The notes under the pieces are model-generated. The model was not told the origin of the DNA. It worked only from the letters and a program-made list of their open reading frames with translations, and did no database searches. From positions 372,001 through 436,000 of the forward strand of contig SMSO01000032.1 of the NCBI GenBank assembly GCA_004764695.1: DNA of 64,000 nt, written 5' to 3'. Source of the stretch: Schizochytrium sp. TIO01 (lineage: Eukaryota > Protista > Bigyra: Labyrinthulomycetes). Below are positions 1-64,000 of the stretch, piece after piece; position 1 is the stretch's first letter; each line of letters begins with the position of its first letter. The translations under genes were made by a program, and so were the position numbers.

Positions 1-603
1 CGGTCTGCAGGTCAGCCAGCCTATGCATTCCGAGCCCAGGGATTCTGGCAAGAAGGACTGCCGGCAATCAACTCGAGCCTATGCGATCTAGTGCAATGGC
101 AAATGGCAGGCTGCCAGCTAGGCGCTGTACCTGATAATCACGCTGTGCTTTTCAGTGCACCTGTTTCTTGAGCTGGTCTTCTTGTTTTATCTCATTTTTT
201 AAGGGAGGTTTCTTACTAATTTATGGGTTTTTTAACGTGCACGCGCTGCCGAAAATTATATAGCTATACTAGGACCTCTATAGGACTCGGAGCAAGGCCA
301 ACGGGACTTCCTCCGCTTTTCCCTCCCTTTCCCACAGGTTTCACATTACCGGACTATATATTAAGTAATATATCTAAGATATTAAACTCACTGTTGGGCG
401 GTAATATAAGCGCCCCAGGACGTGCCGGCTTGGCTTTCTCCACTTTGCGGAGTTTGTTTTACTTTTCATTCAATGTTTCTTTGATTTGTGGACTGCTTAG
501 GTTTTGCAAGATCGACGGTGGGGTCTCTCTCCTGCGCAGAGATGCCGATGGCGTGGGCTTTAACTCTAAGTATCTGCAGCGCTTGACGGCATGAGCATTG
601 ACT

Positions 604-636
604 CTCTGTTTGTCTGTCTGCCCGTCTGTCTGCCTT

Positions 637-678
<42 letters not shown>
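604..678 (+). repeat. (TCTG)n tetranucleotide microsatellite
   Basis: Directly visible ctctgtttgtctgtctgcccgtctgtctg...(tctg)n run; it explains the spurious TDRQ-repeat ORFs. Confidence 0.95.
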
Positions 679-1171
679 AAGTGGAAGTGTCTGTCTCTTC
701 AATTTCTTTTCCTTTGAATATGATGATTATGTACGATAATGCTGAATAAATAGATGAATGAAATTCTCTTTTCTTTCACTTGACTGGAATAAATGGAATC
801 ACGAACTGGAATAAATTGGAATGAAGTGCAATGTATGGAATAAAATCAACATTTTTTCACCTTCGTTGATTCTCAAGTATTCGTGGGCTTGACTCATTCC
901 ATGCACGCACCAGCATGATGCAAACCTGAAAGGCGACGCTGGCGAGGCGCGCTTGCCTTCGCGACCCGCTTCACGACCCGGAGCGGGACACACTTAGCAG
1001 CGATAGGGCTGGTCCACTCTTTCGCTTTGCTCTCCTTGTGAACTGGGTCCTCTCGTCCATTGCGCTGGTCGTGTGTGGACACCTACTCTACTTCTCGCCC
1101 AAAGGTAAACGATAGAACCAAACAAGCAAACAAACACATAAACCCGTAGCAAGCAATCGCACTGCTGCCTC

Positions 1172-1202
1172 TGCTGTTGTTGTTGTTGTTGTAGTTGTTG
1201 TA
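1172..1202 (+). repeat. (TGT)n trinucleotide microsatellite
   Basis: tgctgttgttgttgttgttgtagttgttgta. Confidence 0.9.
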
Positions 1203-1375
1203 GCTCACGTTCGTGTTGTGAGAGCAATTGACAATTATAAACTCCTGAGAGACCTGGCTTGACAAACGTGGGGACGTACTATTCCCAAACTCGCAGCAAA
1301 GAAACAATTTTCAGATCTGGGGACCTTGAACAGCTGGCTGCGCCAGATTAGCGCGGTGATCAACGACTCGTTACA

Positions 1376-4300
1376 ATGACGACCTCAAACTCGACGTGTA
1401 GTGGCTCTGCGTTCGTATGGGTCGAGGCAAACCAGCTTGCGCCAACATCACTGGACTGGAGTCTCAATGGTAAATACTCGCCAGCATTTAAGCGCGATGT
1501 GCTTAACCTTGTTATTCCTGCAATGACCTTGAGCGGACTCTCCCCTCGTATGTGCAGTGATGCGGCTGTGCTTGCCATTGTTACTCTCGAGAATGGAACC
1601 CAAGTCGAGTACTCCGGTGAATGGTCAGACAGAGAACGCGGTTATATTGTAGCTGCTTTGCCGGGCTCGCCACTTGGTACTGTGGATCTCTACATCGACG
1701 ACCGCTTCATTACGTCGCTCGACTACAACCCAATTGACTCAACACTAAAATTCCACATTATTTACACAATAATCGGTGTGCTTGCCTTAGCGCTTTTCTG
1801 GGTGCTCATGTTTATGGCAATTGACGTAATACGTAGATGGTGTAAGCGTCGTCACCAGCGTAAAGCAGAAGGCTCCTCGCGTATCCGTGCAGCTAAATCT
1901 CTCCACGGAGGAGACGAGGAGGAAGAAGAAGCCGACTCCGTCTCTATCGAACCTGATAGTTCACAACAAGTAGATATGACAAACACAAACTTATTGCGTC
2001 AGGGAACTACCAAGCGCACGCCAGAAATGCAGCAGAAAGCAATCAAGGAAATCCGTGCGGCTGCACTTGTGAAATTCCGTCAATTCCTACCTGAAGACCC
2101 TATGGCCGTAGCTGTTTGGCTCGAAACTAGTGTCTGTCATCTTGAAGATTTCGAAGAGTGTTATGGCATTACGCTTTACGACATCGCGCGACAGACCCAC
2201 CGCTACCTCCTGGAGAAGTTGCGGCCGGGCGGCACCAAGAGTATGAGCTGGGATCAGCCGGACTGGAGTAACATGTCTCTCTTACAGGATGGTTACTTCT
2301 TCGTCATTGTGGTGATGGCCGAGCTTGTTCTTCAAGGTTTCACAGGTTCTGGTATTTTTACCAGTGAACAAATGAATCAGGGAGTCAAAAACGTCATGAC
2401 AATTGGTCTTGCCGTGGGACTCATTTTTGCACTACCATTTATGATGTCGATGAGTCGCAATGCATCCCCGTACCTTTACCAGCTTGTGCTGCCTAGTGTC
2501 CCTACAGTTCTATGCCGCGACCTGACAGGTGGAATCATTTGTTCATGCACGGGTGGTCTTCTTTCTTTCCTTATCTCGCTTTTTATGAAGCGATGGTTCG
2601 CTCTTGAAGCTTTTCTCGTAGCGCTGTTCTCGATTGGGTTCAGTCTTTTCATGCTCGTTGCAACAATGCTTTATCTGTTTCGAGTTCCTGACCCACATGT
2701 ACAACTTCCAGGTGGACGAAACCCTTTCTTTATGTTCTTTGTAGTAGGGATTTTGATGGTTCCGTTCATTCTCAACCAATTGATTGTGGTTTACTCACAA
2801 TATTTTTGGATTGGAATGCATGTAGCAGCGATGTTTGCTGCGGTCTTTGCAATGTGTGTACGCATCAAAATGCTGTCACGGGCATGGAACCTGTGGCTTC
2901 CTCGCCTACTAAGATTAGCGTCAGAGATGAAGGGCGGGAATATTTCTGAAAAGGTTGCAAAACGTTCTCGCGCAGATCGCGAAGAGGCACTGTGGATCGT
3001 AAACCGCAAAGAACCTGACCGGGATGAGTGGAAGCGGTACCCTGAGACAGAGAGTGGAGGGTTCTGGGAATACTTTGGAATGGCCATGGAAGATGTGCGC
3101 AAATACAATATTGGAACCCCTGAAAGACGCTCTGGCGAGCTTTTCGACGCGAATGTGAATGAAATTATCCATGGTGTTATGTACTTTGTAATCCTTGCTT
3201 TCTCGGCCGTACCGCTCTACTTTGCGCAAGGAACCTCAAGCATTGTTTCTCGCGGTGTGATGTATGCTATGATTGCTTTCCTCCTTTCCGCTGGTACTAT
3301 TGAGCTCTTTGTTGTCCGGATTGCAAATGCAAAACAGAAAGAGAATCACGAGCTGTTGATCCCAGCAAGTAAGCGAATCGTTCGATCAGTGGAGCAGAAG
3401 ATGCATCACGCCCGTCTACAGGCATACGGAGAGGTCATCTGCGACTTCCAGCTGGTGGTACTTCGGTGGTTCGTTCTTGCGACGACATGTATCTACCTTG
3501 TTGAACCATCCGCATTGTTTATCGCGTTGCCATTCTCTACAGGTTACAATCTGGTTCTCTTTGCAATGATTTCGCGCATGTTTCTAAGTGGTTATGCAGA
3601 CCGTGCTCATGTAGCTGTTGTTGTGGGTATTGCTGTGGGGCTAGTTGTTTTTGGGCTCTTTTCTCTTGTCATTTCTTTCTCTACGCAGATTGCTCCACTT
3701 GTCGTGGCCACATGCCTTGCTGTTCGTGTTTTACGTTACATGGCTTTAACTTATGCGACACTGGACAGCTCTTCATCCTCCCTCATTTCCAATATGCTTA
3801 TGGATATTTCTCGCGCGACATTTGTGCACCTCATTCTTACCATATCGACGGCAATTCTTTGCTTCTGGGGTGGCGAAGCAGCCATGCTTCAGATCAACCA
3901 GTCTTTTTTCTCGGAGGCAACTACGAAGTCATCTGTGTTGGTGTTTGTAGTAGCTCTTGTGGCAACGTTTCTGGCGAACTTTGTAGTGTATGGCTTCTAT
4001 CCATTCATGCGCTTGTTTTGTCTCCGCAGTCTGGTTGAGTGGGAAGAGCTTGTTGAGTACCGTGTAACATGTTTTCTCGGCTTTCTTGCAGGATTTGTAT
4101 ACCTCTATCTCTCTGCGCTTGCTCTAGGTGCTTTGCTCGGCTTTGTTTCTGCCACTATTATTTATGCGCATACTGTGCGCCACTTGGTCATGCAACCACG
4201 TAATACCTGGCACAACACGATTGACCCGAACGATATTCCCATGACAAGTGGTAAGCGAATTCTTGATGGTGGTGGCTTGACCCAGGTTAAGCCTGAGATC

Positions 4301-7300
4301 CGGGAGCAGCAGCTTGCTGAGAAATTAAAAAAGGGTACCATCAATGCTGTACCACTCCTGTTTGAGAATGGTGGTCTCGGTGATCAGGTTCTTGACTTCA
4401 TTGATCGCAAGCGCCACCTCTTCACGCGCAGCTCACTTTGCGCAATTAATCCAAACGCTGGAGCTACAACGAATGATGTCAACTATGATTACCGGGCAAC
4501 TGCGGAGGATGAGGAGAGAACTTTTCTTCAGGGTATTATTTTCAATCTTTTGGAAACCCTCATCTCAGAATGCCGGACTGGCAATACATTTGTCTATCTA
4601 TGTGACGCCAATGTTCTCTACCGTGAGGGCTTTGTTGCTATGGGTATTCGCCGCAAGCAAGTAAACAGTCGTCTAACTGGTGGAGCAGTAAGCAGCTTGT
4701 CTAACCCTAAAACCCAGCAAGCTGCACAAGCAGCTACGGAATCTACAGGTCAGCGTGGGTTAATGGTGACCAAGAATGGCACCACATGGCGAGCTTCTCC
4801 ACTGTGGCGTGAACAAGCGACTAATCGCTTGAATATTTACATTGGTGTTGATCCGTCTCTGCTACGGATGCGTGATCAAACTCTGCCTGACCAAGAAGAA
4901 AGTACTGACATGGCACTAGGTCGCATTGCTGAGTGCATGTTGCACGAATTTGTCGAAGATAATACACGCAGTCACTCGCTTGCTGTTGTGTCTGAGCTTG
5001 CGATGTTAGAGGCACGCCGAGATGGTTTCTTGCCGCGTACAACTCGCTGGCAGCTGGAGCGCATGGCGCACACCCGTCAAGATCGTCTGAAGCACATCTT
5101 CGAACAAACTGAGTCTGAGGTAGAACGTCGAAATGCTAATGCGAAGCGATTACCCGTTGGCTGGCGTTTTGATAAAACTTCCTGGGTTGAAACATGCTCT
5201 GTCGAGAAGGAACTTGCTTTAGAAATTGGTGACTACTGCGAGACCTTAATACGCACATCGTCAAGAGCGTCCTTTTTCAGATTGTGTCATCTCGACTTCT
5301 ACCGCTGGGCTCATGCGTGGACTGCCTCTTCATTTCGTCTTTGGTACATTGGTTTGCGTGGAGACATGCAAGTGCATCGTGAGGTTTGCGCCGACCTTAA
5401 ACACAGAGGTATTACTCCTGGAGTATTAAGTTCTTTCTACTTGCTCCTGTTGGTGAACAGATACCTAGCACATCCTTTATTTGAGGCAAATATTAAAACC
5501 TTTGCATGGTCTTGCACACCTCTTTATTTGCAAATGAAACATCGTAGTGCTCGTGGAGCACTCAAACCAGCCCACCCTTCTCTCAAACTGGACGATCCAG
5601 CAGTTTGCAAAGCGCTTCTTAAATTGAGGCCTGAGGCTCGGCCAACCTTGTTTGAAGTTCATGAGGTCAAAGATGACGGGCAGACTATGGTACCAGGAAT
5701 GTTGACGAGTATCATTGATGAAATGATCCTTATTCGTCACCCGGAGATCAAGCCATACTGGAAGGAACGCTGGCAAATGTGTCGTGGTAAATTGCCTTTT
5801 CTCAAGTTTTCTCGAAACACTGAGCGACTTGTGGTCAAAATTTTGCACCCACCCTCCAAAACTATGGAAAAAACAACGCTTGCCCATACCCCGCAAGACC
5901 TTCTCATCATGGGTGGTGCAAATTCTAGCCACAATACGATCTACCCAGCTCGTCCCGATAAGGTAGACGTCGTAATCGATGCTTCTGCTACGCTCTTCTA
6001 TGTGTCTGGTGGTGTGACAACTTGTCTCATGCAGCTCATTAACCATAAGGGTGTCAACCAGGACTTCAATTTGCATGTTCTCGCAGAGGTTGCCTCGAAT
6101 GCCATTCCTCGCATCGCTGCTCCTACACCCTGCGTTGCCTCAATCCACCCTATTCCTCTCCATGATGTAACAAGCTCCCCAGAGTCTTCTATTCACTCGA
6201 ACAGGCCCTACTATGATCTGGCGCTTCGCAAAGAGCGCACAACTACGTGGGTATTGCGTGCTCGCTTTCACCCCTTGCTTCGCGAGCTTATTCGTGGCTG
6301 CTGTGAACTGCAAGGTGTAGATGATCGATCATCGCAAGGTCAATGAATACTTTTCTGAGGTGGTTGTTGCTCTTTATGAGTTCTTTGAGCAGTATGATTG
6401 GAATACGGCCTGGACCGACGGTCTGACTTGGCGCGTATGGGTACAGACTTGGCTCACTATATTGGAAGAAAAGCCTAAGTCTGTGCAACGCCTGTGGTTA
6501 CCATCTCTGCCAGGCCTGCAAGAGTCCCTGATCTTCTTTTCGCAGACGCTGCGGTCTCTATGCTGCGAACTTCCACGCGCTGATCTATACCACTCATCCC
6601 ACCACGGTATTGGTGCGCTAAAGGCAATCGTGCATAAGCAGCGATTCAAATCTCGCGTCATTGTATGGGATCATGGAATTTTACTTCGCGAGCGTTTGGA
6701 TGCTTTGTGTGCAGATGATTGTTTGCTAAACCCCTTCACGCGTAACGCAATTATTGGTCTAACTCGCCTTTCGGCCCGTTTGGTCTACAACACGGCAGAC
6801 TTAATTTGCCCTTGTACAGATACCAACATGTACAGATCATGGATTTGTCTCATTGCTGGTCGCCCATCCCACGGCCAGTTTGCCAAGCGTATTAAGCCAA
6901 TTTCGAACGGTACAGAACCTCTCGATGGTCAGCTGCAGTACAAGCCAATCGAGGGTTTCTTTGAGAGTCCTGCGCTTAACGAGGCTACAGGACCGGTGCA
7001 TGACCCGGACCATGTGCATGCTGTTGCCTTGTCCCATGTCCTGAGAATCAAGGACATTGTCAATGCCATCAAAGCTGCCCATCACATTGTCCACGTACGT
7101 GGAATGACTGTGTATCGCCTTCACATTTTTGGTGGTCTTGACAAGGATCCCAAGTATACATCCGAGTGTAAACAAGCTATCCATGATCTAAAGTTAGAGG
7201 AGTATGTTGTGTTGCACGGTCTGGGTGCAAAGCTCGTTGTACTCGGCAAAGCGGATATCTTTATCAACTCCTCCTACAGTGAGGGTCTTCCGATGGCTGT

Positions 7301-8624
7301 TCTTGAGGCCGAAATGGCTCACCTTCCCGTTTGCTGTACCGATGTTGGTGGATCCCGTCAGGCAGTCCCAGACGGTCGCTCCCGAGCACCTCCTCGTGAT
7401 CCAGTCAGTCTGGGTAATGCTCAAATTCTCACTTTGTGTGGCTACATTAATGAGACAGATGACAGCAAGTTGAATGATCTTGTCTTGAGTGACAAAGCTC
7501 GCCGTGGCCGTGAGCGCATTGGTGAGGATAACTATACCCTAGTGATGCGGAACCATCAAGAGGATGATACCTATGATAAGCATCACGATGTGATGTTGCA
7601 GTATGCTACAGCACTTGAGGACCCCACAGGCGTAAAATTCAACCCACCCCCGTACAGTGTGAAGGTCTTTAGTCCAATTAATGTGCAGGTACCCACTACA
7701 GGCCCTTCAAGCGAGGTCAGGCGGCAACGGCAAAAGGCCAAGCAGGCGGCAAAGAAGAAAAAGAAGACAAAGAGTGAGAAGCAACGGGTCAGTGGTCATC
7801 AGAGCATAGCATCTTCGCAATTCTCCTTGCCTAAGTCTATTACAAGTAGCTTGTTCCGCCGTCAAGACTCCTCGCATAGCCACATGACCGATGATGACGA
7901 TGATGATGTGGAGGACGATGAGGACATCGAGCGTGGTGCTGGCGACCGTGACAATGGTACGCCTTTGGATGACCTCACGCCTCGTGTTGTGCAGCGCAGC
8001 GCAATGGCTCTGGATATGGATTACCTTCATAATGTCAGGAATGGCTCACACCACCCTGATGTAGAACTTTCAGCAAGCGATGCTGAGGCCATGTACGGCC
8101 GTGCTCAGCGACTTTCCTCGACCACTGCTTCTTCTGCAAACGTATCATTGCGCAGGCCGGTCTCCACGATGTTCGCTGTGTTCCGTACATCTGCAGATGC
8201 CTCAAGCATGCCGAGTCGAAAGGATGATATTCGGCCGGTGACTTCAAATGCTTCTGCACCATCTCGATCCAATGACGTTCCACCTTCACAACAATCGACA
8301 CTGCAGCGTGCTGCTGAGCTGCTTGATATTGATGACGACGATGCATCACACGCAACAAGAGGTTCCGCTTCACGCATCAGCGCAGGCCTTCTTTCACTAT
8401 TTCGCACATCAACTACATCCCATCATAAGGAAGACAAGCAGCGTAAGCAGGAGCAACCATCTGCCCACGTTGGCCCTGATCAGCCTACAACGCAAATGAC
8501 CATCCGCACTCGCCGAAACTCTGAAGAGTCTGTCGATTTAGAGCGAGGAATCTACACATCTTCGCACCATGGTGGCAAAGGAGAAGATGACTATGATGAC
8601 TCTTCTTCTGATGACGGCCACTAA
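1376..8624 (+). CDS. Giant polytopic membrane protein (PelG-like exporter region) fused to a C-terminal PelF/DUF3492-type GT4 glycosyltransferase; Gtb3-like exopolysaccharide synthase, about 2,400 aa. Reading frame is broken (+1) at 6321-6346.
   Basis: ORF 1376-6346 has many hydrophobic helices and ends in DVVIDASATLFYVSGGVTTCLMQLI, which resembles the PelF N-terminus (EGTYPYVSGGVSSW). ORF 6321-8624 continues with IVWDHGILLRER (PelF LTEHGIYxRER) and the GT4 E-x7-E motif SSYSEGLPMAVLEA...TDVGG, followed by a disordered tail. Confidence 0.85.
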
Positions 8625-9275
8625 ATTATTTGTCTTAGTGAAGTCTTTATAATACCAATTTTGTGTTTGTGTTATTCAATCACGCTGCATGATACTGCGC
8701 CTTTGCTTATTCTGCTTTGTAGCCGGAACAATCACACATGACACCCTCAATCCCTAAGTATGTGCGAACAGATGCCTTCTTATTTACTGTTGACCCACTC
8801 ATCAACTCAATGTGTGTGTATAATAAGTTGTGATTTAAGACAAACTCCATGGCAGGGGAGCTCAAGTTGAAGTCGTTTTTATTGCTCATCAAGGTCATTC
8901 CTTAAAAGAGAAATGGATGATGAGACTCGGGAATCGCATCAATATTCATTTTAAAAGAGACACACATATTTAATTGATTTTTTAAAAAAATTGAAGAAAC
9001 CTTGGAGGCAGAAATGCACTACACAGACGCTTGCGTCTATCCCTACTTTGTCTACATACCAGACGAGAAGTCTAGACGGAAGTACACAGAACATATCAGG
9101 ATTGAGTAGTAGGCATAAAACAACGCCTCAGTTTGGCATCTTCTTTCGCCCATTTAAAAAATAAAGGGAAAGAAAACAAGGTAAGAACAGATGAATTTGA
9201 GAGCGCCGTTGTGCCACTTAAGTCATCATTCGATGACTTCAGTCGCCTAATAGGACCTGAAGACTTCACACGGGC

Positions 9276-11523
9276 TTAGTAGGTGTCGACCTTGGTGGTA
9301 AGGGCCTCTTCGGTAGCGGAAGGACGAGCTAAGCACGACGCAACGAGCACAACGATGCCGCCAATGACGGAAAGTGCAATGCCAACAAGAGCCTCGATCT
9401 GGCCAGTGTAAGCTGCGTAGTATGTCTCGTAGTCCACCTTGGTGCCACCAACCTCCTGGTACACAGGGGCACTGCGCACAACGAGAAGAGCCGCGAGAAG
9501 AAGCACTCCTCCAAGGATAGAGAATGCACCTCCAACTACAGCGACAATAGTCTTGTTGAGAAATGCAGCAGCGACACTAACAATGACTCCGACAAACATC
9601 ATTGCAATCGAGGCGGCTAGAATCTTTTGGGCCTGGGAGAACTTCTCACGATCAGTGTTGTCATCATTGCAATCTGCGATGGTCTCATTGCGAGTAGACC
9701 CAGTGCCAGGGAGCGCAGTCTCCACCTCGGAGATGAGTGAAGATGTTAACGAATCAAGTGTCGGATAGTTCAAGGCAGCAGCCATGGCAAGCACACATCC
9801 AGAGCGAGTGGAGACGGCAGCACATACGGAGTTTATGATCACGTTAGCCACGTACAGCCCCTCCGTAGTGGAGGAGCTTGGGTCAGAAGCAGCAGAGTTG
9901 AAGTAAGTGGCGTTGATAAAACTGCGAAATGTCATGGTGCTGTCACACTCATATGGGTAGCCGGACACCTCGATACCGCCGCAAAGAGCATAGCCAGCGC
10001 TATCGAGATCCTCAGGAACGACACCCTGCTCACCACCACTCGGGTTAAGGAGGTAGTTCTTGAGCTCAGTGGTGGTCATCTGCAATTGAGAACCAGTTTC
10101 AAGGATGACCTGGAACGCAGGCAGAGCAGCATAAATGGTGCTCAGAAAAGATTCATCAAGATTGTAGCTGGCGAGAAGGGTGGCACCAAGCTGGCTGAGA
10201 ACATCCTCTGTGGCCACGGCCTTCAAAAGGTCAAGGTAGGTGCAGTCCACGGGAGCAGCACCTGCAATTGAAGTACTCTCAAAGAGATCAGAACCCGAGG
10301 CAGCCTCGCAAAGAGGGTAAGGATCCGTATCGTTGAGCCGAGGGAAAGGAGTGAGGTCGATGGTTCCACAGTCATCCAGGACACCGGAGTCACAAACATA
10401 GTACAGCACACCAACGGCCGGGACTAGGGAGTAGTCACTGGCACTATTGCTCACAGTATTCACAGTGGCAATAAAGCTGGTCAAGTTAAAGGATGTGCTG
10501 GTGAAGCCATTAGCATACTGGGTTAAAACACCTCCATAAATTTGGCTCCCGATGTAAGTGTAGTTGTCAGCGGAAAGAGCTTCTGCCGACAGAGCACCGT
10601 AGTAAAGAGACGCAATGGTTGTCATAACTGCGGTTACCAGCAGTTGCGCCAGAAACTTTAACGGTAGTGTTTGTGATGGAATCGTAGAGGTTAAAACCGC
10701 TCGAAAAGTTAGAAGCTTCTCCAGAGTAAACCGCATAGATAGAGAATAGAAAGTCTTCACTCAGGTAGTTACCGGCAGATCCTGCGATACTGGATGTAAA
10801 GATATTTCCAGCGTTTACGCCGCTTGCTAGACCATTGCTAGCAAGGTATACCTCAGCGCCAGAAGAACAAGCAGCAGTCGAAGTACAGCTCAGCTTGTCA
10901 GAACAACTTGCACCACAATACGCATTCTGGATACTGGAGATCGTCGAAGCGACGCCATGCGCAAGATATGCTGCACCACCAATTTGTGATTCCACACTAA
11001 GAACATTGCTATTAAAATCATCGTTGATGTAGGAGGAGAGAGCTGTGGGCACGCCATCAAGAGCAATGGTCAGAAGAGAGGCATATTCTTCGTAGCTAGA
11101 TGTAAGACTTGTGTCAAGGGAAGAAAACACGGTCTCAGTAGCATATTCTACAGCTGCGACATCAAAGACGCCGCCATCTGCGTAGAACTCTTCACACGTA
11201 GTAAAATTTTCCTTAGTAAGACCAACTGAAGAAAGAGCACCACCAAAACCTTCTTGGGCCGGGAAAAGTGGCCAGAATTCTGTGACAGGAGTCGTCACCT
11301 TTTCAAACACAGAATAGCTTGATTCAGCAGCAGAGCCAACTGTACATGCCGGGTCGAATGTGGCGGTGAAGAGTCCGAGAGTGCCTAAGAATTCCTCAGA
11401 GCACTTATCGATTGGGGGAAGCTCAACAACCACGAAATTTTCGCTGACGGCCACAACAATGACAATAATTGCTGCCACGAGACTTAGCGTGGAGCCTGCA
11501 AGGCCCACGATTTTCTGCACCAT
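9276..11523 (-). CDS. Claudin/PMP22/SUR7-topology 4-TM protein with a very large Cys-containing extracellular loop, about 750 aa. Reading frame is broken (+1) near 10630-10670.
   Basis: ATG at 11523 (MVQKIVG) is followed by TM1 and a GLF...C motif. ORF 9276-10760 supplies three C-terminal TM helices and has the same Ser/Thr/Tyr/Ala-rich composition. The two ORFs overlap and are offset by +1. Confidence 0.75.
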
Positions 11524-12109
11524 CTTTTTCCTTACTCCTTCGTATAAATTAACAATAAGAATAACCACTACACAAAACAATTAGCAGTGGCTTATTGTCT
11601 CACTCGCTAGGATTTTGTTTTTCCTCGATTGGGTGTTTCGAGTTTGCTGGGACCCTCGTGCTGCCGAGCTGCACAAGAGTTTTTATCACATTTACTTTTT
11701 TTAAAAGCATCTCTAATAAATAAATAAAAATAAAGATAAAAATTCTCCACGGTATGGCTCTTCAATAGAATCCCAAGCATCCAAAAAATGCACACGGGAA
11801 TAGAAAAGAAAAGGTTTGGCAATTTTAATTTAAAATAGAAATTAAAAAAAATAAAGTGTAGCAACTCTGATACCAATGCTTCACCAAACAGTCAAAAATT
11901 GACTTTGTCAAGGAGAAGATGCATTGACTCTGAGCGCATTTGCAAGATGAAGGAAGGAAATGAATATGGAGGATCATTTGTGTTATGTTACACAGACTGA
12001 AATTCCTCAGCATAAAAGGTGCTCACTTAAGCTCCTGCTTATTTTATTTTGACCCCTAATGTATTTTTAAAATATAAAACAACAATTTTTGCCAACCACA
12101 CTATCCATA

Positions 12110-12157
12110 TTTTTTAATTTTTTTTTATTTTTTCATTTAAAAAAAAAAAAAAAAAAA
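12110..12157. repeat. Poly-T tract immediately followed by a poly-A tract
   Basis: ttttttaatttttttttattttttcattt followed by a19. Confidence 0.85.
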
Positions 12158-13668
12158 CTTGTAGAAAGGTTGTAGCAATACCTAGAAGTAGTATTCAGAG
12201 AATCGTTTATAGTACTTCCCCAAATGAGAGATGAATCCCCATTGGGCCAAGCTCTCAGCCAGTGAGTTGCCTCTGAATGATGTGCAAAGCTATGGCTATT
12301 TACTATCCTCTTCCAATCCATCGTGAGTTGCTTCTAGCTAGATATTCGAAAGGACAACTAAATCTGAGCCACTATCTGGCGCATGGAATGAATACTTCAC
12401 AGCCCGAGGGCCACTTGCTTGTTTGCACATGGGTAGACAAGAAGAAGTACTCTCTATCGCCACTTCCTCTGGACAAATCGAGGAGCTTTCAAGGCAGTAG
12501 TACTAGTTTTGCCCTATTTGCATATCGTGCGATAACTCTTCAGCCAGAACCATATTCGGCCAGGCGCGGCGCGTGCACGATAAAGTGGAAGATCATCGTG
12601 TTTTGGATCTTCTCCTTCCTCCTTCAAAGTTTCAACTATTGTATTTAGAAGTACCTATGTCGGCACCTAAGACTCAGATTGGGCTGAGGCTGCTCTTAAG
12701 TTTTGTGGGTAGGTATATAGATAGCTAGGTAGTTGCAATGGCTTTCTAATAAGTTATATTCTTTTCCTTTTCATAGTAGAAAGCGAGTGAGAAAGCAATG
12801 AAGAGTAGCTATCTATGCACAGTACCTACCTGTGTATGTGTCAAAACCTTCCTCACGTTTCCTGTCAGTCTACAGACCATGTCTGCGTTTTCGCGGGAAG
12901 TACAATGGCTTTCAAAGGAGCAAGTCATATTTCTTTTTTCTTACTATTGCAATTATAGTAACTATGTTTTAAAATATTAAATTAAAATGTTTTAAAGAAG
13001 TTTTTACAAAAAGAAATTAGATGTTGCAATGTGAATGTTAATCCACTTCAGAAATATGAAGAAACGTGAATAGCGATCCTTGCACATCGCCGTCTAAGAC
13101 GAATACCAAGCTGCACACCTGCAAATGTGACAATATCGCTTACTCACCCTCCACGTCCACGCCTGCTGCCGAAGCTCCGGAATTGGTGCTCTGTTTGTAC
13201 TACCTAATTTTCTTGGGTATTTATATCTGCCTCTTATAAAGGCACAGGAAATTGTTTAACCGGGGTATTTACACGTAGGCCTGTGAGCGCTGGCTCATCG
13301 TACGTAGAGATTGTTGTGGCTTCAGTCTGCTTCTCTTCAGACTCTGTCTGTCTACTTTTTTATGCTAGTCACCTCTTCTCCACTCACTAGCGTACGAGAG
13401 TACTTCCCGATCCCCCTGCCTTGAGCTCCGTGCCGCACTGCACTTTTTGCAGTTCTAGTACTAGATGGAGTATATCTCGCGATTAATTCTATAAAGCTCA
13501 TCTTTTAATCTATCCCATCTCTTGCAAAACGCGACTCTTGCTCGTCAAAACATGTCCTGATCGATTTATGATGATGTGCAAGCATCGCATGAATGTGTTG
13601 AGCAGTGGCAAGTGCTGCTGCCTCTCTCTTTCTACATCGGCAGCAATGGATTCAATTTTTAATAGACT

Positions 13669-13703
13669 AATTTAAAATTAAAATTAAAATTAAAGGTAAA
13701 GGT
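13669..13703 (+). repeat. (TTAAAA)n-type AT-rich short tandem repeat
   Basis: aatttaaaattaaaattaaaattaaaggtaaaggt. Confidence 0.7.
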
Positions 13704-16700
13704 GAATAACTTTGATAATGAGGAATAATAATAGTAACAAGAAGCCTTTTCTTTTTCCTTTTTTAAAATAAAATTAATCAAAGCCGCTTCTGCAGCCCCA
13801 TTTACTACTATCCCATAGAATCTCTTTGCAAAAGGTATAAAAGGAAAAGCAACTAAGATAAGAACTTGGACTTTTACCAAGTTTTCCAATTCTTTCCTCG
13901 TCTCGTGATGTGGGCGAGCTGTAGCAATCAAATAGAGGACGCTAAGAGCATCAGATTAGAATCAGATTTGCTGGAGCAAGGTTCAAAGCAAGGGAAGTAC
14001 CCGGCTCTACTTTTACTTCGGCTCTACTTGTACTTCATATCACAGGCTGAAGGTATGAGTATTGCTAATGGCAGCAGATGTGTTTACAGCTAGTAGTGCC
14101 TTATTGCAGAGCAAAAATACCCACTTTCAACAACTTTCTTTGAGCCATTGACATTACACTTCAGACTTTCTCTAAAATTAATGAATCTTTTAGTATTTTT
14201 AGTGTAGAAATACACCGCTGTGACCAGAAATTAATTGGCTGTCGTGTAGCACCCTTTTACAGCCAAGAAGTTGGCGCGGTGTACTAGTACATTCGGAGCG
14301 AGATGAAGTAATAGATCAACATCCAAGTGATTGAGGTGGAGTTGCTTTCTCAGGACTGTCTCCATAAGAGTGAGTAAAATAGAGCGCAAGCTTAAAGTAG
14401 TGCTTCGCGACGATTCCTCAGTAGTAATAGGCGTCGACAGGGAACCCGTCTTCGAAACTCTACTACATGGTAATTAATACTATCTAGCGTTCGCTTGGAC
14501 GCTCGATCGGAGTCACAGTCGGAAGACCGCGTGCACAACTCAATCCGAGCTTGTACTTCCGCAAAGATGGATCATGACATGATGCGAGTAACCTAACCAA
14601 GGCCCGGTTCCGTGCAGAGTTGCACCTTCTGCTCTAGCTACCTAGGACCAAGAGCTACCATCAGGAGATGATGGAAGGGTAAGTAGAGATTACAGTCTCC
14701 TCAAAATAGCATATTTACCCGCCTATGCTGTGCCTGTGCACCATATTCAAGATGGCCGAAGGTGACTCTTGATGCGAAGCGCATCAGTTTGAAAGTATTT
14801 GAAGCTACATGACATCTCTACGAGTATCTCAACAGCCACGCTCTGACGATTGTCACCCGGCCGAACATCGTGCACGTGCCCATACCTAATCGTATTTGCT
14901 GCTACCTCATACTACCTGCTGAGTTATCTTGAAAATAAAAACATAAAAATCCCATAGGATTGGCAGCTTTAAAAAATAGACTCGAGTGAAATCAGGTTTT
15001 ACTTTGTTGTTTTATGATAGCATTCAGGCCGGAGTTTCGAGGTACTGCATCTTTGTTTAGAAAAACATTAAACCAAAAAATAATACCAGGAGGTAGCAAA
15101 AACATGAAAGGATGTTTGAATAAAAGAAATAGAAAAAATATCGTAAGACTAAAAAATAGGTACTACAAGCGAGTATTTCAAACAATCCGCACGTACTAGT
15201 ATTTGTCTACAATGCAAGTACCCTGGCCTCAATAGAGTCATCTGAAAAGGGTTGCATCGAATAGCATGGTTGCAATCAGATCAAACGCGCTGCCCTTGCA
15301 AACTCAAGCTGTCCAAGATTTTTTTCAATGTGCACTGAATCAAGGTCTGGAAAAACGTTTTGATCTAAGACCAAGATGCGGCATGGTGACTGAAGCCAAT
15401 AATATTTTTCTTAACTATACCTCTGTATCTGCATCTTTATAGAGTCACCCTTCGAATAGTCTTGAGTGCCCCCAGGTTAAGAAACGTTGTGATGAAGAAA
15501 GATCGTCATGACCACCTTGTTTATTTAGCGCATCTTTGCAGTCTCGCGATGGCCAGACTGCACCTTGTTGAATTGGGTCTAACTAATTTATTCCTTTCTC
15601 CCTGAAATTGAAGGATGATATCGAATTGAAGATGAATGCACACATTTGCTTCAGGTGTTATATTCCTCTTCTCAAGACGACAACTAGCTAAGATTGTTGA
15701 TTATATATAGCAGCAAAGGGACATGTTGCGCTTCTTTCAGTTGTATTCGCACATCTTGCAACCCATTAGAAATGAGAAAATGTTGCGGTAGATGTTGTTC
15801 GCCGTTTACAAATTAACGTATGAATGTGCAAAATTGCATTAACAGATACGTGCACACGGAAACAGGGTAATCTGGCTATTGACAATTATTATGGAGCACC
15901 ACTCAGGTGGTTTGCGCCTTGTGCTACCTCTGCTAGACTAAGAACTGCAAGTTTTGTAACGAAATCTATGTATACGCTTCGCTTTATCAAATTTTCTCTG
16001 CGTGAGGGTTTACTCTCTACAACTTCGTAAAATTGACAACAACTGGGTCAACCCACTCTGAGTTGCGCGCTTTCGAAAGAATGAAGCGTTTACCTCAACA
16101 ACCACGATCTATGAAAGCTATAATTGGAATTAAAAAGCCGGTTTTTTCCCAGGCTTTTACTTTCTCTCAGGCCAGTACCTTCTGTCGCGCCATGCACAAA
16201 CCTGAATGTCCTGGACTACTAGTCGTTGTACCTTTACAAAATTGTGATGTTTTTCTCTTTTTGTAAACTTTAATGGAAAGGAATAACAAATTTGCACAAC
16301 TTTCTGTATAGGTCTGATGCGCAACAAATTTTGTTCATTAAAACAAATCTTAGAGTGTTTCTATCATGATGATCCTGAAATAGTAGAATTGTGGTTATTC
16401 TAAAGCCGTGCTTTCGAAAACAACGCTAAACTTAAACTGCGAGGGTTCTGTCACACCTTAAAGTCAGATCAGCAACGGGTCCGCAGAGCTCGCTTGTACA
16501 TCAGTGACTGCTGTGTTTGCTGTCAGCTATTTTTGATGTAACGGGGTATAAATTGTTTTTTCGAAATAACAAAAGGATATAAAAGGGCGCACGCCAATTT
16601 CTGTTCATAACATATGCTCACACATGAAGGTAACTACTATTCATGTCGTGAAACCAGCTCATCTGAGTAACGAATTGATTCCAAGAAGTTCCTAGGAGCA

Positions 16701-18359
16701 GCTTGTTCACTCCTACTCCGAATTAAAATCAGCGTTGTGCAAAGACTTCGATTATCTGGTTTGTATGTGCACAAGGTTTTGCCGATCCTTTACTATTAAT
16801 AGCACATAGCAACTCTTAGATGTTTGGTAAATACCGTATTTATCTCTAATAGAATCATAATGCTTAATTCCCCCTCTTTTCTTCTTCTTTATTTGATAAA
16901 ATAATGACTTGTGTTTTGGATGAAGCTTCTATGCGAGGTATTACAAATAATGGTGCTCACAGCATTCTTTGAGCTTGTATTCTGCGACAAAATCCCTAAA
17001 TAATAATCTTCGTTTACAATCCAGCTTGCGATAGAGAAAAAGATATATGCAAAGCAAAGAGGTGGTGCACTATATATCATGCCTATGGAGGGAAGTGAAG
17101 GCTCAAGGGTTCAAAGACTCATTTCATTGGTCCTCGAAATGCAACGTCCCTGCTTAGGCGAAACCATTTGCTTATCTTCTGTGATTCTATAGACGACAAC
17201 TAGCTCTCGTGTGTGAAGTACCCTAGAGTGTTCGGATTTGCCAGAATATGCACTAGTAGTAGTACACTCAGCGGTCGAGAAGTTGACTTGGCAGCAGCCT
17301 GTGCAGCGGCTTTTCGCATCGCCTCAAGAGTATTAAACCTAACTTTTTGACTCAAAGCAAAAAATGACAACTCAAACTCCAAAGGGTGGTGGCAAAGTAT
17401 ACGGGGTTCTCTGGGGCGAAGCGTAAGTTGATTGGAAACACGATGAAATACCAGTTCACGAGAACCATGATGATCATCATTTAAATGTTGTCTCTTCAGA
17501 AAGATAATCGATTGATCGATTTTCAGAGCGTGCAGACTTCAAAAGAAACTAGTTGGCAGATCTAAATGTAGGCGTGAATTGAGCTGAGGCAAAAGACTTT
17601 TCGCTTGCTGCACGTGCTGTGCAGCAAAACTTGACTTACACGATTACACGTGCTCTTCACAGCCGCCGATAGGTGGAAACTTTCACATCAGTGTCCCAGC
17701 TACCGAACGTGTTTTCTTGAGATCTTGTATCTTGCACATTTCTGTGGAGCAGCCTCGAGATTTAGTCCCTTTCCTGATTTCGCAATTCTTACTTTAAACC
17801 AGAAATCAGACTATTCATTGTGTCTTGGATAAATAAACACTAGACAGCCTGCATGCTCGGAGTTGGCCGCAGTCATAAGATTTCGATCTCACAAAATCAA
17901 AACCGGTCTGAAAGCTCTCAAGAACTAGAGTTAAGTACAGTACGTTAGTTAAAGTACTTCACTTTGGCTCAGTCACGGACCTAGTGGATGCTGGTAGGAA
18001 AATACCTAAGCCGAGTCGTATTGGATACTGTTGAGGTATTAGGACTAGCATTAGCAACAAACAATGAAGATTGTCACAAAGGAACTCGAGTACACACCCT
18101 TGGCTGGGAATGCTCCGGTCTGTAAAAATGGACTCCGCTCCCGCGGTTCGCAATGATCCAGCTTGGGTCACGGTGTAGACAAAAGCAAGTTCAACTGATG
18201 TTCAGGTGTATAGTTGGGCTTTGCGAGTAACAGCGCCACTAAAAGGGCTGACGACTAGGCCAGAAAGCAAGGAGGGCTGTCTTGACGGGAAAACAACAAG
18301 GGCCGTGGAACCTGGTGACCTGAGTCGAGACTCGTGTAAGCCCTTACAAGGACAGAAGC

Positions 18360-19406
18360 ATGTGGAATGATGGTACTCTTGCTATCGTGGACTGCACGCG
18401 GAAGCAGCTGCTTCAGCTCGCGCAACAGGAATCTGAAGACTTGCTAGATGGTGCGGCACGTCAGGGTCAGCTTACGCTTGATCGCGAGAACGATGACCAA
18501 GCTATTGAAGCTGATGATGAAAAAAGCCCAACAAAAACAAGACCTAATAGACCTAGTTTTGCAGACTCCGCCAAAACGACAAGCAAAGCACAGCTTATGG
18601 AGCTTTTTACACAAGCAGAGGGTAAGTGTAATTGGATCCCTATTGAGGCCGCCCACAAGACATCAAGCCGCTACATGGAATTTTTCTTGCCAAACAATGT
18701 CCAGGAGTCAAACATTACTCAACTACCTCGCAAGCGTCAACCAAAACACAAGCCAGAAAAGAAACATCCGTGCGCATTATGTGAGGTAGCTTTTCCAGTG
18801 AGCTCATTACCTGCAACTGTATCAAGACAATCAGTGTATCGCTTGCGCAGTAAATGGGCGAAACAATTTGGCAGCACTGGTTGTGAGCATGTCCAGAAAA
18901 AATATCGATTTCGTCTTTATGATGAGCTTCGAGTTTGCTTATTTTGCTCTCAACTTTTTAATGACTTCAGCTTGGCAGACTCAGGCGACTCATGTCTTTC
19001 TACAAAAACGAACAGCAACCCTCAAGATAGACAAAAAAAGTCGCACTCTCCCAAAACATCCAACACCGTAAAAACCGTGACAGAGCCTATTATTGTGACA
19101 GTTGTAGGCAAGGACCGCCTTGAGGAAATATTTTTTGAAAAATTGGCCACGGGGGAAAAGATTCGAAAGTCCAGTTTCAAAATTGTGCGGGCTACAATTC
19201 CAACACCTCTAAAAGACAATTTAAGTCTCTACGGAAATCGACTTTCCACAGGTCAGCCATCTTCTACTGCTTACTCCCAAAACTCGTGGGGTACATTTTC
19301 CTCTGCGCATCAGCCGACGCCACCCTCGGTGCCCAAATCTATCCGCACACCATCTCCATCACATTCTCGTTCAAAGGCCCACCCTTTATTATCACCTCCA
19401 TCGTGA
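18360..19406 (+). CDS. Hypothetical protein with a putative split zinc-binding domain (CxxC...CxxC)
   Basis: 348-aa ATG-initiated ORF containing CALCEVAFPVSSLP...YDELRVCLFCSQLF, with Ser/Pro-rich flanks. Confidence 0.7.
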   Translation: MWNDGTLAIVDCTRKQLLQLAQQESEDLLDGAARQGQLTLDRENDDQAIEADDEKSPTKTRPNRPSFADSAKTTSKAQLMELFTQAEGKCNWIPIEAAHKTSSRYMEFFLPNNVQESNITQLPRKRQPKHKPEKKHPCALCEVAFPVSSLPATVSRQSVYRLRSKWAKQFGSTGCEHVQKKYRFRLYDELRVCLFCSQLFNDFSLADSGDSCLSTKTNSNPQDRQKKSHSPKTSNTVKTVTEPIIVTVVGKDRLEEIFFEKLATGEKIRKSSFKIVRATIPTPLKDNLSLYGNRLSTGQPSSTAYSQNSWGTFSSAHQPTPPSVPKSIRTPSPSHSRSKAHPLLSPPS

Positions 19407-19856
19407 GAAAGTAAGCTGACTTGTGCTGTAATATTTGATTATTTTCTGTTCTAAAACCATATAATCCAAAAATGTTAATCTTGAGATAGCTTGCTATTTG
19501 TTTCCTTTTCTCTGTAATTCCTCTTCGGTAACGTTTCATTTGCTTTGATCATCTCCGTGAGGTATGTGCTCACTTATACTGAAATATTCTCACAATATAT
19601 GTCAGGAAATCACAACGAGCTTAGTGAATGCTCTATGGTTCATGCAACTAATTAAAATATTCTCGACCAAAACCTGAAGATAGATCTCACCTCTTCAAAA
19701 TTTTGAAAGAGACGTTCCATTTAGAACAAAAAATTCATTATAATATACAAGCAAAAAATTTGCTCAATGTAATTGCAACGATTTAGTATTCTTGTATCAA
19801 ATAATATTACATAAAAAATACTAAGTAGCGACAGTGTCATAGTTACAGGCCCCTGC

Positions 19857-22800
19857 TTAACTATTCAGGGCTGCAATGTAAGTCGTCATAAAATTGTAAA
19901 GACCGGTGCAATGGTTTTTTTGCAAATGTCGTAAGAAATCAATAGTTTCCAGTTCTTTGACGCTGTCTAATCCAGTTCTTTCTGCAAGATCTGCAGCCAA
20001 ACCTGAGAAAGCAGCCCCAGAAGTCATTCCCAATGCATACCCAACATCCCCACGACTCATCCCTACCCGAGTGAAAGCATTCAGAAGACCTCGTTCTTGC
20101 GCGTTTCGAAACAAGAGCGACGAGACAGCATCAGCTTCGTCCTCGGATTGTTTTGGCAATGGTGTATTAAACCACAAAACCTGGCAGTAGTCCCAGATGT
20201 ATGCATTGAAAAGGTCAATTTTATTAGTTCCATTGTTGAAGCCTTGTTTTGAGGCATGCCTTGCACCCGCAGCCTCATTTCCATACTTTGCTTGAATATC
20301 CTCCCGAAGTCTGCTAAAGCCTTGAAGAAAATCTACAAGAACTTGCCCCATTGCTGAAACGCCGACGCAAGAAGGACTCAACAACATTCGATACACAATG
20401 CCGGGTGAAGGCGGTACAATGAATGGCAAGCCATGATCTGAGTGAAGTCGCGCCATTGTACTGAAAACATCCGCAGCGATGACCTGAATATAAGCATGAT
20501 CATCTTCCAGAACTAATCCCATTACCAAAAGCTGGTCAAGAAATCCAATCAATTCAAATAGCACTTTGAAATAATTCACACCTCCAGGCAATGGAACAAA
20601 GCGGTGTTGTAATTGTTTCGATCCATTCGTAGTACTTGTCGAATCGTCTTGCTCTCTTGCACGATCCATATGTGATTCCCAGTCAATCTCTGCCCAGTTT
20701 CGGATCAACTCGTGCAGGCAATTCAGAATATGAGCCTTTGCTTCAATATCTGCAGTTTGGAATACGCGGTGAAGAGGCATTAAGATATCTCGTCGCAGGT
20801 CCTCATAGCTTCGTGGCTGCAGACGAGCAATCAGCCGCAGCAGTGGTAGTGTATGATGAACCCCATTCCAAGTTTCCAAATAGCGGATGACAAAGTTTTC
20901 AAATTCAGGCAGGGTCTGCTGCATAAAATCTGCAAACTCTGCCATTGCAATCATTAAGGTTTCTTGCGAGCTCAGTAGGGCTGAGCGAGCTCGTTCATCA
21001 TTATCTTTGCTATGTCTGGAAAGAGGTCTGCTTGCAGAACCAATGGCACCGCGCCGCAACGAAAAGAAATCTTCTTCGATAAGATATGGAAGTGTTTGAC
21101 GAAGACGCATCACCTGGTCATCGCGAGGCTCGACGCACAAAAGGTATTGAAACATGGTGTCACGTAAGATAGCAGAACATCGATCAGGGAAAACAAGTTT
21201 TCCTTTAGCGAGGGCATTTGCTAATTCCCGTGTCGATCGTACTTCACCAACATTGACTTCATCATCGCGAGTTCTTGACGACAACGCTTCAGGGAGGCCT
21301 TCAACACCTTTAGCATTCAATTCAGCAGCCGTGGGGCGGCCCCGGCGACGTTGGCCTTTGGACCGATCTGGATGGCGTTCCTTCACCGTAGTCCGGGCCA
21401 GGTCTTCTAACTTTTCATTGTTCTGTCTGTCGTAGCTCGCTTCGCGAACACTCTCGCGCGCTCTTGAACGTTCTCGGCGGCTTACAGCTTCAATTGCAGC
21501 ACCCCAAGCCTCATCTGGAGAGCGGAAAAAGCCAAGGCGAGGCCGCGTGAATTTTGCTGGCGCCACACCTAAAAGGTCCGGTGCATATTGAGCATACAGG
21601 TCATTCAAGAGCAGCAACGGCCCAGCATCTTGACCAGTTTCGATTTGATTGCCAATAAGAGAACCTAAGCGTTCGGCTCGAAAGACCGATACATCCTTTC
21701 GCCGTGTAAGCATATATAACAAACGACACAAAATCGCACGAGTACTTTCATAATCAATGTAATGAAATAGCACACCATAACATTTGTGCAAGGCCTCCGT
21801 ACCGGGCCTCGATAGTTTACGATTCACAAGGACTAGCCATTTTAGGGCCAGAGACTTGCATTTCAAGGACATTGATGGGAAAAGCCCAAGAAGCTCTACA
21901 ATGACAGCCTCGTCTACAGGTTCGCGTGGCAAAAGAGATCGTACAAGAACAGCAACTTCAGACTTTTTACAACGTCTGTGTCCTGCGAGCTTAAGGACGC
22001 GTACAAGGTTTTGATTAGAAAGTCCTTGTCCTTGGCTGATGCCCAGTAAGTCATCAAGAAGATTTTCCACATTGACTTCTTCGAAGGCATGTCCTTGTGC
22101 CTGCCGGCCCTCGAGAGCAGTTTCGAGAGTCCCAAGGACGGTGTTGACGGCTTCTTCTGCCTCGGCCTCCTCCAGAGCTAGCTCCTCTTGGCGGCGTGAC
22201 ATCTGTGGTTGTGCTGCTGTTGCTGACCTCTCCTTGCGGACGGTTTCATCAAAGCGTACTGCACTGCGGGGGGCTGTTTGGCGAGGGGAAGAGAGTAGAC
22301 CACCCTGAGTATTTTCATTTTCGAGGTACCTTGCCTCGCCAGTTTCCTCGTCAAGGAGGCCGAGCGACCAGCGGCTCCTCGTTGATTTCCCTGATGTTTG
22401 TCTTCCGCGTGATTGACGAGGAACGTCAGATCCTGCTGGAGTGTAAGCGTTCTCCTGCTCGTCTAATTTATCATTGTCTCTTCTACTGTTGTCACTTCCC
22501 TCTCCTTCACTGCCGCTGTCACCACTGTTAGCTTGCGGGTTCAAGTTTGTGTCAGCATCCTCCTCGTAGCTCTCTTCTGCATAATTATCTCCTTCATCGC
22601 TGCCATATACTTCTTCATTATCAATATCCGCCTCGGCATCGTTTTCTCCTGCACTGCCTCCGCTACTGCCAGGGCTGAGTTGATTTTGGTCTTGGTCCTC
22701 CTGGTCCTGCTCCTCTTCGTCATCATCATCTTCTTCAAGTCCAGCCTGTAGAGTCCTCCGTCGTCGCCGCTTCGCTCCTCGAGCACCACGAGTAGCAGTT

Positions 22801-22931
22801 CTGGTGCGCTTCGCAGTGCTTTTCCTCTGATTTCTCCTTGGCCTCTCTTCGGACGCTAGGGCGTCCAACTGAGACTCAAATCTCGACACTGTGCGGGGAG
22901 CTTGTGGCGTTTCGCCTTCCTCATTTTCCAT
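19857..22931 (-). CDS. CENPI: Centromere protein I (CENP-I/Mis6 family) with a long disordered N-terminal extension
   Basis: LKWLVLV...YGVLFHYIDYESTRAILCRLLYMLTRRKDVSVFR and FVIRYLETWNG match Mis6-family segments. First ATG is at 22931 (MENEE). Confidence 0.8.
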   Translation of the reverse strand: MENEEGETPQAPRTVSRFESQLDALASEERPRRNQRKSTAKRTRTATRGARGAKRRRRRTLQAGLEEDDDDEEEQDQEDQDQNQLSPGSSGGSAGENDAEADIDNEEVYGSDEGDNYAEESYEEDADTNLNPQANSGDSGSEGEGSDNSRRDNDKLDEQENAYTPAGSDVPRQSRGRQTSGKSTRSRWSLGLLDEETGEARYLENENTQGGLLSSPRQTAPRSAVRFDETVRKERSATAAQPQMSRRQEELALEEAEAEEAVNTVLGTLETALEGRQAQGHAFEEVNVENLLDDLLGISQGQGLSNQNLVRVLKLAGHRRCKKSEVAVLVRSLLPREPVDEAVIVELLGLFPSMSLKCKSLALKWLVLVNRKLSRPGTEALHKCYGVLFHYIDYESTRAILCRLLYMLTRRKDVSVFRAERLGSLIGNQIETGQDAGPLLLLNDLYAQYAPDLLGVAPAKFTRPRLGFFRSPDEAWGAAIEAVSRRERSRARESVREASYDRQNNEKLEDLARTTVKERHPDRSKGQRRRGRPTAAELNAKGVEGLPEALSSRTRDDEVNVGEVRSTRELANALAKGKLVFPDRCSAILRDTMFQYLLCVEPRDDQVMRLRQTLPYLIEEDFFSLRRGAIGSASRPLSRHSKDNDERARSALLSSQETLMIAMAEFADFMQQTLPEFENFVIRYLETWNGVHHTLPLLRLIARLQPRSYEDLRRDILMPLHRVFQTADIEAKAHILNCLHELIRNWAEIDWESHMDRAREQDDSTSTTNGSKQLQHRFVPLPGGVNYFKVLFELIGFLDQLLVMGLVLEDDHAYIQVIAADVFSTMARLHSDHGLPFIVPPSPGIVYRMLLSPSCVGVSAMGQVLVDFLQGFSRLREDIQAKYGNEAAGARHASKQGFNNGTNKIDLFNAYIWDYCQVLWFNTPLPKQSEDEADAVSSLLFRNAQERGLLNAFTRVGMSRGDVGYALGMTSGAAFSGLAADLAERTGLDSVKELETIDFLRHLQKNHCTGLYNFMTTYIAALNS

Positions 22932-23768
22932 TATGGTTTGATTTTGCCACGCCTTATGTATACAACCAATACGCACCAAAAGCAGAGGGCGATATCAATT
23001 CTCCAAAGCCAAATCACGCAGATCTGGCACGCAACCACACGTATGTCTGTCAAACGCAAGCTCCTCTTCTGGTTTCTGTGGTCTTCTCTTTGCAGTTCGT
23101 GCGTGGAATTTCACTTGCCAACTGTCGCTTCAAGTGCCTGCAAAGGAACTCTTCGTAGAAACCTGATTGTTAGCTGCCTGTACGCCACGGCTGCCGACCC
23201 CCCTTGGGGCCTTCTCTCCGTGGCCTCGAAGGCCCTTGCGCTTACGCAACTCGCGCGATTGCTTCCCGATGCGGTTTTGTTTGCTTTTGAATTTTTGCCC
23301 AACACCATTCCGTAGTTAAGATAACTTTTCTCTTCCGTAACTAATAGGTAACCTACTACTACTGGTGTCTACTATTACATCAATATAAATAATAAATATG
23401 ATGTCGCTGTATAGACCTCCGGATAAACCTCTCTCTTTCGGTAATTCTTAATGACCTACTTTTGGAGTTACGGCATAACCATAATTTTTAAAATCCCCTC
23501 CCGGATGAACTTACTCCTCAAATTTACATATAGTGCCTTGTTGACGGCAAAAATTATATTCACCCATTTGCCCGATGTACACGTTAACCTTATGAGAAAT
23601 ATGGGGTATATTGCAACTTTGCTTGGCGCCCAGACGAGCGGTGGCAGACGATAAGCAGAGCAGCTGCAGTGCTTTAGCAGCAGCGACAGGCATCGCCAGC
23701 GGCATCGCCCTCGCCCTCCGTGGGACCTCCTTTCGTCGGCGCGCTTGTATTTTCGTCTGGCCTGCATC

Positions 23769-24560
23769 ATGTTTTTCTCCTCTTCTCTCCGCCCCTCCTC
23801 TCTGCGCGCTTCGCTCCGCGTCGCGTCTTCGTCTTCATCCCGCGCAGCATCCTCCTCTTCTTCTGCTGCCGGCCCCGCACCCTCCGGTCCTCGCGCGCGC
23901 ACCTCTGGTGGACCTCGCCGTCCGCAGTCGCCTCGCCGTCCGCAGCCTGGCCGCCCCCGCCCTCTCGTGCACCCCCAACTTGGCCTGCGCCCGGACAACT
24001 GGCTCAATGTGCAAGTTGGACCTCGCCCCAACGCAGGTCTGGTGCCTTTGGACATGCGCGAGGAGCTCTACCGTCTGCACAAGTCGGACCCTAACGGCAA
24101 GGGTGACTTGAACCGTATCTCGGCTCTTACAGGACTTCCTATCCCCAAGATCCAGGGCATTATTAAGCTGCGCCAGTTTGAGAAGGACTACGAGCGCGAT
24201 GTCCTCGGAGGTGCTCCTCTTGACCAGACGCAGGACCAGGAATTCCGCAACTTGTTTGGCGAGAAGCGTTCGTGGAAGGACGATGACGCAGCTGCCGGTG
24301 GTAAGGGAGCTGACATGGGTATCGAGTATGAGTTCTACCGTGAAGGAGAGGTTCCTCCTGAAAACAGTGTTGCGCAGAACGCTCAGGGGTCTGCCAAACC
24401 GGAACCGTGGCGGGTTGTGGACCACGAGGAAATCCTTGGCAAAGAGGTCAAGAAGACCAACAAGTTCAGGTTCAGAAAGGTGGAGTCCAAGCCCGCACAC
24501 TTGAGGGGATCTCGCAGCCTCAAGAAGAAGGGACCCATCAGAGCGCCGGCAATTCACTAA
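23769..24560 (+). CDS. Mitochondrial small-subunit ribosomal protein mS45/Bot1p-like
   Basis: The Ser/Arg/Ala-rich N-terminus (MFFSSSLRPSSLRASLR) resembles a mitochondrial presequence. PLDMREELYRLHKSDP...RISALTGLPIPKIQGIIKLRQFEK resembles the Bot1p helical domain. Codon usage is strongly biased. Confidence 0.65.
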   Translation: MFFSSSLRPSSLRASLRVASSSSSRAASSSSSAAGPAPSGPRARTSGGPRRPQSPRRPQPGRPRPLVHPQLGLRPDNWLNVQVGPRPNAGLVPLDMREELYRLHKSDPNGKGDLNRISALTGLPIPKIQGIIKLRQFEKDYERDVLGGAPLDQTQDQEFRNLFGEKRSWKDDDAAAGGKGADMGIEYEFYREGEVPPENSVAQNAQGSAKPEPWRVVDHEEILGKEVKKTNKFRFRKVESKPAHLRGSRSLKKKGPIRAPAIH

Positions 24561-25505
24561 ATGGATGGCCGCTTGGAGATTGGCAACCGCGAGGTTGGCA
24601 AATTGGAGATCTACTATATCATCTGCGTTGGTGATCAATCTGATGATCCATATCCTCTATATTACTGATTTGGCAGCTGATTTCTGGGTTGGTCCAGAGT
24701 AGAAGTCTGGAGATCTATGCCATTTTTCAATTTGGCGATTTGGTGACCCTCCTTAGCGCACTGATATAGTGAGATCCATATTCTCTATGTTTCTGATCTA
24801 GTGAATGACCTCTACGTTGGCCTGAATTGGCGGTCAAGTGGACTATTTTCTTTGCATTGATGATTAAGACCACTTAGTGATCTCAACTCGATTGATGACG
24901 GTCCACTTTACACATCGTGATATTATGCACATCCACACTCGATATGTTCAGTGACAACAAAGGAGAAACCCCACTCACTACTATTTCTACGAACAACACC
25001 GACAACAATTATGGCAACTAAACTACCCTCTCCATCATGGCTCTCGCTCGAATTCCTTAGTTTATGCCCTGCTCCCTCACAACGGCCTGCATTCATTTGT
25101 TAGGTCTCCCTGACTGATGGGGAAGGTAGATGGATGGAGGATGCTGACCAACCTCCTTTTCACCTCTCACCCACACAAGCAAAACAGAAAATCTATAAAA
25201 AAACAAAACCAGATAAAAGATAGTAACTTGTTGAAGTATCAACATACTTAACTTAGACATCACAACTACAAAAAGGCATAATTGAGTAAATGACCGGCTT
25301 GCTTCCTCGAATATCAATATGCAGCATCCAATCCATACGCTGCTGTTCCGGAGGTTTCAACATCTTGCTTTAAAACATAAATAACCTACTATGACTCACA
25401 AATGAGTTCAAAAACCAAACGACATCATACTCTTGCTTGACATAGTTTTCGACACAAAAAGCTCGTTGAACTTATTCACCCAAAACTAAAAAATACAAAT
25501 CGAAA

Positions 25506-27335
25506 CTAAATCAACATCTTGCTCTTGACAAATTGCTCGCAAATGGTCTGCACATGAGGCCGCATCTGTGCCCAAAGAACGCTAGCTTCCTTTCTCTTAG
25601 CTCGAATCTCATCACTAGCGCGCTGGCTTGCAGCTCCTTCTCTTGCAGCGGATACGTCCTTTCGTATATGCGCATAGTCTGTAGCACTCATCCGACGACG
25701 TCCATTGATCGAGCTGTGCAGAAACCACATCGCTGAGCGTAAACTATCCTCATTTGCACCAGGAACCAAAATGCTGAGCTTTTCCATTAACCAAGGACTG
25801 ACGTGAAAATCAATACCTGCAATAGGAATCGAAGGGGCTTTTAGCAGTTTAAATTCATGAGTGCCCATGCCATGAAGACTCTCCAAGGCTTGCATCCACG
25901 TTACGGGTGCGGAATTGTTGGTAGAACACTCGAACGATCGATATGAAAACCGATTCAGCCAAAGAGCCGACGCACGACGCAGCATCAGCGTGTCTCCTTT
26001 CATGCCTCCAAAAGATGCTCGGCAAAGCATCGCACGAATCACCGTAGCTTCACGAGCATCTCCCAGTCTATCCGCACGCTCTAGTAGTGCCTCAATGCTT
26101 GGTGGAATTGACTTATTTCCAAAGTCATCCTCATCACCCCATGAGATCGTATCTTGAAGAGGACTACTGCATACTTGCTGGACGATACGTAAAGACTGCT
26201 CGTAATCTTCCGTTCGAGGAGTATAACCGACAGTCAACGCAAGCATGAACCAGACAAGTTCATTTAAACCCGGGTGTAGAATACTGTCTTCGATGATTAC
26301 CACAGGCATGCGTCTATAAAATGCTTCTTGGTCCACCATAAGTAGCTCTGTAGCGCAAAATATAGCTGCGCTCGAAAGTCGTCTTCGAACAGCTTTTTGC
26401 ATCAGAGATTTCAGAATACCAGGACTAAACTGAGAGCACCGTCTCCCTTGCTGCCACAATTGTTGAAGTTTATGAGCGTCCGGACTGAATAATTTACATC
26501 CCGCACGCCCGACACGCTTGCATATGTCCTCGGCGTTATTATCTAGTTTCGAGAAATTCGCACTTCCGTGTAGCTCGAGTTCAACTCGACAACCACGGAA
26601 ATCGCCCTTGCCAACACTAGTCTTCTTGTATAGAACAGTGTTTTCTTTCCATGAGATGCAGTCAGGACGATGCTCAGCAGGTTTGATGTACCATTTACTT
26701 TGACCCTTTGCATCGAATTGGAAAACCTCTGGCCGTGGCCGCAACGAGGCAGAGTGCATCATAATTGCCATTGCATTGCGTCCGGTTTGCGGCTTCAAGG
26801 GCTTCTTAGTATGTGTTGCGGTAAAAGAGCCACCTGTAACAGCACTGCTTGTAGCAGCATTGGCAACCACAGTTGGGCTTTGTGTGGCCGATACGCGAGC
26901 AACTTTGGGTCGTGATGGCAAAGCACCTTGGTTCGATGAATCATCAACGTTGACAACATTATCGCCTGCAAGACCATCTTCGTCATCATCACCTATGCTA
27001 TCTTTAGTAAAGTCAAAAGTTGCACTTTGAGACTTCAAAGTAGATCCAGCTTGAGTTTTGACCTTCAAAGGGAAATGCGGAGATGAGAGAGATGCTCGTT
27101 TCGCTTGCTCCTCACCGCAACGTTCAACATGTAGCTGCACTACAGATGCGAGCAGATCTTTATTGCAAAAAGGACAAGTGACGACCTCACTTGGTTGCTT
27201 GCTTTCATCGCGCACGCGCTTCCGTGTTGGTGTCGTGCTGTTTGCCTTTCTAGCGCCGGCCAAAGGTGAAGAAGACAGAGACCTTGACAGTTTCGTAGGA
27301 GCGCTACCCGGTTTCTTGATCAGAAACCGGTCCAT
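25506..27335 (-). CDS. UBZ4 (Rad18-type) zinc-finger protein with a conserved helical C-terminal domain; putative DNA-damage-tolerance factor
   Basis: ATG at 27335 (MDRFLIKK). VTCPFCNKDLLASVVQLHVERC fits the C2HC UBZ4 pattern. The C-terminal domain reads KSLMQKAVRRR...RRMPVVIIEDS...RASFGGMKGD...GIDFH. Confidence 0.75.
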   Translation of the reverse strand: MDRFLIKKPGSAPTKLSRSLSSSPLAGARKANSTTPTRKRVRDESKQPSEVVTCPFCNKDLLASVVQLHVERCGEEQAKRASLSSPHFPLKVKTQAGSTLKSQSATFDFTKDSIGDDDEDGLAGDNVVNVDDSSNQGALPSRPKVARVSATQSPTVVANAATSSAVTGGSFTATHTKKPLKPQTGRNAMAIMMHSASLRPRPEVFQFDAKGQSKWYIKPAEHRPDCISWKENTVLYKKTSVGKGDFRGCRVELELHGSANFSKLDNNAEDICKRVGRAGCKLFSPDAHKLQQLWQQGRRCSQFSPGILKSLMQKAVRRRLSSAAIFCATELLMVDQEAFYRRMPVVIIEDSILHPGLNELVWFMLALTVGYTPRTEDYEQSLRIVQQVCSSPLQDTISWGDEDDFGNKSIPPSIEALLERADRLGDAREATVIRAMLCRASFGGMKGDTLMLRRASALWLNRFSYRSFECSTNNSAPVTWMQALESLHGMGTHEFKLLKAPSIPIAGIDFHVSPWLMEKLSILVPGANEDSLRSAMWFLHSSINGRRRMSATDYAHIRKDVSAAREGAASQRASDEIRAKRKEASVLWAQMRPHVQTICEQFVKSKMLI

Positions 27336-28059
27336 CTCCGCCACGCCTTTGCAAAACACCCGACTGATGTTTCCAATGTTCGCACGCAGCACTAAGTTAA
27401 CTTCCTCCTGCACTCGCCACCGAATGGTCTGATTCTGCTTTGGCCAGGGTCTCCTTATCTTACGAGTCCGTCTTCGTCTTCGTCTCCATCTTCTTTATTG
27501 TCAAGAGCTTTCTTACGCCGTAGTTGAGTAGCTCCGATACACATACTCTCTGTCTTGTTAAATGTCTCTGCGCACCACCTCTCCTCTATGTCATCAAGAC
27601 GGCCAATATCTCTGAGTCTTGTACGTACAATTGCGATGTCTTATGTCTCCAAGTTCTTAGTTGTTCTCCTCCGAGTCCGACTTGGAGTCCGAGCCCAAAG
27701 AACTCCACGTCCACCAAGCTCAAGATTTGTCCTGCTCGACATTCGCTCTCATGTCATCCAACAAGCACCTCGCCTTGATTTTCAACAAGAGCCGCCTTTA
27801 CGTACGGACCTACTTTGCTTAAGAACTTATGTTCAAAGCACTCCAAGTGACAACAAAGAAGAGTCTTTCGATTCCCCAAAAGCACCGCAGCAATAGCTTT
27901 CTAAATGCAGCGCCTACTGTGGACGGGGTACTACTAAACGAGTCCTACGGATTTAGGTTGAGAGGCACAGGACCTGCGGGTTGGTTGTTGCGGGGATCCT
28001 GACACGGCAGAAGCTGCTTAGGACTCGCTATGGGCCGGATAGCAATCGCTTCTCGTGGG

Positions 28060-28680
28060 AACTGGGTTGAGTATTATATTTAGCTCTAGTTCAAGAATGT
28101 CTTCGCAACCTGGCATGCGATGATGATGTGGAGGTGATGGCGGAGGAGGAGATTGGAGGAGAAAAGCGAGGGATGGTGGAGTGAGCGAGATTGGGGCTGG
28201 ACGTGGTGGCTTCAAGGGACTAGGAGGCGAATTTGGATAAGGTTTGGTTTTTTACTGACTAGAATTTGCAGAACTTCGTAGCACATCTGGACAGCGTAGT
28301 GTCTAGACATGGAAAAGCTTGTGGAAGACAACCATCGATGATCGACTTTTAAGACAGGAGGTGAAGAATATGAAACCTAGAGTTCTATTTGCATCGCGGA
28401 TAGAATGTTGAGTGCTGGGGAGATCTTTCCAAGGGTGCATTTGGATGCATTCAACAATACAGAATATGTGCAATCTTGTAAATGAAACTCTCGATGTTGA
28501 GTTGGACTATGAGTCGGACTGCGACTTCCCTTGCTATTATGACTATCATGGCCTTCTTGAAGTTGCCCGAAGAAGCCGTGAAGGAGGTGTTTGAAGAAGA
28601 GAGTGAATATCATACTGAAGAGGGAAGAGCCAACGAACATCACTTTGCTGCAGTATCGTTTTTCCGTGTTACCTACCTCT
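28060..28680 (+). pseudogene. Degraded coding-like remnant
   Basis: Protein-like fragments are interrupted by stops and frameshifts: ALVQECLRNLACDDDVEVMAEEEIGG...*; MEKLVED; IDDRLLRQEVKNMKPRVLF; NLVNETLDVELDYESD; IMAFLKLPEEAVKEVFEEE. Family not recognised. Confidence 0.4.
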
Positions 28681-29218
28681 CCACAAAACCAAAATTATTA
28701 TCAGGACCATGTATACCTTGCTGGCGTTCATTCCCTTGAAGTACAAAACGCAAATATATCAATACATCATTGATATCGATACGCATGTGTGCTACTGATA
28801 GGTCCCTAGCGACCCCTATGTATCAACTAGATATTACTACTACAAATCATCTTGCTTTTCAACGGCTTACCATCCCTCAAACTTGAAAGTCCATCAATAC
28901 AGTTCGGGTTTCCGTTCGCTACGAACCATTTGTTGAACATTCTGAGCTGGGAGAGTACATGCGATAGTGTCATTGTCGGCTGCGATCAACTTTATTTACG
29001 AGACAAAGGAGTCTTGAAGTAAAGCTTGATCGGCTGTCAACGGCAGCTGATCGACTGATTTTCTCGTCGTGCTCGGCAAAGTTGGGATCGACATATCAGA
29101 GGAGGCTCGCCGCAATTATTTTAAGGAAATAGCGAGACAAATTTAGAGGCTTTTAAAGCGTGAAGGCGGAACTTGAGAGGCTCAGTTGACTCGTGGTCGT
29201 GTCCTGAAAGAAATTGAT

Positions 29219-31994
29219 ATGAAACGCACAATGGAAGGTCTTCAAGGCATGCGTCAAAGCATGCGTGAAGAGGTTGCAAAAAAGAATCCTGTGCGCGTGG
29301 CAGTACGCTGTAGACCGTTGAATGATCGTGAACGTCGCGAAGGTCGACCAGCAGTTATCGATGTTGTTGGGCGTACTGTGCATATGCTAGGCACAAATAG
29401 TAATACTGGTGCTTCTGAGAGCTTTGATTTTGACTTTGGCTACGGGCCACAATCTTCGCAAGATCAGGTCAACACCGACATTGGCAACGAGGTAGTCACT
29501 AATGCGTGCGGTGGATACAATAGTGTTGTTTTTGCTTATGGAAAGACTGGCTCTGGAAAAACGTACACAATGACCAATCTCATTGAGTATGTCCTGTCTG
29601 AGCTTTTGGACAAGGTCCAGCAACAAAAAGATGCATCGGAAAAGAGCGGATCTGTACGTCCCCCGTCGATTCGCCTGAGTGCGTACTACTTTGAAATATA
29701 CAACGAAGAGATTTATGACCTGTGGGCGCCTTCCGGAAGACGCAAAATGACCCGCCCGATGTTTGTAAATCGAAAAACTGGATACATTGATTTACAAAGT
29801 CTTGGACTCACACGAGAAGCCGTGTCAAATTTGCAAGATATGCAATCTTTGTTAGATCGTGGCCGTGCTTCACGTGCAACGTCTGCAACGAAGCTAAACG
29901 CTCATTCAAGCCGAAGTCACGCAATTTTACGGATTGAGTGCATCCAAACAGAATACATCTACGGTGAAAACGAAAATTGTTACCGCGCGGTAGACACCCT
30001 GTCCTGTCATGATCTTGTCGATTTGGCAGGCTCAGAGAACACCCGCGCCAGCGGTGCTACTGGTCTCAACCACAAGGAGGCGGGTAAGATCAATCAGTCT
30101 TTGGTCACCCTACAACGTGTGATAGAGGCGCTCTTCCGAATGTCAAAGCTTGAAGCCTCCAAAAACCTAGATACGTCCTCCTCTGCTTCAGCAAATCAGC
30201 AGCAGGCTTCGCAAATTTTTATTCCTTATCGTGACTCCAAGCTAACCCATTTGTTAAGACCTTCGCTAGGTGGTAATGCCAAAGCTTTTATGATTGCCAC
30301 TGTCAGCCCGGTAGACCATCAGGCCAGCACTTCAACGTTAGACTACGCACGGAAGTGTGGGCAAGTTGTGAACCATCCAAAGATTAATAAAAATGATAAT
30401 GAAAAGGCACTCAATGAATGGAAGGCTGAAGTGGACTTGCTCTCACGAAAGCTGCAGCTTACACAAGCAAAACTTGAGGAACGTGCAGAGATTGATGAAG
30501 CCTCCTGGAAACGTCAATTGGTTAGCAAAGATGCACGTATTGCTGAACTCGAAGCAACTCTTGCTCAGCTTCGTGCCCAGGATGCATTGAAATCAAAGGA
30601 GCTCCAAGAGATGCAGAAGCGCACTGATAGCATCATGAAATCCAGCCAAGAGCTACGTGCGGCATTGGATCGAGAAGCAGAACGTTCTAGTCGAGCTCAA
30701 CAGAAGGCCCAAGATCATGAAGAAAGTATGAAGCACTACCGCACTGTGAATGAAGCTTTATGTACTGCAATCGACAAGCTTCAAGCCGTTGGTTTGGATT
30801 CAAACTACTCCCCCCATAAATCCATGTTGATGATTGGGACGCCCACAGAAAATAGTAATCCCAATGCTCTATCAAAGGTGAAAAATATCAGCCTCGAAAA
30901 GTGCTTCTAGAATGATGCGAGACTTTTCCGATACCTTAGAAACATTGACTAGGGAACGTGATTTTGTACGTCAAGTTGCTGCAGTTCACATCCACAACAT
31001 CGAGAAACAACTCGAGTCTGCTGTATCAACAAGAGATGAGGTCTACCACATTACTGTAGATCACGTAAGTTCAGCGATGGACCATGTTCAAAGGCTTGAA
31101 CAGTCTGTATTCTCTGCCAAGGATCGTTTAAGTGAGGCATTTGAACAGAACGATCAGGGTGAACTTTCCTCAGACGACTTGCAGGAGGTATTGGCAACCA
31201 GCCTGACTGTAATGTTCATCGTTGCAGAACGTTTGTGCGGCTCCATGAGTGAGGACCTTGATGCGCTGCGTCTGCGTCTCGAGAAAGCATATACTCCTCC
31301 TGTAGCTGCGCCCACCGCCATCAAAGTAGACGCTAGACCTATGCGTCGTCCTTCGTCTCCAGTTGCTCTTGACCTTAATACTACAGATTTCTTTGATCCA
31401 ATCAACGAAAGTGACCTCGACAGTGATGTTGACGATGACGGTGACGATGACGACGACGACGACGACGACGATGATGACGATAATGAGCAGGATGTAGAAA
31501 GTAGGGCGTCTACTTTTATTGATGGCTTTGATGTGATTGATGAGGAAGACGATTATTATGATGACAAGGAAGAAGCTACTTCTCATAACTCACAGACAAA
31601 TAATCTGGAATGCCGTGGAAATTTTCTCATCAGTGTCAACAATGATCTCCATCCTGAGGATGTTGGCAATAGTAGTCGCAAATCTAAAAATAGCCCTGCG
31701 GGGTCCATTGCAAGCCCTCTGACTGCTCTTAGCCCTTCAATAGGGCATTGTACCAAATTGAGTCCTAGTCAAACCCGGCAGTTGCAGGCTTCACCTGGCG
31801 TGAACGCGTTTCTTCAAAGCATAAGCGCGATGGCTGAGGAAGACTTCGCGGAGCTTGGCATTACACTTGTGGACGACCAGGAGGAGCAAGAACAAAGCTT
31901 TTTTGGACGTGGAAAGCCAAGCTTGCTTGACTTGACGCTTGATGATGGTGATATCGACGATGGATTTGTCACACCTGTAGGAACTCCACGATAG
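29219..31994 (+). CDS. N-terminal-motor kinesin with coiled-coil stalk and acidic tail, about 920 aa. Reading frame is broken (+1) at 30882-30910.
   Basis: Motifs VRVAVRCRP, P-loop AYGKTGSGKTYTM, YFEIYNEEIYDL, switch I NAHSSRSH, switch II DLAGSE and IPYRDSKLTHLL are present. The +1 frame is open from 30882 and continues into ORF 30912-31994. Confidence 0.9.
31423..31485 (+). repeat. (GAC/GAT)n coding microsatellite (poly-Asp in the kinesin tail)
   Basis: gatgttgacgatgacggtgacgatgacgacgacgacgacgacgacgatgatgacgat. Confidence 0.9.
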
Positions 31995-32202
31995 CTTGCG
32001 TGCTTTAGTCCGTACCCGAAGCTTTTAGAACAAGATTGTGTCATAAAGACTAGCAAATAGGCATAAAAGAGAGAATCGGCTTTAAAGCAAAATAAATTGT
32101 ACTTATCTCTATTCGCTATCCACATACTCTCCTTGTGTAGAAATATCGTTCGAGGGAGTCTTTTGACAGGTGGCCTGATTTGTCAAGTTCTACTTCTCGC
32201 GT

Positions 32203-33087
32203 TTATTTAGAAGGTGCTGAAACAACATCTGAGTTCTTATCAGCGGCCTTGCCTCTAGAATTCATGATTTTACGTAGAGTGCCAGGAAAATGTGCCTTGA
32301 GCCATAATGCGAAGAGAGCTTTGCCTTGAGCAATGATGATATACTCTTTCCCTCGCTTAATTTCATCGAGTGCACGATGTGCAAGGTAACTAGGCTCGTA
32401 GCCACTTGCTGTAGTGGCATCAGTTTGCGCATATTCGTTTGTGGCGCTTGTTGTAAGTGCCTTGTTGGACAGGTTTGTTTTTACATAGCCAGGACAAATA
32501 ATATTGACATGGACGTTGCGATGTGCAACCTCAGCACGAAGTGATTCAAAATAGCCATGAATTGCATGTTTTGAAGCGGAATAAGGCGCCCTTTGTGGAA
32601 GGCCCATGAAGCCTTGCACACTACTGACTACCACGAAGCGACCGCCTCCGTTCTCAAAGAAATGGGGCAACATAGCTTTAGTGATGGCGATAGTGCCAAA
32701 AAAGTTGACTTGAAAAAGTCGCTGCTCCACGCTGATGTCAGTCTCTGCGACTGACCCTCGGTTGCTAATACCTGCGCTAAGCACAACAATGTCAATCTTG
32801 CCGAAAGCCGCAATCGCAGCTTGGGCAAATTCAGGGGCCTTCTCCAGGTCAGCACTATCCATAGGTACAGCAGAAATATCTGCACCAGACGCCGCCGGCG
32901 AGCTTTTCAGACGTTGTACAAGAGACTCGAGGACCTCAGCTCTACGAGCAGAGACGACCACCTTAGCGCCCCTGCGGTAGTATTCCTCCGCGAGGGCCTC
33001 GCCAATTCCAGAGCTAGCACCAATCACCCACACAGTCTTGCCAGAAAATTCATTCGCAGAAACTCCAGAACTGAAGAAACTACCCAT
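32203..33087 (-). CDS. Short-chain dehydrogenase/reductase, DHRS7B-like
   Basis: Rossmann motif IGASSGIG, catalytic YSASK, VVVSSVQG and ICPGYVKT; the MGSFFSS start is a possible N-myristoylation site. Confidence 0.92.
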   Translation of the reverse strand: MGSFFSSGVSANEFSGKTVWVIGASSGIGEALAEEYYRRGAKVVVSARRAEVLESLVQRLKSSPAASGADISAVPMDSADLEKAPEFAQAAIAAFGKIDIVVLSAGISNRGSVAETDISVEQRLFQVNFFGTIAITKAMLPHFFENGGGRFVVVSSVQGFMGLPQRAPYSASKHAIHGYFESLRAEVAHRNVHVNIICPGYVKTNLSNKALTTSATNEYAQTDATTASGYEPSYLAHRALDEIKRGKEYIIIAQGKALFALWLKAHFPGTLRKIMNSRGKAADKNSDVVSAPSK

Positions 33088-34009
33088 GGTTGAGACTGCA
33101 GAAGAACAATATGCTTCTGTCGACTCAGACGCGTAAATCTGCAGAAACGAGCTAGCTCGCTGTTTACTATTTCTTCAAAGGAGGGATCTGTACTTCACGA
33201 ACTCGAAATCGAACTCTGTCCTTGACGACAAAGATCTATTTTATCATAAACCCACTGTCCGTCGAGAAGCTCCTGAGAAGTTTTGCCTAGCCCGTGTTGG
33301 ACTCTTTGTTCCTGCAATCTATGAGCTCGGAGAACGCCAAGGACGCCTTGAGTTGCAGGATTGCCAAAAGTTTGGTGACTATCTATATGATGGATCGATA
33401 GATCATACTAGGCCCTACTACTCTGATTATTAGGCCTAGTGTGAATATGCGATTTTTAATAAAAACAATTAGTCAGAACGCCTACGAAGGCCACCTTAGA
33501 AATTGCTCCTGTTAGAGAGGCACAAACAATATCTAAATTTGCTTCTCACCATTTCATTTAAAAAAAAACTATTATGTAAGGAGAGGGCCAGAAAAAGCAG
33601 GAATTTTATCCAAGAAGAGTACAAGAAGGCGATGTTTGAACAAATGTGAAAGAATTTTGAAGATCTTAGAAGTTTACTACATTATAGGTATGGGTTTGTG
33701 TGTGTGCCTGAATAACCTTGTGGAGAAAAGCAGTGTAGCGAAGTTTTTCTCATAGTAGCACCTGGCAACATGCGTTTTCCATATGCTGTACAATGACCAG
33801 AATTGAGGTCGAATATGTTATCTAACAAAGCAGAAGTGTTTTCCCTTCAAGAGTTTTTGGACAATTTCGAGTTGTTTAAATCACACACAAGTGAAATGAG
33901 GCCCAACAGGCTTATCGCCGTAGGGCCCTCGCCGAGGCAAGTGATTCTCTAGAGGCCACCGATCGTGGACAAAATAGAGAAATGAATCCAATTTGGTTCT
34001 CAAAGCAAT

Positions 34010-36427
34010 TTAGTTCTCAACCTTTTCACCGACAACCTCAACCTCAATGTCAAGGCCAGAGCCATCAGCGGCCGGTGAGATGGTAATGTGGGAAGCATCG
34101 AGAATGTCGCCCTTGAGAAGCTTCGTAGCAAGCGGGGAAAGGAGCTTGCGCTGGATCACACGACGTAAGGGACGCGCACCGTACGCTGGGTCGTAAGAAG
34201 CCTCAGCGAGCCAGTCCACAGCACCAGGGGCAACCTCGAGCTCGATGTTCCGGTCATCCTTGAGACGCTTCTTAATCTCGTCAAGCTGGATCTCCACAAT
34301 ACGGTCCATATCCTCACGACGCAAACGGTTGAAGATGGAGATCTCATCCACACGGTTGAGCAACTCCGGAGAGAAGAAGGCACGCACGCGTTCCATCACG
34401 AGCTCACGAACGGCCTCATCCTGTGCAGTAGCAGTGTTCGAGGCAAGGACATCGCTACCAAGATTTGAGGTCATGATGACAATAGTGTTACGGAAATCAA
34501 CGGTGCGACCGTGGGAGTCGGTAAGGCGTCCTTCATCAAAAAGCTGGAGGAGAATGTTGGAGACATCGCGGTGAGCCTTCTCAAACTCGTCAAGAAGAAT
34601 GATCTGGTACGGCTTACGACGAACTGCCTCAGTCAAAGTGCCACCTTCCTCGTAGCCAACATAGCCGGGGGGAGCACCAATGAGACGCGAGACGGAGTGC
34701 TTTTCCATGTACTCGGACATGTCGATACGGCAAATTGCGGACTCGTCATCAAAGAGAGATTGAGCGAGAGCCTTCACAGACTCGGTCTTACCGACACCAG
34801 TGGGTCCCAAGAAGAGAAAGACTCCCTGAGGTCTGCTGTGACCATGAAGACCAGCACGGCTCTGGCGAATGCAGTCTGCAACAGCATCGATAGCCTCGTC
34901 TTGACCTACAATACGCTTGCGGAGGGTCTCGTCAAGGTGCAAGAGCTTTTCGCGCTCACCGTGCATCAAGGAAGCAATGGGAATGCCAGTAGCGTGGGCC
35001 ACAACCTGAGTAATAAGGTCGCGTGTGACCGAATCCTCGAGCATGTTAGAGGACGAGGCAGCATTTTCAACCTCGGCAGAGTCCTCACGCGCAGCCTTGG
35101 CCTCGAGGTCTGGGATAATGCTGAAGCGGAGCTCACCTGCACGCTCAAAGTTGCCCTGCTTCTGGGCACGCTGGAGCTCGAGTTTGGCCTCTTCAAGACG
35201 AGACTTGGCGCCCTTGACTTCCTCGAGGCGGTTCTTCTCGCTCTGCCACTCATCACTGAGTTTCTTAAGCTCCTCTTCCATCTTGTCAACGTCAACCTGA
35301 ATCTTCTTGCGGCGATCGACTGAACCTGGGTCGGTCTCCTTCTTGAGAGCCTCGAGCTCAATACGCTTAGTGACAATGTCGCGCTCGAGCTTCCAGATGG
35401 GCTCAGGCTTAGACTCTTGCTGCATTCGCAAGCGACTGGCAGCCTCGTCGACAAGATCAATAGCCTTGTCAGGCATCTTGCGATCAGTCAAGTACCGATC
35501 GGCGAGAGTTGCTGCAGCCACGAGGGCCTCATCCTTAATGGTAACACCATGATGGATTTCGTACTTCTCCTTGAGGCCTCGAAGAATGGAAATAGTATCC
35601 TCCACGTTGGGCTCATCGACCAGCACAGGTTGGAAGCGGCGAGCAAGAGCAGCATCCTTCTCCACATACTGGCGGTACTCATCAAGGGTGGTGGCTCCAA
35701 TGCATCGGAGCTCGCCACGGGCAAGAGCAGGCTTGAGGATATTTGCAGCACTGACGGAGCCGTCTCCACCACCTGCACCCATGAGCATGTGGAGCTCATC
35801 AATGAAGAGGATGACCTTACCATCGCTCTCCTCGACGTCCTTCAGCACAGACTTGAGACGCTCCTCGAACTCACCTCTAAACTTAGCACCTGCCACGAGT
35901 GCCGCAAGGTCAAGAGAGACCACACGTTTGTCTTTAAGAGATTCAGGAACCTCTCCAGAGTAAATACGTTGAGCCACAAGTTCTGCTACAGCTGTTTTAC
36001 CCGTACCAGGGTTACCAATAAGCACAGGGTTGTTCTTGGTGCGCCTTGAGATGACTTGGATTACACGACGCAATTCGGCCTCACGACCAATCACCGGGTC
36101 CAGCTTGCCCTCCTTGGCACGTTCCGTAAGATCCACACCGTACTTTTTCAAGTTCTCTCCTTTGGGGGCAGCTCCAGGAGCCACCCATGGCTGCGATGGC
36201 GGTCCTCCGTGTTGCCAACGCCTCTGTTGGAGATGCGAAGAGTTTTTAGAGTTCGTCAACGCCGAGTTAAGCGAGCCTCCAAGTTGCTGTGTCATTGCTG
36301 CCATTGCAAATCTCGAGCGGGAGATCTGCGCAGGTGAGTTGTTCGCGAGCACCGATAGGTCACGACGCGTTGCCATGCGAGCCATCCGCGCAGGCCCTTC
36401 CGCACGACGAGCGGCGAATCTGAACAT
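34010..36427 (-). CDS. clpB: Mitochondrial ClpB/Hsp78 disaggregase (no Clp N-domain)
   Basis: [30 protein letters not shown], an M-domain coiled coil, [24 protein letters not shown] and YGARPLRR are present. An Arg/Ala-rich presequence replaces the N-domain. Confidence 0.97.
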
Positions 36428-36952
36428 GATTCCCCACGAAGATATCTATGTACTTTGCTAACCTAGAGGTAAATTATTACCGAAAAGCCTGCAGCCACTG
36501 CAGACAAAAACAACCGACCGGTCAGTCGATCGACGACAATCAACGTTTCCTAAGCGTGTCCGCGATGCAGTCGCAGACGAGGCCTCTCTCGCAATTGCTC
36601 GCGCTTTGCGGAGCGTTCTATTCGGGTTTTGCTGCTGCCGCTGCTGTCCTTGCGATTCCTCTTCTCTGGTCCTTCTACTGCCTCTTGGTAATTCCTACTA
36701 ATGCCCTCCAAAGTTCAACTTCAAGGACTTCTACCTGGGTCTTAGGCGGTCCTAGGCTTTTCCTGATTTTATTTCTTCTTCAAAGTTGTCTCTTGAAAAC
36801 TTAAATTTGCGCGAACTATTCATAATGATAATATGACTTTTGAAGGGAAAGTTTTTTTTTAGTTTTTTTTTCCTCGGCCTTTTCTGGATCTTCTGGATTG
36901 TTCCCTGTGTGGATCTCAGTGGATACAGTGTCATACTCTGACACACGAGACA

Positions 36953-36967
36953 AGAACATTCCAGAAA
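36953..36967. promoter_or_regulatory. Putative heat-shock element (three perfect inverted nGAAn units)
   Basis: aGAAcaTTCcaGAAa, about 530 bp upstream of the clpB ATG. Confidence 0.5.
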
Positions 36968-37287
36968 TACTGGTTATCTGAAGGGTGTACGCGGGTCCGG
37001 TATTACGGCCCTGGTTCAAAGGCTTGCCATGATTCACGGCGATGACGGATTTGCAGAACTTGAAGGCGAGTGGGTTATTTGAGAGAACCAGCACAGCGGA
37101 CGTCGTTCTGGAATTCGGCGAGGTCAGCCTTGCTCTCTAAGCATATGCATGCCACCAGCAGCATTGTTGCGGCTCGCAGCCGAGACCGTACTTGCTCTGC
37201 CAGAGATCTCAAAGATGACTTGTTTTGAGGGGATCTCAGATCTTCAAGTCGATGAACTTTTTTCTTTTTCAGTAAGATAATTAATTT

Positions 37288-37321
37288 ATTTCTTTCTTTC
37301 TTTCTTTCTTTTTCTGTCTGC
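37288..37321 (+). repeat. (TTTC)n microsatellite
   Basis: tttctttctttctttctttctttttctgtctg. Confidence 0.85.
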
Positions 37322-39308
37322 TTAGTCAGAATTAAAGAGAGAGATCGATATTTTGTTACTTATCTTCTCAGTCTTCTCTCGAGTACTTCTGTGGGACGCG
37401 CAAAGGACGCTCGACAGCGCATTCTTTGGACTCAATGCCGTTTCTGCAGGTTCCTCTTGTTCTGGACGAAGCGCCGCCGACTCGGCCTCAGCCTGCTAAC
37501 TTGACTTGGCGGGCTTGCCAGCTTGAAGTTTGCGAGGTCTTAATTCTGCTCTTCTTCGCGCGGTCGCGGGTGACCTTCGGAGGAGACCAAAGGATGACGC
37601 AGGAATAGGAATTGTCGAGAACTGCAGTGCTCGCTCGCTTTCACGCGAGGTGAGGCCTGATTTACAGGCTAGAGATAATGACAAAGAAATGACGTCTATC
37701 GCGTGGCTGCTTGCTCTGCTCAGTGAGCGGTGGTGCCTGCTCGCCTCCAGCTTGTGGCGAAGCTAGACGTTGTGCTGGTGGTGACAGGAACTTTGCTGCT
37801 TGCTGAGGGGGATTCTGATGCTCGCTCGTACAGGAACTCTGAAGGGTCCAAAGCTGACGTTGTGCTCTTGAGCTTCCGTCGAAGAACCGTGTGGGACGCG
37901 CTCAGCTTCTACGCCGACCAGCAGCTGTAGTGAAGAATGGCTCCAGAAGGACGGCGCCGGGACGATTTCTCCGGAGCTCGCGAAGATCCACAGCGCAGCG
38001 TTGACCTTCGTGACAACGTGACAGACAAGCGAGCTTTCTAGCTATCGAGCCTCCGACTTGGAGCAGGATCTCTTCTTGCTGCACGCCCCTGGCATTCGCA
38101 GGACCGTGAGCTGTGCGCTACTGAGTACGGTTGATCAAGACTGCCTGGGAGGTGTTTATATCATTTTAGGTACCTCGTTTTATTGTGCTTGGCCAAGCTA
38201 TTTGTGTTATCATTTATGTTTATAGTAAATGGAGACCCATATCGTGCTTAATAAAGACCCAAGGGAAAATTAATTCCAATGTTGCATAACGATGATCAAC
38301 TGCATTTGAAGGGCCATTTTTTCTCTTGCTATCATAAGCGGGGTGGCTTTATCGGGAGCGAGGGGAAAGGGGGATGCCTCAATGCTTTGAATATCCTTGC
38401 ACGACGTGAGCCAGTTCTGCATCCATACAATATCTGTAATTGCTACTGTTACTTGAGGACAAAGGCCTTCGCTCGCCTAGGACATGAGGTACATATTACG
38501 AATTTTGTTAACAGCCTCCTTTATTCTTGACTAGTGTTGTTCTTTATTTCAAGAGTCTGGCAAATCTATGCGATAGCAAAATAGCAAGTGCATCACAAAT
38601 GGCCGATGAGCTCATTTAACGTGATCAGATGAAAATTGTGTGCTGAGAACAATAAACCCCACGTTCTACAATTTTAATTCACTCTTCCCAACGCATCAAG
38701 TTCAAACTCCAACCAACGATGGTCTATCCAAAACGGTGTTAACGTCGCCATTCGAGACAACAGCTATGCAGGTAGATATAGCATAGTCATTGGGTTTCTC
38801 TCTTAAACCGTCAGAGGTCATTAATGACGCTTAGATAGCTTTCAACAAAGTCTCGGCAACAAAATACGAAAACTTCCATCACGACAAGAAAGCCAACAAG
38901 TTACGAAGATAAACTTAATTTGCAAAATTATGATCAGCTGAGAATTCTTTTTTAGCACTTTCTTTCCCTTTTCTCCAAAAGAGCAGAACATGTTAACTCT
39001 GACATTTGAACCGAATTGTAAAAAAGGATTCTTCGTGCCGAGTGGCCAAACAAGGACACTAAAAAAGCTATGCAAATACATACTTGAAGTTAAGTAAGAC
39101 TATATTCCGCGAGCATCACTTCACTGCGGCCTAATATAGAACAACGTAGAAGAGTACATGGACGAAATCAAAGGTTATTTTAAATCTATAATTCACATAT
39201 TATATTTGTCAACATTTTGTCAGAATACTTTTATAGGTAGGCGTATACTACTTCGCTTACAAAGTCCATATCTATGTTTCATGGCAGATAGTACTAACTA
39301 TGCATATT

Positions 39309-41036
39309 TCAACGACGACGCCTTAGAATAGCCTCGACGCGGCGTTTGTCCTCGCCAGAGCCACCGCAGCCGTCGAGGTGGATCGCCTGCAAGCTCGCAT
39401 ACTGTGCAAAGTCAGCAAGCTTAGAAATACCAGATGCTGTAATGCCTCGGTTACGGCTGAGATCCAGCTCCTTCAATGTGTTGTTGTTTTCTAGAGCGCT
39501 AATCAAAGACAACACACCTGAGTTACCGATAGCATTCTTGCACATTCTCAGTTCCTTGAGCCCCGATGAAGTATTATCTCCAAGGCTTTCGACGAGTGTT
39601 TCGAGATGCTCATCGCTAATGTGGTTGAATGAAATGTCCAAAGACTCAACGTGCGATTGCGATGCCAAAAGGTTCGCTACGGCAGCTACTTTCCCATGGT
39701 CATCGCCGAGTTTGATGCCTTCAAAGCAAACCTGACGCACTGACGGAGTCTGGCAAATGACTTTGCATAGCACAGAGAGTTCTTCTGCACTCACGATGCA
39801 AGAGTCGCACAGATCAATGCGTTCACACCCAGCCTCTACTGAGCGAATAGCATCATCTAGAAGGGAGGTACTTGTCGGCTCTACATATTTCATGTGTGAG
39901 GCTGAAGAAGAGCTCGATTGGGAAAGCGATGCAGATGCACCTGAGCTGCGACGCAGGCGTGAAAAGGCGGGCATCGAAAGTCTCTTGAGAGACCTGTGCT
40001 TTACCTCTGATTTGTGTTGCTCTTGGCATTCTCCGCCGTGCAGAGGGAACTGCTCACCATGCGCCGAAACTCCAGGGATAAGACCTGCATCCTCCATCTC
40101 TTGCAAGCTCAAGACAGAAGCTCCGGAGGACGATTCTGCCTTTGAGCAAGCTGTTCCTCGCCTTTGTGGTGCATCGCTATCTGAGGGAGATTTGATAGAC
40201 TTACGGCGCAGGCTAAACCTCTGTGACAAGGACTTGCGAGAGGAGGTGCGCGCATAATGCTCGCCATGAGCAGGTACACCCGGAACGAGGCCACTGTCTT
40301 GCATTTCTTGCCAGCTCATTTCCCCGCTGGAGTGTGCTGTGCTCGTTCTACGACGACGAGGGACATCTTCGTCACGATCTTCTTCATCGTCTGCATCAAC
40401 ATCCTTTTCGACGACGAACACGGGATCTTGCACCTTCTCGCGGCCTTCTTCAGAGTCTACGGCAGGAGTGGGAAGTCTGCTTAGTCTCGCACTCCGACGC
40501 TTCGATCGAGAAACTCGACGTGAATCTGTGATGCGACTCGGCTGGCGGCTGGTGAGACTGCTGTTCAAGCACAACTCTGTCTCAGAGTCTGACTGGTGAT
40601 GGTTATCGTAGAGCCCGCTGTACAATGAGTGACTGTGAGAGTGCTTGGATGTGATGCTTTCAAGATCGTCATCCATAATGTTTTGTCTTGCACCGCGAGA
40701 CCCGCGAGAAGTTACGGAACCGTCGCTTTCATATGCACCACTGTCATATCCAAAACCTCTGGCTTCATTGTTTTGGCGAATTGTACCATGTGAACGCGAA
40801 ATTCGGAGAGCACGGGAGCGGTTTGCGGTCTGTACAGGACTGAGGGCAGCCTTAAGATCTGCTTCAATATCAGAGAAGTCTTCTCGGTCACTCAAATCGC
40901 TGCCGAATTCCTCAGCAGCAGGGTCACGAAGACGCTTGACAAGGTCTCTGTGAGAGTGAGAGATGTGACTCGGTTGTCCATTGTGAACAGAGTTTTCTTC
41001 GCCACGGTGGCGCCGTTGGGTTGTTCGGACAGGCAT
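39309..41036 (-). CDS. Protein with a long disordered Ser/Arg-rich N-terminus and C-terminal RNI-like leucine-rich repeats
   Basis: ATG at 41036 (MPVRTTQ). LRR units include VESLDISFNHIS, LKELRMCKNAIG, LKELDLSRNRGIT and LQAIHLDGC. Confidence 0.85.
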   Translation of the reverse strand: MPVRTTQRRHRGEENSVHNGQPSHISHSHRDLVKRLRDPAAEEFGSDLSDREDFSDIEADLKAALSPVQTANRSRALRISRSHGTIRQNNEARGFGYDSGAYESDGSVTSRGSRGARQNIMDDDLESITSKHSHSHSLYSGLYDNHHQSDSETELCLNSSLTSRQPSRITDSRRVSRSKRRSARLSRLPTPAVDSEEGREKVQDPVFVVEKDVDADDEEDRDEDVPRRRRTSTAHSSGEMSWQEMQDSGLVPGVPAHGEHYARTSSRKSLSQRFSLRRKSIKSPSDSDAPQRRGTACSKAESSSGASVLSLQEMEDAGLIPGVSAHGEQFPLHGGECQEQHKSEVKHRSLKRLSMPAFSRLRRSSGASASLSQSSSSSASHMKYVEPTSTSLLDDAIRSVEAGCERIDLCDSCIVSAEELSVLCKVICQTPSVRQVCFEGIKLGDDHGKVAAVANLLASQSHVESLDISFNHISDEHLETLVESLGDNTSSGLKELRMCKNAIGNSGVLSLISALENNNTLKELDLSRNRGITASGISKLADFAQYASLQAIHLDGCGGSGEDKRRVEAILRRRR

Positions 41037-44000
41037 CTTAGTGAATGATGTGTGTATAATGTGTAATAGAGCAATTATGTGGACCTCCAATGTTATCTTG
41101 GTGTACACAACGAACTGCCTTTGCTGGAATAGACTTTGTTGCTAGTTCGAGCGCTGCTATGAGTTGAGGTTTTGCTTTGCCCAGCTCAACTGAGATTGCT
41201 CTTGCTTTACCCTGACCCTGTTAAATCCCTACTAATACCGCTTCTGGTTTAAGTTTCTTGGTTTTGGGGTTTATGATCTCTTCCAACTTTAAACATAAAA
41301 GAAAAGTTCATCTGAACTTTGCTAGTATACTAGTAGTAGTCTCAACATATTTCTACAGCTCAAGGAGAAAGAATTTAATTTTTTGTAAGAATAAAAAACA
41401 ATTTATTTTAAAAAAAACGTGCCGTGCTTGAGTTTAATTAAGTTCTATTATACCCCCTATTTCTGAAACTACTATAATTAACTGCTACCCCTTTTCTCAC
41501 CTTCGAATGGCTTAGAGTAAGTTTTGAGCAGGTTATCTGTGACCTCTTTTGGGCCTCCCTTCCCATTGAATGACCCTTTATTCTGCAACCAAGCCCTATT
41601 ATATATGTTTGAGATTTTATAGCGCCTTCTGCAATTTTCTTGGTTAAGCTTTTCTAAAATTTTGAGTATCCTAAACATCAAATGAAGTAGTTTCACGTTT
41701 AGCGAGCAGGCCATCAATCTATAAATATTGGGCTCTTGCCTGTTGTTGCAGTTTGCCAATGGTTGGTTGCTTTAAACCGTAAGAACCCATATCTTACAAA
41801 AATCTGGTGGCAAATAGTAGAAACAAGGAAGCACCACGATGATGGGTGGTAGCACCTCGTCTGGTCAGTTATCTTGGCGAGAAACTGCGATGCGGACGCC
41901 TTTCGAGTGTACTTTGGCGACAAGGCGCTGCTGTGCTGCTCGAAGCTTCTCCAAGCTTTCTACAGTTGCTCGATTGTGGCAGCTCACACCAGCTTTTGAT
42001 GTGAAACTCCAAAGTGCTTCCCATTCTCGCTAGATACATCTTGAGATCCCTCGCGTCCCAAGCAAGCAAGTCTAGACCTAGTCGTTGTGACGCACTAGCT
42101 TGGACATTTTATTCCCACTCCATTGCAGTGCCGTGAGTGTCCTTCATTAGTTCTTCCTCGGACAGAAGCACTACCTACAGCGTTAGGTAGGGTACTAGGG
42201 AACCAGTAAACAATAGATAATAGTGCTTAGCATCATATAATAGTACTACTCGACCAAGGTAATTTCTTTTCTGCGCAGAAATTAAAAAGGGAGGCGAACC
42301 CAACACTGACGGGACCTTTCGCTCCGTTCATTCAGAGAGTGTTGTTACCGTCACCGCTATCATCGCTGCCATCACACCACTGCCAAGTCGTTATCACCAA
42401 GCTTTTATAGGGACTTTGTATTGTCTATAGTCAGCGAGAGATTAAAGTGTAGTGTACTTCAAGTGCAACTCGTTTTCTCACATCTTGTCTCACTTTCCCT
42501 TCTATTTCCTACTTTCGTACTTGGAATGTCTCTATTTTGACTTTGAATAAGTGCGCAAGTTTCAGAGGGCACAACGGCACACAGCATCGGAACGGAGCAC
42601 TCATTTTCGATTGTTCTTTCTACGATAACACCGATACTGATTGCGAACCTGTGAAAAGAAAAAATGGTCCAGAGAGGTAAAGCAGCACACCGTTCTGAGT
42701 AGAAAAAGCTAAAGTTAATAATAAGAACTATGGGAGTACTGGAAAGCTTATAGTACGATCGGAAACTATGAGAAGAGTCTACTAGTATAGACAAGAGTTC
42801 GACACTTAAAAAAGTTACCATTGAGCAGTATGAGAGTCGCAAATATATAAGAAAGGCGTCGCTCAAAAAAATGCGTATCAATGGGCTGGAAAGGAGGTAC
42901 ACTATCTAAAATGAAAATAAACTCTAGCGTCACAATGAGGAGGCATGGCGTTGCGAAATCCTTGCAGGATCTTATTGATGAACAATCAGAACTATATTTG
43001 AAATGAGTGGTTTGTCGATGTCTTGTTGTTCACTTCATGGAATCGTTTCATAGAATTAAATAAATAAAATGAAATGTGGAATATCGAAACGAGAAATCTA
43101 GATAAGAATTAAGTCAAGCCGTCCGCCGTAATTACAATTCAAGCAAACCCGCATGGATGGACGCTGTCTTTAAAATGCACTCGAAATACTCAACCTGGAC
43201 GCGCAATTGAAGCTGCAATCATGATGACTTTTCCTCGGAACATCACGGGAAACGTAAATTACGGTAAGATATACTCAAAATACAACTTGCTTCTGTTCGA
43301 AGGAAACTCAATAGTTATCCGTACAATTTTCCGACTAGAAAACTCGCCTTCTGTAACAAATAAAGTCTTGTTCAATCACCCAAGTTCATCTTAAGATATG
43401 AGACTACTAGTAATCTTGAACTGGCCGCTCTAGGAAGCCAATTCTCTCATAGCCATAGGTACCTATCAGTTAGATAATATATAAATTTATAAAGAAAAAA
43501 GTAATAGTACACACAAGGGACGCCTCGCCAGGCAACGGAAGAAGTTTGATAGTTTTGTCCAAGGAACCTTTCACGAGATCCAATTGAATGGTTACGATGC
43601 TGCAACTTACATCTAAATCTCAACTGAAGATCGTGCGGGTATGCAGTAGTTGCTTTTAGGTATTCCTGCGTCCTCACGCAAACTTGGCTGATTTCAAAAG
43701 GGACAAACGATAAATAAATAAATAGATATCGTGCTCACCCAATTTATATGGGTGGCACATGATAGAGGTAGTTTATTATACTGCTTTGTAGCCTGCAGCT
43801 GATGCATTGATACAGTGTTAGCGCAATTCAACTGGGCAATCACTTACTTCAGATGTACTATATCGGAATCGGAGTCCTTTGATACTTTCGTATCGCGTGC
43901 AGCTTCCAATTGACTCGCACTTTTTTTCTCTCTGTTTTCCTCTCCTTTCTTTGATCATCATAGCGTTTGAGCATCGTCACTGTGCAAAGTTTCTGACGGA

Positions 44001-46761
44001 CTCAGCTTCTGGTTGGGTCAATTGTAGACGCAACGACAGGTCGCTTCTGTGGCATGGTTGATCGCGGTTTTTCATCGGTGATGTCGTCAATATCATGATG
44101 CAAAGCTACAAGTTTGTTGTCTCGATGAAACGCAATACTGGAGCGTCATAGTTAATTCTAGCGAACATGACACGGTAGCGGAAGCGGACTCTTTGAAGTC
44201 AAGCACTAGACTTTTATTTGGAGGCCAACCATCATCAGATATGTAATGTTCTTTAGCAAGCATCAGAGCAAGAGACCTGAGCAGACTGAGCAGAGCTCTT
44301 CATTGTTCGTGGTTCCGTTCCTTTCAGACTGAACAGTTTTGGCTTGCATCCTTGGCGTGAGATTCGTGTGAAGTATAAGTGAAAGTATGATAGAGGCAAG
44401 CTCGGAGGTGCACTACTCACTGTCTCGCAGCGACCATACTGCATATAATTCGGCAAGAAGTGGAAAGCAGGTGGGTGAAAATCAAAAGTGGATTGAAACC
44501 GGTTCTAATCTCTAAGCTAAACCTCATCGAAATCGAATCGAAAAGCAATCTCACGAAGATGTCATCCAAAACAACCAAAGCATTTCTGGCCAAAATGTGG
44601 TGCAAGAAAATTGCGTCACCTGAGGCTATACATCGCAGAGTCCTTATAAATCCCTGCGGTTTCCTACTACTCCTCCTTCTACTACTAGTACTAGATAGAG
44701 CCTCTTAGCCTATTGCACATTACTTGTTTCTTCGTAGGAGTGTCTTCCCTAGATCATTTATTTTAGATTAAAAGATTATGTTACCTTAGTACCGCAGGAA
44801 CTTCTCATTAGGTTGTCTTTCACTTAGCTTTTATACCAATTAGCTACTCCTATTGTGAATGATGAATGATGAATGAACAGCCCCCCTTCACTTTCAATGA
44901 TAACTAATTGTTTTAGCTTAAGCCCAAGTCAAATGGTCGATAGGAGTTGAGAGTAGGTACTTTAACTTCTTTCAGCTGTCCATAATAATCCCACGTTCAA
45001 CGCGACTTTTCTCCTACCTAGCAGCGCTCGTAGCGATCGAGTCTCACAAGCCTTTTACATAGATAAACATGGTAAGGACTATCGAAACTGAATTGGCGGC
45101 GAGTCCTCCAACGTACGAGGGATTCTTTTGTATGACCTCACAACAGCTCAATCTCTCCAAGCAAGTTGTGTGATTTATGTTGTAGAACTAAGCCATGAGT
45201 GCTAGTAGGCCTAGTTGAATTAGTATCTGATTGCACTCATTGCGTTGCTCTGGTGATAAATGAGACGGTCGGGACGTTTCCATCTAACAACTCGAAGCCT
45301 CCTTTGGTAGTCCAGAACTCCGACCTTATTGAAAAATGCAATGATATATTATTCTTTATTGTGTCAAGTTAGAGGTCAAGCTGGGAATATAATATATCTC
45401 TAGGACTCTACTACGATAAGCTAGCCACAGTACTGGGCTTTAATTGCGGTCTAAAGCGATGTTGGACGCATCGATAGTTATCCGCCCAACAGTGAGTTCC
45501 ACTTCCAGCTCGATGAAGGTTGAAGTTTTGAGAGCGAGGAGCCAAGTACTTGCCGAGAACAACCTTTGAAAATATGAAAAGGCTCATTTAAACCTTTGTG
45601 ATTGCATACACCGTCGTTGAACATGTTGTACTATCCTAGAATTCAACTTTTATCAGATCATAGTCACGGAATATTTCCTCTATACCACAAAGCTACATAT
45701 ACAAATTTCCATATATATAAGAGAAGCAGAGAAGTGCAGGACAAATGAACGTCCCTTCTTGTGCGTTTCGTAATCTCAGGTTGAAAATGGAACAATTCTT
45801 GCAACTTTTTGGAAAGTAAAAGACTAAAAAATCAGAAAAATCTACGGCAGCTTCCTTTATCAAGCAATTTTCAAGAAAGAATGTGGCGTCCCGATACAAA
45901 AACATAATCAAGTCAAAGATAGATTGTACTACCAATGTAGTGGTTTATGGACGATACTTATAGGTTCGGCAGGACCTTACATAATTAGGTGTTCATGAAG
46001 TAAGGATTTTTTCTACAGTTTTGGAGGCTTTTCGTTTTCATTCTTGAAAGTGCTATCAATTACGTCCCTGGTAAATTTAGAAATTCATTTCCTCTAAAGG
46101 TTATAACCCTCAGCAAATACCAGCGTTATATTGAAGAAGAGTACGCGTCAATCAGACGTCCGTGCTCTGCGTAATTTTGCAATTTGCCTCGAAAACTGCG
46201 ATCACACTCTTGCGAAACAAAAAGATCTCAGACGAGTCCTGGGAACAATCCCTCTGCGCTTAAAAATTTAAGAATAAACTTTATTCCAAGGGCTAACATG
46301 CAACTGGGACACGTAATCAAGTCATTAGAGTTATGTTATTATGGGAATACTCCGGTCTTCATGTAGCATGCGACGCATTGCACCATAAACAGGAGCCCGT
46401 GCAAAACTGTTAGTTATCTTTTCACATAAAGTTCAATTCAATCTCCTCTACAAGATTCCTGCGCTGAAATATAAGCAAGTTCAAGCGAGTCCCAAGTCTC
46501 ATCTCAAAGAGTGCTTTTGCGCAGGTCTACAGTGCTACTTATAATATGAGCAGGTATAGTTTTATTACATTGTCGTTAAAGCAATTTGAAAAAGAAAAGA
46601 ATTGTAGCAATGCAAGACAAATACAAAATTTGGACAATGAGGAAGAGTTTGGTAAAATGTATAGAAAAGCAAACATGCTTGCTGAAATGAATTAGATCAT
46701 GTTAGAGATTAAGTTAAATTCTGACATGACCGCACGGCATGCATTAGACTTGGACAATGCT

Positions 46762-47634
46762 TTAAAGCTTCGGCTTGAAAGCGGGGAGTTTGATGCCACC
46801 CGGTACAGCAAATGTGGCACCGAGCTCAGACAAACGGCGGTGAGCATCCGCATAATCGTTGAAAAAGGCACCCTGAGACTTGGCGTAAATGTCAAAGTAA
46901 GGCTTGAAAGAAGGGTCTTTAGAGATAATGTCATCAGTCTCAAGCATCATAAGCTCTTTGTCACCAGTGCGCTGGAAGTAACTGTTGTCAAAGCTCAACC
47001 ACTTCTTCGTCCAGCTCTGGCCGCCCATCATGCCCAGGCCTTCGCCGCCATCAGCACGAGCATGGTTTTCTTCGTTCGACGTGTAACTAGTACCCTTTGA
47101 GCCATAGCCGTAAGTGCTGGTACCACTGCGCTCCTTAAAGGCACGGCCAACTGTGTGAGCACCAGAGAGGGCTACAATGTCGCGGTCCGAAAAACCCATG
47201 CGGTGAAACACATCGCGCAAGTGTTGCTTTGAGTTTACGTCGCGAGGGAAGGGCGCGTTACCAGCAGGCAAGTTACCCTCGGCAGGACACTCGTCAGCAT
47301 CAAGGCGGCCATAACGCATGTCGATGGCAGGTCCACCCATGAGTGCGATTGCCTCTGCACTGGCCATTTGGAGAATATCAGCCACAGAGAGAATCGGGTA
47401 CTTGTCTTTAAACTTTTGGGCATAGCCCATAGCCTTGTCAAGACCAGCGTTGGCAGCGTGCCCAATCTCGTTCGAGAGACGGATACTGCCGTTAGCACCA
47501 CCGATGCCAGGCTTGTTCACATCGTAAGTGCCAGAGTCATGCCAAGCGGCACGAATCATGATAGGACCACAGTTAATTTTATCAATGAACACACGGAGAT
47601 CCTCCCGGCAGTCCAGGAGGGCTTTAGTGTAAGC
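46762..47634 (-). CDS. APX: Ascorbate peroxidase (class I heme peroxidase), main exon; the short first exon upstream is unresolved
   Basis: Motifs PIMIRAAWHDSGTYD, GGANGSIR and DIVALSGAHTVGRA, plus WLSFDNSYF. The frame begins right after a ctatAG acceptor (47640-47635) with no in-frame ATG. A GTATG donor candidate lies at 47972. Confidence 0.92.
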   Translation of the reverse strand, partial: AYTKALLDCREDLRVFIDKINCGPIMIRAAWHDSGTYDVNKPGIGGANGSIRLSNEIGHAANAGLDKAMGYAQKFKDKYPILSVADILQMASAEAIALMGGPAIDMRYGRLDADECPAEGNLPAGNAPFPRDVNSKQHLRDVFHRMGFSDRDIVALSGAHTVGRAFKERSGTSTYGYGSKGTSYTSNEENHARADGGEGLGMMGGQSWTKKWLSFDNSYFQRTGDKELMMLETDDIISKDPSFKPYFDIYAKSQGAFFNDYADAHRRLSELGATFAVPGGIKLPAFKPKL

Positions 47635-49689
47635 CTATAGATATGGTATCATATCGTTGCAAGCATGTACATGTTCATTCATTGCACGCAGGCCCCAATG
47701 TGTCCATCATACACATTCACACGAGAAAGCAATATCACGATACATTAATTCCCAGGATCACCACAGCATCAGAATGAGTAAACAGGCCAAGCCCGATGCA
47801 CCAATCATAAACGTAGAAGCAAGTAGAAATCACCATCATTAAGCAGCAACGTAGTTGTGATGTATTTCCATATAAGGCGGGATTCATGTTAATGATATCC
47901 CATCATAGGATGATTACACATTAGGGGTCGTCAGACATTGTCGGTCCGTCAGCATGTTTTTCACAATCATACGTCAGTCTTCTCTTGGCTATTAAGATTG
48001 TCTCAAGCTAGAGAACCCCAGCCTGCATCGCTCAAGCTCGCTCTTGTCAGCAATATTCATGATGCTTGTGTTCTTTGAGGCTCGAAAACCAGGAGTCTAC
48101 TGCAACATCCGCCCTTTCGTATAGGCCTCCTGGGAGCTCATGCCGCCCATTCAGAGCCAAGATCTTCTATGGCACATGGGACCCGCGAAGAAAAGGGAGA
48201 CAACGCCTTCCGTGCCTACGCTATGGCATGCGCGAAGGAATCGTGCGACGCGACTTACCTGCTCGTCAAAGCCCATGGTGCTCAATCCACGAAGTAGAAG
48301 TTTTCGCGAGGACAGAAATGCGCAATTCGGGTCTGCCTCTTTCGAACGATAATTGATTCTTCTTTCTTTCTTCTTCTCTGTTTATTACAAATACTATACT
48401 AGATACTATCATTAATACCTTCTAAGAGTAACCTTTGTAAGAGTGATTTTAGAACGCTCAACAATAATCTAGCAGATGCCACCAACTTGGAGAAAGCAAT
48501 TGGTCCTACGATGTATTGCAATCTACTGCCAAGCTATTGGCCATTGGCAAGAAAATAAAGTCTTAGCAATGTCTTGCAATAAGCTGCTTTGTAACCAGAG
48601 CATTCGGATTATTATAAGAGAGGAGGATACTTTTTAATGTTTGCTACTTTCAAAGCGAGGCTGGCGCTAGGGGTAAATAGAGGCGCGACTAGTGGGTGCC
48701 GGGGTGCGGGATTTCTTTTCTTACATGAAAAAACTCATTAAAATCTTGGGTAAAAACTAAGCCCAAGACAGTCATTCGATATGCATGATAATCGCACAAA
48801 GTACCTGAGTACCTAGGTACTACCACATTACTTTCGATTGGTCAGAGGTTATTCATCTCAAACACTCCGTTCACCTGCTTCAGTATCACTCGTAGGTTTA
48901 ACTTGCTGCAATTTTTGCTTGAATGTAAGTCAGTTCATAAGTCCTGCTAGTTTTACAGTCCAGGGTTGCTACTTGAGCACCATGATCAACGAAGCTTTTG
49001 CATGGGTATACCGAGATTGTAAAGCGACAGTTGTCTAGAAGGCGGGGTGAAGCATGCTTTGCCGTGGGGTGAATTGGTTTCTTGTATTTCGCTATCTTGA
49101 AATCCCTCCATGTTCTTATGTTGCACAGAGCCTAGAGCAAGGTATCGCAATGCGACATTGGCATGTAGAACACCTGGACATTGCAGTGCGGAAAGTGCTT
49201 CTTATATTGCTTTGCTTGCTTCATCACTCTTGGGTTGAAGGAACTTCTCTAACCGAGGAAGTTCTACCAATTATAGTGCGACCGTGAACCTTGTCGTTGT
49301 TTACCAGAAATGCGTCTGCCGAGGAATAGCAAAGCAAGACAGAGTTTTGCCTTATCTAAAAAGATAAGATTCATTAACTTTGTTGTCTTCTATCGACTAT
49401 CTCGACCTCCCCGAGCCTTCACAAAGACGGTCCTGGTGATATATTTTTGACTGAATGCCAAGAGATTCAAACTACGCAATTTTTTTACGATCTGATAAGG
49501 TAGCTGCATGCGAATGCTTCCTTCTTTCTTTGGAGGTAAAAGACCAATAAGGCTAATGCCTAGCTCCTTGAGACTCCATAGAGGCTCGTTTTATCAGTTT
49601 GGTTCTCACAAAATTCTAAATGAAGTTCGCAGTCTTGTCAGCAACTGACTTTGTTAGGTCCTACATCGTGCTTCCCCTGATGCACCTCA

Positions 49690-50280
49690 GTCCACCCGAA
49701 TCTTTTTCGCGAAGTTGATAATATCTGCCGGAATTCCACGTATGCGCGGCCTCCGCATGGGCAACCCATGGGAAAACATCCCATTTGTAGGACTCCCGAG
49801 ACAACCTCTTATAAATGCGATCATGACCTTGTTGGTGCTCATTGAGTCTTGCCTCGCACTCTGAGCCCCGTCGAAATCAAAGATAATTTACAGTATACCC
49901 TAGCTCTTGTCCTTTCACAAGTGGTTTCTGTCAATGTGAGAGGTGAGGATTCAAGTGCATAAAGTACCATCTAACCAAACTATTGTTGAAATGTTTGATT
50001 GCCTTGTAGCCTGTAGAACTCATCGATAACGGCTGCAAAGGGTTTCTGGTCTGCAACTCCCACTCGCCTCAGTTGTCATTTATAGTCACTTGCTTCCCCT
50101 TTCTCTACTTGCAAAACCTGATGGATCAGACAATTTTGACAAAGCTTGCAAAGATAGAGGCCACTTCTTCGTTGTCTGTTGCACTTTGCATCACCAAGGA
50201 AAGCTATCTGTGACCGAAATAACAATTGCGAGTATCAAATTAGGAAACTCTTCTACATGCCCATCCAGACCTATGGATGG
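49690..50280 (-). pseudogene. Decayed MutS-family ATPase (domain V) remnant
   Basis: Manual translation gives colinear motif relics across frames: GLDGH.(*)KSFL...SQIAF (Walker A region), VEKGEASDYK*QLRRV (signature), AVIDEF (Walker B), ILTSH, IYKRL, and SHG.AHAEAA..GIPADIINFAKKI (helix-turn-helix). Confidence 0.5.
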
Positions 50281-51309
50281 CTTCCAGTCCTTCCTGAGAA
50301 ACTCAGCGTTCCCTTTATACTGCTTCTTACACCAGTTCTTTTATATGAGCTTGAAACAAGAACTTGAATATTAGGTTGATGAGTAAATTTGACTCAACGA
50401 GTGGGCTTGGATTTCATCTTTAAAAGTGGTTCAGAAGTAAAGTCCGAAGTGGTCACACCATCAGTATTTGAGTAGAGATCTATGAAGTGTGTTGATGATT
50501 GATAATCACCGAACGCAAAGCATCACGATCTAAAGAATCCCACTCGATCTCATCCCTATACCAGAGGCACATACAAAAAATTTAACATCTCCACCATACC
50601 ATCTGAATCTCGGCAATATCCTTACTCTTCTACAGTATTGCAAATCATCATCAAGTACCACTAATTTCTCTTCGATCTTCTCTTCACGTAGTTAATAATC
50701 TTTGTTTTCATAGCATTTTCACGGGCAAGCAAATGATGTTCAACAATCATCATGTTTGTGGCTTCATCCTAAAATGCACAGCCGTTTTCTCATCTCCTAC
50801 CCACATAGGCGAATGTCTTACCGCAATCTTATTATCTCTTGAAGTCGGCTAATTGCATAGTTCCGGAATTCCGGGATTAATTTATGACCCTTGTAAGGGT
50901 CAGCAAACTTCGGAGCCTTTCTCTCATCGAGTGGACGAGACTGCGAAGAAAGTAAGACTACATAGGTTCTTCTCGCGAAGGCGGAGGCGCCAGCGACGAG
51001 AGAGACCCCTCTACCGCGAGCACGGTTGCTCTGCAGTGTGTCTCCCCTTAGTTCCACAGTTACAGGGTTACTTTTGGCTGTCTGAGCCGTGCGATCACTC
51101 GGATCAAGTGGAGATCAATCTTTTCGGAGCCACTTGGTTGCTCAGTCCAGCGCTGCAAAGTCACGCACCCCTCATTTCTGCATTCAACAATACGCTTGAC
51201 ATAAGGCTGAGCAGATATAGACTTCAAAGTCTTGATTTTTCTTCTGGGGTTTTCTTCAAAGTTTTGGGCAGCCGGCGGTTTCGTGACTTGCAATAGTTTG
51301 TGCTTCAAT

Positions 51310-53661
51310 ATGACAGAAATCCTGGCTGAGGTTTCGCATGCTTTGCGCACTAAAGTTGACAGAAGCCCAACTTCCTCTCAGTCTGCATATGACTCTCTCA
51401 TGGAAGAGCTGAGGACTGGCGAGGACCCTCAACGTTTCTGCGCTCTGTTCCGAGCTCTTGGTCAAAATGCAGCACTTATCGCTAAGAACCACGCAAGTTT
51501 TGAGGACCTATTGGCTTTGACGTTTGTCTTTAACTGGACATTCGAGGACTCTGTATGTGAATCATTTGAGCTCTTCTTACGTAACTTAGTCTCCGCTCAT
51601 GCAGGTTTCCTACAGCCTGTACTGGAGCTTCTCATCAAGAACTTTTTCCCTCCAGGAGCAAGCTTAGAGGCAACTGCAGGTCGACTTGGAGAAGATGATT
51701 TTGACGATGACGACGATGAGGACGAGGAAACCGGAGGACTCAATGGTGAGCAACTTGCTCACAGAGCAGAGCGAGTTCACAACACCATCAGGTCCATTTT
51801 GCGGATCTTGCCTCTTGGGTGCACGACGCTGCTGTCTGTGCTTTTGGCAACCTTTCCCAAGCACCGACACTCTACTTCGCTACAAAAGGCTTACTTTGAG
51901 CAGGTGCTGCGAGTTTGCGACTATGTCCCTATTTTGCGAGACCGCATCCTTGCAGCTGCTGTGGAAAAGCTGCTTCATCTTGACGCACTCGTGCGCATCG
52001 ACGAGCTAGAACAGCAGCAGGAAGCCATGGCTGAGGCAAATGCTATCAGTGGCGGTAGCAACGCAGTCTTCTCCATGGAGGAGGACGACGAGCTCAACAA
52101 CAATAATATCGAAGGAGATGTTGATGCCTCCATGGCTGGAACAGGGTCAGATTCTCAGGCAGCAGAAAATGTTCCGCTTGCTTCACAGGACCCAGCTGTG
52201 GCAGCAGATCTTGCCCTGATTCGCGAGTACGCCGATAAACTAGATGTACTGCTAGATCTTTTCTTTCAGTACGCAGACTTGCAAATCGATGCACGTGGGA
52301 GAACAGCGGACATTTTTGTAAATCTAATGCTCAATATCTTTGACCGTATGATCTTGCCCCGTCGCAACGTAAGTAGCACCCAGTACATCATCTTTTACGT
52401 TTGCCGTAAGCGTCCAGAGTGGGTTGATCGCTTTCTGCAGCGCCTAGCTGAACGTGCCTTGAATCTGGCCAATAACACCCCAGCGCCGGTGCGCTTTAAC
52501 GCTGCTAGCTACCTGGCTAGCTTCCTCGCCAGAGCCCTATATGTAAGCAAGGAAGCTTGCGAGAACGCAGTTAGTCTCATGTTCCGTTTTCTAATGGATT
52601 ATGACCAGAGGTTTGTCACTAACAATGCTGGAGCCATTGCAAAAGGAGGTTTTGTCATTAACCCTGCGGAGCATATCCAATTTTTAGCTGTGGCTCAGGC
52701 TGTTGTGTACATTCTTACCTTTAAAGGAAACGACTTCTCGCCTGAAACCCTGCACAAGTATGATCTTGGGAAGTTGGTTAACTCTCCCTTGAGTCCACAA
52801 GCATATATTTCAGAGGATATTGTTGCCGAGTTTGCTCGCTTTGCTTCTGCGCAGCAGATGCTTTCACAGGCTGATCTCGATATGCTCATGAGTGGTGTTC
52901 AGGCTTCGCGGAAAGTGGATGCGAATGGCCACACCCGCTTGCAGCATGGCGCAGAACGTCGCGAGGTTTTGCACGCCTTGTCTACACACTACCCATTTGA
53001 TCCGTGTGTTTTGAAAAGGACTGCTACACGTGTGGCACCACTGTACCAGTACTGGTTCAGTAGTGAAGGTGGACTCCATGCTGATGAGTACGAAACAGCT
53101 CAAGCAGACATTGATACCTCTATGGCCACAGAGGAAGCCTCAGAAGCAGAATCGGATGTCGATGCCCCTGCACTTGGTGATGATGAGATTAGGGATGCTC
53201 AGAGACGTCTTCCCCCTGCTATTCAAATTCCTGGTCTTTCAGAACGTGCTGCCCGCATTCTAAGCCAACTTGGTGCCTTGAACCATTCTCCAAAATCTTC
53301 CGGTGGAAGGTACAATGGCTCAGATTTGATCGGTAACAATTTCTGGGCCTTGGATAATGTCGTGTCGACATCTCTTGCATCATCTCATGATGATGCGATG
53401 TCTTTCACGAGTAGCAGCTACCCACGTGGGGCATCCCCGTCAGGAAGCTCGATGGCAGCTGTTGCGGCATCAAACTTTGGTGGCGAGCCTGGTTCCATGC
53501 GCTCTGAGCAATCTGTCCCTTCCTCCTTAGGCTCTCAGATTTCTTCCACGCCCCCTCTTTTGGCACCTAAGACTCTGCCAATTTCTGTCCCTGAGAACAA
53601 ACATATGAAAGATGAAGATGAAGATGACAACAGTGACAACGAGCTTGCGGGCTCGTGGTAA
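51310..53661 (+). CDS. RRN3: RNA polymerase I transcription initiation factor RRN3 (TIF-IA)
   Basis: Segments FLRNLVSAH, YVPILRDRIL...EKLLHLD, ADKLDVLL, STQYIIFYVC, AASYLASFLARA, QAVVYILTFK and YPFDPCVL. First ATG is at 51310. Confidence 0.92.
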   Translation: MTEILAEVSHALRTKVDRSPTSSQSAYDSLMEELRTGEDPQRFCALFRALGQNAALIAKNHASFEDLLALTFVFNWTFEDSVCESFELFLRNLVSAHAGFLQPVLELLIKNFFPPGASLEATAGRLGEDDFDDDDDEDEETGGLNGEQLAHRAERVHNTIRSILRILPLGCTTLLSVLLATFPKHRHSTSLQKAYFEQVLRVCDYVPILRDRILAAAVEKLLHLDALVRIDELEQQQEAMAEANAISGGSNAVFSMEEDDELNNNNIEGDVDASMAGTGSDSQAAENVPLASQDPAVAADLALIREYADKLDVLLDLFFQYADLQIDARGRTADIFVNLMLNIFDRMILPRRNVSSTQYIIFYVCRKRPEWVDRFLQRLAERALNLANNTPAPVRFNAASYLASFLARALYVSKEACENAVSLMFRFLMDYDQRFVTNNAGAIAKGGFVINPAEHIQFLAVAQAVVYILTFKGNDFSPETLHKYDLGKLVNSPLSPQAYISEDIVAEFARFASAQQMLSQADLDMLMSGVQASRKVDANGHTRLQHGAERREVLHALSTHYPFDPCVLKRTATRVAPLYQYWFSSEGGLHADEYETAQADIDTSMATEEASEAESDVDAPALGDDEIRDAQRRLPPAIQIPGLSERAARILSQLGALNHSPKSSGGRYNGSDLIGNNFWALDNVVSTSLASSHDDAMSFTSSSYPRGASPSGSSMAAVAASNFGGEPGSMRSEQSVPSSLGSQISSTPPLLAPKTLPISVPENKHMKDEDEDDNSDNELAGSW

Positions 53662-54332
53662 ATTCTTAGTAAAATGTACCTTTGTGAATATATCAAACAA
53701 TCCGTACACCAACGATGACTCAAAATGCAATAATGAAGAAAGCGAGCGGCGGAGACCTTTGCTCCAAAGAAGTCCGCTTCTGTTTTTGACGCCACGATTA
53801 AGTTGGCTGATTTCTCTGGATGCGTTCTTAAATATTGTAGAGTACCTTTTGTCACGAATTTTCTGTTTCCTGTTTCCTTCTGCATACTGATGTCGCTAAA
53901 TGCCTTGCAGAATAATTTCGCGCATGTTTAGCTTGACCTCTGCATCTGTGCGTTCATGTCTACATCTCCGCGTAGTCTCTTCTGTGTACATTGATTATCA
54001 TGAGATCCGTACCAAGCCCAAACGACCTGGCCTTTTCTTTCAATGCTTGATTCCCATTAACAGTTGTCTTTCAAACCATGCACTTGTCAATTGCACCACG
54101 TTTGATGGACTAACCCTCCCTGTATGTTTTGCAGTGGTTGTAAACAATATGTATCAAAATGAGCAGCTCATGTTATATACCCCGCAGAGTGTTTCTGTAC
54201 AGAGAAATTACTAATATGAATAAGAAGATAAAGAACTCAACCACCTACGAGTTGTTTCCATGACAAGATTATTATTTTTTACCATTCTTAGAGCTAACCT
54301 AAAGAAGGGCACGACGTTAACAATCAGTTGAT

Positions 54333-55802
54333 TTAAAAAGTCTCATTCTCAATAAGACGGCGAATCATTTCGAAAGCCTGTTCCGGGGCAGTTTCAGGCA
54401 CTTCATGACGCCCTCCCTTCACAGTTGTCACCACGAAACGGTTGCCCTTTTCGGGGGTCTTGTAGTCAATCGCATAGCCAGCTACCTGAGGACCAAGGCC
54501 ATCCTTTGGCGTGTACGTCCAAGGGTGCCAAGCCTTGGTGCGCTCAAAGCCAAGCTTTTTTGTCCACCCGAAGGCATCGGTCCAGGGTACACAAGCATCC
54601 CAGTCACCGTTGTAGATAATAATACGGTCAAGGTACTCTACCAGAGCAGGGTACAAGTCACGCGGGAGATTCTCACGGTTGCTCGTGTAATTCTTCAGTT
54701 GGTTCGAGCAAGTGCCCCAAACAAAGGGTTGCTTCTTGACATGGAACGCATGCATGACCTCAGGGATCGTAAGATAGTTGGTCGCAGCACGAGAATCAAT
54801 GCAGGCCACAGGGCCATCCCACGCACCTAGCTCGCGAGCCATGCGCGGTGTCATGGACGGTTCCTTAAGCAAAGTATGGTGACGAGATCCAATGGGCGCC
54901 TTGAAGCCGACAGTCGTGCCATTGTAGCATTCACCATAAACGTTGTACAAGTTAACATTACCTACCTCAGAGTGCATTTTGGCAAGCGACTCGGCGCACG
55001 CTCCCTTTGCATTGGGAAATTGCCCAGTAAAGTCGCCGCACGTAGCGCGGAGCTCAGCCTTGATATCCTCAGAGATAAGAGCAGTCTGGCTTAAGAATGG
55101 TGCAACGTACTGCTCACGTTGAGTTCCATCTGCACAAGCGCCCACTTGGTTCCCAGAGCATCCATTGCCAACGGCCATACCAATGAGTTTGGCACCATCG
55201 TACTTCCCAGCCTTATCTGCTTTCATGATAGCCTCTGCAAGTGTCGGCACGTAAACTCCTGCATAAGACTCACCGGAGAGGAAGAAGGGGGAGCTCTTGA
55301 GCTCTGGGTACAGGGAGAAGAACTTCTGGATGGCTGCAAGATTATCATTGGCGGTCTTGTCATCGTTTGTGTAATAGTCAGCTGCAGGATCATCAGAGTA
55401 ACTGAAGCCAACACCTACGGGCGCCTCAAGGTACAGCATGTGCGCCATTTTCGTCCATGCGAACTCGAAGGGCGTAAGCTTGCCGGGCTCCTCGACGGTC
55501 ACGCGGAATGGGCCATTCTCGTAGAGAAGGCCGTCAAGAGAAGAACATCCAGGGCCACCGTTAAACCAAGCAACGAGAGGAAGAGTCTCATCAGTTGAAC
55601 TAGCCTTTTCGCTTTCAATGTAGACGTAGTGGATGTGCTTTCGCCCATTGGCGATATCTAGATAGCCTGAGTACATCTTCAGAGGGGGGCCATCGTATCC
55701 CGGGATTTCGTGAACACGATCTTTCTCCACGGCAGACTCCGCGCCCATGATCAAGGCAAGGTAGGCGACTACGAGGAGCACAAGGGCGGAAAATTGCGTC
55801 AT
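54333..55802 (-). CDS. Secreted serine carboxypeptidase, family S10
   Basis: Signal peptide, WFNGGPGCSS, catalytic GESYAG, YNGDWDACVP and KGGRHEVP. Confidence 0.96.
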   Translation of the reverse strand: MTQFSALVLLVVAYLALIMGAESAVEKDRVHEIPGYDGPPLKMYSGYLDIANGRKHIHYVYIESEKASSTDETLPLVAWFNGGPGCSSLDGLLYENGPFRVTVEEPGKLTPFEFAWTKMAHMLYLEAPVGVGFSYSDDPAADYYTNDDKTANDNLAAIQKFFSLYPELKSSPFFLSGESYAGVYVPTLAEAIMKADKAGKYDGAKLIGMAVGNGCSGNQVGACADGTQREQYVAPFLSQTALISEDIKAELRATCGDFTGQFPNAKGACAESLAKMHSEVGNVNLYNVYGECYNGTTVGFKAPIGSRHHTLLKEPSMTPRMARELGAWDGPVACIDSRAATNYLTIPEVMHAFHVKKQPFVWGTCSNQLKNYTSNRENLPRDLYPALVEYLDRIIIYNGDWDACVPWTDAFGWTKKLGFERTKAWHPWTYTPKDGLGPQVAGYAIDYKTPEKGNRFVVTTVKGGRHEVPETAPEQAFEMIRRLIENETF

Positions 55803-57312
55803 GGTTGCTTTGCAAAGGTTCTGCTCTGCAAGTCTATATATCTTCTAGTCTTAAACTATCACAGATCTCGTTTAGAAGCAGCGATCAAACACCCAGACTT
55901 CGTAGTGAAGAGGAGATCTCTACAGACCCCCTTGAGGTTTTATTAAAACGAGATCCTTTCGCTTCGGCTCTACAAGAAGAGCAGACAAGCGAAGCGGTAG
56001 TACTTTGGCAACAAGCGATCCCAAAAATATCAAGATTCGAACCAAAGATAGAGCGCTCCGATATCCTCCAGCAAAATTACAACTAGGGTTGTTGTTTAAA
56101 GGCTCTACCAGTCAGCGAGCTCTAGCTAGTTCTGTTCTACCTCGAAAGTAGCGGCACGGCCCACGAGATCGGTCTTGATCCCGCACAACCAATCCGGGTC
56201 TACTGCGATCCTTCCCCGTGTATCTAACTGATTTATTATTTTTTTTATTTTTATTTTTTTTATAAATCCCCTTTAGTTTATTTTCTTGTTATTCTTCTTC
56301 AATAGAAACAGCCTAAATCAAACTCTGTTTCCTAAACTAGGCCGAATTGGTCCTTCTTCAGAACAAGAAACCAATACATCTTATGTTTTGTTATCTAATG
56401 CAGTGGTAACAGAAATCCACAATGCAAAGAACTTGGATCGCGTTGGTGAGGCACACTTCTGAGAGATCAAATCAAAACATCACAGCATCACTTGTAAAAT
56501 ATTATGTCCTGAAAGCTTGTGTATCTCAACGATCAAAGGGAAGGGAAAGTTTGAGACAAATCATTCAGACCTCTGGCTATTTAATGTAAAATATTCTCAC
56601 AGTTTTGGTTCATTGTTCTGCTGTTGCAATCTGAAACCCAAGATGACCATGGTCACTTTGGCTTTACCAGTGGCACGCGGCGATTTCATACCAACGTATT
56701 TGATTATTTGATTCTAAAGGTTCTGTAATTTAATCGATCCAGAAGTATACAATTAAACACTGGCGAATCCTGTCGTCGCGCAACTGGACAAAGTGGGATC
56801 AATTTAGTGGGGAAATTCTGTACTATCGTGCTACATAGTTTCTTTGCTCTTTATATCTCACCAATCTGATATTTTGTCCTGAGCGAGGTCACTCTTATCC
56901 TGCCCACTCAAGCAAAATGACTCTTTTAATCACCTGTTTACTTCAGTGCAAGGTCAAGCTAAAGCATATGCATGCAGCGGTGCATTCCTGAGCTCAAATC
57001 TGTACACCAAATTTTCCACTTGCCAACTCTCCCTTAAGTCGGCTATTTTCATACTCGGAAGCTTTTTGTATTGTAAGCGAATCTGTCTAAATAGAGAATA
57101 AAAACTCATAAAGAGGAAATGAAAATGATAGAAAATGATAGAAAACAGAGAAACCAACAAATCATACTCGAGACCAAAACCCGAGACCGATCCCGCGGCC
57201 TCCGGAGGTGGCGTCTGGAGCGCGAGGGGCGAGGACCTCGCGGTACCCGACGTTCCTTTGATCCTCCTCGCCTTTGAGACAGTTTTGACTTTGGCCCGTG
57301 GCGGCCTACGTG

Positions 57313-60300
57313 ATGGCGGAAACGTCGACGACCACCATGGCGGCCTTGGCAGAGGCCTTCTCAAGCCAACTCCGAGGCGGCAGTGAATATACCCAGAGTC
57401 GAAGACTCGAAGGTGAAGGAGAGCAAGTCTTTTTACATGGAAGGAGTCTCGCTACAGATATGAGTGCTAGCTCCATCGTCGCTATTGTCCTTGGAATTCT
57501 ACTTGGTCTCGCTATTGGCGTTATCGTGTTATTGTGGTTTAAAGCACGTGCAAGAAGCTCTCGGAATCAATGGAAATACGCATCAAGTACCGAAGAAGAT
57601 TTTTCCAAGAACCGCAAGTTTACGCAGGGCCCTGATGGAGATGATGTGAACTACGAAGCTGATGCAGAAGGCGATACAGGTCTACGCTCCGAGAGCAAAA
57701 CCCGAAAGCAGAAACCAGTGTGTGCGAGGTCCAAGACACCGCAAATGTCACCTCAAAATGAAGATGTGGATATGGATGATCCTAACCAAACATTTAATGC
57801 AGATGGAGCCCTTATAAATGCCCAGGGTAGCACTCAGACAGACTCTAGAAATTTGAGGAGGCGTGGTCGCAAAACCCCCAATGCGAAGTCTAACCCTGAG
57901 GATGAGTTTTATGGGCGCATTAACGGCTTGAGCGCAGCCTCTGTCTTTGGTATTGATCTCACAAAGCTTAAAATTGGACCTACTATTGGAATGGGCGCTA
58001 ATGGACGTGTTTTCCGTGCTACCTACCTTGGATCTGCAGTGGCGGTCAAGGAGATCATGTCATTTGCGCCAACAGATGACGTCGAGCAGCACTTCATGAC
58101 CGAGCTTGAGGCTTTACGCCGACTTCGCCATCCGCATGTCGTGGAACTCTACGGTGCTGCAGTGAGCCGAAGCCTTGAGTCTGCGCAGCAAATGCGATAT
58201 CTTCTAGTTACAGAGCTGGCACCATGTAGTTTGCGGGATCTACTGGACTCTGATGAGGTTATCACCTTCAAGCAAGCACTACGTCTGGCTACAGAACTCA
58301 GCAAAGGCTGTGCCTACATTCATGCAATGAAGGTAGTCCATTTTGACATTAAGCCTGCAAATGTCTTATTGTCTGATTCAGGAAAAGTCAAGATTTGTGA
58401 TCTGGGCGTCTCGCGCCTCGGAAGTAACGCAGTACAGCAAAAAGGCGGCGAGACAGGAATACGTGGAACACCAACTTATGTAGCCCCAGAGATTATGCGT
58501 GGAAAAACTACAATGCTTTCGTATGGTGTAGATGTATACAGCTTTAGCATCTTGTTTTGGGAACTCTTGCACCGCCGCAACCCATTTCCCAAATCGTGGA
58601 CCTTGGCTGTACTTTTCAATCGTGTTTTAGATGGATACCGCCCCACAATAGGTCCTCTAGTTCCTGCTCGTCTACGCCGCCTCATTATGCAATGCTGGGA
58701 CCCGATTTCTATTCGTCGACCCGAGTTTGAGCAGATTCTTGTTGAGCTTGCGTGGGCAGACAATGAGTTAAGACATCCCGAGCATGCCTTCCTATCCACA
58801 CACCTAGTCGAGGTTTGGTTTGAAAACCAGTTTCGTAAGGGCCGCATCAGTCGCAACGTTGGTATGGGTAACTATGAAGTGGTTCTACACGGAGAAATTG
58901 AAGAGCGCACATTTCCTGCAAGTGAGATTGTGCTTACGGATGGTGGTGGTGGTGTTTCCACAACCAAAGCTGTTGCTGCCCAAGTGGAGGGGAGAGACGA
59001 AGTAGCAGAAGACGGAATTGTTTTCCATGTAGTGAATGATGAAGGCCCCCATACTCGTAGTGGGGGTAGGCGACAGCAACGTAATTCCCGCCAAGCACGC
59101 AGCCCTCGTGTACAACCTGATCCTGGTGGTGAGCATCGAGGCAGCGGTGGTAACAACAGTGACGCTGGGGGGAGCGATAGCCTTATTTCAAGTACTGGAT
59201 CGCGGACCAAAGACATTGCCCGCCGGCTAGCAGGGAAGCGAGGTTGGCGCAAGGGCGACACGGAGAGCAGCGAGGGTTGGCAAACCACGAGTACAGGATT
59301 CACAACAACATCAAACACACCAACACCAACTTCTAAAATTAGTGGCTCATCTGGTACAGATGATCTCTTAAGTGACGAAGCAAGTTGGACGAAGGATAAT
59401 TACTCGGTCGATATTGAAGGCATTCGTATTGGCGAATACGGTATAATGACTCCAACAGGGCAGGACGAAGATGATAACATAGGCGGAGGAGGTTTATCTA
59501 ATACCCACCGTGGTAATTTTCGTGTTGATCTAGTCATGCTCAACGAGATCGGCCGTGGAGCCTCTGGTGTGGTTCATCGAGCTTTGCAACTACAAAGCTT
59601 CCAGCTTGTAGCGCTAAAGTCGATCCGTGTAAAGGATAGCTTGAGCCGTTATCAAATTGCCAAGGAAATTCGAGCACTTGACGCTGTGGTGAAGACATCC
59701 ACAGCAAATGAGGCAACCTCTACTCTAACACAAATGTTTGGTGCCTATTGGGAGCCCGAAGATGCATCTGTTCGCATTGTCCTTGAGTACATGGATGGTG
59801 GAAGTTGTGATGATATGCTTATCAATTGGCGGCCACCTTCTGAACACATGCTGGCTGCTATAGCAATTGGTACTCTCAAGGGTATGCAACAATTGCATTC
59901 TTCATTTCGTCTGCATCGCGATATCAAACCCGCCAATATTCTAATTGACAAAAGCAAGGGAGCTAAACTCTCTGATCTAGGTCTTGCTCGTGATCTGATG
60001 GCACAGGAAGGTGCAAAAGATAACATTAACGATGCGCTAGCCGAGACTTTTGTAGGTACAATATCTTATATGAGCCCAGAGCGCCTCGAGGGTAAATCTT
60101 ACAGTTATGCAGCTGATGTCTGGGCTCTGGGTATCACATTAACAGCGCTTGGCCTAGGCCGTAATCCGTTTCGGAACTACAGCTTTTTCCAGCTACTTGA
60201 ACACTTCCAAGAGTCTACTGTACCAGAGATTCCCGCCCTGTACAGCGACTTACTTCACGACTTTATTGCGCAATGTACCCAGAAGGCACCGCAAGACCGT

Positions 60301-60603
60301 CCAACTACAGAACAACTCCTCAATCACCCCTGGGTCACCCAGTACGAGCGTGGCGAGAAACCTGATCCACTTGGGTTTTTGCGACAGTACATTACGGAGG
60401 CCTCAGAAGGTTCTCGCTATAAACGCAATGATCTTAATTATATTGCTGCCCGTGTCAACGAACACCTCCGTCAATATGTCGGTAGCCAGAACAATGACTC
60501 GCCTACGCAAGTTGTTGTACCTTTATCGAAAGTACGCAGGCTTGCAACACAGCTTGACTTGCCGACACGGCACGTCATCAAAGGATTTAAAACCCGCAAG
60601 TAA
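57313..60603 (+). CDS. Single-pass membrane protein with a TKL kinase domain, a Tudor/SH3-like insert and a second, MAP2K (STE7)-like kinase domain
   Basis: TM helix IVAIVLGILLGLAIGVIVLLWF. Kinase 1: GMGANG, VAVK, HFDIKPAN, DLG, GTPTYVAPE, CW...RRPEF. Kinase 2: GRGASG, VALK, LEYMDGGS, HRDIKPAN, DLG, TFVGTISYMSPERL. Confidence 0.92.
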   Translation: MAETSTTTMAALAEAFSSQLRGGSEYTQSRRLEGEGEQVFLHGRSLATDMSASSIVAIVLGILLGLAIGVIVLLWFKARARSSRNQWKYASSTEEDFSKNRKFTQGPDGDDVNYEADAEGDTGLRSESKTRKQKPVCARSKTPQMSPQNEDVDMDDPNQTFNADGALINAQGSTQTDSRNLRRRGRKTPNAKSNPEDEFYGRINGLSAASVFGIDLTKLKIGPTIGMGANGRVFRATYLGSAVAVKEIMSFAPTDDVEQHFMTELEALRRLRHPHVVELYGAAVSRSLESAQQMRYLLVTELAPCSLRDLLDSDEVITFKQALRLATELSKGCAYIHAMKVVHFDIKPANVLLSDSGKVKICDLGVSRLGSNAVQQKGGETGIRGTPTYVAPEIMRGKTTMLSYGVDVYSFSILFWELLHRRNPFPKSWTLAVLFNRVLDGYRPTIGPLVPARLRRLIMQCWDPISIRRPEFEQILVELAWADNELRHPEHAFLSTHLVEVWFENQFRKGRISRNVGMGNYEVVLHGEIEERTFPASEIVLTDGGGGVSTTKAVAAQVEGRDEVAEDGIVFHVVNDEGPHTRSGGRRQQRNSRQARSPRVQPDPGGEHRGSGGNNSDAGGSDSLISSTGSRTKDIARRLAGKRGWRKGDTESSEGWQTTSTGFTTTSNTPTPTSKISGSSGTDDLLSDEASWTKDNYSVDIEGIRIGEYGIMTPTGQDEDDNIGGGGLSNTHRGNFRVDLVMLNEIGRGASGVVHRALQLQSFQLVALKSIRVKDSLSRYQIAKEIRALDAVVKTSTANEATSTLTQMFGAYWEPEDASVRIVLEYMDGGSCDDMLINWRPPSEHMLAAIAIGTLKGMQQLHSSFRLHRDIKPANILIDKSKGAKLSDLGLARDLMAQEGAKDNINDALAETFVGTISYMSPERLEGKSYSYAADVWALGITLTALGLGRNPFRNYSFFQLLEHFQESTVPEIPALYSDLLHDFIAQCTQKAPQDRPTTEQLLNHPWVTQYERGEKPDPLGFLRQYITEASEGSRYKRNDLNYIAARVNEHLRQYVGSQNNDSPTQVVVPLSKVRRLATQLDLPTRHVIKGFKTRK

Positions 60604-60900
60604 TATACTATCTAACCTGATAACCCATTTTTTATTTCATGTGCTAACGTTAATCTTTTGAATTCTTTTTTCGATACCCGAAATTATTCGTGAAAAACAG
60701 CTGAACTGTAATTTGTATTTCAGATTTTATTCGCAACTTAGGTCTATCATCCGTGATCGCTACTATGAGAGATATTTGGTAGAACGTATGCAACAAAAGA
60801 ATGGTGCTATATAAGTATTACGATTTTTTCAAATTAGATTGAATAACGCAGAACCTACTCAGAATGCACTCTAAAGCCCTTTTGCAGAAGCATAGAAAAA

Positions 60901-60919
60901 GGGGGGGAGGGGGGGGAGG
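60901..60919 (+). repeat. Poly-G tract
   Basis: gggggggagggggggggagg. Confidence 0.8.
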
Positions 60920-61078
60920 AAGAAACATTAAGGATAGTGGTAGTGGTTTCCATGGGGAAGTTTCTTATTGCAAAAGCGGAGAAAAAGTTAGACTTTAGAG
61001 TAAACCTATCTATGAAGTTGAATAAAAGCCTTGCAGAATTATACTAAGTTTGTTATGGCTTTGGGGTTTTGCACATAG

Positions 61079-61131
61079 TGTATATACATAGATATCTATA
61101 TATCTATATACATAGATATATAGATAGATAT
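61079..61131. repeat. (TA)/(TAGA) compound microsatellite immediately after the F-box gene stop codon
   Basis: tgtatatacatagatatctatatatctatatacatagatatatagatagatat. Confidence 0.85.
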
Positions 61132-63029
61132 TAACCATAAACACCATCCGGCAAAGCAGCGCCAACCAGGACTTGCTTTTGCAAATAAGTGCGCTGGAGA
61201 CGATCAGCCGTCGCCTTGTCTAAGGAGGTCCCGCGGATATTCAACGATTGTAGAGACTCCAGCTTAAGAACATTCTTGATACCTGTAATGCTGATCTGTT
61301 TACATCCATAAAGATTAAGGTTCTCGAGTTTCGGACACGAACGCACGACCTTATCAAGAAACTCATCCGTCACTTGTGTTGTAGCAACATTTAAATGTGT
61401 AAGATGGACAAGAATGTCGATACGCACAAATGCTTCATCCGTTAAACGTCGACAACCTCCCAGAGCAAGTTTTCGAAGAAATTTGCACTTCATGATTTGC
61501 TGGGCCACTTCTTCATCTAGCAAATCATCCAAGTTACGAAGAGTTAAGCTTGTGAGATGTCTGCAACGCAGCATAAAGTCAAGCAAGTGGCGTCGCTCTT
61601 CCAAAGTCGAGACAGCAGCATACTCGCCGTTAACGCGAATGCCAAAAACATGTTGCTCCGCAGCACGACACCAATCTTTCGATACAAGTCGCGCAGTACG
61701 CACCCATCGACCCTTATACTGAAGGATTTTGTATACCAGATCATGTGGAAGCCTTTGCAAAAGGCGAAGCCATTCTGCATCTTCTTTGCTGATTTTTTTG
61801 GGCGCATCAAGCTGAGTGAGACGCTCTGGTGGCTGAGCATTTCCACTTAGTCGAACCAAATGCTTCAGTTGAGGAGGTGCTACAACAAAGAGCCCTTCTT
61901 CAATAGAACTTAGCTGGAGGTGCGCGTGCCCTGGCTTAGCTACAAGAAAACAACCAGGCCGACTACAGCTTTCTAACGTTACGATATCCCCAAAGCACAA
62001 TGTACGATCATTCAACTCAGACGTCATGCTAAGTAACAGATTGTCTGCATCACTTAGTTGAACTTCTTCTGTCGATGAGCGCTCTGAGGGTGCAGTTTGC
62101 GATCTAGCAGAATAATGTTGGTGTTGGGACAGAAGCTGAAATTCTAAATTAGGACGCGCCGTTAATTGACGCGCGTCGTTTGATCCTGATCCTCCTTGAG
62201 GCGGAGTTCTGGAACGTGATCCTGCATGCAAATCGCTTTGGGAATGACGACGCATTGTAGATGCCCCACGTTCCCCCCCACCTGTCGCAGGTGAAAGTCC
62301 AGGCCCATATCGCTGCATAGATGTTTCATCAAGTGAAGGGCGTCGTAACCCAAAGGTTTGCAAGACCTTGAGCTTACGCCGAAAGTAGCTTGGTGATCGC
62401 TGAGCTCGCTGTAACCTTTGTTCGTCAGCATCTGCATTTTGCCCTGCAGAGTATCGCCGCACTTGCCATTCATATAGACGAGGTTCTTTGGCCATGTGCT
62501 GGGCGTTTGATCTCCAGTGCAAGCGGCGCGTGGATTGAGCACCAGGACAAAGATATTTCCCGGAACCAATATTTGCGTATATTGTGACAACATGGCCATC
62601 TTCTACGTTGATAAGATCTTTATCACCACGAAAATTGATTTGTTCAGCACCCTGTGAATGGAAAGTGATGAGGCTTGTAGCATCGACAATTTTGGTCTGG
62701 CCTACGGTCTGGCCATCGGAAGAATACAAGTAGAATGTAGACTCCAACCCTCGCAGGAAAAACGTAGATGCATAAGCCACAGGGCTTCCAAAGCCGCGTG
62801 CTTCATCAATGTTTAAATTGTTCAGTTCCTGCGAGCGTGCATCTGGATCGCTATTGTTTCCTCGATACACTCCTGCTGCATACAGATCATGCTCGTTGTC
62901 ATCGTCACCATCATCAAAGTCAAAACCATAATCATTGTGAGTTTGCGGGAGAAATGTGGGCTCTGGCCCACATTCTACAGTACCTCCAACAAAGGAGGGC
63001 AGCGGAAGCAAGCTTAGCCGGTTACCCAT
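61131..63029 (-). CDS. F-box/LRR (FBXL-type) protein with a long N-terminal extension
   Basis: F-box LQRLPHDLVYKILQY...RLVSKDW, followed by Cys-containing LRRs LRKLALGGCRRLTD and LENLNLYGCKQIS. The MGNRLS start is a possible myristoylation site. Confidence 0.88.
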   Translation of the reverse strand: MGNRLSLLPLPSFVGGTVECGPEPTFLPQTHNDYGFDFDDGDDDNEHDLYAAGVYRGNNSDPDARSQELNNLNIDEARGFGSPVAYASTFFLRGLESTFYLYSSDGQTVGQTKIVDATSLITFHSQGAEQINFRGDKDLINVEDGHVVTIYANIGSGKYLCPGAQSTRRLHWRSNAQHMAKEPRLYEWQVRRYSAGQNADADEQRLQRAQRSPSYFRRKLKVLQTFGLRRPSLDETSMQRYGPGLSPATGGGERGASTMRRHSQSDLHAGSRSRTPPQGGSGSNDARQLTARPNLEFQLLSQHQHYSARSQTAPSERSSTEEVQLSDADNLLLSMTSELNDRTLCFGDIVTLESCSRPGCFLVAKPGHAHLQLSSIEEGLFVVAPPQLKHLVRLSGNAQPPERLTQLDAPKKISKEDAEWLRLLQRLPHDLVYKILQYKGRWVRTARLVSKDWCRAAEQHVFGIRVNGEYAAVSTLEERRHLLDFMLRCRHLTSLTLRNLDDLLDEEVAQQIMKCKFLRKLALGGCRRLTDEAFVRIDILVHLTHLNVATTQVTDEFLDKVVRSCPKLENLNLYGCKQISITGIKNVLKLESLQSLNIRGTSLDKATADRLQRTYLQKQVLVGAALPDGVYG

Positions 63030-63977
63030 CCTTGCTCTACCAGCTCAAACTTGGAAATTGAAGTTAAAAATCTCCGCTGCAGTTCTGAAATGAGGAGAAA
63101 CTTGAGTCGCTGGTTTGGAAGGGTAGTTTACCAACGCCCTGTAAGTAATCCTTAAAGCAAATTGATCCGTCTAGGCAAATGTTAAGTATGGTTGGTCTAC
63201 AACTTCGAAGGAAAGGTTTCAACTGAGTATGCGAACCTTGCTTTAAGCTGACAAGGTACCCATGAAAATAACAGAAACAATACCTTTGCAGTATTCTTGC
63301 AGAATAAAGCAGCGGTGAAGTGGTGTAGCCAACTTTCTGCAGTATGGAGAGAACCTTCGCTGCCAAAAGTTAATAATGCGTAGACACGATCAGGTTGGGG
63401 TACTAGCAAAGTTGTACTCCCCAAATGGGACTTGAAGACTGGGGAGGGATGGGTTAGCAATATGCAGCTAGCACAACGGGCCAAGCCTCTTTCTTATCGA
63501 TGAGTCGTTGAACCGAGACTCCCTGGTAGCGCAGACACACAGGGGGGTTGTCAAGTTCGCAAAATCGCCCACCAGATTCCGTCCTCACAGTCCACCCAAG
63601 CTCCGCAAGGTTCGCTTCGCAAGCTCCCGCCCAAAGTTCGTCTTGGCTTGGCAGTTCTCGCTTTGCTTTTACTTTTATTACAGAATACTACTTCTATGTT
63701 AGAAACAATACTCAATTATTCATTGACTCGTCCTCAAAATGACAACTTGGTTTCGACTCACCACGAGTAAGCTAAATAAGGAAGTGGTGGCATTTCATTG
63801 CAGATACAGAGCGTAGCGACCTCCGAGCTTATTTTGTCTTCACAGTAGGAATCAAATTGATCTTTTTGTGGGTTACCTTCGTTTTCAGCTGTGCCGTTCT
63901 CGCAAGTTCGGATCAGGCAGGTATGCAATTTCCCTAGGTATTTTATTAAGGGATACCCTAGGCCACTTGTAAGAAAT

Positions 63978-64000
63978 TCTTTTCTTTTCTTTCTTTTCTT
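63978..64000 (+). repeat. (TTTTC)n tract at the window edge
   Basis: tcttttcttttctttcttttctt. Confidence 0.7.

Follow-up and report, generated by a model that had tools for sequence, protein, structure and literature searches.

The window, a stretch of 64,000 nucleotides from Schizochytrium sp. TIO01, raises the question of whether a protist gene unites in one polypeptide a PelF-like glycosyltransferase and a membrane partner of the PelG kind, which in the Pel system are separate proteins, and which type of polymer such a chain would make and export.

The gene and its reading frame

Analysis of the plus strand reveals two open reading frames lying head to tail (1376–6346, 1,656 aa; 6321–8624, 767 aa). 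The switch between their frames corresponds to one extra base in 'CAAGGTC' (6336–6339), past which the window sequence meets a stop at 6344–6346. The public protein P0001, by comparison, is an unbroken chain of 2,415 aa with five substitutions relative to the window translation, and it was used for all whole-chain analyses. Contigs from four runs, belonging to four studies, each have one base fewer at 6336–6339 and read through, two of them with CAA-GTC and two with CAG-GTC, both of which encode Gln-Val. With CAA-GTC or CAG-GTC in the other data sets and a surplus base in the 'CAAGG' of the window, the frameshift is an assembly artefact, and the even division of the runs makes the window string look like a collapsed A/G polymorphism. 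An intron at the junction was considered and rejected: the GT..AG candidates measure only 22–24 nt, and P0001 and the four runs show a one-base difference.

The whole gene (1376–8624, + strand) is intronless and, once the artefact is discounted, encodes 2,415 aa. The preliminary description had read it as a single CDS of about 2,400 aa with a multi-TM region followed by a DUF3492 GT4 domain, and both the Pfam domains and the hydropathy profile bear this out. The motifs quoted there are all present: FYVSGGVTT (aa 1541), WDHGILLRER (aa 1764), SEGLPMAVLE (aa 1968), EDPMAVAVWLETS (aa 240 onward) and GLIFALPFMMSMSR. Comparison of strains yields 38 differences, of which 27 are synonymous and 11 non-synonymous; the GT4 domain is free of the latter, and so is the TM domain as far as it is covered.

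Organization of the polypeptide and the PelF-like domain

The chain begins with a region of about 125 residues preceding the first TM helix (1376–1750, +), which is specific to thraustochytrids, no match in other clades being found by profile comparison, and which is probably extracytosolic because basic residues come after TM0. The latter is a single hydrophobic helix recognized by hydropathy (aa 131–149; 1766–1822, +). It is followed by a juxtamembrane motif, FLPEDPMAVAVWLETSVCHLEDFEECYG (aa 237–264; 2084–2167, +), invariant in the three thraustochytrid proteins aligned and related to a motif in the majority consensus that takes in chytrids and an ichthyosporean. Beyond TM0, hydropathy indicates about 14–15 further TM helices between residues 300 and 925, within a multi-TM domain (aa 295–940; 2258–4195, +) for which a MOP-like fold with a cytosolic helical insertion is predicted. 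The middle cytosolic region (aa 941–1524; 4196–5947, +) has no Pfam, PDB-sequence or Atlas match, and parts of it are conserved in other giant GT4 proteins of eukaryotes. The PelF-like GT4 domain comes next (aa 1525–2090; 5948–7646, +), consisting of a DUF3492 N-lobe and a Glycos_transf_1 C-lobe according to Pfam and NCBIfam. The chain ends with a Ser/Asp/Arg-rich tail of 325 residues (7647–8621, +), poorly conserved in the alignment and holding six of the 11 non-synonymous strain differences.

The assignment of the enzyme part is based on several profile matches. DUF3492 is recognized in P0001 at residues 1538–1818 with 51.8 bits (Pfam gathering score, 23.3 bits), covering profile positions 9–257 of 268, and Glycos_transf_1 / Glyco_trans_1_4 lie above their Pfam cut-offs beside it. 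The artefactual frameshift falls inside this domain, and the second window ORF alone retains the C-terminal half of DUF3492 (43.1 bits). By these profiles, DUF3492 plus GT4 is complete in the C-terminal part. Among all NCBIfam families, PelF scores highest (66–69.6 bits), though below its equivalog cut-off (about 66 vs. 100 bits), and it is also the top NCBIfam match for a chytrid and an Aspergillus relative. The EX7E motif of retaining GT4 enzymes (E1969...E1977; 7281–7307, +) is conserved in 159 of 160 aligned sequences, PelF included, and E1969, E1977, K1892, H1766 and G1545-G1546 are kept in 152–159 of them. Moreover, the GGV, HGI..RE, IKD and EX7E motifs are common to 13–14 PelF sequences which, like the PelG sequences used below, were taken from planctomycete genomes. 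The DUF3492-type signature residues are thus those of PelF, and the sequence comparisons support an enzyme part that is PelF-like with its GT4 signature intact, as had been proposed.

On the other hand, the position of this domain relative to PelF is loosely defined. In a FastTree phylogeny of 160 GT4 domains, in which PelF is represented by planctomycete sequences only, some of them N-terminally truncated, three branches, thraustochytrids, PelF and the remaining eukaryotes, meet in a trichotomy (support 0.12), and the thraustochytrid domains fall outside the clade that unites all other members from eukaryotes, Aspergillus proteins included. Searching a collection of genome contigs with the GT4 alignment returned three loci only, with no true PelF among them; one is a misbinned fungal contig.

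Fold of the membrane region and relatives in other eukaryotes

The membrane region had been likened to PelG, and here sequence and predicted fold give different answers. With Pfam at E ≤ 1, neither the window protein nor any of 13 relatives matches PelG (PF16933), and comparison by hhalign of four eukaryotic TM profiles with 15 planctomycete PelG sequences gives probabilities below 25% for all four. A search of the organism's own genome was negative as well, and the idea that the TM region is homologous to PelG in sequence was rejected. Two AlphaFold models of the region were then compared with known structures, an alignment of 25 sequences being among the input. For the second model (pLDDT 73.9, pTM 0.75), MOP transporters account for all of the 13 best VIA matches, residues 295–940 superposing on them over 354–389 residues at 4.3–5.7 Å with Z of 10.7–14.6, on a scale where helical bundles can reach about 13 through arrangement alone; after these 13, Z falls to 9.2 and the matches become short and partial. 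For the first, independent model, too, the first 13 places of the VIA ranking go to MATE, MurJ or WzxE, the highest Z being 13.3. Besides MATE, the structural matches of the models include MurJ (Z 11.5) and WzxE (Z 11.2), and the best Foldseek matches are MATE1 and NtMATE2. Language-model features place PelG clusters nearest in the Atlas (score 0.84), which we treat as a lead only. PelG, for which there is no solved structure for direct comparison, is itself a member of the MOP superfamily by its Pfam clan. The TM region is thus predicted to adopt the MOP fold, an arrangement of about 12 TM helices and the fold class of PelG. What stands of the proposed PelG-like partner is this fold class, found in both models, together with the proximity to PelG clusters, whereas similarity at the sequence level is undetectable by Pfam and hhalign. 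The same holds for MATE, MurJ and Wzx: the predicted fold is alike, but there is no sequence similarity, the TM region has no Pfam match in any family member tested, and the thraustochytrid domain differs by large cytosolic insertions and by its fusion to an enzyme.

Profile comparisons reveal the same colinear arrangement, membrane region first and GT4 last, in proteins of 2,400–4,400 aa from chytrids, ichthyosporeans, Cyanophora, Fabomonas and Ascomycota including Aspergillus. Taken alone, the TM region aligns by hhalign with the chytrid and ichthyosporean proteins at 99.8% (E 1.5e-30), with Ascomycota at 96.9% (E 2e-10) and with the clade containing the Fabomonas and Cyanophora proteins at 99.2%; the corresponding values for the middle region are 97.6%, 84% and 95%. 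Because this architecture recurs in other eukaryotes, the fused layout is not special to the thraustochytrid: it is present here as described, but it is, on these profiles, the common layout of a large, eukaryote-wide and barely studied family that includes the giant Aspergillus glycosyltransferases. The suggested likeness to the latter is found in all three regions (TM, middle and GT4), which are colinear, the comparison involving paralogue groups other than Gtb3. The ascomycete proteins form three paralogue groups. The Aspergillus sequences compared come from the one around AFUA_4G14070 or from other such groups, and Gtb3 (AFUA_3G07860), which is not among them, is judged here through these. 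The A. fumigatus protein P0106 groups with AN8369, and it is AN8369 that bears the UniRef name of AFUA_4G14070 orthologue. Members of the AFUA_4G14070 / AN8369 group are likewise very large (about 2,800 aa in Aspergillus vs. 2,415 here) and have PelF as the best bacterial match of their GT4 domain, as here. The opisthokont giants carry an N-terminal extension of about 600–1,200 aa that the thraustochytrid protein is without; it has instead its own 125-aa N-terminal region and one extra TM helix. By sequence, the thraustochytrid protein is new within a known family and not a unique invention.

Partner genes, proposed mechanism and alternative readings

With regard to the bacterial system, PelF and PelG (PelDEFG) would share with the present protein a logic of cytosolic polymerization coupled to export. 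In the planctomycete loci sampled, a PelF-like frame lies directly upstream of PelG, whereas the thraustochytrid has one polypeptide in which the membrane domain precedes GT4. No c-di-GMP module is seen in this protein, and it adds a middle domain of about 580 aa to the PelF and PelG parts. The window was stated to hold no deacetylase, Sph3 or epimerase partner downstream of the gene, and our search of it agrees; the suggestion that partners could lie upstream finds no support in the adjoining 20 kb. The clustered GAG-type set (Uge3-type epimerase, Sph3 GH135, Ega3 GH114, Agd3 CE18) known from Aspergillus is thus not reproduced, there being no gene cluster. Searching the genome for partners was fruitful in part: it contains 14 GH114 domains, several of the tested ORFs carrying signal-like or hydrophobic anchor segments, a GalE-type epimerase split by an intron and one membrane-anchored CE4 deacetylase, all unlinked to the synthase gene, but GH135 (Sph3) and Agd3 (Agd3_CE) were not found, nor was PelG. 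GH114 genes lie at C34:3.965 Mb, C4:0.11 Mb, C30:9.655 Mb and C3:2.10 Mb, the CE4 gene at C36:0.318 Mb and GalE at C33:2.935 Mb.

We consider it reasonably probable that the gene specifies a polysaccharide synthase of Gtb3/Pel type, a single chain embedded in the membrane, with a MOP-fold export domain and plausibly a product of GalNAc type. In this scheme, the cytosolic PelF-like GT4 domain would draw on a UDP-sugar, most probably UDP-GalNAc alone or together with UDP-Gal, to polymerize an alpha-linked chain, which would cross the membrane through the covalently attached MOP-fold domain of the fold class of PelG, residues 295–940 being the proposed translocation module. Once outside, the polymer would be a substrate for trimming by the GH114 enzymes, which are numerous and either secreted or anchored in the membrane, and the single CE4 enzyme might de-N-acetylate it. 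From these likenesses we infer that the enzyme is processive, that the chain leaves through the MOP-like domain, which sugar is used, and that GH114 and CE4 are connected with the polymer. By analogy, a putative GalNAc-type product is plausible: alpha-1,4-GalNAc-containing polymers are what the characterized DUF3492-type systems make, namely Pel and, provided that Gtb3 belongs to the DUF3492 type, GAG. Thraustochytrid walls are described as galactose-rich sulfated scales, and our search of the literature found no biochemical or compositional report of a GalN/GalNAc polymer in these organisms. Gtb3 is a transmembrane glycosyltransferase of about 300 kDa needed for GAG (PMC9860509); no domain-level description of it was found in the literature.

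The same parts could be put to other uses. Many GT4 enzymes are non-processive, and the protein might be a machine for glycolipids or lipid-linked oligosaccharides, GT4 loading a lipid carrier with one or a few sugars and the MOP-like domain flipping the product in the manner of Wzx or MurJ, for example in wall-scale or glycoprotein assembly, with no free polymer extruded. The presence of the flippases MurJ and WzxE beside MATE among the structural matches fits this, and all structurally characterized MOP members in the match lists move small or lipid-linked substrates. We find it unlikely nonetheless, GT4 being closest to PelF, a component of a polymer synthase, and not to lipid-directed GT4 families, and the language-model neighbours of the TM region being PelG clusters, not Wzx or MurJ; moreover, loss of Gtb3 abolishes a polymer (PMC9860509).

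Alternatively, the machinery would be as proposed but its product an alpha-glucan, a galactan or another hexose polymer devoid of GalNAc, the GH114 expansion being unrelated and devoted to digesting prey or substrate polymers. The GT4 sequence does not reveal sugar specificity, the thraustochytrid GT4 domains are distant from PelF and from the fungal clades alike, Agd3 and Sph3 are missing from the genome searches, and PMC7641610 presents thraustochytrids as saprotrophs with many secreted hydrolases. The GH114 enzymes could serve feeding on fungal or bacterial polymers. This reading appears to us rather unlikely in view of the GalNAc-containing products of the characterized systems and of the 14 GH114 domains with their anchor or signal-like segments, which point to a self-made substrate. 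Lastly, the interrupted frame of the window, with its stop past the frameshift, might suggest a pseudogene, already disrupted or in decay, or else DNA from a contaminant; we regard this as very improbable, as the surplus base is missing in four independent runs, substitutions are mostly synonymous, orthologues with 50–88% identity exist in other thraustochytrids, Hondaea included, and the gene lies in a 9-Mb contig amid ordinary eukaryotic genes.

Within galactosaminogalactan synthesis, the step carried out by Gtb3 is the one least understood; the size of this protein and its place in the membrane have stood in the way of structural and biochemical studies (PMC9860509). The membrane part of the giant TM-GT4 family, which reaches far beyond fungi, is now predicted to be a domain of MOP/PelG class fused to a PelF-class enzyme, and this offers a concrete mechanistic model, Pel-like polymerization and export in one chain, for whose testing the thraustochytrid protein, shorter, intronless and single-copy, and the organism itself are possibly more tractable. 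As a wider and tentative proposal, which we hold to be doubtful though worth stating, Pel/GAG-type synthesis by a single-chain synthase joining a PelG fold to PelF would be ancient and eukaryote-wide (thraustochytrids, chytrids, ichthyosporeans, Corallochytrium, an ancyromonad, a glaucophyte) rather than peculiar to ascomycete moulds, and thraustochytrids would make an unnoticed cationic adhesive polymer of alpha-1,4-GalN(Ac) type, remodelled by the expanded GH114 set and possibly used for attachment to particles or to the ectoplasmic net. Together with the 14 GH114 domains, the synthase points to an undescribed extracellular polymer in thraustochytrids, and the putative polymer and its GH114 set could matter for adhesion, aggregation and behaviour in industrial culture.

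An intact single-chain gene

Two long open reading frames lie on the forward strand in different frames (window positions 1376–6346, 1,656 aa, and 6321–8624, 767 aa), and their junction reads ...TCG CAA G, then G TCA ATG A.... A public protein of 2,415 aa from an 11 kb Logan contig (P0001) covers both; it runs through the junction without a break (...RSSQVNEYF...) and has five substitutions relative to the translated window. Alignment of run contigs to window positions 3000–8900 shows one base fewer at the junction in all four runs, which come from four studies; the missing base is 6338 in two runs (CAA-GTC) and 6336 in the other two (CAG-GTC), giving Gln-Val either way. The likeliest origin of the CAAGGTC in the window is thus an A/G polymorphism that the assembly merged into 'AG'. 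The gene at 1376–8624 is intact and intronless, and the preliminary description was right to see one coding sequence for a multi-TM and GT4 polypeptide; the broken frame might point to a pseudogene or artefact, which is very improbable given P0001 and four runs that are uninterrupted at this site. Two of the four runs are guessed to be RNA, which is no proof of transcription of the gene. Among 38 strain differences over 5.9 kb, 27 are synonymous; of the 11 non-synonymous ones, the C-terminal tail holds six, and the GT4 domain and the covered stretch of the TM domain are free of them.

The surplus base at 6336–6339 sits where the synonymous alleles CAA and CAG differ, which suggests that heterozygous sites elsewhere in this assembly can show up as false frameshifts. 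On the reverse strand, two overlapping ORFs in different frames at 9276–11580 (494 and 337 aa, no Pfam match) may belong to a single gene that an intron or a further assembly frameshift divides.

In P0001 numbering, a lineage-specific N-terminal region (aa 1–125) precedes one TM helix (aa 131–149) with a basic stretch behind it, a charged linker (aa 150–235) and the highly conserved motif FLPEDPMAVAVWLETSVCHLEDFEECYG (aa 237–264). Some 14–15 hydrophobic helices with two cytosolic loops (aa ~300–925) lead to a middle region (aa 941–1524) without a match in Pfam, PDB or Atlas, the Pfam domains DUF3492 and Glycos_transf_1 / Glyco_trans_1_4 (aa 1525–2090), and a poorly conserved Ser/Asp/Arg-rich tail (aa 2091–2415).

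The GT4 domain and its eukaryotic family

The DUF3492 match of P0001 reaches 51.8 bits and covers the profile almost in full. Among all NCBIfam models PelF, the GT4 protein of the bacterial Pel synthase, scores best at 66–70 bits (runner-up family 44–46 bits), under its equivalog cut-off of 100; it is likewise the top model for an Aspergillus relative and for a chytrid relative (98 bits across nearly the whole model). In an alignment with 13–14 PelF sequences from planctomycete pel loci, conservation extends to the Gly-rich GGV motif, (E/D)HGI..RE, the IKD lysine and the EX7E pair, so that the domain looks catalytically competent and PelF-like, as first proposed; judged by its score, it does not count as a PelF equivalog.

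Searched exhaustively with aa 220–1400, the representative proteins yielded only 14 hits, eight of which are 1,900–3,400 aa long and align to the initial part of the TM region. Of these eight, the ones identified belong to chytrids and an ichthyosporean, and C-terminal DUF3492 and GT4 domains are present in all three that were scanned. With a chytrid GT4 domain as query, 227 giant proteins were recovered from Chytridiomycota, Neocallimastigomycota, Ichthyosporea (Sphaeroforma, Creolimax and a eukprot protein labelled Ihof), Fabomonas, Cyanophora, Bifiguratus and many Ascomycota, including A. fumigatus, A. niger and A. nidulans, together with two eukprot proteins labelled Clim, which we read as Corallochytrium. 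In profile–profile comparison, with the thraustochytrid TM region used alone and the middle region scored separately, the TM region matched the chytrid/ichthyosporean clade at 99.8% (E 1.5e-30, 547 columns; middle region 97.6%), the clade holding Fabomonas and Cyanophora at 99.2% (middle 95%) and Ascomycota at 96.9% (E 2e-10, 446 columns; middle 84%). Since both regions match across these clades, the TM-first, GT4-last layout, initially taken as unusual, is on these profiles ancestral to a wide eukaryotic family and not peculiar to Schizochytrium sp. TIO01.

When 160 GT4 domains are placed in a tree, the four thraustochytrid proteins branch deeply and on their own; all other eukaryotic members join in a well-supported clade (0.988) that excludes them, and the placement of the thraustochytrid branch relative to PelF is poorly supported. 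Among named relatives a Hondaea fermentalgiana gene model is closest (88% identity over the GT4 region), and two further full-length relatives share 55% and 50% identity. The organism is accordingly a thraustochytrid (Labyrinthulomycetes, stramenopiles), which bears out the protist and stramenopile setting of the preliminary description. A contig of 9,574 bp and 28.5% GC filed under a Methanosphaera stadtmanae MAG (L016, SUTP01000071.1) encodes a near-full-length giant TM-GT4 protein with ~60% identity to Neocallimastix proteins; the contig very probably stems from an anaerobic gut fungus and was misbinned into the archaeal MAG.

The published description of A. fumigatus Gtb3 (AFUA_3G07860), a transmembrane glycosyltransferase of ~300 kDa needed for galactosaminogalactan (GAG; PMC9860509), fits the giant TM-GT4 family. 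The A. fumigatus protein retrieved here (P0106) groups with A. nidulans AN8369, labelled in UniRef as orthologue of AFUA_4G14070, not gtb3, and the Ascomycota proteins fall into at least three paralogue groups in a tree including P0106, P0142, P0104, P0108, P0113 and P0117. For these reasons 'Gtb3-like' is well-founded for P0001 as a family-level statement, not as orthology to Gtb3. Some Aspergillus species have two giant GT4 paralogues; AFUA_4G14070 is distinct from gtb3 and apparently unstudied.

Fold of the membrane domain

Pfam finds no family in the TM region of this protein or any of 13 relatives, and hhalign found no significant match between four eukaryotic TM profiles and 15 PelG sequences; the likeness of particular segments to PelG, the membrane partner of PelF, is thus not upheld at sequence level. 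A language-model feature search places PelG clusters nearest with a score of 0.84, which is under the trust line and therefore a lead only. Structures were predicted for aa 220–1000 (14-sequence alignment, pLDDT 61.6) and aa 295–940 (25 sequences, pLDDT 73.9, pTM 0.75). Among 48,161 PDB representatives, MOP-superfamily transporters (MATE, MurJ, WzxE) take all of the top 13 places with either model; with the second, these matches have Z 10.7–14.6 over 354–389 aligned residues (>80% of the targets; rmsd 4.3–5.7 Å), followed at Z 9.2 by short partial helical bundles. Foldseek ranks MATE1 and NtMATE2 first (probability 0.95–0.99, E ~0.03). The domain thus probably adopts a MOP fold, as judged from these models. 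PelG is a MOP-clan family, and no solved PelG structure was found for direct comparison. Of the PelG-like region originally described, the fold class is retained in both predicted models and sequence similarity is not; we treat 'PelG-like' as denoting a predicted fold class, not family membership.

Genomic partners and probable role

No carbohydrate-active gene was found in the window, in line with the reported lack of a downstream deacetylase, Sph3 or epimerase partner, nor in the 20 kb upstream, where partners had been thought possible. The neighbours are a zinc-finger gene, CENP-I, kinesin, SDR, ClpB, RRN3, carboxypeptidase and LRR proteins. The 10 kb upstream of the zinc-finger gene (L015, contig C31:352,001–362,000) hold no ORF of ≥150 aa on either strand. 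In Hondaea fermentalgiana, a 3,746-aa model under the name 'mRNA cap guanine-N7 methyltransferase' (P0029) combines the giant GT4 with capping-enzyme, methyltransferase and Zf_WRKY19 domains, probably through mis-merging; as the TIO01 gene also has a Zf_WRKY19 gene upstream (L014:2234–4012), this neighbourhood seems conserved between the two organisms.

In genome-wide searches (64 Mb, 37 contigs) the DUF3492 gene is single-copy, and part of the partner set sought was recovered: 14 GH114 domains in about 7 genes, an intron-split GalE-type epimerase (two pieces totalling 386 bits) and one membrane-anchored CE4 deacetylase. Several tested GH114 ORFs have signal-like or anchor segments at the N terminus and TM helices at the C terminus. 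Agd3_CE and PelG were not found in the genome, nor was GH135/Sph3, a weak negative because that search matched in no control genome either. The GH114 arrays at C4:111,232–119,020 and C20:24,424–31,047 score near-identically per domain (168.3/168.3, 129.9/129.9, 108.2/107.8), as if they had duplicated recently or were an uncollapsed haplotype.

We favour, with some reserve, a Gtb3/Pel-type single-chain synthase-exporter, in which the cytosolic PelF-like GT4 domain would polymerise a sugar chain and the attached MOP-fold domain would pass it across the membrane. Known Pel and GAG chemistry, together with the GH114 expansion, suggests a GalNAc/GalN-type polymer as its product; a literature search found no thraustochytrid chemistry in favour of such a polymer, and the same machinery acting on another sugar is an unlikely alternative to it. 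The matches to MurJ and WzxE would also suit a glycosyltransferase-flippase for a lipid-linked glycan, a reading that we consider similarly doubtful. As a synthase-exporter or otherwise, the gene is a divergent, compact new addition to the known, barely characterised giant TM-GT4 proteins, and useful by-products are that the membrane part of these proteins is predicted to have the MOP fold and that the family ranges widely among eukaryotes.
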